Notes under the pieces: model-generated
Told to the model about the DNA's origin: nothing
Seen by the model: only the letters and a program-made list of their open reading frames with translations
The model's database searches: none
Translations under genes and position numbers: made by a program
Shown: positions 1 through 64,000 of the stretch, one piece after another
How the letters are laid out: every line of letters begins with the position of its first letter
Position numbering within the stretch: position 1 is the stretch's first letter
Origin: Nanohaloarchaea archaeon B1-Br10_U2g1
Lineage (GTDB): Archaea; Nanohalarchaeota; Nanosalinia; Nanosalinales; Nanosalinaceae
Direction of reading: 5' to 3'
Assembly: GCA_001563875.1 (NCBI GenBank)
Contig: LKMN01000002.1
Location: 1-64,000 of the forward strand
Length of the DNA: 64,000 bases

Positions 1-84
1 GACGAGTTATGGCTGGAGATAACCGGGCCTTACAGAACCTCATCGACACATGTCTGTCATCCTACAGATAGACCCTCTTGTTAA
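1..84 (+). CDS. 3' end of an upstream gene (partial), probably another pilin-like protein
   Basis: Frame 1 reads DELWLEITGPYRTSSTHVCHPTDRPSC* (TAA at 82-84). Its terminal C-x7-C-stop resembles the C-x9-C-stop ending of the adjacent pilin. Confidence 0.5.
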   Translation, partial: DELWLEITGPYRTSSTHVCHPTDRPSC

Positions 85-145
85 GAATAAAGAGGAGACA
101 GCAGTCTGAAAACTATAAAAAAGAGGTAACACAATTAGATAAACA

Positions 146-667
146 ATGGCATGGTTAACAAATAGAAAAGGTGTAACACCTGTAATTGCAGTCGTACTTT
201 TACTACTACTAACAATTGGAATGGTGGGAATCCTATGGACACAAGCTGAAGACTTGATGGATCTAGGAGATGAGGCAAGCTTCCTGGAAGACATCGATGT
301 CCAGATAAACACCGTGACTAGGAATGATACCACCGATGAACACCGTATGGAGCTAAGAGTTGAGAACGTCGGTGACGAGCAGTACAACCTCACAGATATT
401 GCAAGGCTAGAATACAGTGTACCGGGAGAACAGTCACTACAGCCTGCAGGAGGTAACGTACACGGCTTCACACACAGTGAAGAAGACGAAAACTGTTTCG
501 ATGATCTTGAAGAAATCACACCTGGCGATGTAGAAACATGTAACACAGGAGTAGAGATGCCGGACCCTGATGAGTCAATAACTGTAGAGATGGTTGAATC
601 AGGAGGAGCCGACAGTATCGCAAGCTACAGCTGTAGTCCATCAACCAGCACAAGCACAACCTGTTAA
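146..667 (+). CDS. Archaeal type IV pilin (class III signal peptide, Pilin_N/DUF1628-like)
   Basis: RKG|VTPVIAVVLLLLLTIG matches the archaeal prepilin/archaellin N-terminus. Acidic globular domain with 4 Cys. Confidence 0.85.
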   Translation: MAWLTNRKGVTPVIAVVLLLLLTIGMVGILWTQAEDLMDLGDEASFLEDIDVQINTVTRNDTTDEHRMELRVENVGDEQYNLTDIARLEYSVPGEQSLQPAGGNVHGFTHSEEDENCFDDLEEITPGDVETCNTGVEMPDPDESITVEMVESGGADSIASYSCSPSTSTSTTC

Positions 668-723
668 AAAGGAACTACCTTATTCCCTTTATTTTATATT
701 CTAATCTCACTTTCTATTTAGGT

Positions 724-1407
724 GTGAAAGGTCAAACACAGGCGGTCACCGCAGTACTTATAACCACGGTAATGATAGGTGCTATAGCCACAGCCTACGT
801 ATGGGGAGGGCCTTTACTCCAGAAGGGGCAAGCAGAGGCAGATCTAGATCAAGTAGAGAACGAGGTCAGAACCTTATACGAGAACATTGAACAGGTAAGT
901 GAAAGCGGATCAGGAGCAGCAGAAACATTAACACTAGACCTAGATACAGGCGGATCAGGAGAGACTAGAATAGATATCAACGAAGATGAGAACTACATAG
1001 ATATTGTGACCGAATCAGGAGATATACCGTATCCAAGAGAAACCTGGACAGTTATAGAGGGACAGAACCTTCAAAACCTGAGCATAGTAGAAGAGGAGAA
1101 CTCTGGAGACTACGGTATCTCCGGCCAAGACTCAAAAGGAGTAGTAGCGGTACGTCCTATAGGAGAAGGCTCCGAGAACATTGTAACGTACCGTATTGAG
1201 TTTAGGAACATGCTTTCACAGACCCCTGACGGAACAAAGCTAGAGAAGGTTGATATAAGAGCAAGAGACTCAGCTACAGAGACAGGAACCGTTCAGACCG
1301 TTGTAAGCAATGAAGGTCAAGAATACGACTCGGAGAGCGATATGACTCTTTCAACAGGGGAGAGTATTGAACGTGAGAGGACTGTGGTAGAGATAGACTT
1401 GAGGTGA
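724..1407 (+). CDS. Pilin-like protein with class III signal peptide
   Basis: MKG|QTQAVTAVLITTVMIG followed by a hydrophobic helix; lies in the pilus operon; GTG start. Confidence 0.75.
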   Translation: MKGQTQAVTAVLITTVMIGAIATAYVWGGPLLQKGQAEADLDQVENEVRTLYENIEQVSESGSGAAETLTLDLDTGGSGETRIDINEDENYIDIVTESGDIPYPRETWTVIEGQNLQNLSIVEEENSGDYGISGQDSKGVVAVRPIGEGSENIVTYRIEFRNMLSQTPDGTKLEKVDIRARDSATETGTVQTVVSNEGQEYDSESDMTLSTGESIERERTVVEIDLR

Positions 1408-1808
1408 GAAGTTTGAAGGGACAGTACCTAGCAGTAGAAGCAGTTCTAACATTTGGGATGGGCCTCATAATCGCTGTAGGAACAATAACAATGTTCAACA
1501 GTTACCAGCAAGGCCTCCTAGACACTGCATCAGATCAGCACAAAGCCGCTGTTGCCTCCGAAGTTAACGAGAAGCTTATGCATCTAAAAGACGCTGACTC
1601 AGCGGAATCAACGCTCAATCTACCAGAGGAGATAGGTGGATCCGAATACACTCTAGCTCTAGACGACGAAATAATAATTTTCTTAGATGGAGGGAGGTAC
1701 AGCTACGATATCAGAGGTTTCGAGGACTACAGTATGGAAGGTAGCGTGGAGGGAGGACAGGTTAATGTTTTCAAAAGCGATAACGAATTCATTATAGGTG
1801 CTCGATAA
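1404..1808 (+). CDS. Minor pilin-like protein
   Basis: LKG|QYLAVEAVLTFGMGLII; overlaps both neighbours, suggesting translational coupling. Confidence 0.75.
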   Translation: MRSLKGQYLAVEAVLTFGMGLIIAVGTITMFNSYQQGLLDTASDQHKAAVASEVNEKLMHLKDADSAESTLNLPEEIGGSEYTLALDDEIIIFLDGGRYSYDIRGFEDYSMEGSVEGGQVNVFKSDNEFIIGAR

Positions 1809-3517
1809 TGTCTTTCAACTTCATACAGCTAAAAGAGAAAATGAGGAGAGTTAAACACCCTGAACTGTATGAAGATGATGACGAGGAGGATGAAATAAAC
1901 GACAACGGCGGAATAGAAATACCTATACCAGGAAAATTCCGCCCTGAGATGGTCGAACAAGAGGACGAGGACGAAGAAAGCCTCACAGATGTAGACGTCC
2001 AGTACCCACTAGTTCCTCAAGATCCAGACAAAGGAGATATAGTATACGCTTGGGCTCACATAGTATGGAGCGAGGATAAAGGAGAGCTCATATACAGAGT
2101 TATAGAACCTGAGCTTGACAGAGGAACAGAAAGAGTTCTAAATAAGATAAAGGAGATACTTGAGAGAAGCTTCGACATAAACTTTACAGATTTAGAGACC
2201 GAAGAGGCGGAAGAGTACTTAGAAGAAAAAATCGACGACATTGTTGACAAATACGACATCCGTCTAAGCTCAGACCAACGAGAGGTAATAAGATACTACT
2301 CGAAGAGAGATTTTGCAGGTCTAGGTAGGTTACAGCCGCTTATGAACGATACCGAGGTAGAGGACATCTCATGCGACGGAACAGATATACCTGTATATGC
2401 TTACCACAGAAATCCTCGATTCGGATCTGTCAAGACCAGTATCATGTGGGAAGATCCTGAAGAGCTTGACAGCTTTGTCATGAAAATCGCTCAAAGATGC
2501 GGAAGATCCATAAGTGTATCACAGCCTTTGCTTGACGGTTCTTTACCGGACGGTTCACGTGTACAGGCAACCCTAGCCACAGATATTGCTAGAAAAGGAT
2601 CAAACTTTACTATTAGACGTTTCACAGAGGATCCGTTGACCCCTATCCATATGATGGATTTTGAGACGGAGAACGCCCAGATGTTAAGCTATCTCTGGAC
2701 AATAATCGAACATGAAAAATCTGTTCTTGTCTGTGGTACAACAGGAGCCGGTAAGACATCCCAGCTCAACTCCTTGTCTCTATTCATAAGACCTGATAAA
2801 AAAATTGTATCCATTGAGGACACTCCTGAGCTTAGACTTCCTCACAGCCACTGGGTCCCCGAGGTTGCAAGAAGCGGGTTCGGGTCGAGTGTTGAAGACG
2901 GTGGAGAAGTATCAATGGACGATCTCCTAAAGGAATCCTTACGTCAGAGACCGGAATACATTATCGTCGGAGAGGTCAGAGGTGAGGAGGCATACATACT
3001 ATTCCAGCAGATGGCTACAGGGCACACAGGTCTCTCTACCATCCACGCAGACTCTCTCAACATGCTTATGGACCGTTTGACTACAAACCCAATCAATCTG
3101 TCTCCAAGCCTTATAGAGACATTAGACGCAGTGATGCTTATCAAGAGGATAAGGAGAGGAAACAAGTACGTCAGAAGGATTACAGGGCTGTACGAAATCG
3201 AGGACTACGATAAAAGAACCGGTCTGAACTCGAACAAGGTATTCGGCTGGGATCCGGAAACCGATACTTACAGCATGGTTAACAACTCTCTTCTCCTGAA
3301 GGAAATCGTCCATGAGACCGGAGGAGATGAGGAGGACATGAGAAAAGAGCTTAAGAACAGGCAGCACGTACTAAACTGGATGCAAGAAGAGCAGATAAAG
3401 CATTACAGGAAGGTGGGAGACGTCATATCGCGGTACTACTCTGATCCTCAGTCTGTTCTGGAAGATGTAGGAGAAAGTTTAAACTCTGAAGAAGATGAAA
3501 TCGAAGTAGAGAGCTAG
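1808..3517 (+). CDS. pilB: Type IV pilus assembly ATPase (PilB/VirB11/FlaI family)
   Basis: Walker A GTTGAGKT, Asp box SIEDTPEL, LRQRPEYIIVGEVRG (Walker B), His box TGHTGLSTIHA. Confidence 0.95.
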   Translation: MSFNFIQLKEKMRRVKHPELYEDDDEEDEINDNGGIEIPIPGKFRPEMVEQEDEDEESLTDVDVQYPLVPQDPDKGDIVYAWAHIVWSEDKGELIYRVIEPELDRGTERVLNKIKEILERSFDINFTDLETEEAEEYLEEKIDDIVDKYDIRLSSDQREVIRYYSKRDFAGLGRLQPLMNDTEVEDISCDGTDIPVYAYHRNPRFGSVKTSIMWEDPEELDSFVMKIAQRCGRSISVSQPLLDGSLPDGSRVQATLATDIARKGSNFTIRRFTEDPLTPIHMMDFETENAQMLSYLWTIIEHEKSVLVCGTTGAGKTSQLNSLSLFIRPDKKIVSIEDTPELRLPHSHWVPEVARSGFGSSVEDGGEVSMDDLLKESLRQRPEYIIVGEVRGEEAYILFQQMATGHTGLSTIHADSLNMLMDRLTTNPINLSPSLIETLDAVMLIKRIRRGNKYVRRITGLYEIEDYDKRTGLNSNKVFGWDPETDTYSMVNNSLLLKEIVHETGGDEEDMRKELKNRQHVLNWMQEEQIKHYRKVGDVISRYYSDPQSVLEDVGESLNSEEDEIEVES

Positions 3518-3519
3518 CA

Positions 3520-4392
3520 ATGCTTGAGGAATACGCCGACTTCTGTTATACGCAGATAGGCGGACATACCTTAGATTATATAGAGTACTTCGAAGGTCTG
3601 CGACCTCAGTTATCGAAAGCAGATATCGAGATATCTCTTCCAGAGTATGTCAGCATGATAGCTTTTACAGCTATAACCGTTTTCGTGTTCGGGGTGTTTC
3701 TACTAGGTACTTTTATGGGAATTACAGCCGGTATATCAGGATTTATATTTGCCATAGTTTTATCAATAATATTCTCAGTTGGCAGCTCATTCCTTTTCTA
3801 CTTGTATCCTTCTATTGTAATGAAGGACAGAGCTACGAAGATGAGAGATACTCTACCATTCGCAACAATGTATATGGCGACTCTTGCAGGAACAGGGACA
3901 TCTATTAGTGAGCTTTTCTCAAACCTTTCGAAGACAGAAGAGTACGGCGAAATATCTAAAGAGGCTCAAAAGATAAACAGAGATATTGAAACATTTGGAA
4001 TGGATGTTACAGAGGCTCTTCAAAGAGCAGCAGAAAGAACACCGAGTAAGGACTTCAAAGACCTTCTGTGGGGCATCAACCATACAATGACCTCAGGTGG
4101 TTCACTTAGAACCTTCCTGCATGAAAGATCCGACACATTGATGAAAGATTATCAAAGAAGAGTTAAGGCATTCTCTGAGCAGCTATCACTCTTTGTGGAA
4201 CTCTATATTACATTGGTAATTGTTGGATCTATCGTATTTACATCTATGAGCGTTGTGATGAGCTCTTTCACTGGTTACTCTCCGAACTTTATAGTTATCA
4301 TACAGATGGGGGCCATATTCCTAGGGCTTCCGGTTATATCTGGTATATTCATATTCATAGTTGACTCAATAGCTCCCGGAGGGATAAGATGA
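3520..4392 (+). CDS. Pilus platform membrane protein (T2SS F/TadC family)
   Basis: TM helices plus the cytoplasmic T2SSF-like segment ALQRAAERTPSKDFKDLL; directly downstream of the ATPase. Confidence 0.85.
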   Translation: MLEEYADFCYTQIGGHTLDYIEYFEGLRPQLSKADIEISLPEYVSMIAFTAITVFVFGVFLLGTFMGITAGISGFIFAIVLSIIFSVGSSFLFYLYPSIVMKDRATKMRDTLPFATMYMATLAGTGTSISELFSNLSKTEEYGEISKEAQKINRDIETFGMDVTEALQRAAERTPSKDFKDLLWGINHTMTSGGSLRTFLHERSDTLMKDYQRRVKAFSEQLSLFVELYITLVIVGSIVFTSMSVVMSSFTGYSPNFIVIIQMGAIFLGLPVISGIFIFIVDSIAPGGIR

Positions 4393-5411
4393 TAGACTTC
4401 TTCAAAGAAGAGGGGATAGAGAAGGGTAGGTCAAAAGAAGACAAGATTGTAATAGGCTCAGTTGTAGCTGGCTGTATTCTTATAGTTGCCGGTATGCTCA
4501 GCTATATAGTTCTATCACCTCAAATAGGAGGATCACTCATAATATTAGGTCTTATAGTAGCTGTACTGCCTTATGGAATTCTTTCCTTCCTAAAGAACCG
4601 TGCAATTAGAGAGGTAGAGGATCAGTTCCCTACATTCTTAAAAGATTTAGCAGAGTCTAAGAGAGGCGGAATGACTCTATTACAGGCGTTTGAATCAGCT
4701 AAGGAATCAGATTACGGAAGATTAAACAGAGAGATAGACCGGATACATGATGAACTGACCTGGGGCATACCGTTTCCAAAGGTCATTGAAAGGTTTTCAA
4801 GGAGAATGGATGAGTCTGCAGTAATACAGGAGTCGGTATCTATACTTCTACAGAGCTTCCAGAGTGGAGGCAACATCACAAAAACAATTGAATCGATAGC
4901 TGAAGACTCCTCAAAGCTGAGAGAGACTATAAGAGAGAAGAACTCTCAGATAAAACAGCAGATACTGATAATGTACGTTATATTTTTCCTTTTCGTAGGT
5001 ATAACAATAGGTCTATATGTGATGATGGCGGAGCTTATGGGTCTAGGAACAGCACAGGACGGAGCTCTGGAGAACGTCGAGTTTATGGGTGACGACGGAG
5101 GGACAGAAAACTTCTGCGACGGCTCCATACTCGCCGCACAGCCACTTTGTACAACAGCCCAGATCTTTCGATTTGTACCTAGCGATATAAGCAATTTGGG
5201 TAGCGAACAGGCCGAGGAGTACAGCTATGGACAGATGGCGTACTATAAGTCATTACTGTTTACGATGCTTATGATACAAGGAATGTGTACCGCTGCCGTA
5301 GCAGGACAGATAGCTGAGGGCTCGCCGAGCGCAGGTATAAAACACGCATTGATAATGATCCCTATAGCCTTTGTGGCATTCATGTATACCGTAGGTCTGG
5401 CAGGTGTCTAA
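4389..5411 (+). CDS. Second pilus platform membrane protein (T2SS F/TadC family)
   Basis: EDQFPTFLKDLAESKRGGMTL, LTWGIPF, SGGNI and C-terminal AGQIAEGSPSAGIKH are typical of archaeal TadC/PilC. Confidence 0.88.
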   Translation: MIDFFKEEGIEKGRSKEDKIVIGSVVAGCILIVAGMLSYIVLSPQIGGSLIILGLIVAVLPYGILSFLKNRAIREVEDQFPTFLKDLAESKRGGMTLLQAFESAKESDYGRLNREIDRIHDELTWGIPFPKVIERFSRRMDESAVIQESVSILLQSFQSGGNITKTIESIAEDSSKLRETIREKNSQIKQQILIMYVIFFLFVGITIGLYVMMAELMGLGTAQDGALENVEFMGDDGGTENFCDGSILAAQPLCTTAQIFRFVPSDISNLGSEQAEEYSYGQMAYYKSLLFTMLMIQGMCTAAVAGQIAEGSPSAGIKHALIMIPIAFVAFMYTVGLAGV

Positions 5412-5414
5412 CAG

Positions 5415-6245
5415 ATGGAAGGTCAGATAAACCTCGAATTCCTAACGGCAGCGATGCTGTATATAATTGCTTTAAGCAGTATATTCCTGGTAGGCGATCA
5501 AGTACTTCCCTCATTCCACAGCGAGACCGAGAGGACCTCTCTGAACTTGGAGGCAAAGACGTTCACATACGAAATCTTGACACATCCCGGACAGCACGAG
5601 AACGGAGATAACTGGGAGGACGTGGAGATAGACGAAATTGAATCCTTCGGGCTAGCTAACGACTTCTTCGAAGTTAATAGGGATAAGATTGAACGGCTTT
5701 CCACGGTAGGAGATGAAGATCTAAACTACACGACTTTCCGAGAACTGAACAGCCTTGAACACCAGTACCATTTCAGATTTACCTGGATGCCCGTAGTACA
5801 TACAAATGAAAGCTTTACAAGAGGAGAGTCTCCTGACTTCATTGAGGAGCCTTGCCCAGAGGATCCTGATCACACATGTCCGAGCGGCTACAACGATGCC
5901 GATGATACCGTTACGTACGGCTCCGCGGAGATAGAGGGAATGGAACATACATTTCTGGCGACTGCGGAAGACGGATCCTACAACAGTCTTTATATCTCTC
6001 ACAACTGGGATTTCTCAGACAGAAACCCTTACTATAGCAGAGAAAGCTTTGACAAGTACACGGATTCCGAGTATACTATAGAGAGTTTTCAGAACCGTGA
6101 GGAACAGGAAGGATCAGTAGTGATTCTAAAGGATGAAATAAACCAGTTCGGGCCAAGTCCCGACACAACAACAGCAATACAGAGGGTTGAGAGGTTTGCA
6201 GTGATGGAAGACGAACCTCTACTGATAGAGGTGCTTGTATGGTAG
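5415..6245 (+). CDS. Pilin-like protein (Q+1/E+5 class III signal)
   Basis: MEG|QINLEFLTAAMLYII followed by an acidic extracellular domain. Confidence 0.7.
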   Translation: MEGQINLEFLTAAMLYIIALSSIFLVGDQVLPSFHSETERTSLNLEAKTFTYEILTHPGQHENGDNWEDVEIDEIESFGLANDFFEVNRDKIERLSTVGDEDLNYTTFRELNSLEHQYHFRFTWMPVVHTNESFTRGESPDFIEEPCPEDPDHTCPSGYNDADDTVTYGSAEIEGMEHTFLATAEDGSYNSLYISHNWDFSDRNPYYSRESFDKYTDSEYTIESFQNREEQEGSVVILKDEINQFGPSPDTTTAIQRVERFAVMEDEPLLIEVLVW

Positions 6246-7978
6246 AGAGAAAAGGAGTGGGCTATATGATCGAGGCAATTGTCTCGATGATGATACTGCT
6301 TGTGTTCGTTTTAGGAAACAGCGTAAGCTCTCCTGTACAGGACTGGGGTGAGACACAGGATCAGATAACAGCCAACGACCTAACCTACACTTTGAAAGAG
6401 ACAGGAGATTTAGAAAAATTCATGGTAAGGAATGAGCCAGGATCTCTCGAAACAACTGTCTCCACATTAACACCTAGAGATCTTGAAATATCAGGAAGTA
6501 TTGAAGGTCTACCGTTAGACGATATATACATGGGTTTCCATGCCCCGGAAGATGAGCGACATACACTGGAGCTGAAGGACGATATAACCCAAGACGAGTG
6601 TTACCAGAATGATGAGTTAGAGGAGCTCGAGGAAAGAGCCGGACTAGAAGGACTGAATCCTCAGATAGAGAGAACTGAAGGATCTGGACCTAACGGAGTT
6701 TATCTCTACTTTGTAGATCAGAACCCTGATACCTCAGGGTTTGATGAAAGCCTATGGGTGGACAACGGCACAAGATGCCAGTTCGCTGACTCAGACGGCC
6801 CAATTCTCCAAGACGAGTTCTACTTATGGGGGGACAAGGACGAAGACTACGAGTACTACGAGTTTAAAGATATAGATGTTGGAGGTCAGGAGTTCACAAC
6901 CTATGAGGCAACTCAGGTATACCGGATAAAACAGAAGATGAACAAGCCTGTGAACAGCGTAGAGACCTCAGCAGAGTTTGAAACATTCAGCTTCGACGAG
7001 AAGAATATACACGAATACGATATTATAGGACTCCGTAACAATGTTGATGAGTTCAATCATGGAGGTGAGAGAGCCCAGTTAGAAGAGTTTCTCGACAACA
7101 AGCCGGCACTATTACTAACAGATATACAGGAAGAACAGTTGGAGGAGGGATTGTTAGGAGAGACAGGTTTTGAACACGTGAACACCGGTAGAGAAGGAAA
7201 TTTAGGGACACCTCTTTTAGGTACTAACAGTGACGGACTGGAGATAGAGACCTATTTCAACGGATTAGATGGAGATCTAGACTCTTTGAGTGTGGAGCCA
7301 CAGGGACAGATATCTTCCTCAAACTCCGATAGATTTATGGAGGAAGACCACTTACTTTATGACTCCAACCAGAGATACACCCTAGAAGAGTTCTATGCAG
7401 AGAACAACAGTATGGAACAGGTAGATAACCTTGGTGTGATAGATGGCGTGCCAACGAGCAGATGTGTAGAAGAGTACGGTGAAGAAGCGGTAACAATAGG
7501 AGATATAGAGTTTGCAACAGACCATGGAACGGAGACTTATGAGGCTATAAGCACCCAGATGGCAGGAGACCACGGAGACTGCGGAGAGCTTAGAGCGGTG
7601 AACATAGATCTTGGCAGCGGCTTCAGCGATCTAGGACCCTTATTACCAGGAGAAAGTGTGGAAATCGAAGATAGGACATATACAGTAGTAGTAGATGGAG
7701 AGGATACTGTAGAATTCTTGTTCCAAGGCAACGATGAGGTAGAGATTTTAAACTATAGAGAGAGCTTTGAAGGCTTTTCTTCTGACAGGCTCGCAAGACT
7801 GCCTCACCAAGAAGAGTACAACAAACAAGATAGGAGGCTTATAGCATCGATGATATACTGGCTTGCAAGAGAAGACACCGAGTTCGGGGAGGATAGTTAC
7901 GATGTATCCAGTTCTGTAGTAGGCGGTATAAACCATGAAACATATATGTCATACAGAGCATCTCTAAGGTGGGAATAG
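6239..7978 (+). CDS. Large pilin-like/adhesin protein with class III signal peptide
   Basis: RKG|VGYMIEAIVSMMILLVFVL followed by about 550 aa of acidic sequence. Confidence 0.7.
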   Translation: MVERKGVGYMIEAIVSMMILLVFVLGNSVSSPVQDWGETQDQITANDLTYTLKETGDLEKFMVRNEPGSLETTVSTLTPRDLEISGSIEGLPLDDIYMGFHAPEDERHTLELKDDITQDECYQNDELEELEERAGLEGLNPQIERTEGSGPNGVYLYFVDQNPDTSGFDESLWVDNGTRCQFADSDGPILQDEFYLWGDKDEDYEYYEFKDIDVGGQEFTTYEATQVYRIKQKMNKPVNSVETSAEFETFSFDEKNIHEYDIIGLRNNVDEFNHGGERAQLEEFLDNKPALLLTDIQEEQLEEGLLGETGFEHVNTGREGNLGTPLLGTNSDGLEIETYFNGLDGDLDSLSVEPQGQISSSNSDRFMEEDHLLYDSNQRYTLEEFYAENNSMEQVDNLGVIDGVPTSRCVEEYGEEAVTIGDIEFATDHGTETYEAISTQMAGDHGDCGELRAVNIDLGSGFSDLGPLLPGESVEIEDRTYTVVVDGEDTVEFLFQGNDEVEILNYRESFEGFSSDRLARLPHQEEYNKQDRRLIASMIYWLAREDTEFGEDSYDVSSSVVGGINHETYMSYRASLRWE

Positions 7979-7980
7979 TT

Positions 7981-8286
7981 ATGAAAGGACAGTTCATGGT
8001 GATATCATCTATACTAGTAGGACTTATTGTGATATCTTTAGCATCAGTTATTTCAGATGTACAGACCCAGGAGTTTGATACGCTTGACACCGGTTACACT
8101 GTTGATGTAATTAAGAGTGAGGCAGCAGACATGGATGTAGAAGAGGTACAGGACAGGCGTAACTTTGAACAGATGCTTACAAAAACAGGATATGAGACAG
8201 AGATGGATTACTGGACTGATGAAAACTGTTTAAACGTCACATTAGAAGATTCTAGTGAACGTATAGATCTAGACTGTATCGGTTAA
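7981..8286 (+). CDS. Small pilin-like protein
   Basis: The ATG at 7981 gives MKG|QFMVISSILVGLIVISL; C-terminal Cys pair. Confidence 0.7.
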   Translation: MKGQFMVISSILVGLIVISLASVISDVQTQEFDTLDTGYTVDVIKSEAADMDVEEVQDRRNFEQMLTKTGYETEMDYWTDENCLNVTLEDSSERIDLDCIG

Positions 8287-9470
8287 CGGAATTCTTCCAT
8301 AAACTCAACCTCGTCATCAGTCAGCTCCAACTGTTCTTGGACCTGCGGATTCTCTTCTATAAGCTTAGAGATAAACTTGAGCTCTGACTTAGACTCACGG
8401 AGAGAGATGTGAAGTTTCTCACCTATCTTGGTTGATATAGCTTCCAGTCTACTTCTTGAGGCGCGGCTTGAACCCATCTTACGTATCTTGGACGGGTATT
8501 GGTACCGTGTCCAACCCTTGTACTTAGCTCTCTTACTAAGAGCTACACCAACCGTTGAGTAAAGGTATACGTACTTGAGTAGTTTCCAGTTCATTCTTTT
8601 CCTGATTCTGCCATTAAATAGATCGGCCTTGGAAATCCAGTTATAGGCTTTGGCATTGTCCTCAGACCTTTCATACTCTCTTGGCGTATTCTCCCTTATC
8701 CACTGTAGAAACGTATCTGCATCCTCCTGAAGGTTTTCAGTTGCTTGATTGGCTGTAGACGCATTCTCAGTCTTGAAAACCATTTTAAGGGCCTGGAATA
8801 CTTCTTGTTCACCGTCTCGCGCCGAGATAGCTCCTATATCCTCAACCTCTAAAGAATCCTTGCCTTTGGCTAAAGCCTCCAAGTCGTTTATAGCCGACCT
8901 CATTTGGCCGTTAGCCTGTCTTGCAATCCTTTTGACAGCTCCCTCGTCGTACTCAATACCTTCTTCTTCAAGTATCTGTTTAAGATGTGCATTTATAGAG
9001 TTGGTATGAACATTTCCTATCTCCATAACCTCAGATTTATCTTTTAAAGTCCTGATACCAGAATCATACGCATCGTTTGCTGTCATAACTAAGGGGAACC
9101 TTGTTTCACCTACTATTCTGTTCAGTTCTTTTGTTCCTCCTCTATCAGATCTTCCCATACCGTCTACTTCATCTATGAGGATCAGTTTTTTGCCTCCAAA
9201 GAATGACTGCTGTCTTACAGCCTCTTTCAACTCTTTTTTGAGCTTAGATTTGGTTCGGACATCTGAAGCGTTTGTTTCAACTAGTTCATAATCTAAGTCG
9301 TTTGCAAGAGCTTCAACTAGAGAGGTTTTTCCGGTTCCTGCCGGACCATGTAGAAGGACAGGTTTATCTCCATTTTCCCAGTTTTCAGCCCATTCTCTAA
9401 GCTTTTCTTTCTCCTTGCTTGCTCCTCTGTAATCAGAAAGTGTTTGAGGCCTGTATTTTTCAACCCACAT
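8283..9470 (-). CDS. rfcL: Replication factor C large subunit
   Basis: WVEKYRP, GPAGTGKT, ETNASDVRT, LIDEVDG, RSAINDL; adjacent to the small subunit. Confidence 0.95.
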   Translation of the reverse strand: MWVEKYRPQTLSDYRGASKEKEKLREWAENWENGDKPVLLHGPAGTGKTSLVEALANDLDYELVETNASDVRTKSKLKKELKEAVRQQSFFGGKKLILIDEVDGMGRSDRGGTKELNRIVGETRFPLVMTANDAYDSGIRTLKDKSEVMEIGNVHTNSINAHLKQILEEEGIEYDEGAVKRIARQANGQMRSAINDLEALAKGKDSLEVEDIGAISARDGEQEVFQALKMVFKTENASTANQATENLQEDADTFLQWIRENTPREYERSEDNAKAYNWISKADLFNGRIRKRMNWKLLKYVYLYSTVGVALSKRAKYKGWTRYQYPSKIRKMGSSRASRSRLEAISTKIGEKLHISLRESKSELKFISKLIEENPQVQEQLELTDDEVEFMEEFR

Positions 9471-9480
9471 AAATACTCCT

Positions 9481-10428
9481 CTAGTTCTTAAGATCCGCTA
9501 TTTTGGCGAGAAGCGCTTCTATCTGTATGTCGCTCGTTCCTCCTTCCGCTATCCGGAATTCAAACTCTCCAAGGTTATCGATTATTTTGAGTTTACCTTC
9601 ATCTGATATGTCTAGGTCTAAAACTTCTCTATGTATTGCATTGATGACGTCTTGTCCGTCAAGACCCCTGTCAATCATAAGATCTGATAACTGGTCTCTG
9701 GCATCCATGAAATCTCCATCCAGTGCCTTTTCAAGAACTTCGTTTATCTCCTCTGGCTTCAGTGATGCGGCTGCGCCGTATATATCTTCTTCAGTGATTT
9801 CGTCTTTCTGCATAGTTGCGGTCTGTAGGATGTTGGTTACTCTTCTTAAATCACCGCTTGCAACTCTTAGAACAGCTTTTATTGCCTCTTCAGATATCTT
9901 GAAGTCTTCGTTTTCTGCAAGTCTTTTAATGTACTGCTTTACTTCGGCTTCTTGATGTCTGTTGAATCTGAAGACTGCGCACCTGGACTGTATTGGATCT
10001 ATTATCTTTGAGGAGTAGTTGCAGGATAGTATGAAACGACAGTTGTCTGAGAACTGCTCCATTGTTCTTCTCAGTGCTTGTTGAGCATCACTGGTCAATG
10101 CATCCGCCTCATCTAGGAAGATTATCTTGTACTCTGCGTCGACAGGCTTTGTTCTTGCAAAGTCTTTAATTCTATCTCTTACAACATCTATACCTCTTTC
10201 ATCAGACGCGTTTGTCTCCATAAAGTTCTGTTTCCATTCGTCTCCGTACAGGTCTTTCGCTAGTGCTATTGCGCTCGTGGTTTTTCCTGTGCCTGCTGGA
10301 CCTGTAAACATGAGGTGCGGGATTGTTCCCTCATCAACGAAGGCTTGGAGCCTCCCAATAATCTTTTCATGTCCTACAACCTGTTCCAGCGTATCCGGTC
10401 GGTACTTTTCAGTCCAAACATCTATCAT
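9481..10428 (-). CDS. rfcS: Replication factor C small subunit
   Basis: WTEKYRP, GPAGTGKT, NASDERGID, LDEADALT, AQQALRRTME, IQSRC. Confidence 0.97.
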   Translation of the reverse strand: MIDVWTEKYRPDTLEQVVGHEKIIGRLQAFVDEGTIPHLMFTGPAGTGKTTSAIALAKDLYGDEWKQNFMETNASDERGIDVVRDRIKDFARTKPVDAEYKIIFLDEADALTSDAQQALRRTMEQFSDNCRFILSCNYSSKIIDPIQSRCAVFRFNRHQEAEVKQYIKRLAENEDFKISEEAIKAVLRVASGDLRRVTNILQTATMQKDEITEEDIYGAAASLKPEEINEVLEKALDGDFMDARDQLSDLMIDRGLDGQDVINAIHREVLDLDISDEGKLKIIDNLGEFEFRIAEGGTSDIQIEALLAKIADLKN

Positions 10429-10503
10429 TTCTACCAGTTATCTCCTCGTCAAAACTTTCAGTAAACCACTCTTTTATTCTTTCACAGAGCTGTTTAAACA
10501 GGA

Positions 10504-10983
10504 ATGAAGCTATGTATAACAGGTACTCCAGGAACCGGTAAAACATCTGTTTCAAAGAATCTGGACAGATTCAAGGTTATCGGTATAACCGAGTTAGTTG
10601 AAAGAGAAGATCTTGGAGAGGATGTTGTCATAGAGCAGCTTCTAGAAGCACTAAAAAACGAGATAGAGCTCCAGGAAGATACCTTAATTGAGGGGCATCT
10701 ATCACACCATTTAGAATGTGATTACTGTGTTGTTTTACGGTGTAAACCCGACGTTTTGAGAGAAAGACTTTCAAAGAGAGATTATCCCGATAGGAAGGTA
10801 GAGCAGAATGTTGAAGCAGAGATACTTGACCTAGTGCTTGTAGAAGCCTTAGATAATCAGGAAAAGGTTATTGAAATAGATACAACAAACCGTGATCCTG
10901 AAAATGTTGCTGAAGAGATTGAAAGAAGAATAGAAGAGGACGATACAGGATATGGAGATACTGACTGGACAGATTATCTCTAA
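10504..10983 (+). CDS. Atypical adenylate kinase (AK6/Fap7 family)
   Basis: ITGTPGTGKT, IEGHLSH, LRERLSKRDYPDRKVEQNVEAE. Confidence 0.9.
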   Translation: MKLCITGTPGTGKTSVSKNLDRFKVIGITELVEREDLGEDVVIEQLLEALKNEIELQEDTLIEGHLSHHLECDYCVVLRCKPDVLRERLSKRDYPDRKVEQNVEAEILDLVLVEALDNQEKVIEIDTTNRDPENVAEEIERRIEEDDTGYGDTDWTDYL

Positions 10984-11291
10984 ACGTTCTCCTTTATCCA
11001 GTTCTTAAGTTCTTCTTTCTTCATGGCTCCTGAGGTCCGAGATACCTCCTCACCGTTCTTAATGATTAGAAGTGTTGGAAGAGCTCTTACTCCGTACTTT
11101 GTTCCTAGCTGCTGGCTCTCTTGCATATCTACTTTCCCAAATTTGGGTTTGTCCATCTCCTCGGATACCTCTTCGAACACCGGTGCCAGCTTCTTACATG
11201 GCGCACACCATTCCGCCCAGAAATCGATGACCCAGACCTCGTCCGAGCCCTCAACCTTTTGTATAGAGTCTTGATCTATCTGTTCTACCAT
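10980..11291 (-). CDS. trxA: Thioredoxin
   Basis: DFWAEWCAPCK active site; cis-Pro motif ALPT. Confidence 0.95.
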   Translation of the reverse strand: MVEQIDQDSIQKVEGSDEVWVIDFWAEWCAPCKKLAPVFEEVSEEMDKPKFGKVDMQESQQLGTKYGVRALPTLLIIKNGEEVSRTSGAMKKEELKNWIKENV

Positions 11292-11332
11292 ACTACTTGA
11301 GTACTGTTCTAATCCTTAAAACTGGTCCGGTA

Positions 11333-12169
11333 TCACTCTTCCATATAGACAGTTCTGATAGGATAAGGAATGTCTATGCCTTCTCTATCAAACTTCTCTT
11401 TAACCAGCTGTGTTACCTCGGAAGAGGCCTTTACAACGCTTGCCCTACCGGTATCGGTCCATCCTCTAAGCCTTAAGTCTACGGATGAACCTCCGAGTTC
11501 GTCTGTCAGTATCTGAGGCTCGGGCTCGGACTCAACCGTTTCAGCATCATCAAGTGTCTCCCTTGCAAGATCTCTAGCTTTCTGTATATTGTCGTCGTAA
11601 CTTATTCCTACCACCACATCAAATCTTCTTTTCTCGTAGCCTGTGTTGTTAACAACAGTTTCGTTGTACAGTTTGGAGTTAGGAACAATGACCTTTCTAC
11701 CGTCAAAAGTCTTTATATCGGTAGCTCTAACCCTTATATCCTCTACAGTACCTGCTTCATCTTCTGCGGCTATCTGATCTCCTATCTTGAAAGGACGGTT
11801 TATCATTATCATAAGTCCCGAGATAAAGTTAGCAATCATTTCTCTAAGCGCAAAAGATATACCTAAGCCTATAAGACCTACAGCTGTACCTAAGGCTGAC
11901 GGAGGGACTCCGAAAACTCCTAAAATCACTATGAAAGCTACTGAATATATTAAGTATGAAGTAAGTTTTTTAGCTGTCGCTGAAGCGTGCTTTGTCCCAT
12001 TGCTATGCTCTATTGATCTTTCAACTATCTTGTTTGAAGCTCTATCCACTACCAGCGCAAGAGCTAAAACAACTGCAGCCCAAGCTACCGCTTGTAAAGT
12101 TATATCAGGCGGAAGAAGCTGTGCTACATCCTCCGATACTAGCTCTCCTGTAGAAGCAATCGAATCCAT
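11333..12169 (-). CDS. mscS: Small-conductance mechanosensitive channel (MscS family)
   Basis: GISFALREMIANFISG, RPFKIGD, GTVEDI, DGRKVIVPNS, GIDIPYP. Confidence 0.93.
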   Translation of the reverse strand: MDSIASTGELVSEDVAQLLPPDITLQAVAWAAVVLALALVVDRASNKIVERSIEHSNGTKHASATAKKLTSYLIYSVAFIVILGVFGVPPSALGTAVGLIGLGISFALREMIANFISGLMIMINRPFKIGDQIAAEDEAGTVEDIRVRATDIKTFDGRKVIVPNSKLYNETVVNNTGYEKRRFDVVVGISYDDNIQKARDLARETLDDAETVESEPEPQILTDELGGSSVDLRLRGWTDTGRASVVKASSEVTQLVKEKFDREGIDIPYPIRTVYMEE

Positions 12170-12232
12170 AATCTAACATTAAATACAGGTTAAGGAATCT
12201 TAATAAAAATTCGGACACAGGAATGATTATCG

Positions 12233-13168
12233 ATGTACAGCCGTTTCACAGCCTTAACAGATTTTGAGGAGAAAGATCTCGAGAAGTTAAGAAACTGCAA
12301 AGTAGCTGTAGTAGGTTTAGGTGCCACAGGATCCGTTATAGCAGAGCATTTAGCCCGGCACGGCATCAATCTTCTGATCTTGGATAGAGACTACCTTGAG
12401 GAAAACGATGTGTACTCCTCCAATATCTACACACCTGAAGACTGTCAAGATTCAATTCCAAAAGCTGTAGCAGCGGAAAAGTACCTAGAAAAATTCACAG
12501 GTATAGATTCAAGGGTTGCTAGTCTAAACCCTGAAAACGTCGATCTTCTTGACGGAACAGATTTAATAATTGACGGAACAGATAATCTGGAGACCCGTTT
12601 CCTAATAAACGAGTTCTCAAAGAAAGAGGAAATCCCTTGGATATACACCGCAGCAATTGGAGAGAAAGGATATTCAATGTTCTTCAAAGAAAAATGTTTC
12701 AACTGCGTGTTTGACGATATAAATGCAGGATCCTTGGAGACATGTGAAGTAGCCGGAGTTTTAAGAGAGTCTTCTACTGCAGCAGCCTCTATAACCTCTA
12801 CGAAAGCTGTAAAACACTTGACAGGACAGACTGTTGAAGAAACGCTTGACACTGTTGAAGGAGACAGCTTTCAGGTGGTTTCCTCGGGATGCGATGTGTG
12901 TAGAGATGGATCGTACAGCCGACTTGGATCCTCCAGAAAAACTGTAGCGGTCTGCGGAGAAAACAAGTACCAGCTGGATACAGATATAGGAGCTGAAGGC
13001 AGAGAAAAAATTAGAGAACAAGGAAAAGTACTTTCCGATAACGAATATGTTCTGAGATCAAATATTAACGGTAAAGAGATATCAGTTTTCAGTTCAGGAC
13101 GGATAATAGTTGAAGCAAATGACAAAGGTCATGCTGAAAGCTTCGTTTCAGAGACGATAGGGGTTTAA
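12233..13168 (+). CDS. ThiF/MoeB/E1-like adenylyltransferase with C-terminal extension
   Basis: GLGATG, DRDYLE, DGTDNLETRFLIN, CFNC...CDVC zinc ligands, catalytic-loop ETCEVAG. Confidence 0.9.
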   Translation: MYSRFTALTDFEEKDLEKLRNCKVAVVGLGATGSVIAEHLARHGINLLILDRDYLEENDVYSSNIYTPEDCQDSIPKAVAAEKYLEKFTGIDSRVASLNPENVDLLDGTDLIIDGTDNLETRFLINEFSKKEEIPWIYTAAIGEKGYSMFFKEKCFNCVFDDINAGSLETCEVAGVLRESSTAAASITSTKAVKHLTGQTVEETLDTVEGDSFQVVSSGCDVCRDGSYSRLGSSRKTVAVCGENKYQLDTDIGAEGREKIREQGKVLSDNEYVLRSNINGKEISVFSSGRIIVEANDKGHAESFVSETIGV

Positions 13169-13199
13169 ATTTCTCTAGTTCTTATCTATCCCTAGAAAA

Positions 13200-14045
13200 A
13201 TGGATTTAGAAGAAGATTATGTAAAGTATGCAGGACAGTTCTCACTTACGCTCTTAGCTGTATCTGCCACTTACTTCTTTGATCCGGCCAATGCCTATAG
13301 CTACGGAACCTTTCTAGGTGTGACTGTACTATTTGGTTATACAGCCTATATTTCACGTGAAGGCTTCCAGTCATCCGCCTTCCTAGCTTTTGCTGCATTG
13401 ATATTTCTACCTTTAAACGCTCAGATGGCTGCTACATCCATAGTTGTAAGCTTTGGAAACGTTCTGATATCTTTCTTCTCTAAAGGATCAAGCTTTAGAA
13501 GTTATTACGGCACAGTATCTTTGCCTATGCTTTTTACCGGTGCAATACTAGGTATAGCTTTCTTCTACGGTGCTAGCCTGCAACCTGAGATAGCGGAAGA
13601 TCTAGGAGAGCAGTTTTCAGGCGCTACTGCCGAAAAAACAGGTCTATTAGTTGAGCAAGCGGAGATAATAGAGGTTCAGCAGGACCAACAGACAGACATG
13701 ATTGAGGACTCTGTAACCGGGACAGTTATGCTAACAAGAGAATATGTCACGAGTGAGACCGAAGGAGAGCTTAGTGCCGAAGACCAACAGGTCATAATTG
13801 AAGCTTTTGAAGGAGCCGAGCAGAACATATCACAAGAGTTTAGGGAAGAGACAGACGACAGTATGGACGATATTGAGATGGCAGGGCAGGTAGAAAAAGT
13901 GGTTCAGAATCTGATTGAAGGTAACGAAGTCTTATACCTAGCGCCTATACTAGCGGTGGGTTTATACGCCTTACATCCGTTTATAGGAATTCTAACCGCG
14001 ATTTCTGCAGTCTCGTTTCAAAGGTTTGACAGAAAGTCAGAGTAA
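13200..14045 (+). CDS. Hypothetical multi-pass membrane protein
   Basis: Several N-terminal TM segments, an acidic helical loop and a C-terminal TM; no family recognised. Confidence 0.7.
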   Translation: MDLEEDYVKYAGQFSLTLLAVSATYFFDPANAYSYGTFLGVTVLFGYTAYISREGFQSSAFLAFAALIFLPLNAQMAATSIVVSFGNVLISFFSKGSSFRSYYGTVSLPMLFTGAILGIAFFYGASLQPEIAEDLGEQFSGATAEKTGLLVEQAEIIEVQQDQQTDMIEDSVTGTVMLTREYVTSETEGELSAEDQQVIIEAFEGAEQNISQEFREETDDSMDDIEMAGQVEKVVQNLIEGNEVLYLAPILAVGLYALHPFIGILTAISAVSFQRFDRKSE

Positions 14046-14069
14046 TCTTTCAGGCTATTAAAGTTTGTA

Positions 14070-16781
14070 ATGAATAAGCTGTTTATGACCGAGATAAAAT
14101 TTGTAGACGATTCTGATGCTTCTCAGAAGCTTCCAAGAGACTTTGAACCATACGTTAAAGACTGGTTTAACTCAGAGTTTCCAGGGCTGAGCGAGCCCCA
14201 GAAATACTCTTTCGACCTGATACATAGAGAGGAGAACTCTCTTATCTCTGCACCTACAGGATCTGGTAAGACGTTGTCAGCCTTCATGTCAGCGTTGAAC
14301 GAGGTTTTCAGGATGGGTAACGAGGACGAACTAGAAGATAAAGTCTACGTGCTGTACGTTTCTCCACTGAGAGCGCTCAGTAACGATATCAAAAGGAATC
14401 TTCAGGACCCTCTAGAAGGAATTAAGCAGAAGGCAGAGGAGAACGGCTACGAAGTTCCTGAGGTTCGTAGTGCGGTCAGAACAGGAGATACAACAGATTC
14501 AGAGAAGAGTAAGATGCGTGAAAAACCTCCTCATATAATGATAACCACACCTGAATCACTGGGTATCATACTTGACTCTCCAAAGTTTAGAGAAAAGTTC
14601 AGAGACATAAAGTACGTTATAGTTGATGAGATACATAGCCTGTCTGAAAACAAGAGAGGTGTACACCTATCGCTTTCTCTTGAAAGACTTGAAGAGATGG
14701 TAAACGGATCTCCTACACGGATAGGTCTATCAGCAACTCAGGCGCCTATAGATGAGATAGCAAAGTATCTGGTCGGATATGAGAACAGTAACGAAAGTTC
14801 AACCAAGATAACAGAAAGAGGCGACGAGATAAAGACCGAGGAGTTAAGCTCCGAACAAGAATACCGTTCCAGAGGCTGTAATATCGTAGATGTTGCAGCA
14901 TCGAAGGAGATTGATCTAGAAACTATATCGCCGGTTAAGGATCTTATCTATACAGACCCTTCGAAAATCAATAACGAGATGTACGAGAGGATTCACAGCC
15001 TCATACAAGACCACGAGTCCACCATAATTTTTACCAATACACGTAGCGCTACCGAAAGAGTCGTGAACAACCTTAAGGAACGGTTTCCTGAAAGTTACGA
15101 TGATAACATAGGCGCACACCACTCCTCAATGTCACGAGAGGAAAGACTAAAGGTAGAGGAGAAACTGAAGAAAGGCGAGATGAAGGTCGGAGTAACCTCA
15201 ACCTCTCTAGAGCTTGGGGTAGATATCGGTACAGTAGATTTAGTGCTACAGCTGGGATCTCCTAAAGGCGTTGCAAGAGGTATACAGAGGATAGGAAGGT
15301 CCGGCCACCAGATAGGAGAAAAAGCTAAAGGAAAGATGATAGTCGTGGACAGAGATGATGCCAAAGAGTGTTCAGTACTTACCAAATGTGCTAAAGAAGA
15401 CGAACTGGACAAGATACAGATACCCAGAAACTGTTTAGATGTCTTAGCTCAGCATATAGTTGGTATGGCCTGCAACAGGAAATGGGATATTGATCAAGCC
15501 TTCAACATGATCAGGAAAAGTTACTGTTACCAGGAGCTGGACCTAGGAGAGTACGAGGACGTATTGAAATATCTGGCCGGAGAGTACGAGCTAGAGGATC
15601 AGAACGTCTACAGAAAGATCTGGATAGACCACGAGGAAGAAATATTCGGCAGAAGCGGTAAAATGACAAGAGTCATCTACATGACCAATATAGGGACCAT
15701 ACCAGACGAGTCGGGCTACGACGTCGTAACACGTGGCGATAAAAACTATGTAGGGACTCTGGACGAAGAGTTCTTAGACCGGCTTACGAAAGGAGATATA
15801 TTCACCCTAGGAGGATCAACTTACGAGTTCCGTTATGCTAGAGGCATGAAAGTCTATGTTGATCCTCGGCCTAAGAAACAGCCCACAGTACCTTCTTGGT
15901 ACTCTGAAAGACTTCCTCTGAGCTACGATCTAGGCGTCAAGATCGGCGAGTTCCGGCAAAGCGTTGAAAAACAGATAGAGTTAGGTGCCGAAGACGAAGA
16001 CATCGTAGAGTGGATTATGCAAAACTACTATCTCGATAGGAATACTGCGGAAGCCATCTACCAGTACATAAATGAACAGAAAAGATTTCTTGGCAAGGTT
16101 TCAAACCACGAAAGCATCACTGTAGAGAGGTATATTGACGAGGAGAACCGTCAAAACTTCATATTCCACACAATCTATGGACGGAGAACTCACGATGCAT
16201 TGGCCCGTATACTCTCCCACATACTTCAGAAGCGAATCGGTTCGAACATAGGAATGATAATAGACGATAACGGTTTTGTTATAGTTACACCGAGAAGGCC
16301 TGTTGACATCGAAAGACTGTTAGACCAGTTAAAAGACTGCAATCTTGAGGAAGAGCTACGTAACGCAATAAGTAAGACAGAGCTGATGAAGAGAAGATTT
16401 CGTCACGTCGCAGGGCGTTCTCTAATGATACTGAGGAACTATGGAGGGAATTCGAAGACTGTAGGCCAACAGCAGATGAAAGGCCACTTCTTACTCTCAA
16501 CAATTAGAAACGAGCACAGTGAAGAATTCCCTATGATAAAAGAGACTTACAGAGAAATAATGGAGGACGCTATGGATATAAAACACACTAGAGAAGTTGT
16601 AAAAAACCTAGAAGGCGGCAAGATAGATTTAGAGGTAATTGAATCTGATATACCCTCTCCTTTCAGTCACAACTTGATTCTACAGGAGAGTACTGACGTC
16701 ATCCGTGTAGAAGATAAGAAAGAAAGACTTCAACAGCTTCATAAACAAGTGATGGAAAGAATAGAACAGAAAGAGAATTAG
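14070..16781 (+). CDS. lhr: Lhr-family SF2 ATP-dependent helicase
   Basis: APTGSGKT, SPLRALSND, VRTGDT, TTPESL, DEIH, GLSAT, HHSS, TSTSLELGVDIG, QRIGRSGH, IGTIPD, PSPF. Confidence 0.95.
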   Translation: MNKLFMTEIKFVDDSDASQKLPRDFEPYVKDWFNSEFPGLSEPQKYSFDLIHREENSLISAPTGSGKTLSAFMSALNEVFRMGNEDELEDKVYVLYVSPLRALSNDIKRNLQDPLEGIKQKAEENGYEVPEVRSAVRTGDTTDSEKSKMREKPPHIMITTPESLGIILDSPKFREKFRDIKYVIVDEIHSLSENKRGVHLSLSLERLEEMVNGSPTRIGLSATQAPIDEIAKYLVGYENSNESSTKITERGDEIKTEELSSEQEYRSRGCNIVDVAASKEIDLETISPVKDLIYTDPSKINNEMYERIHSLIQDHESTIIFTNTRSATERVVNNLKERFPESYDDNIGAHHSSMSREERLKVEEKLKKGEMKVGVTSTSLELGVDIGTVDLVLQLGSPKGVARGIQRIGRSGHQIGEKAKGKMIVVDRDDAKECSVLTKCAKEDELDKIQIPRNCLDVLAQHIVGMACNRKWDIDQAFNMIRKSYCYQELDLGEYEDVLKYLAGEYELEDQNVYRKIWIDHEEEIFGRSGKMTRVIYMTNIGTIPDESGYDVVTRGDKNYVGTLDEEFLDRLTKGDIFTLGGSTYEFRYARGMKVYVDPRPKKQPTVPSWYSERLPLSYDLGVKIGEFRQSVEKQIELGAEDEDIVEWIMQNYYLDRNTAEAIYQYINEQKRFLGKVSNHESITVERYIDEENRQNFIFHTIYGRRTHDALARILSHILQKRIGSNIGMIIDDNGFVIVTPRRPVDIERLLDQLKDCNLEEELRNAISKTELMKRRFRHVAGRSLMILRNYGGNSKTVGQQQMKGHFLLSTIRNEHSEEFPMIKETYREIMEDAMDIKHTREVVKNLEGGKIDLEVIESDIPSPFSHNLILQESTDVIRVEDKKERLQQLHKQVMERIEQKEN

Positions 16782-16822
16782 GAGAAAAACGTTAAACTCT
16801 CACATTCAAAACTATATGGTAG

Positions 16823-18541
16823 ATGGTTTCGATTAATCAGATCTTAAGTACACTTGGAAGCTATTTCTTAAGTCCAGTAGGGCTTTTAGCTCTTTTAGGA
16901 GTTATACCTCTAGTACTGTTCTATTTGATTAAGCGAAAACCAGAAAAAGAGATAATGCCCTCCATGATGTTCTTTATGAAGGATAAAAGAGAGGGTAAAG
17001 CTAGCAAAGCCTTTAGAAAGCTACAGAGAAACAATCTGCTTTTATTACACATTCTTATTATCTCTTTATTAGCTGTTGCAATGGCTCAACCATTTCTTGA
17101 GACAGAGGAATCTTCTGAAAACGCAGTTATTATTTTAGATAGATCAGCCAGCATGGCAAATCAGATGGATAATGCTAAAGATTTTATAGAGGAAAATAAA
17201 GGTTCTTCAAACACCCTGATATTGGCAGATAGTGGTACCGAAGTTTTAGCTGAAGATTCTTCGTCAACCCAGGTCAGCTCCCATATTAATGACGTAGAGC
17301 CAACTCATCTGCCCGGAGACCCTGCCAGGGCGTTGGAACTGGCCTCTATGTATGACGGAGATATGGTTGTAGCCAGCGATTTACAGCATTCACAGGATCA
17401 GAGACCTCCTGAGGAAGTTGTAGAAGACCTTAGAAACGACGGCAGAGACGTCCAAATCTTTGAACCAGAACCCGATAACTCTTGGGGTATAGTAGATGTT
17501 GATCCTGGTGAGGAAGAAAGCTCTCTAGACATAATGAACTTTGAGGATACTGAAAGAGAGATAACTATAGAGAAAGATGGGGAAGAAACCGTTCAGTCCG
17601 TCGAACCAAGAGCTGTTGAGACAGTAACCTTCTCAACCTCGCCCGGAGAAAATGTCTTATCACTTGACTCAGACGGATTCGCTCCGGATAATACCGCTTA
17701 CATATCAGTACCGGAGAGGGAGGTATACGACGTACTTTTCATATCTGATGAAGAAAATCCTTATCTAGAGACTGCGTTTGATCTCATCGACTTTGTAGAG
17801 ATGGAGACAGAGAGTCCTCCTCTAGACAATGATATGGACGCAGATATATACATGGTAGGAGAGACAGAGAATATCCTCTCAGAGACTGTCAACGAAATCG
17901 AGGAGCAGGTAGAGGAAGGCTCTTCACTAGTTGTCTTTGGCCATGAAACTGTATTCGACACCGGTTTCGATTCTTTACCGGTAGAGAGTTCCTATGACAT
18001 AAAGGAAACACCGGTTGAGATCTATGAACCTCATATAACAAGTTTAGAGACAACTATCCTAGACACAAATAAGACAGATGGCGAATCTTACGCCGAACCA
18101 GAGGAATCACTGGTTAAAGCTGGCTATGGCGACGGAGAAGTATTTTTCTACAACATTAACGATAAAGATTTCCGTAACAGACTCAACTACCCTCTCATGT
18201 GGCAGACCGTTCTGAGAGATCTTGTTGATCAGCCTTCTTTAGAGGAGCTGAACCTCCAGACAGGGGACGAGATAGACCACTCATCTATCGAGACTGCCTC
18301 AGGAGATGAGGAGGAAGGACTCACCGAGTTAACAGAGACGGGATTCTATGAAGCAGATGACAGGGTTTATGCTGCGAATCTTGAGAGTATAGATGAGTCA
18401 GACTACCAGGAACCAAGTATTGAAGCCGAGACAGGAGATGAAGAGATGACCGAAGAAGAAGTTCAAAACCTTGTAATCCTACTTATAGGGCTTTTAATCT
18501 TGGGAGAAATAATCTACCTAAGATATATAGGTGAGATATAG
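16823..18541 (+). CDS. BatA N-terminal plus vWA-domain membrane protein
   Basis: FLSPVGLLALLGVIPLVLFYLIKRKP...PSMMF double-TM (BatA), MIDAS-like LDRSASM, C-terminal TM. Confidence 0.85.
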   Translation: MVSINQILSTLGSYFLSPVGLLALLGVIPLVLFYLIKRKPEKEIMPSMMFFMKDKREGKASKAFRKLQRNNLLLLHILIISLLAVAMAQPFLETEESSENAVIILDRSASMANQMDNAKDFIEENKGSSNTLILADSGTEVLAEDSSSTQVSSHINDVEPTHLPGDPARALELASMYDGDMVVASDLQHSQDQRPPEEVVEDLRNDGRDVQIFEPEPDNSWGIVDVDPGEEESSLDIMNFEDTEREITIEKDGEETVQSVEPRAVETVTFSTSPGENVLSLDSDGFAPDNTAYISVPEREVYDVLFISDEENPYLETAFDLIDFVEMETESPPLDNDMDADIYMVGETENILSETVNEIEEQVEEGSSLVVFGHETVFDTGFDSLPVESSYDIKETPVEIYEPHITSLETTILDTNKTDGESYAEPEESLVKAGYGDGEVFFYNINDKDFRNRLNYPLMWQTVLRDLVDQPSLEELNLQTGDEIDHSSIETASGDEEEGLTELTETGFYEADDRVYAANLESIDESDYQEPSIEAETGDEEMTEEEVQNLVILLIGLLILGEIIYLRYIGEI

Positions 18542-18545
18542 GAAG

Positions 18546-20753
18546 ATGATAGGATTTGAGAGACCTGAAGTACTGATTCTGCTTTTAGGAGTGCTACCTA
18601 TGCTCTATGCGGGCTTAAAGGCAGATAAAAGATTTAAAGAAGGTTTATGGGCTTCAAAGATACTTACGTTTAGCCTTATAGTTTTAGCTTTAACCTATCC
18701 TTTCATAGAAACCTCTTCTCAGCTGACAGAAGATCCCGAGCTCGAAGTTTTAGAGGACCGTTCAATGTCGACAGAAATCCTTGAAGATCCAGAACTAGAG
18801 TTTGAGGACGTCGAGAAAACCAGCCGTGTAATAGCTTCGGGAAACAGCTCTAACCTCAAGGACGGAATAGTCAGAAATATTGAGAGGAACGGGAACTACC
18901 TGCTTAAGACCGATCTACAGTCAGACCAAAGCCTAGAAGGTTTAGAAGACAAGATTAACGAAAGAAACGCAACCCTAAATCTGCTGAAGACTGATACCAA
19001 GGACGATATATCCGTCAGTATAAACGGACCTGACTCAACAGTTCCAGGGGCCGACAACCGTTACAAGGTAGAGACATACTCTACGGTTGACTCGGAGCTT
19101 GAACCTTCAGTAAAAGTTAACGGAGAGCCTGTAGGCCTTGAAGACACAGATGAAGGAAGATGGTCTTTCGAGGAAAGCTTTGAAAACGAGGGCGTGCAGA
19201 CGATAGAGGCTGAGATAGATTATGATGGATACTTCAACAGCAACCAAAAATACTACAAAGCGGTAGATGTAAGAGAAAAACCTGAAACACTGATACTTGG
19301 AGAACGAGGCTCTTTAGGAGAACAGCTCGAAACATTTTATAACGTCGAGCATACTTCGAGTCTGCCTGAAGACCTCTCGGACTACCACAGTGTTATTGCC
19401 AAACAGGATTTCGATGAGACAGAGCTAGTCGACTACGTTGCAGAAGGTAACGGACTTGTACATACCGGAGATCTCGAGGAAGATTACGACATCTTACCGG
19501 TATCCCCCACAGGAGAGGATCAGGATACTGACGGAGCACAGATAATGCTTGTAATTGATGCATCTCACACCACAGGTACAGAAGGTCCTACAGGAAACAT
19601 CGAAGAGTCCATAGATATTGCGTACGCCCTTGTAGATCAGCTTCCCGGAAATAATGAGGTAGGTGCTGTAGCATATCAACAAGAAGCTTACCTAATCAGT
19701 GAGCCTGAACCTCTTGTATACAACCGCGAAAACTTGAAAGAAGATATAAGCAGGATAGAGACCGAAGGCAATACCTTCCACCATAAAGGTTTGAAAGGAG
19801 CTGAAGACGCCCTAGGCGACGAGGAAGGCAATATAATAATGATAAGTGACGGTATAATACATCCACTAGGAGAGGAAGAGAATACTTATGAAAAAGCCAG
19901 TGATATAGCTTCCCGACTCTCTCAGCAGTTGATAACTGTAGGAGTAGGGGAGGACACAAACGAAGAGTTCTTAAGAGAGCTTTCAAATCTTGGAGGCGGA
20001 ACCTACATGGACGCAGAAGAGTCCTCACAACTTAATTTCATGTTTGATGCCGGAGGAGCTGAGACAGGAACCGGAGAGTTAGGAGTACTTGATTCAACAC
20101 ATTTCATAACCGAAAATCTTGAAGTCTCAGCGCAAGTACTAGGCTTTAATCCTGTAGAACCTAAGACCGGTTCAGATAGACTAGTTGCTTCTGCGGACGG
20201 AGAACCATTCCTCACTACCTGGAACTATGGAGTTGGGAGAGTGGCCTCTTTCACCGGAGATGATCCAGACCTCAGCAATCTTATGTCACAGGAACCATCT
20301 CTAGTTACCAGAACTTTAAGCTGGACAGTTGGAGACCCTGAAAGAAATAGAGAGGAATGGCTCAACATAGAGTCAGCTCGGGAAGGAGAGACTGTAGATG
20401 TAAGGTCTTCTGAAAACTTTGAAAAACTAACAAGAGAAGGAGATAATCTCTATACAGGAGAAATTGAGCCCAAGAGCACAGGTTTCCATAATTTTGAAGG
20501 GAAGACATACTCTTACAATTACAACAAGCAGATAGAGCGTATAGGCTACAACGAGGAAAATAAGGATATCATATCAAGGACCGGCGGACACATCTACGAG
20601 CCGGGTGACGAAGAGGATATAGTATCAGACCTAGAGACTCACGCTGAAAGAGAAGTAACAACTGAAAAATCTTTAACCGGCTACCTGCTACTTCTGATAC
20701 TGGTTATCTTTTTATCAGAGGTAGGATACAGAAAGTATAGAGGTAAGAAATAA
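18546..20753 (+). CDS. vWA-domain membrane protein
   Basis: N-terminal FERP double-TM, DRSMS and LVIDAS vWA motifs, IMISDG, GGGTY, C-terminal TM. ATG 18546 preferred over the track's GTG 18531. Confidence 0.8.
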   Translation: MIGFERPEVLILLLGVLPMLYAGLKADKRFKEGLWASKILTFSLIVLALTYPFIETSSQLTEDPELEVLEDRSMSTEILEDPELEFEDVEKTSRVIASGNSSNLKDGIVRNIERNGNYLLKTDLQSDQSLEGLEDKINERNATLNLLKTDTKDDISVSINGPDSTVPGADNRYKVETYSTVDSELEPSVKVNGEPVGLEDTDEGRWSFEESFENEGVQTIEAEIDYDGYFNSNQKYYKAVDVREKPETLILGERGSLGEQLETFYNVEHTSSLPEDLSDYHSVIAKQDFDETELVDYVAEGNGLVHTGDLEEDYDILPVSPTGEDQDTDGAQIMLVIDASHTTGTEGPTGNIEESIDIAYALVDQLPGNNEVGAVAYQQEAYLISEPEPLVYNRENLKEDISRIETEGNTFHHKGLKGAEDALGDEEGNIIMISDGIIHPLGEEENTYEKASDIASRLSQQLITVGVGEDTNEEFLRELSNLGGGTYMDAEESSQLNFMFDAGGAETGTGELGVLDSTHFITENLEVSAQVLGFNPVEPKTGSDRLVASADGEPFLTTWNYGVGRVASFTGDDPDLSNLMSQEPSLVTRTLSWTVGDPERNREEWLNIESAREGETVDVRSSENFEKLTREGDNLYTGEIEPKSTGFHNFEGKTYSYNYNKQIERIGYNEENKDIISRTGGHIYEPGDEEDIVSDLETHAEREVTTEKSLTGYLLLLILVIFLSEVGYRKYRGKK

Positions 20754-20765
20754 GGTGAAAACCGT

Positions 20766-21257
20766 TTGAGAACTCCTATGCTTAAAAGACAACTTAATCC
20801 ATTTTTGCTGGTTACTACCGTCCTAGTGCTTTCCCTGCTTGCTGGATTATCAGTCATATACCAAGACCAGCTTGATACTGTTCTTTCAGACAATCAGGAG
20901 CTGCATGATGAGATCGATGATAAATCGGAGGAGATAAACAGTCTGGAGGAAGACCGTTCAAACCTAGAAGACGATCTCTCAGACACAGAGGACGATCTAC
21001 AGAACTTTATTGACGAATCTGAAAGCCTGGAAAGCGAGGTAGATAGTCTTGAAATAGATATAGATGGTTTAGAGACAGATTTATCTGTTCTTGAGGAGGA
21101 GAAGGAGAATATTTCAGAGGAAAAAGAGGAGATTGAGATAGATCTTACCAGAGTGAACAGCACCTTGGGAGATATCTGTGAGAACAGCAACAACGAGATT
21201 GAGAACGGAAGCCAGGAATGTTCTGAATGGGGTCACACATACGAAGGTGAGAATTAA
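20766..21257 (+). CDS. Membrane-anchored acidic coiled-coil protein
   Basis: N-terminal TM, heptad-rich acidic region, C-terminal Cys pair; GGTGA motif upstream of the TTG start. Confidence 0.7.
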   Translation: MRTPMLKRQLNPFLLVTTVLVLSLLAGLSVIYQDQLDTVLSDNQELHDEIDDKSEEINSLEEDRSNLEDDLSDTEDDLQNFIDESESLESEVDSLEIDIDGLETDLSVLEEEKENISEEKEEIEIDLTRVNSTLGDICENSNNEIENGSQECSEWGHTYEGEN

Positions 21258-22015
21258 TGCGTGTTGAAAAGCTTCTGAAAAGGCTTAAGAGAGAGTTTAT
21301 AAAAGTAAATGTTTTACAGGCTAGTTTAGACTCAATAATATTCTTTTTAACGGTTAACTTAACTCTTTTCCTGTTTTCACTACAGCTTATTGAAGGCTTC
21401 TCAAATATAGAGGCTTTAGCAGCTCTGACACTGGTATTTTTCCTGATAGATCTGGCATACAGGACGAAAAATTACCGATTGGAGATTTACGAAGAGAAAA
21501 ATCCGGAGCTACAAGAAGTGCTAAGAACTGCTAGAGACAACCTAGACTCGAACAACATAGTTTCCCAGGCTCTCTTTGATGACTTGCTTGAAAGATCACG
21601 ATCAGTCACTTCTGAAAGCATTGTTCCTAGCAAAATAATAATACAAAAATCTATAGCAGTAGGTATACTAAGTTTTCTTACTGTTTTGTCCGGCGTAGCA
21701 GGTTTCCATGTACAGGCAAATGGAGGAGAAGTCTTGCCAGGTATGGAGTCAGTTCAAGAGTTTGTGGGAGACGAACCGGACGAAGAATTTGAGCTGCAGA
21801 ACAGTACAGATATTTTTGGAGATCCTGAGGACATAGGAGAACCTGGAAGCGTAGTAGACTTTGAGATAGAAGGAGAAGGAAATGCATCTGAATCAGAACC
21901 ATCTTACCGCGAGCTTGACGAAGAAGATGTCTTCATGGAGGTATCGGGACCTGAGACAGACGAAGATATTGATCTAGCTAAGGAATATATGCTTGAGATT
22001 AGAGAGTTCCGCTGA
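21257..22015 (+). CDS. Conserved hypothetical membrane protein of MoxR/vWA clusters
   Basis: Two TM helices, EEKNPELQEVLRTARDN motif, third TM, acidic tail. Confidence 0.7.
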   Translation: MRVEKLLKRLKREFIKVNVLQASLDSIIFFLTVNLTLFLFSLQLIEGFSNIEALAALTLVFFLIDLAYRTKNYRLEIYEEKNPELQEVLRTARDNLDSNNIVSQALFDDLLERSRSVTSESIVPSKIIIQKSIAVGILSFLTVLSGVAGFHVQANGGEVLPGMESVQEFVGDEPDEEFELQNSTDIFGDPEDIGEPGSVVDFEIEGEGNASESEPSYRELDEEDVFMEVSGPETDEDIDLAKEYMLEIREFR

Positions 22016-22054
22016 GATTAAACCGATTTAAATCTAGAAGTCACAGATTCCTGT

Positions 22055-23020
22055 ATGAAGTTGAAGGCTAGAGATGAAGCGGGAAAGTATGATAGAGCAA
22101 ATGAGAAACTTAATCAAGTGATTGAAGAGACCGGAAAAGTAATAGTAGGGCAGGATGAAGTGCTGAAGAACACTCTTATATCCATACTTTGTGACGGAAA
22201 CGTTTTACTCGAATCGTACCCCGGTCTAGGGAAGACGAAAATGACCAGAACCCTTTCGGAAGTTTTAGGACTTGAATTCTCACGTATACAGAACACTCCT
22301 GACCTGATGCCTACAGACATAACAGGAACACAGATTATAAACGATAATGCTGACGGTAAAGAGTTCAAGTTTCAAGAAGGACCTATCTTCGCTAATATGG
22401 TTCTTGCAGATGAGATAAACAGGGCCACGCCTAAAACACAGGCAGCGCTTCTCGAGGCCATGGAAGAGAAACAGGTTACCGCAGGTAATACCTCCTATGA
22501 GCTGGAGAAACCTTTCTTCGTGATCGCAACACAGAACCCTATAGACCAGGAAGGTACTTATCCTCTCCCTGAAGCCCAGACAGATCGATTCCTCATGAAA
22601 CTGAGACTTGACTACCCACCGAGAGAGGATGAAGAAGAGATAGTAGACCGTTTCACCTCAGAGCTTGATTACTCCCCGAAACTTGAGACAGTTCTTTCCA
22701 AGCCATCTCTCATCAAGCTTCAAGAGTTCACCCGTAGTGTCCCTATAGCCGACGATATACGTGAGAGAGCCGTTGAGATAGTAGCCGAAACCCGTAAGAA
22801 CGACAAACTTGACTTTGGGGCCTCTCCAAGAGCATCCATGAGCCTTGTGCTGACCTCGAAAGCGAACGCATTAATAGAGGGTCGGAACTATGTCTCTGCC
22901 AGAGATATTGACTCCATGGCCAAACCTGTTTTGAGGCATCGTATAGGACTTAACTTCAAAGCCGAGAAGGAAGGTCTTTCTACCGACGATGTTGTAGAGG
23001 AGATAATCAGCAACGTATGA
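22055..23020 (+). CDS. moxR: MoxR-family AAA+ ATPase
   Basis: IVGQ, PGLGKT, RIQNTPDLMPTD, GPIF, LADEINRATPKTQAALLEAM, ATQNP, YPLPEAQTDRF, GASPR. Confidence 0.95.
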   Translation: MKLKARDEAGKYDRANEKLNQVIEETGKVIVGQDEVLKNTLISILCDGNVLLESYPGLGKTKMTRTLSEVLGLEFSRIQNTPDLMPTDITGTQIINDNADGKEFKFQEGPIFANMVLADEINRATPKTQAALLEAMEEKQVTAGNTSYELEKPFFVIATQNPIDQEGTYPLPEAQTDRFLMKLRLDYPPREDEEEIVDRFTSELDYSPKLETVLSKPSLIKLQEFTRSVPIADDIRERAVEIVAETRKNDKLDFGASPRASMSLVLTSKANALIEGRNYVSARDIDSMAKPVLRHRIGLNFKAEKEGLSTDDVVEEIISNV

Positions 23021-23874
23021 TAGAGATAGATTTCATAGACCAGTTAGACCGGTTCAACCTAGTTCTGAAGAAGAACTCCTCAGAGATAAATGAAGGGCAA
23101 CAGAAAAGCAACTTCTCCGGTCAGGGAATGATCTTTGAGGACCATAAGAAGTATGTGCCCGGTGACGACATACGTAAGATGGACTGGAAAGCGTATGCAC
23201 GTACAGAACAGTTCTATATCAAACGTTTCGAGCAGGAGAAAAGTCTTACATTACATATCCTTGTAGACCGTTCAAGCTCTATGGATTACGGAGAGAACAA
23301 TAAGTACGATTATGCAGCCAAGCTCGGTTTAGCGACCGCTTACATGGCTTCGAACACTAACGACCGTTTCCGTTACTCGGTCTTCTCAGAAACTATTACA
23401 GATATTTCCTCGGCAAGAAGAAATCCTAATCTGGCTGCTATGGTTGAAACACTGAACAATCTTCGGAAGACGCCTGATAGTCTTATAGAAGAATGTATAA
23501 CCGAGTACAGTAAACGTATTCGGAACAAATCGGCCGTTATTATCTTCTCAGACTTCCTCACTGACTTAGAACAGATCGAATCCGCTCTTAAAAGACTGAA
23601 AGACACCGAGACTATACTAGTGAATACTTTAGCCGCACAGGAGTTAGATCCTGACCTTCAAGGAGATAAAATTCTTCTAGATCCTGAGTCAGATTCCCGC
23701 ATCAGAACTTACCTATCAAAAAAGACTCGTAAAGATTATAGGAAAGATTTAGAGGAACACACCTCTAATATAGAGGAGTTAACTAACCGTTACAACGCCA
23801 AGTACGTCAAAATATCTACAGAAGAGGAAGTATTCGACTCTTTTCTAAAAGTTTGGAGAGCGTTGAACAGTTAA
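23017..23874 (+). CDS. DUF58 family vWA-like protein
   Basis: FEDHKKYVPGDDIRKMDWKAYAR, LVDRSSSM, IFSDF; follows moxR. Confidence 0.92.
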   Translation: MIEIDFIDQLDRFNLVLKKNSSEINEGQQKSNFSGQGMIFEDHKKYVPGDDIRKMDWKAYARTEQFYIKRFEQEKSLTLHILVDRSSSMDYGENNKYDYAAKLGLATAYMASNTNDRFRYSVFSETITDISSARRNPNLAAMVETLNNLRKTPDSLIEECITEYSKRIRNKSAVIIFSDFLTDLEQIESALKRLKDTETILVNTLAAQELDPDLQGDKILLDPESDSRIRTYLSKKTRKDYRKDLEEHTSNIEELTNRYNAKYVKISTEEEVFDSFLKVWRALNS

Positions 23875-23904
23875 ACAAAAAGATTACTATCCGAATATAT
23901 CTTC

Positions 23905-24639
23905 ATGAATATACACGGTTTTGAAACCGTTGACAGTTTGCCCTGTCTATACCAGCCGGATACAGATATCTTAATCGTCTCCGATCTACACCTCGGTTTA
24001 GAGGGAACTATGACCTCTGACGGCAACTACGTCCCTAGACACCAACTGAAAGGTATCAAAGAAGATATTGAAGAGGCGAGAGACCTTACAGAAGCTTCAA
24101 GGATACTTATTAACGGAGACATGAAGAATGAGTTCAAGACACGCTACTCCGAGACAAGAGAGATAGAAAAGCTTCTAAAGTTCTTAGAAAATCTCTTCAA
24201 AGAAGTAATAGTCGTCAAAGGGAACCACGACACCTTTCTAGAATCAACTCTAAAAAAGTTCGGTATAGAACTAAAGGATCACCATCTAGAGAACAGGACA
24301 CTGTTTATACATGGAGACAGAGAGATAGAAGAACTGCAAACAGATGGTTTTGATAAAATTGTTATAGGTCATGAACATCCTGCTCTTATACTCAAGGACG
24401 ACATAGGTGTTAGAGAGAAGATACCTTGCTTCTTGTATGGCAAAACAGCTGAAGACGAGAGAATTACCGTACTTCCCGCGTTCTCAAACATTTCAAAAGG
24501 TACAGGAATAAACGAAGTTCCGGAGAACCAGCTTCTATCACCGATAATAAAGAACAGAACAGACAAAGACAACCTGAAGGCAGTAGGCGTGTCACGTGAG
24601 GCAGGACTTTTCAAGTTCCCCAAGCTGAAAAAGATCTAG
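23905..24639 (+). CDS. Metallophosphoesterase (Lhr-associated MPE-like)
   Basis: SDLHLG, NGD, KGNHD, HGD, GHEHPA, LPAF motifs. Confidence 0.9.
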   Translation: MNIHGFETVDSLPCLYQPDTDILIVSDLHLGLEGTMTSDGNYVPRHQLKGIKEDIEEARDLTEASRILINGDMKNEFKTRYSETREIEKLLKFLENLFKEVIVVKGNHDTFLESTLKKFGIELKDHHLENRTLFIHGDREIEELQTDGFDKIVIGHEHPALILKDDIGVREKIPCFLYGKTAEDERITVLPAFSNISKGTGINEVPENQLLSPIIKNRTDKDNLKAVGVSREAGLFKFPKLKKI

Positions 24640-25811
24640 TTCCTCGAAGCAACCAGAGTAATAACAAATATTAGAGCAGCCACGAAAGCAGCGCCAAAGA
24701 AGGAAACATTGATACTCCAGACCGAAGCTATAGTTCCTGCCATTATAGGTCCTGCAGCCTGACCTATATGCTTAGAAAACTCCCAAAAACCTGTCAGCTC
24801 TCCCTCAATTTCCTCAGGAGCTCTGGAGTCAAAGAATGCGTGTAATGCTGGCGAAATACCGTCAGAAAGTAACCTTGCAACAAGGAAGAACACTGCAACA
24901 GCGTATATACTGGTTGTTAATCCCATTAAGACAAGTACAGGAACTAAAAGCAGAGATAGAATTGACACCGTTCTTAACCATCCTACCTTATCAGCCCATC
25001 TAGCGAATAGGAACTGGAATACGCTTGGAAGAGCTGCAAATCCGAATACTATACCCATTAACTCATAACTAGCGCCTATATCGTCCAAAAGCAGAGGTAC
25101 GGCCAACCAGAAAAAGGTGAATATTATTGAGTAGAGAAAAATAAGCAGCAGAGGAAACTTGATATTATGCCAGTTGTCTTCAAGGTGCTGTAGATCGTTA
25201 GCATATGTTTTTCTATTTAATAGATCTTCCATAGAGTCAAAAAATCCTCTCTTACCTTCCAAACCTATGTATAGATAGAAAACTAGCACAGCAAGCCAGG
25301 CCGTCAATATCCATAAAGCAAAGGTTACGTCAAACCCTCTAGAAGCTATCAGAAAACCTCCTATCATAGGTCCTACAACTGCAGCAAGGTTAGCGCCTAG
25401 CAAGAACACCGACTGGGTTTCTGACTCATTGTCTTCATCACCACTTTTTAGAGACATGCTCCAGCCCCCGTTCCATATCATTGACTTGACTATTCCTTCA
25501 AACGCTCTTCCAACCACAATAAACAGAGGTGCACCTGTCAAGTAGAAGAGACCAGGCATCAGCTGTAGAACTAGCCCTACAAATATCACTACTTTCTCTC
25601 CAGCTCTCTGGACTAGGTTACCCATAGGTATATCCAGAAACAGCGCCAGCAAAGGCGGTAGGGAAGTAAGTACCCCTACTAAGAATACGTTAGCTATATG
25701 TTTCTCAAAGAATATCGGCAGAAACATCCATACAGTGTTGCTTCCCAACCAGGTAAGCATGAATACTAGAGATAGATGCTTGGCTATGGAAGGAACCTTG
25801 TCGAACTGCAT
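24636..25811 (-). CDS. MFS transporter
   Basis: About 12 TM helices; motif-A-like GNLVQRAGEK and ARWADKVG. Confidence 0.88.
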   Translation of the reverse strand: MQFDKVPSIAKHLSLVFMLTWLGSNTVWMFLPIFFEKHIANVFLVGVLTSLPPLLALFLDIPMGNLVQRAGEKVVIFVGLVLQLMPGLFYLTGAPLFIVVGRAFEGIVKSMIWNGGWSMSLKSGDEDNESETQSVFLLGANLAAVVGPMIGGFLIASRGFDVTFALWILTAWLAVLVFYLYIGLEGKRGFFDSMEDLLNRKTYANDLQHLEDNWHNIKFPLLLIFLYSIIFTFFWLAVPLLLDDIGASYELMGIVFGFAALPSVFQFLFARWADKVGWLRTVSILSLLLVPVLVLMGLTTSIYAVAVFFLVARLLSDGISPALHAFFDSRAPEEIEGELTGFWEFSKHIGQAAGPIMAGTIASVWSINVSFFGAAFVAALIFVITLVASRN

Positions 25812-25830
25812 TACATTAAAAACAAGTTGT

Positions 25831-26073
25831 TCAGTGAGTTATAAAGACGTCGTCTTCGTCATCCTCTTCCTGTTCTGTCTCCTCTTGAGCTCTTTCTTCT
25901 TGACGGCGTACGAACTCTTCTTTGGCCTCTTTCTTTATTTCTTGAAACCTTTTCTCGGCCATTGACTTGTCTTCAGTACCTGCCTCTTCCTTCTTCAGCT
26001 TCTCATACCTTTCACTGCTGGACTCTTTCTCATCGTTGCCGTCAGAGTTTATAGCGTTCAAGAAGTCGTTCAT
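25831..26073 (-). CDS. Small acidic helical hypothetical protein
   Basis: 80 aa E/K-rich ORF overlapping the upstream gene's stop. Confidence 0.55.
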   Translation of the reverse strand: MNDFLNAINSDGNDEKESSSERYEKLKKEEAGTEDKSMAEKRFQEIKKEAKEEFVRRQEERAQEETEQEEDDEDDVFITH

Positions 26074-26291
26074 TTATTTTTACCTCCGACGAAAGGCAGT
26101 ATACGTGCGATAGTTGTTAGATCTTCAACCGTTTCCGCAGTATGCTCTAGCGACTCTGCAGATTTCTCTAGAGACCTTATTGTCTTATCGATATTTCTCA
26201 GCATCAGAAGCGTGAAGACCAGTATCACTACCAGTAAAGTCTTAAGGATAATATTCAGAGCTAGGTCTAGAGCTACAAGTTCTGATGTCAC
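26070..26291 (-). CDS. Small membrane protein with short coiled coil (DUF948-like architecture)
   Basis: One TM followed by IDKTIRSLEKSAESLEHTAETVEDL; AAGGAG immediately upstream of the GTG. Confidence 0.55.
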   Translation of the reverse strand: MTSELVALDLALNIILKTLLVVILVFTLLMLRNIDKTIRSLEKSAESLEHTAETVEDLTTIARILPFVGGKNK

Positions 26292-26376
26292 ACCTCCTTA
26301 TTGTCATGCCTTGGTTTTATAGCTGGCGGTTGGAAACCCTTAAAAGCTTCTAAACCGACAATTTTTACGTGATAAC

Positions 26377-26718
26377 ATGGTAAACATACCAGATGAAGTC
26401 GAGGTATCTGAACTACCTTTCACTCATGCAAGAGTAAAAAGGATGGTTAGAGAAAAAGCAGATGACGGACAGTACGTCCGAAGCGAAGTGTACTACGGTT
26501 TAAACCTTTTACTGGGCGAGATTGCTGATGAGATAATTGAGAGGATGATGAACACCGAGTCCGCTTATGTAGAGAAGTACGATCTTGACAGAGCGTCAAG
26601 AAAGTACGAGAAGGTTGAAAACATTATCAAAGAGAAGGAAAGAGTTTCACGCAAGCTTGATGCTCTAGCAGCAGATGTAGAACATCTGTCTCGCGAAGTA
26701 CAACAAGCAGACCACTAG
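26377..26718 (+). CDS. Histone-fold protein with C-terminal coiled coil
   Basis: ELPFTHARVKRMVRE (alpha1), YVRSEVYYGLNLLLGEIADEII (L1/alpha2), YVEKYDLDRA (L2/alpha3) resemble archaeal histones; extra heptad helix follows. Confidence 0.7.
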   Translation: MVNIPDEVEVSELPFTHARVKRMVREKADDGQYVRSEVYYGLNLLLGEIADEIIERMMNTESAYVEKYDLDRASRKYEKVENIIKEKERVSRKLDALAADVEHLSREVQQADH

Positions 26719-26745
26719 AAAAGAGGGTTTCAAAACCTCTTTCTA
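26716..26745 (+). terminator. Possible hairpin terminator after the histone-like gene
   Basis: Imperfect inverted repeat TAGAAAAGAGG...CCTCTTTCTA followed by T-rich sequence. Confidence 0.35.
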
Positions 26746-26893
26746 TCTCGTATTCTTACTGATTTTGTTATTATCTTTAGGTTGAACTGATTGGCCTTTA
26801 TCTCTTAGAAATGGTTTCACTGAGCTCTCGTAAAATTTATAACAGCGTTATAAAAAGTAGGTTCTGAAAAAGCTTATAGAGGTAAAAGGAAGA

Positions 26894-27238
26894 ATGAGGT
26901 TCGAATCCGAAGTTGTCGCAGAAAACATACTTCCCGCCATAAGAAAGATACTGGCAGTCTCTCTGAGCACAGACTACGGTCTCACCCAGAGAGATATCTC
27001 TCAGAAACTCGCAGTTACACAACCCGCCGTAAGCCAGTATCTAAAAGGAAAAAGGGCAGACAAAAATGTGGTAGAAAAACTTGAGGATGACCCTCAAATC
27101 AATATACTTATAGAAGACGCAGTAGCCAAAGCCGCAAAAGATGAGGACTTCTCAGACGAGATAAGACAGATAATACAGACCTCAAGAGACAAAGGGTTGT
27201 TCAAGGAAAAGTTTAGAGACACCAAACGCTGCCTCTAA
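26894..27238 (+). CDS. HTH transcriptional regulator (archaeal COG2522-like)
   Basis: ILPAIRKILA...GLTQRDISQKLAVTQPAVSQYLKGKR. Confidence 0.85.
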   Translation: MRFESEVVAENILPAIRKILAVSLSTDYGLTQRDISQKLAVTQPAVSQYLKGKRADKNVVEKLEDDPQINILIEDAVAKAAKDEDFSDEIRQIIQTSRDKGLFKEKFRDTKRCL

Positions 27239-29373
27239 TCCCTAAAACCGTCCCAAGAGAACTCTTCAGCCTCATCTTCATTCTTCAGAACAGCGTTTAC
27301 ACGGCTCTCAATACCTTCCAAAGAGTTTACGGAGATATCTGAATCGACAACGCTTTCAAGATCAAAGTCATACTCCTCACTGTAGGCGAAAAATCCTACA
27401 GCACCTATACCACCTACTCCAATTAGGACCAGCAATACCATCAACATTCTTGTACGCTGGGAGGAAATATGATCTGATCTGACCTCTTCATAGGTCTGTT
27501 CTGCCTCTGAGAAGTCAGAGCTTATACCTGAAAGTGCTTCATCAGCCTTATAGTACTCACCATCTTCAATAGCTCTTTCAGCTTCATCCATTCTCTCTTC
27601 AAAGGATGCCATAGCTGCCTCTGCTTCTTCAGATCTCTCTTCAGAGAGGCCGTCCTCTTCAAGCTCTGTAATATTAGATCTCAGAGCGTCAAGACTTTGA
27701 TCGTGACCTGAGAACTGTTGATCAATCTCCTGTTTCTGGTCCTCGTTCGCAGTTACCAAAAGCTCCGACTCAGCACTGTATGAAGGACCTTCAGAGGATA
27801 TCTCTAAATCATGAGAACCTAAATCTTCATCCTCAGTTTCAATCTCCCAAGTCAAGGACACCACACTACCATTATCAAGATGTGAAACAGTTTCGGACTG
27901 GTTGAATATATCCTCAACATGACCTTCAATCTCCAGATCTTCTATTATGAACATTCCTGTGTTTTCAACACTTAAGTCAAAATCTCCTGTACTTCCCGCT
28001 TCTACCTCAAACTGTTCAGGAGTATCTATCTCTACTTCAGGACCATCATCAGGATAGTACTCAAAGTCTAGATTCTGTGGTGTGCTCCACTGACCTAGAT
28101 TGTCTTGCGCTCTAACATATAGTGTGTGTTCACCATCATCAAGTTCTGAAGGATCTATATCTAGACTTATTGTTCCGTCAGACTCGCTTGACCTCGTTCC
28201 GTCACCTGCACCATCAAAATCAAAGTAGTACTCTACCTGATCTACTCCGGAAGTATCATCCAAAGCCTCAAACTCTACCTCAAACTCATCATTGAAAATA
28301 TAGTGTCCTGATACCGTATCAAGATCCAAGACTGTTGGAGGACTACCGTCAAAAGTATATTCTTCGGAATCACTTTCCTCGCAGTGACCGGCCTCATCAC
28401 AGACCTCTACGTAGATATCTACGGTAGAATCACCGTAATCCGACATATCAACATCACAGTAGAACTCTACTTCATCTTCACCATCTAAGCTTTCGAAACC
28501 GTCGCTATCAATCTCATCATCTGAATCATCTTTACATATAACTTCTTTTTCAGATACCTCATCACCTGTCTCATACACAGTTATCTCAAGTTCTTCATTG
28601 TAGTCGTCTTCAAACTCGTCTTCAGTGTATAAGCCTCCACTTGGATCAAAGTCGACATCTTCATCCCCTTCGAAACTGGTTGTTACTGTGAAACTCCATT
28701 CGTCATCCCATTCCTCATCCTCCCAGTTACCTCTATCGTTTCCCAAAGTGTCGTTAACCCACCATTCAACATAGTAGGTTTCTGTATCATTAAGGTCGGT
28801 ATCGAGTTCCGGATTATCTGTCTCTCCAAAGGTATAGTCAACCAGGTCTTCTCTATCACTGTCCTCATAGACCGTTAAGTTAGTGTAATGGACTCCAGAA
28901 CGGTCATCCTCAAACTCCGCTTCGACTGTCGGAGAATCATCCGATATGTATTCACCGTTGCTAGGACTTTTAGAATCAATTACGGGCCCTGTTTTGTCAA
29001 GGGTAACCTCTATTGTTTGATTCCTGTCTGTATTGTTGATATTGGTTGCGTTAAGATAATATTCTCCGGAAGATTCAGTATCTTCCCATGTAGGTGTGAC
29101 GTAGCCATCCTCATCAATCTGTTCAACACTTATCTCCTCCCAAGTTTCATTGTCTTCACTGAAAGTCACGTTTATCTCTTCGTTCTCGTCACCCTCTTCT
29201 TCAATTACTCCTGCTGGATCTGAAATATTGAAATCAGGAGTATCAGGAATGAATTCTCCGTCTTCAGGCTCTATCCACTCAAGTTCATCTTCTGCAGATC
29301 CTAGTCCTAGTAATAGCGTGGTGATTATGAGAAATGTTGTAAGTCGTAATGCTTTACGGTTGAGAATGGTCAA
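27235..29373 (-). CDS. Large acidic cell-surface protein with Ig-like repeats and C-terminal TM anchor
   Basis: Signal peptide; Ig-like motifs (LDKTGPVI, DDRSGV, DDTSGVD, DGEHTLYVRAQDNLG); CARDB-like VENTG; helical region; TM near the C-terminus. Confidence 0.75.
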   Translation of the reverse strand: MTILNRKALRLTTFLIITTLLLGLGSAEDELEWIEPEDGEFIPDTPDFNISDPAGVIEEEGDENEEINVTFSEDNETWEEISVEQIDEDGYVTPTWEDTESSGEYYLNATNINNTDRNQTIEVTLDKTGPVIDSKSPSNGEYISDDSPTVEAEFEDDRSGVHYTNLTVYEDSDREDLVDYTFGETDNPELDTDLNDTETYYVEWWVNDTLGNDRGNWEDEEWDDEWSFTVTTSFEGDEDVDFDPSGGLYTEDEFEDDYNEELEITVYETGDEVSEKEVICKDDSDDEIDSDGFESLDGEDEVEFYCDVDMSDYGDSTVDIYVEVCDEAGHCEESDSEEYTFDGSPPTVLDLDTVSGHYIFNDEFEVEFEALDDTSGVDQVEYYFDFDGAGDGTRSSESDGTISLDIDPSELDDGEHTLYVRAQDNLGQWSTPQNLDFEYYPDDGPEVEIDTPEQFEVEAGSTGDFDLSVENTGMFIIEDLEIEGHVEDIFNQSETVSHLDNGSVVSLTWEIETEDEDLGSHDLEISSEGPSYSAESELLVTANEDQKQEIDQQFSGHDQSLDALRSNITELEEDGLSEERSEEAEAAMASFEERMDEAERAIEDGEYYKADEALSGISSDFSEAEQTYEEVRSDHISSQRTRMLMVLLVLIGVGGIGAVGFFAYSEEYDFDLESVVDSDISVNSLEGIESRVNAVLKNEDEAEEFSWDGFRD

Positions 29374-29452
29374 TCACTATTTATTCGATGGGATTCGAAT
29401 GTTTAAGTAAATTTTTCGGTGAGGACAGGCTTTTTTCTTCCCTGTTTCAGGT

Positions 29453-30055
29453 TCACCGGTTTTGGCTTTGAAGGAACTGTTCCAGGTCGTTCAGAGATGT
29501 AGTGTATCCTCCTTCAGACGATTTTGCAGTGACTATTCCATGTATATCGTCTTCTTGATCTACTAGAGGTCCGCCACTGTTTCCTGGCCGAATCTCTGCA
29601 TCTGTGAAAACCATGTCTGTAAATACTTTGTTCTCTTGTTGAAGCTCTAAGGTTACTCCTGTTTCTAGTACTTTTCCTTCTGTTATATCGAGTTCGGACG
29701 CGTATGGATAACCTATAGCTGCTACTTCTTGGTTTACCGTTGTTTCATCAGCAAGCTCCAACGGTTGTAACTGCTCAGGTATATCTGCCTCCAGCAAGGC
29801 TAGATCGGTAGAGCTTTCTCCCGCTAGGTTGTCGGCCTCAACAGTCTCTCCTGTACTGAAAGCTACCTCTAAATCTTCTGAGTCCTCAACAACATGGTAA
29901 GAAGTTATGATATAGTCTTCATAGATTACTCCGGATCCGAACTCGTGGTCTCCTTGGTTGACCAGAACTATTGAGTCTGCGGCGTCTTCAAAGCTTGCTT
30001 CCGCGGCGACCGACATTAAAAAAATCGGTATCAGAACCAGTAGAGCCTTCTTCAT
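29453..30055 (-). CDS. Secreted trypsin-like (S1C/HtrA-type) serine protease without PDZ
   Basis: Signal peptide; GSG, TSYHVV (His), TDLALL (Asp), TDAEIRPGNSGGPL (Ser). Confidence 0.88.
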   Translation of the reverse strand: MKKALLVLIPIFLMSVAAEASFEDAADSIVLVNQGDHEFGSGVIYEDYIITSYHVVEDSEDLEVAFSTGETVEADNLAGESSTDLALLEADIPEQLQPLELADETTVNQEVAAIGYPYASELDITEGKVLETGVTLELQQENKVFTDMVFTDAEIRPGNSGGPLVDQEDDIHGIVTAKSSEGGYTTSLNDLEQFLQSQNR

Positions 30056-30094
30056 AGGACGGAAATAGACATTGAGCCTTGAAATACAGTTATG

Positions 30095-31498
30095 TTATTC
30101 TCTGACATCTTCGAATCTCTGGATAGATTTCTCTCTCTGTTGGGAGTGGTCAACTATAGGTCTTGGATAGTCTTCTCCTATCTCGCATCCGGACTCTTCC
30201 TGTATCTCTTCAGGCATTTCAAACGGTTTATGGATATGCTCTTTTGGTACGTCTCCCAGCTCCGGAACCCATCTCCGTATATACTTCCCGTCAGGATCGT
30301 ATCTTTCTCCCTGTGTCCAAGGATTGAAAACCCGGAAGTATGGCTGTGCATCGGTACCTATACTGTATGCCCACTGTATTCCTCCCACCATTGAAGCTAG
30401 CTCCGCGTCTACGAACACTCTACTGAAGTAGCTGTGTAGATCTCTCCAGTCTAGCCACAAATCCTTACATGCAAAACTAGTTGTAACCATTCTAAGCCGG
30501 TTGTGCATCCAGCCTGTTTCTTTTAACTGTCTCATTCCTGCGTCAACAAACGGAAAACCTGTTTTACCGTTCACAAATCTTTTCCAGTCTTCCGACGCCT
30601 GTTTCTTCGTTCTCCATTCGATATCTTGGTACTGTTTTTGGAAGGGCTGGTTCACGGTTTCGGGATAGTTCCATAGCAGCTGCAGGTAGAAGTCTCTCCA
30701 GGCCAGTTCCTCTTGCCATGTTTTGGGTCCCTCAGAGTCCGGATTCCTCGCCTTCATTCTTTCAGCCATCCAGAACACCTCTCTGATGCTTACTGTTCCA
30801 AACTTTAGATGCGGCGATAGCTTGCTGGTAGAGTCCTTCCATGCGTAGTCTCTGTCCGAGTCGTAATCAGAGATTTTCTCTTTGAACCTCTCCATACGCT
30901 CTAAGCCTTTTTTTCGGCCTCCTTCCCATACATTCATTCCTGGATCTTCAAATCCTAGCTCTTGAAGCGAAGGAAGTTGATCAGACTCTACGTCCGGTAC
31001 AGCATATTTGGAGGGTTTTTGCGGTCTTCTTTTCTGCTTGTCAAACCATTTCTTTGCGTAGTAGCTGTATACCTTGTAAGGGTCTCCGGAGTTGGTTAGT
31101 ATCTCTCTCTTCTCAAACATTACGTTATCTTTGAAGGTTTCAACTTCTACGGAAAGGTTTTCTCTGACTTCTCTGTCTCTTCTCTTCGAGTAAGGCGAGT
31201 AGTCTCTATTGAAGTAAATTTTTTCTGGGTTCAGCTCTTCCACGATTTTTCCAACCTGTTCTACAGGTTTACCTTTTCTTAGAACTAGGTCTTTTCCTTT
31301 GTCCTGTAGATTCTGTCTAAGTCTCTGTACAGAGTCTCTCCAGAACTTTACACGAGGATAACCTAGGTCAGCGTTTTCGAAGTAGCTGTCATCAACAACG
31401 TAGAAAGGTACAACCTCCTCATACTCTTCTGAAGCCTGTACTAAAGCGGTGTTGTCTTCTTCTCGAAGCGATCTCCGGATCCAAACTACAGCAGTCAC
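30095..31498 (-). CDS. phr: Deoxyribodipyrimidine photolyase
   Basis: WIRRSLREEDNTAL, TSKLSPHLKFG, ELAWRDFY, GKTGFPFVDAGMRQL, GWMHNRLRM, DAQPYFRVFNP. Confidence 0.96.
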   Translation of the reverse strand: MTAVVWIRRSLREEDNTALVQASEEYEEVVPFYVVDDSYFENADLGYPRVKFWRDSVQRLRQNLQDKGKDLVLRKGKPVEQVGKIVEELNPEKIYFNRDYSPYSKRRDREVRENLSVEVETFKDNVMFEKREILTNSGDPYKVYSYYAKKWFDKQKRRPQKPSKYAVPDVESDQLPSLQELGFEDPGMNVWEGGRKKGLERMERFKEKISDYDSDRDYAWKDSTSKLSPHLKFGTVSIREVFWMAERMKARNPDSEGPKTWQEELAWRDFYLQLLWNYPETVNQPFQKQYQDIEWRTKKQASEDWKRFVNGKTGFPFVDAGMRQLKETGWMHNRLRMVTTSFACKDLWLDWRDLHSYFSRVFVDAELASMVGGIQWAYSIGTDAQPYFRVFNPWTQGERYDPDGKYIRRWVPELGDVPKEHIHKPFEMPEEIQEESGCEIGEDYPRPIVDHSQQREKSIQRFEDVRE

Positions 31499-31532
31499 GT
31501 ATGAAGAATTGGGTGCTAAGCTTTTACAGTTA

Positions 31533-32192
31533 TTACTGGTGTTTGAAGTACTTATTGAGCTGTTCTTTTCTGTCCGAAGGACCTACCAGAAGAAGGTTGT
31601 CCCCTACATCAAGACCTACGTTCATATCCTTGGTTATAGTCTTACCTCCCTGAAGTATAGATACGATCTTGAAACGTTCAGGAAAAGAGTCTTCTCCTGT
31701 TATCTCGTCGACAGTTTTACCTCTAAGATCAGAGTTCTTCCTTACAGAAGCCTTTACAACCTCGTTTTCCTCCGAAAGGTTAGCAAGCTTCACAAGGTAG
31801 GGATGCTCTATACTGCTCATAAACTCTGAAAGCATCAGACCTGTATGCGCTATAGTTTCGGCCTCTATCAGTTCAAAGGCCTCCATATACTCGTCGTTGA
31901 CAACCTTGGATATAACTTTAGGAACGCCGTACTTCTTCGCTAAGGAACAGACAACCATGTTCTCGTTATCATTGTTTAAAACAGATATAAGCGCGTCGGC
32001 CTCGGTTACTCCCGCATCCTCTAAAGCGGAAAGGGTTGCAGGATCTTTGTTTATCACTGTTGCTCCTGAAGACGCGTACAATCTTTCACATTTATCCTGA
32101 TCCTCATCTATAACCACTACGTCATGCCTGTCCTCAAGCTGTTTGACAAGCCTTCTTCCAAGAGTGGTTATCCCTGATACGATTATGTACAT
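31533..32192 (-). CDS. trkA: Trk K+ uptake regulatory subunit (RCK_N plus RCK_C)
   Basis: Rossmann-like N-terminus, LEDAGVTEADALI, DNENMVVCSLAK; downstream of trkH. Confidence 0.88.
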   Translation of the reverse strand: MYIIVSGITTLGRRLVKQLEDRHDVVVIDEDQDKCERLYASSGATVINKDPATLSALEDAGVTEADALISVLNNDNENMVVCSLAKKYGVPKVISKVVNDEYMEAFELIEAETIAHTGLMLSEFMSSIEHPYLVKLANLSEENEVVKASVRKNSDLRGKTVDEITGEDSFPERFKIVSILQGGKTITKDMNVGLDVGDNLLLVGPSDRKEQLNKYFKHQ

Positions 32193-32194
32193 CT

Positions 32195-33643
32195 CTATTC
32201 AGAGTCTTTGAACAGCTCGCTATTAAATATTGCCAGAAGCGGTATCATCTCAAGTCTTCCCGCAATCATGACTATAATCCATGTAAACTTGGTGACAGCG
32301 GAGAGATCAACCATTTCACTACCCTCCATGTAGACCGGTCCCATGTTCCCTGCCGCGGAAACCGTCCCTGACAACGCCGCCATAAGATTTGTGCCCTCGG
32401 CGTAAAGCACGATAAGCGTTCCTAAGAAGATTATGGATACCCAGCTGAAGAACAGTACTGAGATCGTTCTTATCATAGAGCTGTCCAGTATCTCTCCGTC
32501 TATCTTCACCTCGTTAATAGCCGACTTAGGAAGCTTGTATGATCTCAAATGTGTTCTGAGAAGCTCTATCATAGCTTTCAAACGGAAAATCTTGAAACCT
32601 CCTGAAGTCGATCCAAGAGAGCCTCCTACAAACATTACGCCTATGAATGCTGCCTGTAAGCCAACTGTAAGCGATGTAAGTGTTATAGTTGAGTGTCCTG
32701 TTGAGGAAACCACTGCTGCAGACGTGAAAACTCCATCAAAAACCGCTCTCTCCGGTGTAAAGCCCTGACGAATCAGCTCAAAACAGGTAAGCACAGACAT
32801 AACTAGGAAAACCTTGAAGTAGAGCTTGAACTCTGCGCTTCTAAGGAATGATCCGTAATCCGTTCTAAGGAACCTGTAAAGAAGTACGAAGTTAACACCT
32901 CCCAGAAACATTAAGAGAATTGTAGCAGCTTCTATAGGAGTAGAGTTGAATCCTGCTATGCTTTCACCCATTGTAGAAAACCCTCCTGTCGAAATTCCGG
33001 AGAAAGAATGTAGAACAGAATCGAATGCCGGCATACCAAGCAGCACGTAGATACCTGCAAACAAGGCAGTTATGAAACCGTAAACTCTCCATAAGTCAGC
33101 TATGGATTTTGTCAGAGAAGGTCTTATAGAACCTGCATCTGTTTTATGGGACTCGGCAGAGTAAAGACTTCTTGTTGCAGCACCAGACTCTCTAATAACC
33201 ACTATGAAGAATGTTAGTATCCCTAAACCTCCTATCCACTGCATGAAAGATCTCCAGAAAAGTATTGAACTTGGTAAGGTCTCTGGTGCTAAAACTATAG
33301 ATATTCCTGTAGTTGTGAGACCGGCTGTAGCCTCAAAGACCGCATCTATTATATTTAAGTGTGTTAGAAATGGTATTGCTCCGAATACAACCGCAAGCAC
33401 CCATCCAAGAACCGTGGCAAACATCGCCTCGGATATATCCGGATTTCTAGAGCTTTCACCCTGTTTACCAGACATATAGATTGAATATCCCAGCACTAAA
33501 GAGGAGACGGAGGCAACTATAAATCCCGAGATCTGAGCCAGACTTTCTCCATAGTAAACACCGACTATTATTGGCAGAGCTACTAAAACAGCGAAAATCT
33601 GGAGGAAAGCACCTACAATCCTCAGAATTACCGAGCTCCTCAT
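32195..33643 (-). CDS. trkH: Trk K+ uptake membrane subunit
   Basis: Pore loops TTTG, STGGFS, SSTG, GNMGP; QWIGGLG; GSTSGG; GRLE. Confidence 0.93.
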   Translation of the reverse strand: MRSSVILRIVGAFLQIFAVLVALPIIVGVYYGESLAQISGFIVASVSSLVLGYSIYMSGKQGESSRNPDISEAMFATVLGWVLAVVFGAIPFLTHLNIIDAVFEATAGLTTTGISIVLAPETLPSSILFWRSFMQWIGGLGILTFFIVVIRESGAATRSLYSAESHKTDAGSIRPSLTKSIADLWRVYGFITALFAGIYVLLGMPAFDSVLHSFSGISTGGFSTMGESIAGFNSTPIEAATILLMFLGGVNFVLLYRFLRTDYGSFLRSAEFKLYFKVFLVMSVLTCFELIRQGFTPERAVFDGVFTSAAVVSSTGHSTITLTSLTVGLQAAFIGVMFVGGSLGSTSGGFKIFRLKAMIELLRTHLRSYKLPKSAINEVKIDGEILDSSMIRTISVLFFSWVSIIFLGTLIVLYAEGTNLMAALSGTVSAAGNMGPVYMEGSEMVDLSAVTKFTWIIVMIAGRLEMIPLLAIFNSELFKDSE

Positions 33644-33686
33644 AACTACGGCTTAGAATTTCTCTGAATAAAAAGGGTGTTCGAGA

Positions 33687-33704
33687 CGAAAGATGTTTAT
33701 AAAG
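33687..33704 (+). promoter_or_regulatory. BRE/TATA promoter of rps6e-eif2g
   Basis: CGAAAGATG followed by TTTATAAAG (33696-33704). The same TTTATAAAG occurs upstream of rps3ae and rpl18e. Confidence 0.6.
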
Positions 33705-33766
33705 TTTGTATACGCATCTCCGAACTGCTCGGAACGAAAACTGACTGAGCAAAGGTGAAACTAATA

Positions 33767-34138
33767 ATGAAGATTACAGTAGGAGATACAGACGGTAAAA
33801 CACACCAAATCGAACTAGAAGAAAGCTCAAAAGTAGTTGGAAAGAAGATTGGAGACAGCTTTGAAGGAGGAATAGTAGGCTTAGACGGCTACAAACTTGA
33901 GATAACCGGTGGAAGCGACAAACAAGGGTTCCCTATGAGAGAAAGTATCGAAGGAACAGGTAGAAGAAGTATACTACTCAAAAAAGGATCCGGAATAGAC
34001 GAGGAAGAAAACGTTAGAAAGAGAAAAACCGTTAGAGGAAACACAGTCTCCGACGAAATAGAACAGCTAAACACCAAAGTTGTAGAAGAAGGAAATGAAT
34101 CTGTAGAAGATCTTCTATCAGAAGAGGAAGAGGAGTAA
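33767..34138 (+). CDS. rps6e: 30S ribosomal protein S6e (eS6)
   Basis: LEITGGSDKQGFPMR, RKRKTVRGN. ATG 33767 follows GGTGA; the track's 33755 start lies within that motif. Confidence 0.95.
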   Translation: MKITVGDTDGKTHQIELEESSKVVGKKIGDSFEGGIVGLDGYKLEITGGSDKQGFPMRESIEGTGRRSILLKKGSGIDEEENVRKRKTVRGNTVSDEIEQLNTKVVEEGNESVEDLLSEEEEE

Positions 34139-34176
34139 AAACCTTTTCAACCCTGTAAAAAGGAGTTAAAACTATA

Positions 34177-35364
34177 ATGACTGAGATACCTGAGGCCAAC
34201 ATCGGACTAGTAGGACACGTCGACCACGGAAAAACAACTTTAACGAACGCATTATCCGGTAAATGGACCGACGAACACTCTGAAGAACTGAAAAGAGGCA
34301 TCACCATAAGACTAGGTTACGCCGATATAACCTATTACAGAGATAGTGACGGAAACCTCAACGTAAAAGAAGAAGGTGACGCCGAGAGAACTATTTCTCT
34401 GGTAGACGCTCCAGGACACGAAACACTGATGGCCAACGTGCTTTCAGGAGCAGCAATAATGGACGGAGCAATACTTCTAGTCGCTGCAGATGAAGAGTGT
34501 CCTCAACCTCAGACAAGAGAGCATTTAGCGGCTCTAAATATTGCAGGAGTTGAGAATATAGTAGTTGTACAGAACAAGATCGATAAAGTTTCTAAAGAAG
34601 AAGCTAAAGACAATTACAGACAGATAAAAGAGTTCTTGAAAGGTTCTGTTGCCGAAGACGCTCCTATAGTACCTATATCAGCACAACAGGAGATTAACAT
34701 CGATGCTCTTCTGGAAGCTGTAGATGAAGAGATATCTACACCAGACAGAGATAGAGATGCGGACCCGAAGATGTTGTTAGCGCGTTCATTCGATATAAAC
34801 AAGCCCGGAACTAAGACAGAAGATCTGAACGGCGGCGTAATCGGCGGAAGCCTTGTTAAAGGAGAGTTAGAAGTAGGAGATAAAATTGAGGTAAGGCCCG
34901 GAGTACGTATCGGCGGAAAATGGAAGCCTGTTAAGACAAAGGTAAGAAGTATACTACAAGGAGGAAAACCAGTAGAGAAAGGAAGTCCAGGGGGATTACT
35001 GGCTGTAGAGACAGAACTGGATCCTGCTCTGGCTAAGTCCGATGGATTATCTGGAAACGTTTTGGGCGTTGAAGACAAGCTTCCTGATACTTTAGATGAG
35101 ATAGAGGTTGAGGTAGAGCTTATGGAGAGACTTGTTGGTTCAGAAGACGAGAAGGAGATTGAGAATATCAAGAAGAAAGAACCTTTGATGCTTAACGTTG
35201 GAACAGGTAAGTCCGCAGGGATAGTAACAGGTCTAGGTAAAACCGTTGAACTCAACCTTAAAGCACCCGTCTGTGCCGAGGAAGGAGACCGAATCGCGAT
35301 TTCGAGGCAGATAGGCTCTAGATGGAGGCTTATTGGCCACGGCAAAATTGTGTCTACACAGTAG
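34177..35364 (+). CDS. eif2g: Translation initiation factor 2 gamma subunit (aIF2-gamma)
   Basis: GHVDHGKT, EELKRGITIRLGYA, DAPGHE, PQPQTREH, QNKID, RSFDINKPG, RWRLIG. Confidence 0.97.
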   Translation: MTEIPEANIGLVGHVDHGKTTLTNALSGKWTDEHSEELKRGITIRLGYADITYYRDSDGNLNVKEEGDAERTISLVDAPGHETLMANVLSGAAIMDGAILLVAADEECPQPQTREHLAALNIAGVENIVVVQNKIDKVSKEEAKDNYRQIKEFLKGSVAEDAPIVPISAQQEINIDALLEAVDEEISTPDRDRDADPKMLLARSFDINKPGTKTEDLNGGVIGGSLVKGELEVGDKIEVRPGVRIGGKWKPVKTKVRSILQGGKPVEKGSPGGLLAVETELDPALAKSDGLSGNVLGVEDKLPDTLDEIEVEVELMERLVGSEDEKEIENIKKKEPLMLNVGTGKSAGIVTGLGKTVELNLKAPVCAEEGDRIAISRQIGSRWRLIGHGKIVSTQ

Positions 35365-35395
35365 GCTACCGGGTTTTTTATACTGTAGAACGTGA

Positions 35396-36961
35396 ATGAT
35401 GGTTATGGTAGACTTTCTAACTCCTTTAATTGATTTTATAAGCAGAGATCAAGCCACGGTACAAATACTAGTTACTCTTTCAATTTTGGTTCTAGGCCAT
35501 CTACTCACGAAATTTGTTAAGACGGTCGGTAGAAGGGTCTGGGTAGCAAGAGAAGGCATCACAAAAAAGGAGTTAAGGAGAAGACAGGAAGGACTGAAAT
35601 ATGTAGGGTATATCATAGATGCATCCGCCATATCAGTAGCTCTACTTTACCTAAATACAGGCATAACAGGTTCAGTAGTTGAGCAGGCAGCCGAGTTTGC
35701 ACCAAACCTGCTTTCAGCGATGCTTATCGCAGTCCTTGGAATACTAACGATACAGATAGTTACACGTGCTGGAGAGAACTTCCTAAGAACGATGGGAGTT
35801 CAAAACTACTTCAGAGAGTTAGGAGTCTCCTACAACGGAATTAGAATTATAACAGGTTTCTTCAAGGCTTTCCTATACCTACTGCTTCTCCAAGTGGCGC
35901 TAGACCAGCTTGGGGTAGGAGACAGCTTTGTAAGAGAACTTATTACAGCCTCATCATGGGCAGCAGCGTTCCTAGTAGCAGGACTACTCATATACGGTTT
36001 TAAAGATCTTATAGCAAACTTCGCAGCAGGTATCTACCTAAAGAGTTCAAGACTAGTCAAACCTGGAGAGAAAGTGTATCTTGAGGAAGATTCTGGTGAG
36101 ATACGTAGCGTAGATCTTTTCAGCACCGAAATAGGTACCGGAGAAGGATACAATCTTGTGACACAGAACAAGAACATTATGAATGCAGATCTCAAGTTCA
36201 AGAGAACCAAAGGAGATCTAAACACCTTAGAAGATATCAAGAGATACTTCACAGCCCAAGATCCTTCTTACTGCGGTCCTGCATCCGCAGAGATGGCGTT
36301 AAACATCTTCGGATACCGTTTCAACCAGCAGGAGATAGGAGATATGGCCGGTACAGAGAAAGGGGTTGGAACAATGCCGGACGAATTAATAGAGGTTGTA
36401 GAGAACTTGACTGACGAAGAAGTTAGAGGTGCTTACGTAGAGTACGACAAGATAACGGATCTATCAGACGAGTTCAAGACCTGGTTTAACGACGGAGCTC
36501 TAATAATACCTAACTTTGCGAAGCCGGTACTTTTCCCTCAGGCAGATACAGCGCATTACAGCCTATGTGTGGCCGTAGAAGGAGATGAGCTACTGGTAGT
36601 TGATCCTAGCGCCAACACTGTTTCAGGCGGGGTATACTACGCGGACAGCTCGGAGATGCTGGAAGCTATGGGAGAGTTCGAAGGCCGTACCAGAGGATAT
36701 ATCGTACTGGCTCCAGAGGATACAACCGCGTACTGGAGAATCAAAGAGGACCTTATTTACTCGGACGAGAACCTGTACGACCATATAAATAAGAACATGG
36801 AGCTTCAGCTCCGTAGAATCCTGAGACAGGGCAGAATACTGAAGAATGTTCTACCGGAAGATCTTCAGGACTACATAGAGAAGTGGGAGAAGGATGAAAA
36901 AGTTGGAAGGGTATGGAAGCCTGACGGAGGGGAAGAAGATGAAGACACTGATACTAGGTAA
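35396..36961 (+). CDS. MscS-family channel fused to a papain-like (C39/phytochelatin-synthase-like) cysteine peptidase domain
   Basis: Multiple TMs, then the MscS core (YGFKDLIANFAAGIYL, VKPGEKV, GEIRSVDLFSTEI), then QDPSYCGPAS (Cys293), AHYS (His387), VVDP (Asp403). Confidence 0.8.
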   Translation: MMVMVDFLTPLIDFISRDQATVQILVTLSILVLGHLLTKFVKTVGRRVWVAREGITKKELRRRQEGLKYVGYIIDASAISVALLYLNTGITGSVVEQAAEFAPNLLSAMLIAVLGILTIQIVTRAGENFLRTMGVQNYFRELGVSYNGIRIITGFFKAFLYLLLLQVALDQLGVGDSFVRELITASSWAAAFLVAGLLIYGFKDLIANFAAGIYLKSSRLVKPGEKVYLEEDSGEIRSVDLFSTEIGTGEGYNLVTQNKNIMNADLKFKRTKGDLNTLEDIKRYFTAQDPSYCGPASAEMALNIFGYRFNQQEIGDMAGTEKGVGTMPDELIEVVENLTDEEVRGAYVEYDKITDLSDEFKTWFNDGALIIPNFAKPVLFPQADTAHYSLCVAVEGDELLVVDPSANTVSGGVYYADSSEMLEAMGEFEGRTRGYIVLAPEDTTAYWRIKEDLIYSDENLYDHINKNMELQLRRILRQGRILKNVLPEDLQDYIEKWEKDEKVGRVWKPDGGEEDEDTDTR

Positions 36962-37748
36962 AGACTTCGAGACAGAGATGTTTGAGGAACACTTTGAGGA
37001 GGTAGAGGAAAAATCTCTCGCAGACACCATGATAACTATGAACGGTGGCAGCGAGGTCTTGATAAACGGAGAAGATATAGAGACCTGGGACGCTGTCTAT
37101 ATCCAGCCAGAGTCAAAGGCTGTACAGTTCTCAAGAGTCTTGATGGAGACACTTTCTCTCAAAGAGATACACTGTAATCTGAATACCTCTGTATTCATAC
37201 CTGTAAAAAAGCCTTACCTACTACAGGTACTTTCAGAAAAAGAGGTTAAAACCCCTGTTCAGACAAGTATCTCGACAGAGAAAGGTCTCACCGAGATCGA
37301 AAAAGAGGTTGAGTTCCCGGTTGTAACTAAAAAATACAGGAATCTAGATCTTGAGGAGACAAAGATATTTGATAATTTTGAGAATCTTAAGAAGTTCTGT
37401 GAAAATACCGAACACGGAGAAAGCTTTGTAGTAATCCAAGAGTATTCCGAAGAAGATGTTTTCGATATACTGTATATAGACGGAGATATTATCTCTCTAA
37501 AGCTAGAGGATAATCCTTGGAGCTCCGAAGAAGTAGTAACCGGAAAGTACCACAGTCTTTCAGACAAGCAGAAAGAGGTTGTAAAAGATGCTGTCTCAGC
37601 TATAGGCCTTAAGATATGTAGTTTAAGATTAAACGGTACAGAGGTCATGGATGTTAAAAACGATCCTCAGCTCGAAAGATTCAGAGAAGAGAGCGGTAAA
37701 AACGTTTATGGAAGAGTTGCATCAATGTTAGAAGGTGATCAAGATTAA
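36939..37748 (+). CDS. Degenerate RimK/LysX-like ATP-grasp protein
   Basis: DAVYI, KPYLLQVL, VEFPVVTK and VIQEY align with RimK, but the GxxG loop, RxN and E-x-N motifs are absent. ATG 36939 follows GGAGG. Confidence 0.7.
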   Translation: MKTLILGKDFETEMFEEHFEEVEEKSLADTMITMNGGSEVLINGEDIETWDAVYIQPESKAVQFSRVLMETLSLKEIHCNLNTSVFIPVKKPYLLQVLSEKEVKTPVQTSISTEKGLTEIEKEVEFPVVTKKYRNLDLEETKIFDNFENLKKFCENTEHGESFVVIQEYSEEDVFDILYIDGDIISLKLEDNPWSSEEVVTGKYHSLSDKQKEVVKDAVSAIGLKICSLRLNGTEVMDVKNDPQLERFREESGKNVYGRVASMLEGDQD

Positions 37749-38619
37749 GTGTGCAGTAATATACGGAAGCAAGTCAGCACAACACCAGTACTTCATAGAG
37801 AAAGGTAAAGAGTACTTCGACAAAGTTCTCGGCGTTCCTCTAGAAGGTGTGAGAACGGTTTATGATGGAGATGGCGCTCATTTAATGTACAAGAACACCG
37901 ATCTATGTGAGTTCGATGCCGTATACCTAAGGCTTCTAGGAAACGACTTGATGTACGGCGAACATCTACCTGAAATACTGGATGAGAACAATGTATACAC
38001 CCAGCTTGAATCGGAAGCTCTAGCAATAGCCTCTAACAAGTTCCATATGATGAAGGTCCTAGGAGAGTCAGGTCTGCCTGTCCCCGATTCAATCTACACT
38101 CTTTCAACAGAAGAAACCGAAAGAGCAGGAGAAACATTAGGATACCCCAACATAATCAAGATAATATCAGGTTATGGAGGGAAAGGAGTAATCAAAGCAA
38201 ACTCTGAATCCGATATAGGACCCATAACTGATGCTTTAACACTTTTCGAACAGGAAATCTGTGTACAGGAGTATATTGACAATCCTGGCGAAGACATACG
38301 TATAACGGTAGTAGGAGACGAAACATTCGCATACAAAAGGGTTGGAGGAGAAGAAGAGTTCCGTTCAAATATATCTGCAGGAGGCAACAGAGAATCCTTT
38401 GAACCTTCTGAAGAAATGAAAGAATCTGCCATAAACGCTGCAAGACTCTGCGGCCTGGACATCGCAGGAATAGACATAATTGAGGATGAGAAAACCGGCG
38501 AAATTTATCTTGGAGAGGTAAACGCTTCGCCCGGCGTCGAAGGAACAGAAGAAGTTTTGGAAGTTGATATGGCCAAAAAGATAATGGCTTTTATCAAAAA
38601 GAAGGCCGCGGAGCGGTAA
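37735..38619 (+). CDS. RimK/LysX-family ATP-grasp peptide (glutamate) ligase
   Basis: SNKF, IIKIISGYGGKGV, QEYID, EDIRITVVG, FRSNISAGG, GIDII, EVNASPG. Confidence 0.92.
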   Translation: MIKIKCAVIYGSKSAQHQYFIEKGKEYFDKVLGVPLEGVRTVYDGDGAHLMYKNTDLCEFDAVYLRLLGNDLMYGEHLPEILDENNVYTQLESEALAIASNKFHMMKVLGESGLPVPDSIYTLSTEETERAGETLGYPNIIKIISGYGGKGVIKANSESDIGPITDALTLFEQEICVQEYIDNPGEDIRITVVGDETFAYKRVGGEEEFRSNISAGGNRESFEPSEEMKESAINAARLCGLDIAGIDIIEDEKTGEIYLGEVNASPGVEGTEEVLEVDMAKKIMAFIKKKAAER

Positions 38620-39643
38620 ACTCCTCAAAGCTTTGAGCCAGTATCTCTTTAGCCTCAGTCATCTCCTCCTCTGAGAAAGCGTTCAAAGCCGGAACCCCTA
38701 CATAATCTTCTACAGTATCTTTCCCAACGGTCGTATCAGTAATCGGTCCTGACATAAACGAGAGCTCGTAATCCAGATCAGTTAAAACCTTTTTTAGGCC
38801 GTATGCTCCCATAACATCTAAGCTTACACCACAAATACTGAATATTGAGTTCTTTACATCTAGATCTCTTAGAACTTCTTGGACATGGTAGTTACTGATC
38901 AGCCCTGCACCAAACTCTATAACTATGAAGTCAAGATCTTCGTTCCAAGCATGGTTGATCAAGCCTTTAGCAGAGGATATAACTATCTCAGGATCATCTA
39001 CAGTTGAAGGCAGTCCTGCATCAACAAAATCCAGTGATATCTCTGAACCGGATTCAAACATGCTTACTCGGTCTCTTTCTCTTGCGGAACCAGTAAGTTT
39101 CAAGGAACCAACTTCATACTCCTCTGAAAGGTTTTCAATTATCTTCGTAGCCAGTGTTGTCTTTCCTGCATCCATCCTGGTCGAGACAACGCCCACCAGT
39201 CTTGGCTCTCCTTCAATCTCTTCAACTCTTTCAATACCATAATCTTTCATGTTCAAGATCTTTTCGTCCTGTGAGACGTATCCAAGAAACTCTGCCTCAC
39301 ATGGCTCTCCTAAATTCTTTGCAGCGCTTAAACAGTCTCCGAAAACGCCTCCCGAGCCTATGAAATCTATTCGATCGCCTTCACTGACTTCATCAGGCAC
39401 TTCTCCAATATATCCTTTGACTCCTGCCCGGTTTCCAAACGTTCCAAGGACTATATCTCCCTCTTCAATCTCTACGAGCTCTCCTCCAGGGAGATCCAGT
39501 TCGTTGTAGTCGCCTTTTTTCTCTGTTATCTTTACTGCTACAACATCCCCTACCTGAGGTCTATGTCCGCTTTCAACTATCTCTGAACTATCTGTTATCT
39601 CTATCCTTTTCAGGCACGAGGCCTTGTAATCATGTCTAACCAT
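38594..39643 (-). CDS. DUF1611-like P-loop NTPase
   Basis: N-terminal beta domain (GDVVAV, GNR), Walker A STRMDAGKTT, KLTG, DFVDAGLPST, VIEFGAG. Confidence 0.65.
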   Translation of the reverse strand: MVRHDYKASCLKRIEITDSSEIVESGHRPQVGDVVAVKITEKKGDYNELDLPGGELVEIEEGDIVLGTFGNRAGVKGYIGEVPDEVSEGDRIDFIGSGGVFGDCLSAAKNLGEPCEAEFLGYVSQDEKILNMKDYGIERVEEIEGEPRLVGVVSTRMDAGKTTLATKIIENLSEEYEVGSLKLTGSARERDRVSMFESGSEISLDFVDAGLPSTVDDPEIVISSAKGLINHAWNEDLDFIVIEFGAGLISNYHVQEVLRDLDVKNSIFSICGVSLDVMGAYGLKKVLTDLDYELSFMSGPITDTTVGKDTVEDYVGVPALNAFSEEEMTEAKEILAQSFEEFTAPRPSF

Positions 39644-39706
39644 AAGTTTTGGAGTGACGTGGAGTTTATTTAATACTTCTTGAAGCTTGAGCTTTAACAG
39701 TACGTT

Positions 39707-40093
39707 ATGACTAAGGAAATAATACTTGACACCAACTTTTTGGTAGCTCCTTTCCAGCTATCGATCAGTCTTTTTGAGGATATAGAGGAGCTGTATCCTT
39801 TTGCAGAGATATACACTATAGACGACGCTGTTGAAGAGTCCAAAAGCATTAAGTCAGGTAAATACGGCGACTTAGTGGAAAAGCTTATTGATACACAAGG
39901 AATCAAAGTCTTGGAGACCGAAGGAGAAGGCAGTGTCGATGATCTTCTTGTAAAGCTTTCTGACGAATACATTGTGGCTACTAACGACAAAGAGCTGAAA
40001 CAGAGAGTACTGGACAGAAACAATCCTGTGATGATCATAAGGTCAAGAAGCCATCTAGAAGTTGTTAAAGGCCGAGAGCACGACCTCGGCTAA
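39707..40093 (+). CDS. PIN-domain protein (Fcf1/Utp24-like)
   Basis: ILDTNFL, VDDLL, VATNDKEL; conserved position upstream of rpoE. Confidence 0.9.
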   Translation: MTKEIILDTNFLVAPFQLSISLFEDIEELYPFAEIYTIDDAVEESKSIKSGKYGDLVEKLIDTQGIKVLETEGEGSVDDLLVKLSDEYIVATNDKELKQRVLDRNNPVMIIRSRSHLEVVKGREHDLG

Positions 40094-40171
40094 ACCCTTC
40101 TCCAGACTATAAAAACAAACACAATTTAAAACTTGCGAAGAATCCTGTAATTAGTTCTAGGTCGAGAAAAT

Positions 40172-40744
40172 ATGTACAAAAGGCTGACAATAGAAGACAA
40201 GGTCCGGGTGCCGCCTCAGCACTTCGGTGAAGATGTAGAGGACAGCGTTAAAGCAGGACTCGAATCAGAAGTAGAGGGAACAATAAACTCTGAGATAGGA
40301 GTAGTAATAGCTGTAGAAAAAGTTAACAGTATCGAAGGAGGCGATATAGAGCCGGAAGATGCAGGAGTACACTACGATGTAGAGTACGAAGCTATAGTAT
40401 ACGAACCAGAGCTACACGAAGTCGTAAACGGAGAGGTAGTCGATATAACAGAGTTCGGAGCATTCGTAAGAATCGGTCCTTTCGACGGTCTATGCCACGT
40501 CAGCCAGGTAATGGACGACTACGTTAACTACGATGAAGAGAACGCAATGCTTGTATCCGACGAAGAACAGTTCACACTGGAAATCGGGGACGTACTCACA
40601 ACAAGAATAATCGCGGTCTCACTCGACAAACAGGATACCAACAAAGTAAACCTGACAATGAGACAGCCAGGTCTAGGAAAACAGGAATGGATTGAAAAAT
40701 ACGAAGAAGAACAAGAAGAAGCCGAAGAGGCAGAAACTGAATAA
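40172..40744 (+). CDS. rpoE1: RNA polymerase subunit E' (Rpo7)
   Basis: VRVPP, S1 domain GEVVDITEFGAFVRIGPFDGLCHVSQ, LTMRQPGLGK. Confidence 0.97.
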   Translation: MYKRLTIEDKVRVPPQHFGEDVEDSVKAGLESEVEGTINSEIGVVIAVEKVNSIEGGDIEPEDAGVHYDVEYEAIVYEPELHEVVNGEVVDITEFGAFVRIGPFDGLCHVSQVMDDYVNYDEENAMLVSDEEQFTLEIGDVLTTRIIAVSLDKQDTNKVNLTMRQPGLGKQEWIEKYEEEQEEAEEAETE

Positions 40745-40757
40745 GGTGAAAATTTGA

Positions 40758-40946
40758 ATGGCCGAAAAAGCGTGTAAGGAATGTAACAGAATTGTAGAGG
40801 ACTCTGACGAGTGCCCTGTATGTAAGAACAACGATCTTTCAACATCTTGGAGCGGGCTAGTAGTTATTTACGACTCTGAAGACTCTGAGATAGCTGAAAA
40901 ACTGGAGATTAAAACACCTGGAAAATACGCTATAAGAACGAGGTAA
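40758..40946 (+). CDS. spt4: Transcription elongation factor Spt4 (RpoE'')
   Basis: ACKECNR...CPVC, WSGLVVI, SEIA, PGKYAI. Confidence 0.95.
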   Translation: MAEKACKECNRIVEDSDECPVCKNNDLSTSWSGLVVIYDSEDSEIAEKLEIKTPGKYAIRTR

Positions 40947-40953
40947 AAATATT

Positions 40954-41391
40954 ATGGAAACTGAAATTGTATCTGTAAGAGAGAACCCTCTATTAGAGAG
41001 GAGAAAAGTAAAACTAAAAGTCAGTCACGATGGAGAACCAACACCAAGCGAAGAGGATATCGTTGACCGACTGGCAGCAGAACAAGATCTTGGAGCCGAT
41101 GAAATCGAAGTTCTAAGCATCTACACAGGTTACGGAAGTAACACATCGGAAGCAACTCTAAACGTTTACGAAGAGTTCGAGTACGATGAAGAAGTCGAGA
41201 AAGATCCTGCAGAAGAACAAGGAGAAGAAGTAGAAGTAACAGCAGAATACGAAGAAATCGTCTCAGGAACCATTACAGAAGCTAAAGAAGCACTAGGAGA
41301 GATGGAAAGCCCTGACTACAAGGCAGCTATTGAAGCAGAAAAAGCTAACAAAAACCGTACAACCTTAATCGATTGGCTTGAAAGCCAGTAG
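40954..41391 (+). CDS. rps24e: 30S ribosomal protein S24e with C-terminal extra domain
   Basis: ENPLLERR, TPS, TGYG core, followed by an acidic linker and a roughly 45 aa helical domain. Confidence 0.9.
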   Translation: METEIVSVRENPLLERRKVKLKVSHDGEPTPSEEDIVDRLAAEQDLGADEIEVLSIYTGYGSNTSEATLNVYEEFEYDEEVEKDPAEEQGEEVEVTAEYEEIVSGTITEAKEALGEMESPDYKAAIEAEKANKNRTTLIDWLESQ

Positions 41392-41400
41392 GTGAATAAT

Positions 41401-41550
41401 ATGGCTAAACATGAGAAGGTTTCTCGACACGAGAAGTACAGTGAAGATGGAAGCTATGAAGGAGAAAAATGCCCAAGATGCAGCTCCTTCCTAGCCGAAC
41501 ACGAAGACCGTAAAAGCTGCGGTAAATGCGGATACACAAAACACGAATAA
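41401..41550 (+). CDS. rps27ae: 30S ribosomal protein S27ae (eS31); absent from the ORF track
   Basis: Manual translation [49 protein letters not shown]; GGTGA upstream; canonical position after rps24e. Confidence 0.95.
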
Positions 41551-41592
41551 CCTTCGTGTTTAAACTTTTCACTATTTAACTGTATTTCTATA

Positions 41593-42591
41593 ATGATAGT
41601 CCTTGGAATTGAGTCTACAGCCCATACTTTAGGGATTGGTATAGTCAGAGAGGAAAAAGTAGGAGTTAATAAGAAATGGGACTGTCTTGCCAGCCAGAAA
41701 TCAATGTTTGAACCAGACCAAGGAGGCATACATCCTAGGAAGGCTGCGGAACACCATTATCAACATGCTTTGGAGCTTCTTAACAATGCCGAACAGGAAG
41801 CTGGTATAGATATCTCTGAGGTTGACGGAATAGCGTTCTCACAAGGACCTGGTATCCCTCAGTGTCTTGATACGGGAGCTGTAATCGCGAGAAGTTTAGC
41901 AGAAAAACACGGTATCCCTCTTATAGGTGTGAACCACTGTCTCTCACACATTTCTATAGGTACTAGGACTACGAAAGCGGACAACCCGACAACCCTGTAC
42001 GTATCCGGAGGGAACAGCCAGATAATAGACTACCGTAAAGGCCGGTACCGAGTAATAGGAGAGACACAAGACATTGCATTAGGAAATGCATTGGACAAGC
42101 TAGCTAGAACAATGGGATATCCTCATCCTGGAGGACCAGAGATTGAAAGACTCGCAGAACAGACAGATGAAATCGTGGAGCTTTCATATCCCGTTAAAGG
42201 TATGGACTTTTCATTCTCGGGTATAGTGACAGAGACACAGAGAACGGTTGGAGACCTAGAGGACCAGGTTTTAGCAAACAGCTTCCAAGAGCACGCATAC
42301 GCCGTAGTGGTTGAGGCTCTTGAGAGAGCGATGAGTCAAGAAGACTCAGAAGAAGCACTACTGACAGGAGGGGTAGCTATGAACTCCCGGTTAAGAGAAA
42401 TGGTGAGAACAATGTGCGAACAACGAGGAGCTAAAGCTTACTTCCCACCTAAAGAGTACTGTATGGACAATGGAGTCATGATAGCGGAACAAGGACTTCT
42501 AGAACTTAAGGCCGGAAGTAAAACAAGGATAGAAGAGTCTACAAAGAAGCCTAACTGGAGACCTGACGAGGTAGAAGTAGAATGGATCTAG
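41593..42591 (+). CDS. kae1: tRNA t6A threonylcarbamoyltransferase Kae1 (KEOPS)
   Basis: LGIESTAH, GGIHP, SQGPG, VNHCLSH, YVSGGN, GETQDIALGN, GGVA, CMDNG. Confidence 0.97.
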   Translation: MIVLGIESTAHTLGIGIVREEKVGVNKKWDCLASQKSMFEPDQGGIHPRKAAEHHYQHALELLNNAEQEAGIDISEVDGIAFSQGPGIPQCLDTGAVIARSLAEKHGIPLIGVNHCLSHISIGTRTTKADNPTTLYVSGGNSQIIDYRKGRYRVIGETQDIALGNALDKLARTMGYPHPGGPEIERLAEQTDEIVELSYPVKGMDFSFSGIVTETQRTVGDLEDQVLANSFQEHAYAVVVEALERAMSQEDSEEALLTGGVAMNSRLREMVRTMCEQRGAKAYFPPKEYCMDNGVMIAEQGLLELKAGSKTRIEESTKKPNWRPDEVEVEWI

Positions 42592-43184
42592 ATAAAGCAA
42601 AAAAAGTGATTCAAGAAGGCGGAATAGTAATTTATCCGACAGAGACAGCTTACGGCATAGCTGCAGATGCAATGAACTCGGAAGCTGTACGAAAAGTTTT
42701 TGAGGCGAAAAATCGCCCGAGAGACAAAGGATTAACTGTAATAGTAGACAGCTTAGAGACCGCTGAGAGGTATTCAGAGCTTTCAGAAAAGGAGAGAAAC
42801 ATTGTGAAAGAGTTTATGCCCGGTCCTTTAACACTTGTTACAGAGAAAAAAGATTCTGTACCCGATGTTCTAAACGAGAAATTTGTTTTCCGTATATCTT
42901 CCAGTCCTATAGCAAGAAAACTTGCTGAAAACGGACCTATAACCGCTACAAGCGCCAATATTTCTGGAGAAGATACAAGTTATTCTGTTGGAGATATCTC
43001 TGAAGAATTAAAAACAAGTGCAGACTACGTTATAGATACAGGGCTCTTAGAGCAGAAACCTACGTCTACCATAGTAGAGATACAGGTAGAAGAAATTAAG
43101 ATACATCGTAAAGGCCCTATAAGCAAGGAACAAATTGCAGACGTGTTAAAGAATGACAGCAGGGATAACGGCATTAGTAACTGA
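42582..43184 (+). CDS. sua5: Threonylcarbamoyl-AMP synthase (TsaC/Sua5, short YrdC-only form)
   Basis: YPTETAYGI, AKNRP, PGPLT, TATSANISG, STIV. Confidence 0.93.
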   Translation: MDLDKAKKVIQEGGIVIYPTETAYGIAADAMNSEAVRKVFEAKNRPRDKGLTVIVDSLETAERYSELSEKERNIVKEFMPGPLTLVTEKKDSVPDVLNEKFVFRISSSPIARKLAENGPITATSANISGEDTSYSVGDISEELKTSADYVIDTGLLEQKPTSTIVEIQVEEIKIHRKGPISKEQIADVLKNDSRDNGISN

Positions 43185-44850
43185 TTTTGCACTTCTAATA
43201 GCGACAGCAACTTTGCTAGGCATATTTGCTAAAAAGACGAAACAACCTACTATAATCGCCTATATTCTGACCGGTCTGGTTTTGGGACCTGTAGTCTTCG
43301 GAGTAGTAGGAGAATCAGAACTAACCTATCTTATGTCTGAACTTGGTTTGGGGCTCTTACTCTTCTTACTGGGAATTGAGATGAACTTGAAGGAAATAAA
43401 AGATATTTTACGCCCTGTAACCAGTATTGCAATATGGCAAACTGTTTTACAAACCTCTCTAGCCTTCATAATACCTTTATTTTTAGGCTTCACAATTATG
43501 GAAACTATAATCATTGCTCTATGTACTGTTTTCGGAGCTACTCCCGTAATTGTCAAATTGTTAACAGATAAAGACGAAATAACTAGTTTACCAGGAAAAA
43601 TCGATGTCGGAGTGCTGATACTTCAAGATATCTACTTAGTGATTATATTAGCTCTGCTTGCGGCAGACATATTCTCGAACCCCGATCTTGCAGGCATTGG
43701 ACTTACATTAGGAAAAATTTTCCTTCTAATGGGCATGATAACTGTGCTAAGTCTTGCATCTTCAAAATACATCCTGCCCGGATTATTCCGGATATCTGCA
43801 TCGAATAAACACACATTATTCATTCACGGAATTACATGGGCTTTCCTTTTCATATCTCTGGCCTTAGCACTGGATCTATCTGTAGAGGTAGGCGCGTTCT
43901 TAGCAGGGCTAGGCCTGGGACAGATACCTTATAGAGAGGAGCTTAAGGAACGTGTAAGGCCCTTAACCGACTTCTTCATGGTGATATTTTTCTCAAGTAT
44001 AGCGCTGACTATAAACCGAGATAATCTTTTCGCTTACTGGCAAGAAGCCATAGTAGCATCTATAATCCTCATGGTTGGTAATTTCCTAATAATGTTCTAT
44101 CTTATTGATAGGCAGCATTTTACACCAAAAACCAGCTTTTTAGGAAGCTTGAACATGACACAGGTTTCCGAGTTCTCATTAGTTGTAGGAGCCTTAGCGG
44201 TTAGTCAAGACTATGTTGGTAACGATATACTAGGCTACCTGTCACTTATGGCTTTACTGACTATGTCTACATCATCTTACTTAATCCAGTATAACCAGGA
44301 GATTTACCAGAAAGCTGCGCCTTATCTGAAGAGGTTTGAAGCCGAACATAAGAAAGATGTAGAGCTCAGAACACTGGATAACCACATAGTTATCGTAGGA
44401 TACAACCAGATTTCTAAACAGGTAATTTCTATACTAAAAGAATCTGATAAAGATATAGTGGTAGTTGACAGAAACAGCGATAATACGGCGCAACTAGAGT
44501 CTAGAGACGATATAGACTACATATACGGCGATATACAGCACAGCGAGATAAGAAAGACTGCAGGAGTGAAAAGAGCAGACCTTGTATTTTCTCTAAGTCC
44601 TGAGTACGAGATAAACAAGAAGATCGCTATTGAAAGCCCTGATGCAGCTCTATTTGTTAAAGCCAGAAGATTTGAAGAGGCGGCAGAACTTTACGAAGCC
44701 GGAGCACATTATGTACTACTGAAATCGGAAATCGCATCAGATCAGATAGTCGAATATCTAGAAGCTTACCTAGAGGACAAGTCTCTCTTCCTAGAAATGA
44801 CAGAAACCGATAAAGAACGAATAAGGTGGAGTGAAAAAGAAAAATGGTAG
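43153..44850 (+). CDS. CPA2 cation/H+ antiporter with RCK domain (Kef-type)
   Basis: AYILTG, ELGLGLLLFLLG, ILQD, GAFLAG, QVSEFS, C-terminal HIVIVGY RCK domain. Confidence 0.9.
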   Translation: MTAGITALVTDFALLIATATLLGIFAKKTKQPTIIAYILTGLVLGPVVFGVVGESELTYLMSELGLGLLLFLLGIEMNLKEIKDILRPVTSIAIWQTVLQTSLAFIIPLFLGFTIMETIIIALCTVFGATPVIVKLLTDKDEITSLPGKIDVGVLILQDIYLVIILALLAADIFSNPDLAGIGLTLGKIFLLMGMITVLSLASSKYILPGLFRISASNKHTLFIHGITWAFLFISLALALDLSVEVGAFLAGLGLGQIPYREELKERVRPLTDFFMVIFFSSIALTINRDNLFAYWQEAIVASIILMVGNFLIMFYLIDRQHFTPKTSFLGSLNMTQVSEFSLVVGALAVSQDYVGNDILGYLSLMALLTMSTSSYLIQYNQEIYQKAAPYLKRFEAEHKKDVELRTLDNHIVIVGYNQISKQVISILKESDKDIVVVDRNSDNTAQLESRDDIDYIYGDIQHSEIRKTAGVKRADLVFSLSPEYEINKKIAIESPDAALFVKARRFEEAAELYEAGAHYVLLKSEIASDQIVEYLEAYLEDKSLFLEMTETDKERIRWSEKEKW

Positions 44851-46493
44851 ATATTATCAACACACTCACACTAATATTTGTAGCGTCATCCTTAACACTG
44901 TTTATAGCTAAAAGAACAGGTCATCCCGCAATACCTGCCTATATAATAGCAGGCATAATGTCTGGATACTTCATAACAGAACAAGAACAGCTTTTTACTC
45001 TTGTTCAGCTCGGCATAGCGTTTTTAGTATTCTTATTCGGGTTAAAGTTCGACCCTGAGAAGATTAGAGACGTTGCTGTAGACTCTCATATAGCCGTGCT
45101 AATCCAAGTTGTAGTAATAGGGCTTGTAGGGCTTCTGTCCGGTCTTATAATGGGTTTAGATATTTTCCACGCAACCATTTTTGCTCTAGCAGCAGCTTTA
45201 AGCTCAAGCTTAGTCGGAATAGAGCTCTTAGAGAAGGAAATTGACTTTAAACTCATACATGGCCGACTAACAGAATCTATGAATTTAGTCCAGGATTTGA
45301 TTGCTATTCTTGCAATAATAATCCTTAGTAGCACGGCCTTCGATGTATCAACAGTATCAACAACCCTGTTTTATGGCGCAAGTATTCTACTGGCCGGATT
45401 CTTGGTTCGAAGATACTTAATGGAATTTATTGCTAGCCAGGCAGAGAGTTCAAACGAGCTTCTAATGTTGATAAGCATAACTATATTAACCGGTTTCATA
45501 GCGGTTTCAGAATATTTAGGACTTTCTATGATCGTAGGAAGCTTTGCAGCCGGTGTAGCGGTAGCCAGATATCCTTATAACTTAGAGATTCTTGATGCTA
45601 TTTCTAGTTTAAAAGACTTTTTCTCAGCAATATTCTTTGTAACTCTGGGCGCATTATTGACGCTCCCTAATCTAAACGTGCTATTCTTGACCCTGCTCCT
45701 AGTTTTTCTAACAATCTTTATCCAGCCTTACCTAACCTCAGTGATACTTACTTATCTAGGATACGACTCACGTACAAGTTTTGCTACAGCAACAAGTACT
45801 GACCAAATCAGCGAGCTAGTGCTTATACTTGTTATACAACTCTATCTCGTAGGAAGCATTATCAGCGAACTTTACCAGGCAGTAATACTGGCGGCAACTA
45901 TCACAATGGTAACCTCAAGCTATACTACTCAGCACGAACAAGAGCTTTTCACAAGATTGAAAAAATACAACTTCCCGCTCACCGACACCTCTAGCCAGAA
46001 AATCAGTATAAAGGAGAGACTTGAAGACCACACAATTCTTTTAGGATACGACATACAAGGGAAGAAAATAGCTAGACTTCTAGATAAAGAGGACGAGCCC
46101 TTCATAATTTTAGAGAACGATCCAGAAAAAATCGATGAAATCAAGAAGAAAAAGTACAACTACATTTATGGAAACGCCTTCCAAGAAGAGATATGGACCC
46201 AAGCAGAGTACGAGAGAGCCAAACTAATTATCTCCACACCTCCATTCAGCAAAGTGTCTCAAAAAGTTGCCGAGCTTGAAACAGATGCGGATAAGATATT
46301 AACCGAGCAAGAGCTAGATAAGGCACGGGAGCTGCTACAGAAGAAAGATGTTATATATGTAAACGTTCCCGAGGTTGCTGCTGTAGACCAGATAACAGAA
46401 CACTTGATCGGTACATTAAACGATGTAAACTACAAAGAAAAACTGAGGAGGAAGTACATGTTAGACATAAGAAACTATCTAGAGTCAAACTAG
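44844..46493 (+). CDS. Second CPA2 cation/H+ antiporter with RCK domain
   Basis: AYIIAG, LSSS, LVQD, GSFAAG, KDFFSAIFF, QISE, HTILLGY. Confidence 0.9.
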   Translation: MVDIINTLTLIFVASSLTLFIAKRTGHPAIPAYIIAGIMSGYFITEQEQLFTLVQLGIAFLVFLFGLKFDPEKIRDVAVDSHIAVLIQVVVIGLVGLLSGLIMGLDIFHATIFALAAALSSSLVGIELLEKEIDFKLIHGRLTESMNLVQDLIAILAIIILSSTAFDVSTVSTTLFYGASILLAGFLVRRYLMEFIASQAESSNELLMLISITILTGFIAVSEYLGLSMIVGSFAAGVAVARYPYNLEILDAISSLKDFFSAIFFVTLGALLTLPNLNVLFLTLLLVFLTIFIQPYLTSVILTYLGYDSRTSFATATSTDQISELVLILVIQLYLVGSIISELYQAVILAATITMVTSSYTTQHEQELFTRLKKYNFPLTDTSSQKISIKERLEDHTILLGYDIQGKKIARLLDKEDEPFIILENDPEKIDEIKKKKYNYIYGNAFQEEIWTQAEYERAKLIISTPPFSKVSQKVAELETDADKILTEQELDKARELLQKKDVIYVNVPEVAAVDQITEHLIGTLNDVNYKEKLRRKYMLDIRNYLESN

Positions 46494-46501
46494 GTGTAGA
46501 G

Positions 46502-47077
46502 ATGATCGAATTAAAGGGTGCAGAAGCTACAATAGAGATTAGAGAAGACCGAGTTGTTAAGACCCGTCTACCGAAAAAATACCGTCACCCTGATATAGAT
46601 AGCGAGATAAGAAGGGAGAGAACCAGTTCTGAGAAAAGAATTATCGACCACGCCATCAAACACGGGGTTAATGCACCGGAGACAGAGAAAACCGGGGAAA
46701 ACGTGCTTGAAATGCAGAAAATCTCAGGCAACACGTTAAGAGATATTTTGGAAGAAAAAGCTGGAAAAGCGGAAGAACTCGGTAAAAACGTTGCCTACCT
46801 TCATTCAGCAGATATTATACACGGCGACCTGACCACCAGCAACGTCTTAGTAAACGAAGACGTCTACCTGATAGATTTCGGTCTCTCGTTCAGATCTGAC
46901 AGGGTTGAAGATAAAGCTGTAGATATACATCTCCTCAAACAGGTTTTGAACAGCTCACATCCTGAAAAGGCAGAAACTGTTTGGCGCCACTTTTTAGACG
47001 GCTACAGTAGTTATGAGGAATACGAAGAAGTTATGAGTCAGCTCAGTGAAGTTGAAAAACGAGGCCGTTACAAGTAG
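46502..47077 (+). CDS. bud32: KEOPS kinase Bud32
   Basis: GAEA, KTRLPKKYRHP, IIHGDLTTSN, IDFGLS, EDKAVD, KRGRY. Confidence 0.96.
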   Translation: MIELKGAEATIEIREDRVVKTRLPKKYRHPDIDSEIRRERTSSEKRIIDHAIKHGVNAPETEKTGENVLEMQKISGNTLRDILEEKAGKAEELGKNVAYLHSADIIHGDLTTSNVLVNEDVYLIDFGLSFRSDRVEDKAVDIHLLKQVLNSSHPEKAETVWRHFLDGYSSYEEYEEVMSQLSEVEKRGRYK

Positions 47078-47167
47078 TCTGTTGATTTAAAAGATTTCGT
47101 CTCGTACCTGTATCTTAGACCGGTGAGGTCGACAAGGCTTGAACCGGATCAGTAGGTGAATCAAACA

Positions 47168-47602
47168 ATGGCAAAAATGCATTCTGACGGACGAGGAAGT
47201 TCTGGATCAGCTAAACCTGTAAACAAGAAGACTCCTAGATGGGTTGACTACGATGAAGATGAAGTAGTTGATCTCGTCGTGAAACTTAGAAGAGACGACA
47301 ACGATCCTTCTCAGATAGGTTTGAAACTTAGAGACCAGTACGGAATCCCTAGCGTAAAACAGATAACAGACAAAACAGTTACAGAAATTCTGGAAGAAGA
47401 AGGACTGGAACTTAACGTTCCAGAAGATCTTTCCAATCTAGTGGAGAAAGCAGAGTCAATTCAAGAACATCTTGAAGAGAATCCTAAAGACAGAGACGCA
47501 GAAAGAAGTCTGGAGCTGACAGAAGCAAGGATTCGAAGGCTTGCACAGTACCACAGAGATGAAGGGAACATTCCTGAAAACTGGAAGTACAGCCGAGAGT
47601 AA
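47168..47602 (+). CDS. rps15: 30S ribosomal protein S15 (uS15/S13e)
   Basis: MAKMHSDGRGSSGS, SQIGLKLRDQYGIP, PEDL, HLEENPKD. ATG 47168 follows GGTGA. Confidence 0.96.
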   Translation: MAKMHSDGRGSSGSAKPVNKKTPRWVDYDEDEVVDLVVKLRRDDNDPSQIGLKLRDQYGIPSVKQITDKTVTEILEEEGLELNVPEDLSNLVEKAESIQEHLEENPKDRDAERSLELTEARIRRLAQYHRDEGNIPENWKYSRE

Positions 47603-47612
47603 GACCTCTCTT

Positions 47613-48170
47613 TTACAACTCTTTATTTCTATCTAAAGTTTCTTTATAATCTCTAAGAAGCTCTTCAGGAAGCTTATCTCTATTCAAGAGATGTTCTTGT
47701 ACGTTCTTTACGGATAAGGAGTTCTCATAGTTGAACCTTGAGGACTGTTCTCTAGGGCCCGCCTCCGTAGAACCCTCAAACGTACCTGCAACCACATAGT
47801 ATTCTGGCTGGTCATCAATCTCGGGGTAGAGAGCTTCGATCTCGTTAGACCATTCGTACAAACGCCACTTTCCTCTTTCACTAAACCCGTTGTGGTCCAC
47901 TAGAATAGCATGGCAGACATAAGATACCTCCCTATAATCTCTATTCACAAAGCTACCGAGTTTTGCAGCTTCCTGTAGAACACCTTGGTAAGCTCTTCCT
48001 TCCTCAATCTCCTTACCCGTCTCCTTTTCAGCTTTATCAAGCCAGTTCTTCACGTCCCGGGGATTAGTATCTCTTGAACCTTTTTGGACCAGTATATACT
48101 CTGATGAACCGTTAACTTCATTTTGCACCTTTGAAAACACCTTTACATTGTTTAAAGAGTCCTGAACCAC
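47613..48170 (-). CDS. Hypothetical protein (no family recognised)
   Basis: 185 aa ORF filling the rps15-DHH gap, with an AT-rich upstream region. Confidence 0.6.
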   Translation of the reverse strand: MVQDSLNNVKVFSKVQNEVNGSSEYILVQKGSRDTNPRDVKNWLDKAEKETGKEIEEGRAYQGVLQEAAKLGSFVNRDYREVSYVCHAILVDHNGFSERGKWRLYEWSNEIEALYPEIDDQPEYYVVAGTFEGSTEAGPREQSSRFNYENSLSVKNVQEHLLNRDKLPEELLRDYKETLDRNKEL

Positions 48171-48302
48171 ATAAAAATAAGTATATATAACAGAACATCA
48201 AAAAACCACCATAACTACCTTCTTTTATAACAAGATTTCTCTGAAATAAATCAAAATGAATAAAAGATGAGAATCCGGATAGAGAGAATAGTGATCTAAA
48301 CT

Positions 48303-49658
48303 TTGGTAGAAGATATTCTTAACGAAGCAAAGCCTGCAGCGGAAAAACTGGAAAATTTTGAAGGCAAAATCCGTTTAATCGGTCAGTACGACGCTGATGG
48401 AATCTGCTCAACAGCTATAGCACACGAAATACTTGAAAGACTTGGAAAAGAGTTCGAATACGAAATCTTAAAGCAGCTGTACGAGGAAGACGTTAGAAGG
48501 TTAGCAGAAGAAGAGGAAGAGCTTCTGCTGTTTGTTGACATAGGATCAGGACAGTCAAAACATATACAGAAACTGATAATTGAAGAAACCGACAAAGAAG
48601 TAATAGTTTCAGATCACCACGAACCACAGATAGAGGGAGACTTCATACATCTTAACCCTCATTTCCTCGGTCATGACGGAGGAGAAGCTATTTCCGCAGC
48701 AGGAATGACCTACCTTCTTGCTGAAGCAGTATCAGAGGAAAACTATGACCTAGTAACTTACGCACTTATAGGAGCTACCGGAGACGTACAGAAACAGGAA
48801 GGTGAGTTCCTAGGGCTGAACAAGGAACTTCTAGAGAGAGCTGAAGAACACGGACTTATCGATAAAAGACAGGGACTGGACCTGTATGGAAAAAGCACAA
48901 AGCCGTTACACAAAGCACTTATGTATACTTCCGATCCTTACCTCGAAGGTATCAGCAACAATGAGTCTGGCTCAATCCAGTTCTTAAAGTCTACAGGAGT
49001 CGATATACGAGAAAACGGGAGCTTCAAAACGCTCTCAGATCTGACGGAAGAGGAGGAAAAAAAGATTATTCACGGCCTGATAACCCAAGGATTCGATGCT
49101 GGAAAACTTGTCAACCCTGTCTACATGCTTGACAACGGCCACGGAATAGACGAATACTCAACAATAATCAACGCATGCGGAAGGCTTGGAGAGCCTAAAA
49201 CCGGAGTCAAGATCCTTCTAGAAAACGATTTGAAAGCCGCAAAGAAAATATCCCGGAAATATGGTCGTAAAATTTCTTCTGCTCTCCGATATGTAGAAGA
49301 CAACAAAGACAATACCGATGTAATCTATGAAGACGGTATAGGAGTTATTGATGGGAAAGACAAGATTGAGGATGACTTTATTGGAACCGTTACAACTATT
49401 TCGATGAGTAATGGCTTCTTCGGGGATGTACCTGTTATAGTTGGTGTTGCGGAAACCGAGAAAGACAAGATAAAGGCCTCCTGTAGAGCCACAAAGACAG
49501 CGGTAGACGAAGGACTGAATCTAGGAGAGATCATAGAAAGTATATGCGAAGAGATTGACGGCGAAGGAGGAGGACACAATGTAGCTGCAGGAGCAAAGTT
49601 TCCTCAGACGAACAAAGAAGAGTTTATAGAACAGTTAAGCTCTGAGGTAGCTCGTTAA
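48303..49658 (+). CDS. RecJ-like DHH phosphoesterase (archaeal RecJ/GAN-Cdc45 family)
   Basis: YDADG, VDIGSG, SDHH, LNPH, GATGD, INACGR, GGGHNVAAGA; conserved position between rps15 and rps3ae. Confidence 0.92.
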   Translation: MVEDILNEAKPAAEKLENFEGKIRLIGQYDADGICSTAIAHEILERLGKEFEYEILKQLYEEDVRRLAEEEEELLLFVDIGSGQSKHIQKLIIEETDKEVIVSDHHEPQIEGDFIHLNPHFLGHDGGEAISAAGMTYLLAEAVSEENYDLVTYALIGATGDVQKQEGEFLGLNKELLERAEEHGLIDKRQGLDLYGKSTKPLHKALMYTSDPYLEGISNNESGSIQFLKSTGVDIRENGSFKTLSDLTEEEEKKIIHGLITQGFDAGKLVNPVYMLDNGHGIDEYSTIINACGRLGEPKTGVKILLENDLKAAKKISRKYGRKISSALRYVEDNKDNTDVIYEDGIGVIDGKDKIEDDFIGTVTTISMSNGFFGDVPVIVGVAETEKDKIKASCRATKTAVDEGLNLGEIIESICEEIDGEGGGHNVAAGAKFPQTNKEEFIEQLSSEVAR

Positions 49659-49664
49659 TATTGT

Positions 49665-50324
49665 TCAGCAGTACTCTTCTAGAGAAACAAAATCTGAGCC
49701 CTCGAAAACAGACTCAATATCTTCAATGTTCCTCAGATCTTCATCGAGATAAAAGCTTCTGACGACGTTGTCCTCTTCAACAAGACTTATCTGTATATCT
49801 ATATCTGTATGGTTGTCTTCTATCTCCTCTACGAACTGCTGTAGATCTGAACCCTCAACGGCCTCTCTATAAAGACCTGCAGCCACATAACCCGGGCGTT
49901 TAACAGGCTCTTCTGACAGAAACTCGTCTTCAACCACAACATAGTCATACGTCTTTAGTTCTTCCTCAAAGCTTGAGTTCGACTCCTCCAGTTTTTGGGC
50001 CTGACTCCAAAGCCTTCTTCTCTCTGAAACATCAGAGAAACCGTGCTCTATAAGCTTGTAGCTTCCGTAAAGTCCTGCAGCAAACCCGGCTAAGGCAAAT
50101 GCCGGCATAGACATGCCTGGCTCATGGGAAGATTCAAGGACCCCAAAGTTTTCCAGCCCATAGTTAAGAGCTCCTGCAAAACCTGCGGAGGCAACAGGAA
50201 TAGCCAGCATCTTATTGTAGCTGTATTCTAGCTCCGGATAGTCTTCCCCTACATAATCCAAGATATCGCTGTGCGACCTCGGAACCTCTTTCTCATAGAC
50301 AGGGAAGAGTTCATGCTCAGTCAT
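49665..50324 (-). CDS. Hypothetical protein with two TM helices
   Basis: Hydrophobic hairpin (IPVASAGFAGAL / PAFALAGFAAGLYG) plus acidic domain. Confidence 0.6.
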   Translation of the reverse strand: MTEHELFPVYEKEVPRSHSDILDYVGEDYPELEYSYNKMLAIPVASAGFAGALNYGLENFGVLESSHEPGMSMPAFALAGFAAGLYGSYKLIEHGFSDVSERRRLWSQAQKLEESNSSFEEELKTYDYVVVEDEFLSEEPVKRPGYVAAGLYREAVEGSDLQQFVEEIEDNHTDIDIQISLVEEDNVVRSFYLDEDLRNIEDIESVFEGSDFVSLEEYC

Positions 50325-50418
50325 AACGACAGAATAACCGGTAATTCATATATTGGTTATCTAATCGTCACAGGAATAGACCTATTGTTTATAAAGTTTT
50401 GATTCGAGGTTAGGTTCT

Positions 50419-50973
50419 ATGGCTAAGGCAGTTATTCAGAAAAACTGGTACGAACTCAAGGTACCCGATATATTCAGTGTTGATACTATAGCAGAGACGC
50501 CGGCAGAAAAAGACTCCCAGGTAATGGGAAGAACTGTCAAAGAAAGTCTTACAGAAATAATGGAGGACGCAGACAAGTACTACGTTGATGTAGAATTTGT
50601 TGTAAACGATGTAGAAGGTAACAACGCTTTCACAGAAATCAAAGGAATGGCTTGCTCCTCCGAGTTCGTCTCAAGAATGATAAGAAAAAGAAGCAACCGT
50701 ATGGATCTCGTAGAAGACTTCGAGACATCCGACGGAAGAAAAGTAAGAGTCAAAGTTGTGGGAGCAACTGTGAAAAAGGCTTCAGGAAAAGCAATGAGAG
50801 ACGCAAGAAAAGAGATTAAAGAAGTCATCGAAGAGAAGGCTTCAGAACAGTCTTACAACGAGTTCATGGAGAACATCTTCCTAGACAAGATCCAGACAGA
50901 AGCTAGAGACAAGGTAAACAAGATCTATCCTTTCAGAGAGCTCGAAGTTCGTAAAACCGAACTACTAGAGTAA
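50419..50973 (+). CDS. rps3ae: 30S ribosomal protein S3Ae (eS1)
   Basis: KNWYELKVP, ETPA, GRTV, TSDG, KIYPFRELEVRK. TTTATAAAG about 25 bp upstream suggests a leaderless transcript. Confidence 0.93.
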   Translation: MAKAVIQKNWYELKVPDIFSVDTIAETPAEKDSQVMGRTVKESLTEIMEDADKYYVDVEFVVNDVEGNNAFTEIKGMACSSEFVSRMIRKRSNRMDLVEDFETSDGRKVRVKVVGATVKKASGKAMRDARKEIKEVIEEKASEQSYNEFMENIFLDKIQTEARDKVNKIYPFRELEVRKTELLE

Positions 50974-51061
50974 ACCGTCTTTACCCATCTATCTTTCCAT
51001 TTAATTTTAACTTAGACCAACGTTTCTGTTTAAAAAACTCTATACCCTCATCTTAACTATA

Positions 51062-51144
<83 letters not shown>

Positions 51145-51200
51145 AAAAAACTTGTACAATACTACAGTTTTTTAACTCGGAGAACCTAAGAATTAATTTA

Positions 51201-52364
51201 ATGGGCGAGAAAAAAGCTTTTTCACGGGTTTCATCCGGTGAAGACGAGCAAACAAACAGTGAGGACCTTGAACAGTCTATTGACGAAGCCCTTGAAGACC
51301 AGAAGGAAGAGCTGAACCAGGTCTTTGCAAAGTATCAGATGCAACAACAAAATTTACGGACCAAGGCCATGGAGGAAGCTCAGAAAGTAGTTCTAAGACA
51401 GGTTGTAGGCGACATAAAGGAGCTTATAAATTCTGAAACTGAGGACCTCGAACAGAAGCTTGAGCAGCGACTCATAGATGCAGAGCAAAGTCTTGAGGAC
51501 AAAATATCTGAAAACAGGACGCGTATAAGCGATACTGAACAGAAAATTGAAAATATACAAGAGAGCTCCAGTAAAGAGTTAAAAAATGCTGAGGAAGACA
51601 GAGAAAGTCTTCGAAAGGAAATTAGCGATGTTAAAAGCGATCTTGAAGAAGAAATCAAATTCAATACATCTATCTTCAACGAAGATTTAGAAGAGATATC
51701 AGAGAAGATATCCGAACTTGAGGACACCTCAATAAATTCCAATATAGAAGAACTGAAACAGAATTTTGAGACATCCGATAAGAAGCTTGAAGAGTTCGAG
51801 AAAAGTCTTGAAACAATAAACTTGAAGTTCGAAGATAGGAGCGAGAGGCTGGAAAAACTGGAAAACAAGGTGAGGTCAGAAGAAACCTCTCCCGGGAAGA
51901 GCCCCAAAGATATTGAAGAGAGAATAGGCCAAATACAGGAAAAATTAGCGGACCTAGAAAGCAAGATAAATATCATCAATAATGAAAGTGTTGAATCTGT
52001 TCAAGAAACCTCTGAAACCGTAAAGGAAACAGTAACAGATGATGAGAAAGATGTAGAATTAGAAGACGAAGAATCTGGAACCATTGAAGACAAAGATCTT
52101 TCCTCTAAAGAGAGCGAAGACACAACAAGTTCCAAGAACTCTACACTTCTACCTGAAGAAGTAAACAGTAGTCTAGAGGGAGAAGAAATCCGAATAAGAG
52201 GTAAACTCGACCATAGAAAGGAAACCTCTAAACACCACTTTTACAAACTTTCTGCGGGCGGAGACCAGATAATTGTGAGATCGGTTGACAAAATCCCTGA
52301 AGGCAACAGAATACTGAAAGGAGAAGTAGAGGAAATTAAAGGAAATCTCTGTATCGTAGTTTAA
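51201..52364 (+). CDS. Acidic coiled-coil protein with C-terminal OB-fold-like domain
   Basis: About 250 aa of heptads, a low-complexity linker, and a 70 aa beta-rich domain similar to the C-terminus of 54715-57387. Confidence 0.7.
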   Translation: MGEKKAFSRVSSGEDEQTNSEDLEQSIDEALEDQKEELNQVFAKYQMQQQNLRTKAMEEAQKVVLRQVVGDIKELINSETEDLEQKLEQRLIDAEQSLEDKISENRTRISDTEQKIENIQESSSKELKNAEEDRESLRKEISDVKSDLEEEIKFNTSIFNEDLEEISEKISELEDTSINSNIEELKQNFETSDKKLEEFEKSLETINLKFEDRSERLEKLENKVRSEETSPGKSPKDIEERIGQIQEKLADLESKINIINNESVESVQETSETVKETVTDDEKDVELEDEESGTIEDKDLSSKESEDTTSSKNSTLLPEEVNSSLEGEEIRIRGKLDHRKETSKHHFYKLSAGGDQIIVRSVDKIPEGNRILKGEVEEIKGNLCIVV

Positions 52365-52455
52365 ATGTTCTATAAACAGAAACCTGATTTATAAAGATTA
52401 ACTTCGTTTTTGTAGTCACAGCCTGTAGTGGCTTTATGCCGCGAGGTAGATCAAA

Positions 52456-52806
52456 ATGGATAAAAAAGCAGACCCAACCAACCCAGTACTTTTGAATACT
52501 ATAGAGCTTCTCCAGAAACAGGACGCAGCTGTCTGGAACGAAGTAGCTGAAAACCTTGGAAAAGTAAACCGGAAAAGACCGGAAGTAAACCTTTCAGATA
52601 TAGAAAGGATAGCTGAAGAAGGAGACACCGTAATTGTACCCGGAAAAGTTCTAGGATCCGGAAGAATCACTAAAGAGGTAAAAGTTGCAGCCTTCAAAGC
52701 ATCAAGATCCGCGAAGAACAAGATAAAAGAAGAAGGCGATTTCATGTTTATCGAAGATCTTGTAGAAGACAACCCTGAAGGATCCGAGGTGAAAATAGTA
52801 AAATGA
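52456..52806 (+). CDS. rpl18e: 50S ribosomal protein L18e
   Basis: TNP, W..VAE.L, EVNLS, VPGKVLGSG, VAAFKAS. Confidence 0.96.
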   Translation: MDKKADPTNPVLLNTIELLQKQDAAVWNEVAENLGKVNRKRPEVNLSDIERIAEEGDTVIVPGKVLGSGRITKEVKVAAFKASRSAKNKIKEEGDFMFIEDLVEDNPEGSEVKIVK

Positions 52807-53228
52807 TTATAAACGCAGAAAACAGAGTGATCGGAAGACTAGCATCTAAGATAGCTCGAGAAGCAAAGAAAGGTGAAGAAGTACACGTAGTAAACTCCGA
52901 GAAATCAGTTATCTCTGGAGACAAAGAAAAAGTCTTTGAAGACTACAAACAGAAATACGAAAGAGGCGGGAGACATACCGGACCTCACTACCCGAAAAGA
53001 CCTGACAAAATACTGAAAAGAACGGTAAGAGGAATGCTCCCAACCAACAAAGAAGCCGGTAGAGACGCATTCTCAAACGTGAAAACCTACTTAGGAGTTC
53101 CTCTAAAGCTAGAGGAAGACGTTGAAGAAGTTGAAGTCAAACAGGGAGACGACTTAAAGAACAGGAACTATGTAAAACTTGGCGAAGTATCAAAGTTCAT
53201 AGGCTGGACACCAAGAGGTGAAAAATAG
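52803..53228 (+). CDS. rpl13: 50S ribosomal protein L13
   Basis: GRLASKIA, VVNSEK, GPHYPKRPD, RTVRGMLP. Confidence 0.96.
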   Translation: MIINAENRVIGRLASKIAREAKKGEEVHVVNSEKSVISGDKEKVFEDYKQKYERGGRHTGPHYPKRPDKILKRTVRGMLPTNKEAGRDAFSNVKTYLGVPLKLEEDVEEVEVKQGDDLKNRNYVKLGEVSKFIGWTPRGEK

Positions 53229-53630
53229 ATGCCAACACATACAAACGGAAAAAGAAAAACAGCTAAGGCACGTGCTACAGTGAAAGAAGGAGAAGGAACA
53301 CTTAGAATTGACTCCCAGCCACTTAACACATGGCCGGAGATGCAGCAAAGAAACATTAAGGAACCTCTCGTAATAGCAGGAGAAGAAATAGTAGGAGATC
53401 TAGAGATAAATGTCTCTGTAAACGGTGGAGGAAAAAGCAGTCAGGCAGAAGCTATAAGAATGGCGATAGCCAGAGGTCTTGTCGAACACACAGGAAGCGA
53501 CGACCTTGAAAGAGATTTCAGAGACTACGACAGAAACATGATGGTCGAAGATCCAAGAAGAACCGAGACAAGAAAACCTTCACAGTCGAGCAAAGGTGCC
53601 CGACACAAACAGCAGAAGTCTTACAGGTGA
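53229..53630 (+). CDS. rps9: 30S ribosomal protein S9
   Basis: GKRKTAKARA, GGG, QAEAIRMAIARGL, DPRRTE, QKSYR. Confidence 0.97.
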   Translation: MPTHTNGKRKTAKARATVKEGEGTLRIDSQPLNTWPEMQQRNIKEPLVIAGEEIVGDLEINVSVNGGGKSSQAEAIRMAIARGLVEHTGSDDLERDFRDYDRNMMVEDPRRTETRKPSQSSKGARHKQQKSYR

Positions 53631-53635
53631 TTTAA

Positions 53636-53833
53636 TTGCAGTTTCCTGTTAGATGTTTAAGCTGTGGAAAGGTAATCGGAGATAAATGGGAAGAGTACCA
53701 GGAAAGAGTCGAAGACGGTGAAGATGAGAAAGAGGTTCTCGACGACCTAGGGATCGAAAAGTACTGTTGTAGAACAATCTTCCTTACACACGTAGACAGT
53801 ATAGACGAAGTTGGAGAACACAAAATAACATAA
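53636..53833 (+). CDS. rpoN: RNA polymerase subunit N (Rpo10)
   Basis: PVRCLSCGKVI, LDDLG, YCCR; TTG start after GGTGA. Confidence 0.96.
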   Translation: MQFPVRCLSCGKVIGDKWEEYQERVEDGEDEKEVLDDLGIEKYCCRTIFLTHVDSIDEVGEHKIT

Positions 53834-53853
53834 ATCCTCTTTTTTCCTTATAA

Positions 53854-54231
53854 TTATTCTAATATTCTTCTTAGCGAAGGTTCAATCATCTTTAGATTAG
53901 GCGCTACTTCTACATCTTCTAAATCCTCAGAGGTAAACCATTTCATATCCGTAGACCTATCTTCTTTAATCTCAGGATCACCGTTTAAATGAGCTATATA
54001 TCCATGCCATAGATATATTTGATCTTTATGATGGAACTCTCCACTGTAAAACGGTTTCTCAAGCTCAACTCTTACCTCTATCTCTTCTTCGGCTTCTCTC
54101 ACAGCTGCTTCTGTCGGAGACTCTTTTTCCTTGACTTTTCCTCCAGGGACCTCCCAATGTTCTTCATCTTCCCTGTAAAGTAGCAGCAACCTGCCCTCCT
54201 CAATTATAATATTTCCTGAGACCTCTATCAT
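53854..54231 (-). CDS. NUDIX hydrolase
   Basis: Nudix box WEVPGGKVKEKESPTEAAVREAEEE. Confidence 0.92.
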   Translation of the reverse strand: MIEVSGNIIIEEGRLLLLYREDEEHWEVPGGKVKEKESPTEAAVREAEEEIEVRVELEKPFYSGEFHHKDQIYLWHGYIAHLNGDPEIKEDRSTDMKWFTSEDLEDVEVAPNLKMIEPSLRRILE

Positions 54232-54629
54232 ATTTCAGACCTCAGTTTCTCAGCTATCTCCTCGCCATTTTCCAGCTCTGACCGGTCGTACTCTAGCTTA
54301 ACCTCTTCTCCCGTATAACGCGGTGTTACATGGAAGTGTAGGTGAAATACTTCCTGTCCCGCAATAGAACCATTGTTCTGCGTTATGTTCACTCCCTCCG
54401 CTTCGAACGTGTCCTTGACACTGTTTGAAACATTAACTAAGACCTTCCAGAGATAGCTCATCTCTTCCGCCTCAAAAATATTCTCCACATGCTTCTTAGG
54501 TATGACGAGTGTGTGTCCTTTAGACACCGGCTCATTATCTAGGAATGCCAAGATATTTTCATCTTCGTAAACTCGGTGACAAGGCAATTTTCCGTCGATT
54601 ATCTTACAGAAGACGCAGTCATCTCTCAT
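54228..54629 (-). CDS. HIT family nucleotide hydrolase
   Basis: CVFCKI, GHTLVIPKKH, AGQEVFHLHFHV. Confidence 0.95.
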   Translation of the reverse strand: MRDDCVFCKIIDGKLPCHRVYEDENILAFLDNEPVSKGHTLVIPKKHVENIFEAEEMSYLWKVLVNVSNSVKDTFEAEGVNITQNNGSIAGQEVFHLHFHVTPRYTGEEVKLEYDRSELENGEEIAEKLRSEI

Positions 54630-54714
54630 ACATTCATATTCTAGGGAACCGTTTCTTTTTCTATCTTACTCGAGGAATTATTTTTAAGGGAGCCAACCTC
54701 ATTCTCAACTATAG

Positions 54715-57387
54715 ATGAAGGACATTCTAAGTAAGCTGCGAGGCGAAGATTCCGACTTCGAGAAGCAGTTAAAGGAGCTTCAGGAACAGGAAAAGAAGCG
54801 GGTTACTGAGGAGATGGAGAATGCCTTGAATGAGAAACTTCAAGAAACCGAGGAAGAGTGGCGTCAAGCCTTTGAGAGTTATAGAGCGAACGATCACGAA
54901 CGTTTCTTGGAGATACTTGAAGAAGTAAGAGAAGAGATGATTGAAGAGACGGTAAGAAGCATTTCCAAGTTTCTGGAAGAAGAACAGGCAAAATTGAGAG
55001 ACGTTACTTCATCCGAGCTGGAGGATAGAACTCAAGAGGTATTTACCGAGTTAGAGCATACTGAGCAGTCGTTGAAAAATGAGCTCTCAAACCAGTCAGA
55101 ACAGATTGAATCAAACCTTAAATCTAGCCTTAACAGACTTGACGAATCAACAGAGGAACGTATCAAGAAGTTGAATAAGAGCGAGGAGGCTTTAAAGAAC
55201 AATATAGAGGAAAAGACTGAAGATTTGAATAACGAAATTAGTAGGTTAGAGGCTGCGAAGGCGCAACAGGAAGCGTTGGAGGATCTAAGAGATAAAGTCA
55301 CTGAAACCAGCTCCAAAATTCAAAGAGAGGAAGAAAAATTAAGAAACAGCGTTAAAGATAACAAAAAAAGGTTAAAAGACCATGAAGAGGCTCTAAACAA
55401 TCTCCAAGAACAGTTGGAAGATCATAAGAGCGCCATAAATAATAGAGTAAAGGATATAAGAAATGAAAGACAGGAGGCCATAGAAGGTTTACGATCTGAG
55501 CTACATAACCAAAAAGAAGAGATAGCTCTTAGACTAGATTCTCTAGATGACGAGTTTGACAGCCTAAAAGAATGGATTGAGCATATAGATAGAGAGGAGC
55601 TTGAAGACGTTAGGAGACGTCTTGACGAGTTAGATGAAGGTCTGAATAAGAGAGTCGACACTATAGAGCAAGAACTTAAAGATTCTCTAGAGAACCAGAA
55701 TAGTAGGATTGAAGCTCAGAAAGAGCAGTTAAACCAGATGGAAGAGGGTAATAACGAGATAGATCAGAAAATTGAGCGGCTGGACGAAAACCTGAATAAG
55801 CAGATAGAAAGCTCTACAGAGGAACTAAGAAACAGGATAGACACTCTGGAAGAAGAGGACTTAGAAAGACTTGAAGATGATTTAAACAGGTCTATCAAAG
55901 AGGTTAGAAAAGATCTGGAATCTGTCTATGAGGAAGCAGAGCTTGATGTAAAATGGCTTGAAGAGAGAACAGAGGAGCATTCCCAGACCCTAGAATCGAT
56001 AAAAGAACTTACCGAACAGAATACGGAAAAAGTTGAGCAAACCGAAATCAACAGCGAGGACATAGAGCATCTTAAAAGCAGTCTCCAAGACCTGCGTGAA
56101 ACCCTTCTGGACAAGCAAAGGGAACAGGTCGATAAAATAAACTCAAAAAGAGATAAGTTAGAAAAAAAGCTTCTTGGACAAATTGAAGAGAGCTTAGGAC
56201 CTATCAGAAACAAAGTTGAGAGCAAAGTAGATAGGAAGAACTTCGAAAATACAGTATCTGAGCTAGAGAATAGCCTAAAAGAAGAATTAGGATCTAAGGT
56301 TAGTCTCAAGAAATTTGAAAGACTAGAAACCGGATTAGAGGACCTAAAACACAATTTTGAAGATCTAAAAGAGCTAGAAAATGATCTCTTAGAACACGAA
56401 AACGAATTTGAGAATGTAATCGGAGATGTGGAAAAAAGCCTAAGAAACAAAGCCGATTCTGAAGATCTAGAGCAACTAAGACAAGAGTTCGGGAAGAGCA
56501 TAGAAGATTTTACTAGGATAGACGATAGACTTGAGCAAGTAGCCAGTGATCTTGAAGATGAGCTGGAAGACGAAAAAGAAACACGTAAATCATATCAGAA
56601 CGAGATCAATAAAGAGATAGAGAACATTCGGTCCTCCCTCCAAACCACCGACAGGAAAGTTGAAGATCTAGATCAGGTTAACGAAAAAGTTGAAGGAAAC
56701 AGAGAAAAACTGGAGTCTGTAAAGAAACTTTCAAGCCAAAATACAGATAGAATAGACGAAGCACAGAACCAGCTCCAAGAGAAAATTAAGAGCATAGAAG
56801 AGAATGAGAAAGGAGTGTTCAAAGAACTTGAAAAAGATTTAGCTGATCTGAAAGAAGAAAAGAGGAATCTAAAGAAAGAACTTTCTAGTAAAGCAGACAG
56901 TAACGAACTGAAAAAAATGAAGTCAAATATAGAATCTAAAATACAGGATAACAAAGAATCTGAAGAGATCTCCGACTTAAGGAACATATTAGACTCAATA
57001 GATCACAAGGTTGATGAAACGACTAACAGAGTTAACAGCTTAGAGTCTCGCTTGAAATACGTAGAAGACGAGCTAGGATACAGTAAGGATGTAAGTAAAT
57101 CTACAGAAGAAAATGCTGGGGTAGGCAAAACAGATAATGAAGCTGCAACTCAGACCTCAAAAAGCGTTTTACATCCAGAGGACCTGAATGAGAAATTCCT
57201 CAACAAAGAGGTAACAATTTCAGGAGAGCTTAAATTCCGTAGAGAAGTATCTAATAGCAAGCTCTATGCTTTAACAGGTAAGGACGACTGGGTAATAGTA
57301 CGTTCAGACTCAGAACTGGATGAAGGTCAACAAGAGATAGATGGAACCGTAAAATCTCTTGAAGGCAAGTTATACCTAAGGGTTTAG
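54715..57387 (+). CDS. 890 aa coiled-coil protein with C-terminal OB-fold-like domain
   Basis: About 790 aa of E/K/L heptads with no Walker motifs; C-terminal domain paralogous to that of 51201-52364. Confidence 0.75.
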   Translation: MKDILSKLRGEDSDFEKQLKELQEQEKKRVTEEMENALNEKLQETEEEWRQAFESYRANDHERFLEILEEVREEMIEETVRSISKFLEEEQAKLRDVTSSELEDRTQEVFTELEHTEQSLKNELSNQSEQIESNLKSSLNRLDESTEERIKKLNKSEEALKNNIEEKTEDLNNEISRLEAAKAQQEALEDLRDKVTETSSKIQREEEKLRNSVKDNKKRLKDHEEALNNLQEQLEDHKSAINNRVKDIRNERQEAIEGLRSELHNQKEEIALRLDSLDDEFDSLKEWIEHIDREELEDVRRRLDELDEGLNKRVDTIEQELKDSLENQNSRIEAQKEQLNQMEEGNNEIDQKIERLDENLNKQIESSTEELRNRIDTLEEEDLERLEDDLNRSIKEVRKDLESVYEEAELDVKWLEERTEEHSQTLESIKELTEQNTEKVEQTEINSEDIEHLKSSLQDLRETLLDKQREQVDKINSKRDKLEKKLLGQIEESLGPIRNKVESKVDRKNFENTVSELENSLKEELGSKVSLKKFERLETGLEDLKHNFEDLKELENDLLEHENEFENVIGDVEKSLRNKADSEDLEQLRQEFGKSIEDFTRIDDRLEQVASDLEDELEDEKETRKSYQNEINKEIENIRSSLQTTDRKVEDLDQVNEKVEGNREKLESVKKLSSQNTDRIDEAQNQLQEKIKSIEENEKGVFKELEKDLADLKEEKRNLKKELSSKADSNELKKMKSNIESKIQDNKESEEISDLRNILDSIDHKVDETTNRVNSLESRLKYVEDELGYSKDVSKSTEENAGVGKTDNEAATQTSKSVLHPEDLNEKFLNKEVTISGELKFRREVSNSKLYALTGKDDWVIVRSDSELDEGQQEIDGTVKSLEGKLYLRV

Positions 57388-57429
57388 AGTACCCTTAAAA
57401 GTGTTAGAGGTTACAATAATTTCTACAAG

Positions 57430-57504
57430 GCGGCCGTGGTGTAGTCCGGCTAATCATTTCGGCCTTTCGAGCCGACGACCCGGGTTCAAATCCCGGCGGC
57501 CGCA
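57430..57504 (+). tRNA. tRNA-Glu(TTC)
   Basis: Acceptor GCGGCCG/CGGCCGC+A, anticodon arm TCGGC-CTTTCGA-GCCGA, T arm CCGGG-TTCAAAT-CCCGG; no intron. Confidence 0.93.
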
Positions 57505-57535
57505 TCTAATTTAAATTTCTATAATTCAGGTATTT

Positions 57536-58249
57536 CTAGAGTTTTAGCCAGAGATCTCTCAGGTACTGTTCGTTCTGCTCTTCGCCTTCATACTCCTTGA
57601 GAGAGGTTTTTAGAACTTCTTCAAGATACCTGTTTAGGTAGTGCTGGTTTCTATCTTTATTTTCTCTTTTTGAAGACTTACCTACCGGTATAGCTCCTTT
57701 AGGACTGTCTTCCAGAGTCTGACCTGTATGGAGTTCAAACATAGAGCTGTAAGGCATTAACATATGCGATATCTTTGTTTCCTTGTCATAGTACTTCTCT
57801 GAAATATCTCTGATATCTTCTCCAAGCCTTTGAAACTCTTCTTTCAAAGTTTTGAGCTCTGTGTCCTCTCCTTCATCTGCCATAGACGGAAGGCTTTTAT
57901 AGACGTCTTCCTCTTCAGATCCGTATACGAACAGCTCTACAGCCTGGTTAAGTCTCCTCTCCCTCTCTATGAGCTCTTCAAAGATGCTCTGGTAGACAGG
58001 CTCCTGGTAGTTAATGTTGTCCATATCTAGTTCGATAAACGTGTTTTGAGATCCATCTATCTCTATACCCATTTTTCTAGAGTTCTTAGAACCTCTTACT
58101 TCAACAGTACCGTTTTTAGTCTTGACAGGACTGTATCCATGTCTTAGTAGATGGTTATAGAAGGTGTCAGGGTCGATAGCAGGAGTCTCTCCATCTCTAA
58201 ACTCCAGCGGAGGGATTTTTTTAGTTAAAGGCCTATCTGACAGACTCAT
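57536..58249 (-). CDS. Hypothetical protein
   Basis: 237 aa ORF convergent on tRNA-Glu; no family recognised. Confidence 0.6.
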   Translation of the reverse strand: MSLSDRPLTKKIPPLEFRDGETPAIDPDTFYNHLLRHGYSPVKTKNGTVEVRGSKNSRKMGIEIDGSQNTFIELDMDNINYQEPVYQSIFEELIERERRLNQAVELFVYGSEEEDVYKSLPSMADEGEDTELKTLKEEFQRLGEDIRDISEKYYDKETKISHMLMPYSSMFELHTGQTLEDSPKGAIPVGKSSKRENKDRNQHYLNRYLEEVLKTSLKEYEGEEQNEQYLRDLWLKL

Positions 58250-58326
58250 GATACTTATACTACATTACAACCTTTTATCTTTGATTAACCTGTGTAGAAA
58301 GAATAATTGAGAAAAATGGATAGAAA

Positions 58327-58926
58327 CTAGTGTATATCCCTGTTTTTCTCCTTATCCCTACGTCTCAACGCGTTGTCAACAGGATCTTCAGAGTTCTTGG
58401 CCGCATCTATAATCTCTCTAACTCTTTCATTACCGGAAAACTTGGGTCTTAAGTCTCCTCTGAATACGTCTTCCAGATCCTCCCATTTCTCTCTTCTGAT
58501 CATTTCCTGTACGTCTTCACGTTTCAAAGTATCGACCAGCTGTTCCCTGTCCATCTCTTCTATCTGTTCTACTATACCGCGGTCTTCCATCAGGTTCTGT
58601 TTCCGTTTAACCCCTATTAGACCGTTTAAAACTCTTAAAGCCTCCATCAGCTGGGCGTGTTCGTTATGGTATATAGCCATTTCGTCTTCGATTGCGGCTA
58701 TATCTTCTGCTAATTCCTCCTCAAGAAGCTCATCATTCGAGTTTCTAAGTCTTCCGAATTTTTGACGTCTTTTTTCAGCAAGACCTTCGTGTTTATCTCT
58801 TTTTAACTCTAGATCAGCTTTCAGTTCTGATCTCTGTTCCCTAAGATCTTCTAGATCCATTCCTTCGATACTTACTTTGTCGTCGTGCGTGAACCTGTCG
58901 ATTATATTGCTTAGTACGCTTACCAT
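58327..58926 (-). CDS. All-helical protein, possibly ESCRT-III/PspA superfamily
   Basis: N-terminal amphipathic helix MVSVLSNIIDRF, long helical hairpin, short C-terminal helices, about 200 aa. The CDS is solid; the family is tentative. Confidence 0.5.
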   Translation of the reverse strand: MVSVLSNIIDRFTHDDKVSIEGMDLEDLREQRSELKADLELKRDKHEGLAEKRRQKFGRLRNSNDELLEEELAEDIAAIEDEMAIYHNEHAQLMEALRVLNGLIGVKRKQNLMEDRGIVEQIEEMDREQLVDTLKREDVQEMIRREKWEDLEDVFRGDLRPKFSGNERVREIIDAAKNSEDPVDNALRRRDKEKNRDIH

Positions 58927-58959
58927 GTAAAAGAGAATTGTACAGCTTCTAAATAAAAC

Positions 58960-59271
58960 CTACCTGTATATCTGTCTGAAAGCCTTCCAACGGTACTCTA
59001 AGAGTTTGAAACATTCTTCAGGCCGGTCTCCATCTCGGAAGAACATCCGTTTCCATGTTCCATCTATCTTGAAAAGTATGTATGGGAAGATAGACTCGGG
59101 CTGGTACTTTAGATCTTCAATCTTAGAGAAATGGATTTTATCGACCAGCTCTTCGGAAGAGAAGTTTTCGGTTATCTTATCCCAGTCTTCAGAATCTCTA
59201 CTCTCTCTTTCAACATGGTCTCTTGTAACGGCCACATCACCTAGCTCTGATTCGAACTCCTCATACTCCAT
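58960..59271 (-). CDS. Hypothetical protein
   Basis: 103 aa ORF whose start overlaps the stop of the citryl-CoA lyase gene. Confidence 0.6.
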   Translation of the reverse strand: MEYEEFESELGDVAVTRDHVERESRDSEDWDKITENFSSEELVDKIHFSKIEDLKYQPESIFPYILFKIDGTWKRMFFRDGDRPEECFKLLEYRWKAFRQIYR

Positions 59272-59972
59272 TACTCGTCACCTACGTACTCGCCTTTCTG
59301 CCTTCTGAAAGGTTTTTCATCCATCTCCTCTCTTACATGAGCTACTATTCCCGGAGTCCTTGCAATTATGAAGAATCCTTTGCCTAGTTCTGGCTCCCAG
59401 CCCATATCAGTCATGACGGCGGCAATGGCTCCATCAACATTTAAGACAAGATCGGTTTTTTGCTCAGCGAACCTATCTCTTATTCTAGTCATCTTTTCCG
59501 TTGCCTCTCCGGATAGACCGAGATTATCTGCCTCCTCTAGTATCTTAGTTGCTCTTGGATCCTCTTCTCGGTAAATCTTATGCCCTATACCTGGTATACG
59601 GTTTTCATTCTCTAGATAGGTCTCAACTATTTTTTCCGGTGATCTGTTATCGCTAAGTATCTGCATAGCCTCCTCTATGGCTCCGCCATGTGAATTACCT
59701 AACGCCAGTATTCCTGCGGCCACGCTCGTATTCATCTCGTTGCCCCCGCTCTGAACGGTTCTGGCAGAGACCGTACTAGGATTGCCTATACCGTGATCGA
59801 TCGATGACGAAAGTATAGTGTTGAAAAGCTCTGACTCCTTTTCTGAAGGTTTTTCACCTTTTAGTATCAGCCATATTGCGTCAGAGAAATCCATATCCAT
59901 TACGTCTTCCAAGGGTTTTCCTCTGATTACCGCGTCCTCTCCTTCAGAAGAAACAGATGTTTCCCAGCTCAT
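59271..59972 (-). CDS. Citryl-CoA lyase (citrate-synthase-like domain of ATP-citrate lyase)
   Basis: WETSVS, IRG, IDHG, HGGAIE, RIPGIGHK, DPR, LNVDGAIAA, ARTPG; only 233 aa. Confidence 0.88.
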   Translation of the reverse strand: MSWETSVSSEGEDAVIRGKPLEDVMDMDFSDAIWLILKGEKPSEKESELFNTILSSSIDHGIGNPSTVSARTVQSGGNEMNTSVAAGILALGNSHGGAIEEAMQILSDNRSPEKIVETYLENENRIPGIGHKIYREEDPRATKILEEADNLGLSGEATEKMTRIRDRFAEQKTDLVLNVDGAIAAVMTDMGWEPELGKGFFIIARTPGIVAHVREEMDEKPFRRQKGEYVGDE

Positions 59973-60033
59973 ACTATTTTCTTGAGAACCTTGTCCGTAA
60001 ATATTTAACCAAGATAGGCCTTAGTTTTCTTCA

Positions 60034-61194
60034 GTGGTATGGGACAAGAATACTGTGGTTTACCAAGTTTTTATCGATCGTTTTGCCGGTTTCGAATCTG
60101 AAGAAGGCTGGGACGAACCAGAGTTTCTTGGAGGTAGTTTAGAAGGTGTCTATAATAAACTGGATTATTTGGAAGATCTACGTGTTGATGTTATCTGGCT
60201 TTCACCTTTTTACGAGACCAGTGCCTACCACGGATACCATATAACAGATTTCTTCAGTGTTGATCCCAATTTTGGAACAGAAGAGGATTTGGAAAACATT
60301 ATTGAAGAGGCTCATAGTAGAGATATTGAAGTTATCGCAGACTTTGTTCCTAACCATTTATCGCATAAACATCCTTACTTTGTAGAAGCGCAGGAAAACC
60401 TAGACAGCGAATATCATGACTGGTTTTACTGGAATGACTGGCCGGACAACTATCTCTGTTTCCTAGAGTTTGAAGAGTTACCTAAGATAAATTTGGATAA
60501 TACTGAAGCTCGAGAACATATCATCAAAGCTGCAGAGTACTGGCTAGATAAAGGATTGGACGGTTACAGGCTCGACCATGTAGAAGGACCTAGTAACAAT
60601 TTCTGGGAAGAATTCCACACACGTCTAAAACAAGAGTATCCTGACAGAACTTTTATCGGAGAGGTATGGATGAGAGGTATCAAGTATAGAGAGCTTGAAA
60701 CACTTCTTACCTCGTATAAGCGATTTAAATGGTTTGTACAGCAGTTTGTCGGCGCTCCACCAACTTTCCACCAGAAAAGCTACATAGGCTTGATGGATGG
60801 TTTACTAGACTTTAGAGCTAAAAGACTGATAGATAGGTACGTACGATACAACTCCAAAATTACCAAAAAAGTTGTTAAAACGGCGTTGAAGCTTCATTAC
60901 TCAAGATTTCCTGACAACTTCTATCTACCTGTCTTCTTGGATAACCATGATATGAACCGGTTTCTCTACAGGTTTGAAGACGATAAAGATAAGCTAGTTG
61001 AAGCTTTAGAGCTACAGCTAGATCTTGGTCAGCCTACAATAATTTATTACGGTACTGAAGTAGGTCTCTCACATAGTAAGGGACTGGAAGAGGGTGAAGA
61101 GCATGGAGATTTACAGGCTAGAAGGCCGATGAAATGGGAAGACCAGGATGAAGAACTTCTAAAATCCTTCAGAGACAGACTAAACAGAGATTAA
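60034..61194 (+). CDS. GH13 alpha-amylase-family glycoside hydrolase (cytoplasmic)
   Basis: YQVFIDRF, YHGY, DFVPNH, catalytic GYRLDHV, IGEVW, FLDNHD; no signal peptide. Confidence 0.93.
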   Translation: MVWDKNTVVYQVFIDRFAGFESEEGWDEPEFLGGSLEGVYNKLDYLEDLRVDVIWLSPFYETSAYHGYHITDFFSVDPNFGTEEDLENIIEEAHSRDIEVIADFVPNHLSHKHPYFVEAQENLDSEYHDWFYWNDWPDNYLCFLEFEELPKINLDNTEAREHIIKAAEYWLDKGLDGYRLDHVEGPSNNFWEEFHTRLKQEYPDRTFIGEVWMRGIKYRELETLLTSYKRFKWFVQQFVGAPPTFHQKSYIGLMDGLLDFRAKRLIDRYVRYNSKITKKVVKTALKLHYSRFPDNFYLPVFLDNHDMNRFLYRFEDDKDKLVEALELQLDLGQPTIIYYGTEVGLSHSKGLEEGEEHGDLQARRPMKWEDQDEELLKSFRDRLNRD

Positions 61195-62084
61195 TCCAAG
61201 ATCTTCTCTAAACTACTGCCTATCCTGTGATGGAGATCAACTACATGTGCCCCAGCACTTTCTAAGGCTTTTTTCTTGTTGCTTGGGTTTCCTCTGTCTC
61301 CTCTGATTATGGCTCCGGCATGGCCGTAACTTCTTGAGGGTAACTCTTCCGTGAACTCTCCTGCGATAAAACAGACTAAGGGCTTTGTGAACTTTCCAGC
61401 TTCAAGAAGCTCTGCAGCTTTTTCTTCGTATGTGCCTCCGAGCTCTCCATACATTACTACCGCTTCAGTCCGGTCATCGTCTTCAAACAGTTTTAGCGCA
61501 TCTTCAAACGTAGTGCCTGAGATTACATCTCCTCCAAGACCTATGGCTGTTGATATGCCGTATCCTTTCTGTCTTAAAACCCAGGCGGTTTCTGTCGTCA
61601 TTCCCCCGCTTTTGGAGATTACACCGATCTTTCCAGGCTTGTAAACTTTCTCAGGTTCAGAGCCGCCTATCGGGCCGATCTTTGTCTTTCCTGGAGATAT
61701 TATCCCTATTGACGAAGGACCAACCACCCGGACCTCTTTTTCCTGTGCTCTTCTGTATATTTCCCAGGTGTCTTTGACCGGTATTCTCTCCGTTATTATA
61801 TTGATTAAAGGTATTTCGTTTTCTATTGCTTCCAGTGCTGCATCTTTTGCGGCAAAATTTGGAACATAGATAAGTGAGGCATTGATCTCCGGATGGCTGT
61901 CTAAGGCCTCCCGGACCGTGTTGTAAACAGGCACACCTTCAACTTCTTGCCCTGCTTTACCCGGAGTGACGCCTGCAACTACCTCGGTCCCGTATTCTTG
62001 CATTTCCGGCACCTTTTCTCTTGCCTCTCTTCCTGTTATTCCTTGAACAAGTAGACGTATATCTTCTTCAGCCAGTATACTCAA
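61191..62084 (-). CDS. Citryl-CoA synthetase small subunit / succinyl-CoA synthetase alpha-like CoA ligase
   Basis: VQGITG, AGVTPGK, ITERIP, SKSGG, GLGGD, GELGG, phospho-His GHAGA. Confidence 0.88.
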   Translation of the reverse strand: MSILAEEDIRLLVQGITGREAREKVPEMQEYGTEVVAGVTPGKAGQEVEGVPVYNTVREALDSHPEINASLIYVPNFAAKDAALEAIENEIPLINIITERIPVKDTWEIYRRAQEKEVRVVGPSSIGIISPGKTKIGPIGGSEPEKVYKPGKIGVISKSGGMTTETAWVLRQKGYGISTAIGLGGDVISGTTFEDALKLFEDDDRTEAVVMYGELGGTYEEKAAELLEAGKFTKPLVCFIAGEFTEELPSRSYGHAGAIIRGDRGNPSNKKKALESAGAHVVDLHHRIGSSLEKILD

Positions 62085-62724
62085 CCTTTTTCTCCTCCAG
62101 TTTTTGAATTGAGTTTCTTACAGATTTAACCGTTGGAACCTTTATTGAGACTTTGTCATATTCTGTTCCGAAAGTATTGTATCCTCTTACCCATACAAAA
62201 TTCATTCCTACATCTTGAGCCGCTTTATCACGAACTACATTGTTTCCGAAGTAGACAAATTTTTCTGAGTGTTCTTTTCTCTTCTCCAAGAAAGCTTGGA
62301 ATATTTCCTTATCAGGCTTTTCAACTCCAACCTCCTCTGAAACCACAAAACCGTTGTAAGGAACTTTGTTTTCCTCTAAAAGCCTCCGAAACCATTTCTT
62401 TCCTTTAATAGAGTTGTCGCTTATGAACCCTATTTCTCCAAACTCTTTGGAACAGTTTTTCAGGAACCTGAAGACATTGTTCCGTTTCAGGAAATTTTCT
62501 TCCTTATTTTTGTAACGTTTGACTATCTTTTCAGCGCTGGCTCCTACACCGTTTTTATCGAGGTATCTTCTCACGTCAGAAGTGTTGTATATTCTAAAGT
62601 TGTTTACGTCGAACTCTGGAGGTTCACCTCCATTCTCTTCAACTACTTCTTTTACTGTCTCGTTTTGAAGTCTGTAACACGGCATTAACGTGTCCCCTAT
62701 ATCGAAAACCGGTATTTTACTCAT
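62068..62724 (-). CDS. HAD-superfamily hydrolase
   Basis: FDIGDTL, ISDN, SEEVGVEKPDKEIF, YFGNNVVRD. Confidence 0.85.
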   Translation of the reverse strand: MSKIPVFDIGDTLMPCYRLQNETVKEVVEENGGEPPEFDVNNFRIYNTSDVRRYLDKNGVGASAEKIVKRYKNKEENFLKRNNVFRFLKNCSKEFGEIGFISDNSIKGKKWFRRLLEENKVPYNGFVVSEEVGVEKPDKEIFQAFLEKRKEHSEKFVYFGNNVVRDKAAQDVGMNFVWVRGYNTFGTEYDKVSIKVPTVKSVRNSIQKLEEKKVEYTG

Positions 62725-63838
62725 TTTTTATCATCCTCATCAATGTTTCAGCAGTCTCAGTCATAGTTGTGTCGTTCCTGTAAAGTTTCATATTAAGATC
62801 TAGCTCTTCTCGGGTTTTACGTAAAAGTTTGAATGCTTTGTCTGCGTTTGGCCCATCTCTTCTTACAACTATAGGATAATCCGGCTCTTCTTCTCTGAGA
62901 GCTTGACAGAACCCTTTCATCGTCCTGTGTATATCGGTGTTGTTGGCTGTACCTCCTACATGCCATAAACCTTTCAGACCTTGTCTAGAGATTATAATCT
63001 TTGAAAGACGGTATATCTTCTCCGTTGGAGGGTTTCCGCCGTACTCTGTATAGTTAGCTGGTTTTCCGCCATACTGTATCAAAGCATCCATATTAGTTAG
63101 CGATGCCCCGCCTCCCGCCAACATCATACCTATATTGCCTTCTAGCTCAGTATATTTTCCTGCTATACCTCTGTGATCATTCTCATCTATTTTTTCTGCT
63201 TCTACCTCTCTTTCCGTTTTTTCACGCGGAAACTCTGAGCGTTCCGGGAATTCCCGGCTGTGACGGTAAGCTGCATCACTATCGAGGTCCATCATTGCGT
63301 CCAGAACCTTGAAGCCTTCTTCTGTCTTTGCTAAGGGATTTATCTCTATCATACGAGCATCTTCCTCAAAGAAACATTTACATGCACGGTAAACTGTGTC
63401 TGAAAGCTTTCTGAGATCTTTATTATCTACTTTTATTTGGTTCAGAAACTGTCTGATTCTATGTCTCTCTAGTTCTTCAATCTCAAGCCTTTCAACCTCT
63501 CTCTTCTCGACACCGGTTCCTCCTTCTCTACCGAATACAATTACCGGTTTCCTAACATCTGTATCGTATAGAACGGCTAGATATAGCTCGTTTTCATGCT
63601 CTATTTTTTCCTCTATAAGGACATCTTCTACATTATAGCCTTTGATAGAGGAGCCTTTCATTTCTTCAGCAATCTTTTCCGCGTCTTTCCTGCTGTCCGC
63701 AAACTTTATACCGCCATGTTTCTTCCTGTTCTCGGTTAATACCTGTGCCTTTACTACAAAGCTTTCTCCTTCTTTACCCGGAGTTTCAAGCCCGTATCTA
63801 TCAAGTAGTTTCTTAGCCTCGTACTCGTAAAGCCTCAC
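62717..63838 (-). CDS. ATP-citrate lyase beta-type / citryl-CoA synthetase large subunit
   Basis: LYEYEAK, KAQV, EINPL ATP-grasp part; citrate-binding-type motifs AGGGAS, ANYTEYGGNP, GGTANNTD, VRRDGPN rather than SucC NGAGL/NFLD. Confidence 0.85.
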   Translation of the reverse strand: MRLYEYEAKKLLDRYGLETPGKEGESFVVKAQVLTENRKKHGGIKFADSRKDAEKIAEEMKGSSIKGYNVEDVLIEEKIEHENELYLAVLYDTDVRKPVIVFGREGGTGVEKREVERLEIEELERHRIRQFLNQIKVDNKDLRKLSDTVYRACKCFFEEDARMIEINPLAKTEEGFKVLDAMMDLDSDAAYRHSREFPERSEFPREKTEREVEAEKIDENDHRGIAGKYTELEGNIGMMLAGGGASLTNMDALIQYGGKPANYTEYGGNPPTEKIYRLSKIIISRQGLKGLWHVGGTANNTDIHRTMKGFCQALREEEPDYPIVVRRDGPNADKAFKLLRKTREELDLNMKLYRNDTTMTETAETLMRMIKNE

Positions 63839-63889
63839 ATATAGATCTAAATCTCAAAATGTATAAAGTCTCTAGAACTGAGTTTCTCT

Positions 63890-64000
63890 ATGGTCTATAC
63901 AGGTAGAGGTGATAGAGGTAGGACTGACTTGTCTTCAGGAGAGCGTGTTTCAAAAAACTCTGAAAGGATTGACGCTTATGGAACTTTAGATGAGCTGAAC
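63890..64000 (+). CDS. pduO: PduO-type cob(I)alamin adenosyltransferase (partial, runs off the window)
   Basis: Manual translation [37 protein letters not shown] matches the YTxxGDxGxT...AYGTxDELN signature. Confidence 0.9.

Follow-up and report, generated by a model that had tools for sequence, protein, structure and literature searches.

Three co-directional genes of the window (the whole stretch of 64 000 nucleotides that was analysed), named here P1, P2 and P3, form a real, conserved unit in which an MscS-type channel fused to a C39-like papain-fold domain is followed by two ATP-grasp proteins; the fourth gene, P4, is a lineage-specific accessory and lies outside this conserved core. By analogy with RimK/RimB, RloABC and NAGGN/NAAG, we propose that the cassette could constitute a membrane-docked cycle making and hydrolysing glutamyl peptides, a tentative reading to which we would give a probability of about 40%.

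Layout and linkage of the genes

The ORF calls bore out the four genes, with the coordinates and overlaps that had been claimed from the sequence alone (Table 1). P1 and P2 overlap by 68 nt as called in the ORF list; alignment with orthologues suggests an internal Met at about 36939 as the real start of P2, which would bring the overlap down to 23 nt. P2 and P3 overlap by 14 nt, and P4, convergent to P3, shares exactly 26 nt with it.

Table 1. Genes of the cassette and features of P1 (positions in the window)
Feature	Position	Strand	Description
P1	35396-36961	+	521 aa ORF, MscS + C39-like papain-fold
P1 residues 1-270	35396..36205	+	N-out, about five transmembrane segments, MscS pore helix, beta-domain
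P1 residues 275-440	36218..36715	+	C39-like papain-fold domain
Gln288	36257-36259	+	P1 papain-fold domain, putative oxyanion
Cys293	36272-36274	+	P1 papain-fold domain, putative catalytic
His387	36554-36556	+	P1 papain-fold domain, putative catalytic
Asp403	36602-36604	+	P1 papain-fold domain, putative catalytic
P1 residues 441-521	36716..36961	+	conserved C-terminal region, unconserved acidic tail, stop codon
P2	36894-37748	+	284 aa ORF, predicted catalytically dead ATP-grasp paralogue (pseudo-enzyme)
P3	37735-38619	+	294 aa ORF, intact RimK-family ATP-grasp ligase
P4	38594-39643	-	349 aa ORF, dethiobiotin-synthetase/CobQ-type P-loop protein

The P1 fusion was found in 37 of 41 relatives, and P2 and P3 each in 38, always adjacent and in unchanged order; in the single genome with P2/P3 but without P1, the contig, of 5152 nt, ends at the pair. 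Over the phylum, P1 occurs in 64 of 70 genomes (27 of 28 among the high-quality ones). Among the 56 evaluable loci, i.e. those with enough sequence downstream of P1, 55 show the order P1-P2-P3, and such recurrence places the arrangement far above chance. The trio is also present in a second archaeal lineage, at 33-34% P1 identity and with other genomic surroundings (7 of 8 loci, the flank of the eighth being too short). This second lineage is not halophilic: its proteins are Lys-rich and non-acidic, and the P1 tail is Lys-rich too. This argues against a hypersaline-specific osmolyte role and weakens the halophile-specific function, such as K+ counter-anion, that had been put forward.

P4 is present in 9 of the 41 relatives, where it adjoins P3 each time, and absent from the other 32. 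The co-occurrence expected for all four genes thus holds, in the phylum and in the second lineage, for the ordered trio but not for P4. The slot 3′ of P3 is occupied, across lineages, by GCS2 carboxylate-amine ligases, one to three extra ATP-grasps, AstE/AspA-like deacylases, a MATCAP-like HExxH peptidase, or P4; in seven related loci, P4 and AstE/AspA-like genes are found together. Such a slot, rich in amide ligases and in peptidases or deacylases, fits a cycle of peptide-bond making and breaking.

The P1 fusion and the fate of its catalytic residues

Pfam matches in P1 to PF05552 (MscS conserved TM helix; 29.8 bits, cut-off 22), PF00924 (MscS beta-domain; 21.8 bits, cut-off 20.2) and, over residues 288-404, PF13529 (Peptidase_C39_2; 29.4 bits, cut-off 24) confirm the suggested fusion of MscS to a Cys-His-Asp papain-fold domain, to which the closest Atlas clusters are all Peptidase_C39/C39_2. 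A profile of 20 P1 orthologues matched solved MscS chains (E 3.9e-11) up to about residue 264, and the pore-helix motif is almost invariant among these orthologues. P1 thus has the conserved pore helix and beta-domain of canonical MscS (E. coli), but not its C-terminal domain, which is replaced by the peptidase-like domain and a novel conserved C-terminal region (residues 441-521, with many invariant Trp/Arg/Tyr/Gly columns in the 20 orthologues). Genome G000 encodes, in addition, a conventional MscS in which the three Pfam domains are all present. Judging from its hydropathy profile and a +7 loop (residues 41-68), P1 has its C-terminal part in the cytoplasm, and the peptidase domain is predicted to be on the same, cytoplasmic side as the ligases.

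The catalytic dyad was lost in 23 of 55 P1 orthologues, while Gln, Cys and His are each found in 32 of the 32 that keep it; from this strict conservation we infer that P1 is probably catalytically competent in the lineage of the window. Asp403 is invariant in all 55, including the 23 without Gln/Cys/His. Because of these losses, the conserved role of the domain cannot be hydrolysis alone, and hydrolysis by P1 does not extend to the core as a whole. The state of the dyad follows the content of the slot, as Gln-Cys-His is intact in 16/16 loci with P4, in 11/11 with GCS2 and in 0/16 with the MATCAP-like gene. For this MATCAP-like metallopeptidase, MATCAP is the sole solved-structure match (E 5.4e-8). 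The P1 tree implies at least five changes of dyad state, and each informative independent pair shows a shift of the accessory genes in the matching direction, with a median p of 0.06-0.125 in tests limited to five pairs.

These data bear on the idea, improbable in our opinion, that P1 is mainly a mechanosensitive channel, whose papain-fold domain would serve as a cage or a ligand sensor and tune gating by binding the ligase pair or what the ligase makes; catalysis by P1 would then be dispensable, and P2 and P3 would act as channel regulators. The domain, with Asp403, is indeed retained in all 23 orthologues without Gln/Cys/His, it sits where the MscS C-terminal domain is missing, and mean pairwise identity of the C-terminal region is nearly equal with (0.60) and without (0.58) the dyad. 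Moreover, the membrane partner of the rlo operon has an inactive papain-fold (transglutaminase) domain, according to PMC12239564. However, a full catalytic set, strictly kept where present, would be unusual for a pure scaffold, and the papain-fold domain is better conserved in dyad-keeping P1 than in dyad-less P1 (0.62 versus 0.48). Furthermore, where the dyad disappears a different peptidase tends to have been acquired, which argues that peptidase activity is needed.

The ATP-grasp pair and P4

The earlier description of a degenerate ATP-grasp next to an intact one proved correct. P2 has no Pfam match, and its profile aligns with that of P3 over 277 columns (hhalign, 99.8% probability, E 2.1e-30). 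None of the 9 aligned P2 sequences retains the glycine-rich loop, either of the catalytic Arg motifs or the Asp/Glu/Asn metal ligands, and only two columns are invariant in 23 orthologues. By these alignments, P2 is a full-length ATP-grasp homologue without any catalytic motif, predicted to be unable to catalyse. P3, on the other hand, matches RimK PF08443 (Pfam, E 7.5e-36) and TIGR00768 (155.8 bits, cut-off 143.4); its best-ranking solved relatives are the RimK proteins of E. coli (E 3.9e-31) and Pseudomonas, and its ATP-binding Lys, Gly loop, Arg/Asn motif and Mg ligands are invariant across 23 orthologues.

C39 domains are familiar above all from exporters, to which they are fused as cytoplasmic leader peptidases. 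The cassette might accordingly be viewed as a unit for the maturation and export of a ribosomal peptide, resembling peptidase-containing ABC exporters, where the ATP-grasps would modify a precursor, the C39 domain would remove its leader and the channel would release the peptide; but we know of no MscS channel acting as a peptide exporter, and we hold this to be very improbable. Graspetides are matured by ATP-grasp ligases (as stated in the abstract of PMC8939145) and P3 weakly matches a graspetide-maturase model (TIGR04187, E 6.9e-6), but it scores far better as RimK (E 1.4e-45). In addition, the genes overlap and the gaps at the cassette edges (31 nt before P1, 63 nt after P4) leave no space for a precursor gene, and the P1 dyad is missing from 23 of the 55 orthologues.

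The N-terminal domain of P4 spans about 145 residues. The only Pfam matches of the protein, to MobB/NTPase families, are below threshold, and there is none to DUF1611 at E≤1. The family comprises 979 cluster representatives at E≤1e-3; its profile finds dethiobiotin synthetase as best match (E 2e-5), and 51 members scanned gave weak matches to DUF1611_C (15), CbiA (21) and MobB (23). P4 can therefore be kept as a P-loop protein with a remote likeness to DUF1611, the label first given to it, but is not a member of this Pfam family. At 80 bacterial loci, the gene directly upstream of the P4 homologue is ArgG in 44 cases and the one directly downstream is ArgC in 43, and family members fused to an M20 peptidase or an amino-acid kinase are seen. 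Since these relatives lie inside arginine-synthesis operons, P4 is probably an amino-acid-modifying enzyme, not a generic NTPase. No arginine genes are detectable in genome G000, which we count in favour of the role proposed for P4 below. On the other hand, HMMs found no RimK-like, GCS2 or MATCAP-like gene beside the P4 homologue in any of the 80 bacterial loci. In genome G070, a P4-family gene is on a separate contig, in a PEP-mutase/OTCase-like cluster. Because of these differences in neighbours and placement, it is uncertain what chemistry P4 performs and how closely it belongs with the trio.

The proposed cycle and its analogues

In the proposed glutamyl-peptide cycle, P3 would use ATP to join L-glutamate, or an amino acid like it, to an acceptor's free carboxylate, and its family membership points to short alpha-glutamyl peptides as products. 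P2 would most likely assist P3 structurally or regulate it, and/or connect it to P1 as an adaptor. The Gln-Cys-His-Asp domain of P1, at the cytoplasmic face of the MscS-type pore in place of the C-terminal cage domain, would work in the window's lineage as an active cysteine peptidase or transpeptidase, with the ligase product as the likely substrate to be trimmed or cleaved. The slot after P3 would be a source of lineage-specific partner enzymes, here P4, which probably forms or caps a primer derived from glutamate, e.g. N-acyl-Glu, because its bacterial relatives are in arginine operons without an N-acylglutamate-forming step; on this view the product in the window would be akin to NAAG, NAGGN and similar N-acylated glutamyl peptides. 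As to the channel part, it may release glutamate or the small products when the membrane is stretched, or may just localise and regulate the enzymes. Hypo-osmotic stress is the stress answered by MscS channels, and MscCG is a glutamate-exporting MscS relative; we know of no MscS pore passing glutamyl peptides, and the coupling of the channel moiety to the enzymes is the least supported element of the proposal.

The sequence-only reading knew of no described system of this architecture, but analogues exist: RimK/RimB, RloABC and NAGGN. According to PMC12239564, RimK/RimB (with RimA) of Escherichia and Pseudomonas consists of an alpha-L-glutamate ligase and a peptidase undoing its additions, and the RloABC operon of Pseudomonas aeruginosa (mBio 2025) encodes a papain-superfamily membrane protein, a RimK-like ATP-grasp and a poly-Glu-active peptidase, with a phenotype of hypo-osmotic stress tolerance. 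With the former, the cassette shares the pairing of ligase and eraser, the ligase being that of P3's best solved relatives. However, the eraser here would be the papain-fold part of an MscS channel fusion instead of a soluble retropepsin, a predicted dead ATP-grasp paralogue is obligatory, and the target bS6 has, to our knowledge, no archaeal counterpart. [quoted passage not shown] In published accounts, NAGGN (Ngg/AsnO/PA3461) is an N-blocked acidic dipeptide serving as osmoprotectant, and mammalian NAAG involves NAT8L, the RIMKLA/B synthetases and ASPA. In both, a step of N-acylation, ligation by a RimK-like ATP-grasp and a peptidase or deacylase jointly yield a small N-blocked acidic dipeptide. 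In contrast, the putative N-acylating role of P4 would fall to a P-loop protein and not a GNAT, the cassette has no amidotransferase, and the channel fusion is unique to it.

The last analogue is tubulin tyrosine ligase, an ATP-grasp writer with a papain-fold or MATCAP-type eraser. Eukaryotic detyrosinases are papain/transglutaminase-fold enzymes (vasohibins) or MATCAP, i.e. interchangeable erasers, and papain-fold and MATCAP-like eraser candidates also interchange across lineages of the cassette. Although that system is eukaryotic and cytoskeletal and no tubulin-like target is known for the cassette, one may imagine, as the most serious yet still rather unlikely alternative, a reversible addition of amino acids to the C-terminus of a protein, as by RimK/RimB on bS6 or by tubulin tyrosine ligase and detyrosinases. 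P3 and the extra ATP-grasps would write, the P1 papain-fold domain or, with the dyad lost, the MATCAP-like peptidase would erase, and the channel part would serve to anchor the eraser or to control it. Besides the swap of erasers and the relatedness of P3 to RimK, this would agree with the TTL/YheCD-type matches of the extra ATP-grasps, with the fact that MATCAP is a protein C-terminal carboxypeptidase, and with the position of the cassette between S6e-aIF2gamma and RpoE′/Spt4/S24e in 20 of 20 Nanohaloarchaeota loci. But no target protein came to light. Archaea lack bS6, the poly-Glu tail of S6e is a halophile trait (S6e tails are basic in 12/12 second-lineage genomes with P1), the tail of P1 itself is unconserved, and a LysW-like carrier is absent from genome G000. 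Relatives of P4, GCS2 and AstE/AspA, moreover, use free amino-acid derivatives as substrates.

Layout and linkage of the cassette

The ORF listing places the four genes of the cassette exactly where the sequence-only reading had put them (see the table). Three are co-directional: P1, an MscS-type channel fused to a C39-like papain-fold domain, P2, a dead paralogue of the ATP-grasp ligases, and P3, a ligase of the RimK family. The fourth, the P-loop gene P4, converges on them from the other strand. P1 and P2 overlap by 68 nt, or by 23 nt if P2 starts at an internal Met aligned with the orthologue starts, and P2 and P3 by 14 nt; the tail-to-tail overlap of 26 nt between P3 and P4, also part of that reading, is borne out by the ORF coordinates. 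Upstream of the cassette are genes for TrkH (on the minus strand), S6e and aIF2gamma, and downstream are those for a PIN_9 protein, RpoE', Spt4, S24e and Kae1 (S6e, aIF2gamma, RpoE', Spt4, S24e and Kae1 were named by eye from the translations, not by a family scan). P1 lies directly 3' of aIF2gamma in all 20 nanohaloarchaeal loci fetched. The genome to which the window belongs (G000) amounts to 709,831 bases and is 96.75% complete.

Coordinates of the cassette and of other features of the window
Feature	Position	Strand	Length	Remark
P1	35396-36961	+	521 aa	
P2	36894-37748	+	284 aa	
P3	37735-38619	+	294 aa	
P4	38594-39643	-	349 aa	
TrkH potassium transporter, S6e, aIF2gamma	32195-35364	-, +, +		order kept in most loci fetched
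S6e	33755-34138	+		
Second, canonical MscS gene	11333-12169	-		all three Pfam MscS domains

Among 41 genomes (G000 and 40 relatives), the P1 fusion was found in 37, P2 in 38 and P3 in 38, always adjacent and in that order. The trio is wholly absent from three of them, G025 (61% complete), G028 (93%) and G033 (88%); in another, G039, a 5152-nt contig ends with P2, P3 and P4. Across the phylum, P1 is present in 64 of the 70 genomes examined and in 27 of the 28 high-quality ones. A match to P1 was obtained in 62 public loci, i.e. 63 with the window, of which 56 have at least 1.9 kb of downstream sequence; P2 and P3 follow P1 in 55 of these 56, the exception being locus L081. The trio is also intact in a different neighbourhood, next to EF-1alpha/EF-2/S7/S12-like genes (named from translations) in loci L065-L067, and in loci L085 and L086 of a second lineage, made up of non-halophilic archaea, where the proteins are Lys-rich. 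Full-length P1 occurs in 13 of 41 genomes of this second lineage, and the order P1-P2-P3 in 7 of 8 loci. Since co-occurrence and order are conserved across the phylum and in the second lineage, the three genes behave as one unit. The linkage of all four genes that had been expected from the window therefore holds for the trio but not for P4, which is present in 9 of the 41 genomes only, although it converges on P3 in every one. In this phylum, genomes of about 0.7-1.3 Mb have shed most biosynthesis and yet have kept the trio, so it probably does something that these symbiotic archaea cannot do without.

A cassette of nanohaloarchaeal type was also seen in loci L070, L081 and L065-L067, whose record titles name Colwellia polaris, an uncultured Methanosarcinales or an Aenigmatarchaeota; such titles are probably binning or labelling errors.

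The three core proteins

In Pfam, P1 scores above cut-off as MscS conserved TM helix (PF05552), as MscS beta-domain (PF00924) and as Peptidase_C39_2. A profile of 20 orthologues aligns with solved MscS chains (E 3.9e-11) up to about residue 264, so that the pore-forming TM helix and the beta-domain are recognized by Pfam and by profile alike. The C-terminal alpha/beta cage domain of MscS (PF21082) gave no Pfam match in P1; the other MscS of G000 does carry it (E 3.6e-11). In its place, residues 270-521 of P1 have Atlas neighbours that all belong to C39/C39_2 clusters (best score 0.91), and they score as a C39-like peptidase of clan CA (PF13529, 29.4 bits against 24). Residues Q288, C293, H387 and D403 occur in the expected order and are kept in all 32 orthologues that possess the Cys293-His387 dyad. 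As judged from hydropathy and from the strongly positive loop of residues 41-68 (net charge +7), the topology is N-out with about five TM segments, so that the C39-like domain would be cytoplasmic. P1 does not fall among the bacteriocin-processing C39 peptidases: it remains below the cut-off of PF03412 (16.8 bits against 22), its domain is fused to MscS and not, as in that family, to an ABC exporter with a double-glycine leader substrate, and the ORF layout leaves no room in the cassette for a precursor gene. A stand-alone form of the C-terminal half of P1 was considered and rejected, since each of the 13 short matches is this same fusion, either cut off by a contig end or recorded as 'partial'.

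P3 is a member of the RimK family (TIGR00768, 155.8 bits against a cut-off of 143.4; PF08443, E 7.5e-36), and its closest solved relatives are the RimK proteins of E. coli and Pseudomonas. Its catalytic set is intact, with the ATP-binding Lys residues, the Gly-rich loop, the Arg/Asn motif and the Mg ligands; invariant in 23 orthologues are K102, K142, G146/148/149/151, R189, R202, R210, N212, D247, E261 and N263. It is not RimK proper, the S6--L-glutamate ligase, since it reaches 124.7 bits against the 331 of the PRK10446 equivalog, and it likewise falls below the cut-offs of the MptN, LysX and CofF equivalogs. To our knowledge, archaea have no bS6, the substrate of that ligase. P2 has no Pfam match, but whole-fold homology assigns it to the ATP-grasp superfamily: aligned by hhalign with the P3 orthologues, it gives a probability of 99.8% and an E-value of 2.1e-30 over 277 columns. 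The residues needed for catalysis and nucleotide binding (Gly loop, Arg motifs and metal ligands) are replaced in 9 of 9 aligned P2 sequences, and K106 and G238 are the only residues invariant among 23 orthologues. A Cdc123-like link of P2 to the adjacent aIF2gamma was abandoned, since in L065-L067, L085 and L086 the trio is found in other surroundings.

In a quick tree of P3, the window's protein groups with P4-type loci of another family and not with most of its own, and quick trees of P1 and P3 place locus L062 differently. Because of these discordant placements, P2, P3 and the accessory gene may be exchanged together, as one modular block, with respect to P1.

Accessory genes, the catalytic dyad and a possible function

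In other lineages, the stretch from P3 to the PIN gene, where the window has P4, is taken up by other genes. These encode GCS2 carboxylate-amine ligases (42.5 bits, cut-off 21), between one and three additional ATP-grasps whose matches are of YheCD/TTL/RimK type, AstE/AspA-type deacylases (E 2.9e-20), and a protein of about 400 aa with an invariant HExxH, for which MATCAP is the sole solved structure that the profile matches (E 5.4e-8). The content of this slot goes with the state of the dyad. Cys293 and His387 are both kept in 16 of 16 P4 loci (a 17th, with a mere fragment of P1, was left out of the count) and in 11 of 11 GCS2 loci, as against 0 of the 16 loci with a MATCAP-like gene. More broadly, the Gln/Cys/His set is lost in 23 of 55 P1 orthologues, including every one that is accompanied by a MATCAP-like gene (16/16). 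The putative oxyanion residue Gln288 is found in 32/32 dyad-keeping orthologues versus 3/23 dyad-less ones, and conservation of the C39-like domain is 0.62 in the former group versus 0.48 in the latter. In a quick maximum-likelihood tree, built from 55 P1 sequences after removal of the catalytic columns, the dyad state changed at least five times. Over five independent pairs, the MATCAP-like gene changed against the dyad in an average of 3.9 and with it in none (median p 0.125), and P4 or GCS2 changed with the dyad in 4.5 and against it in none (median p 0.0625), five such pairs being too few to reach p<0.05. We read this pattern as one peptidase having taken over the function of another, and it would imply that the P1 domain of the window is a working peptidase. 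The cassette offers a natural experiment in the mutual replacement of papain-fold and MATCAP-type peptidases.

What the analysis establishes is homology, catalytic-residue status, topology by homology, linkage and the accessory pattern. Our best reading of these, a tentative one, is a membrane-docked cycle in which glutamyl peptides would be made and hydrolysed. P3 would ligate Glu with P2 as its partner, the cytoplasmic domain of P1 would cleave the ligase product, P4 would supply or cap the acceptor, and the channel would release the products or regulate the enzymes. Several analogues make such a mechanism plausible. RimK is paired with RimB, and the rlo operon, needed under hypo-osmotic stress, combines a membrane protein bearing a papain-superfamily domain with a RimK-like ligase and a peptidase that cleaves poly-Glu (PMC12239564). 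Two other published pathways are an Ngg-dependent synthesis of NAGGN with an aminopeptidase encoded in the operon, and a synthesis of NAAG by the RimK-like RIMKLA/B, with ASPA as the deacylase. The cassette resembles this known scheme, in which a RimK-type ligase goes with a peptidase and with a papain-fold partner in the membrane. The four window proteins matched none of the RloABC-type families in Pfam, so that the likeness to RloABC is one of architecture only. Side by side, the cassette and the Pseudomonas rlo operon hint at a poly-alpha-glutamyl chemistry tied to osmotic stress across domains.

Another possibility is that the cassette serves reversible C-terminal tagging of proteins instead of the making of small glutamyl peptides. 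This keeps real weight because of the parallels with RimK and MATCAP, but its obvious target fails: the tail of S6e is basic in all 12 second-lineage genomes that bear P1, and S6e was rejected as a conserved target. In the window, S6e ends in five glutamates, one of 6 among 717 long ORFs of G000 to end in at least three, and an acidic S6e tail is common to Nanohaloarchaeota. Two other candidates were discarded, namely the acidic tail of P1 itself as acceptor, which is Lys-rich in the second lineage, and a LysW-type carrier pathway, G000 having no LysW-like ORF and 0 matches for arg/lys pathway genes.

Returning to the glutamyl-peptide cycle, we may speculate about a bolder form of it, which as a whole we regard as improbable. 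Seven papain-fold domains would constitute the predicted cytoplasmic cage of the MscS-type pore of P1, and membrane tension, or the ionic state that tension reports, would directly gate a peptidase or transpeptidase. The store of glutamate would be osmotically quiet and consist of N-capped alpha-glutamyl peptides, with P3/P2 as their makers and P4 as the capping enzyme; on stretch, these would be hydrolysed at the pore mouth and the products vented. If true, a mechanosensitive channel would be coupled directly to peptide metabolism, and this coupling would be the ancestral state of two ultra-small archaeal lineages.

We found no published account of the cassette in the literature covered, to which the 2009 amidoligase survey, the likeliest to note such architectures, did not belong. 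It is the first case that we have found in which a peptidase-fold domain is joined to an MscS channel and the fusion is linked with ligases of RimK type. A preprint on halophilic archaea mentions a different gene beside mscS2, in another group.

P4 and its relatives

P4 had been taken for a DUF1611-like NTPase. The Pfam search gave no match of the window's P4 to DUF1611 (PF07755) at E<=1, and no family of Pfam or of the curated models scored above its cut-off. Among 51 members of the P4 family, matches to DUF1611_C, CbiA and MobB are weak and restricted to 15, 21 and 23 members, respectively, the best for DUF1611 being 1.7e-5. By sequence, P4 is thus a distant relative of DUF1611 and not one of its members. 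The family comprises 979 representatives at E<=1e-3, whose named matches are all 'hypothetical' except for one MobB-type label. The best solved relative of its profile is dethiobiotin synthetase (E 2e-5). P4 is a putative P-loop enzyme of dethiobiotin synthetase/CobQ type, a type marked by its P-loop, a second Lys and an acidic Mg-binding strand motif; invariant in the 51 members are G160, K161, K182 and E243.

Bacterial relatives were studied through the alignment of a closer bacterial subset (A6), which yielded 80 metagenome loci (L095-L174), and the following association with arginine operons applies to that clade only. The P4 homologue has ArgG encoded immediately upstream in 44 of the 80 loci and has ArgC as its immediate downstream neighbour in 43, with ArgD, ArgF, ArgB, ArgH and ArgR nearby; ArgA, ArgJ and ArgE were not seen among the operon genes scanned. 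HMMs for RimK-like, GCS2 and MATCAP-like neighbours found none in these 80 loci, and searches for arginine genes in G000 returned 0 matches. P4-family proteins also occur in fusions, one kind with an M20 peptidase and another with an amino-acid kinase. The safest statement is that the enzymes of this family act on amino-acid intermediates of glutamate or ornithine type; an N-acylglutamate-forming step is an attractive guess for the specific role of P4. Such a step would fit the activity of DgcN, a DUF1611 protein; the published description is of dgcN as the key gene in a racemization pathway for D-acidic amino acids. In Acidobacteriota and other bacteria, the P4 family is a candidate for a step missing from arginine synthesis.

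One archaeal genome, G070, has a P4-family member on a contig other than that of the trio. There, positions 1601-6730 of contig C7 (locus L213) encode a TPP-dependent decarboxylase, a PEP mutase, an aldehyde dehydrogenase, the P4-family protein and an OTCase-like carbamoyltransferase, a cluster that looks like phosphonate metabolism.
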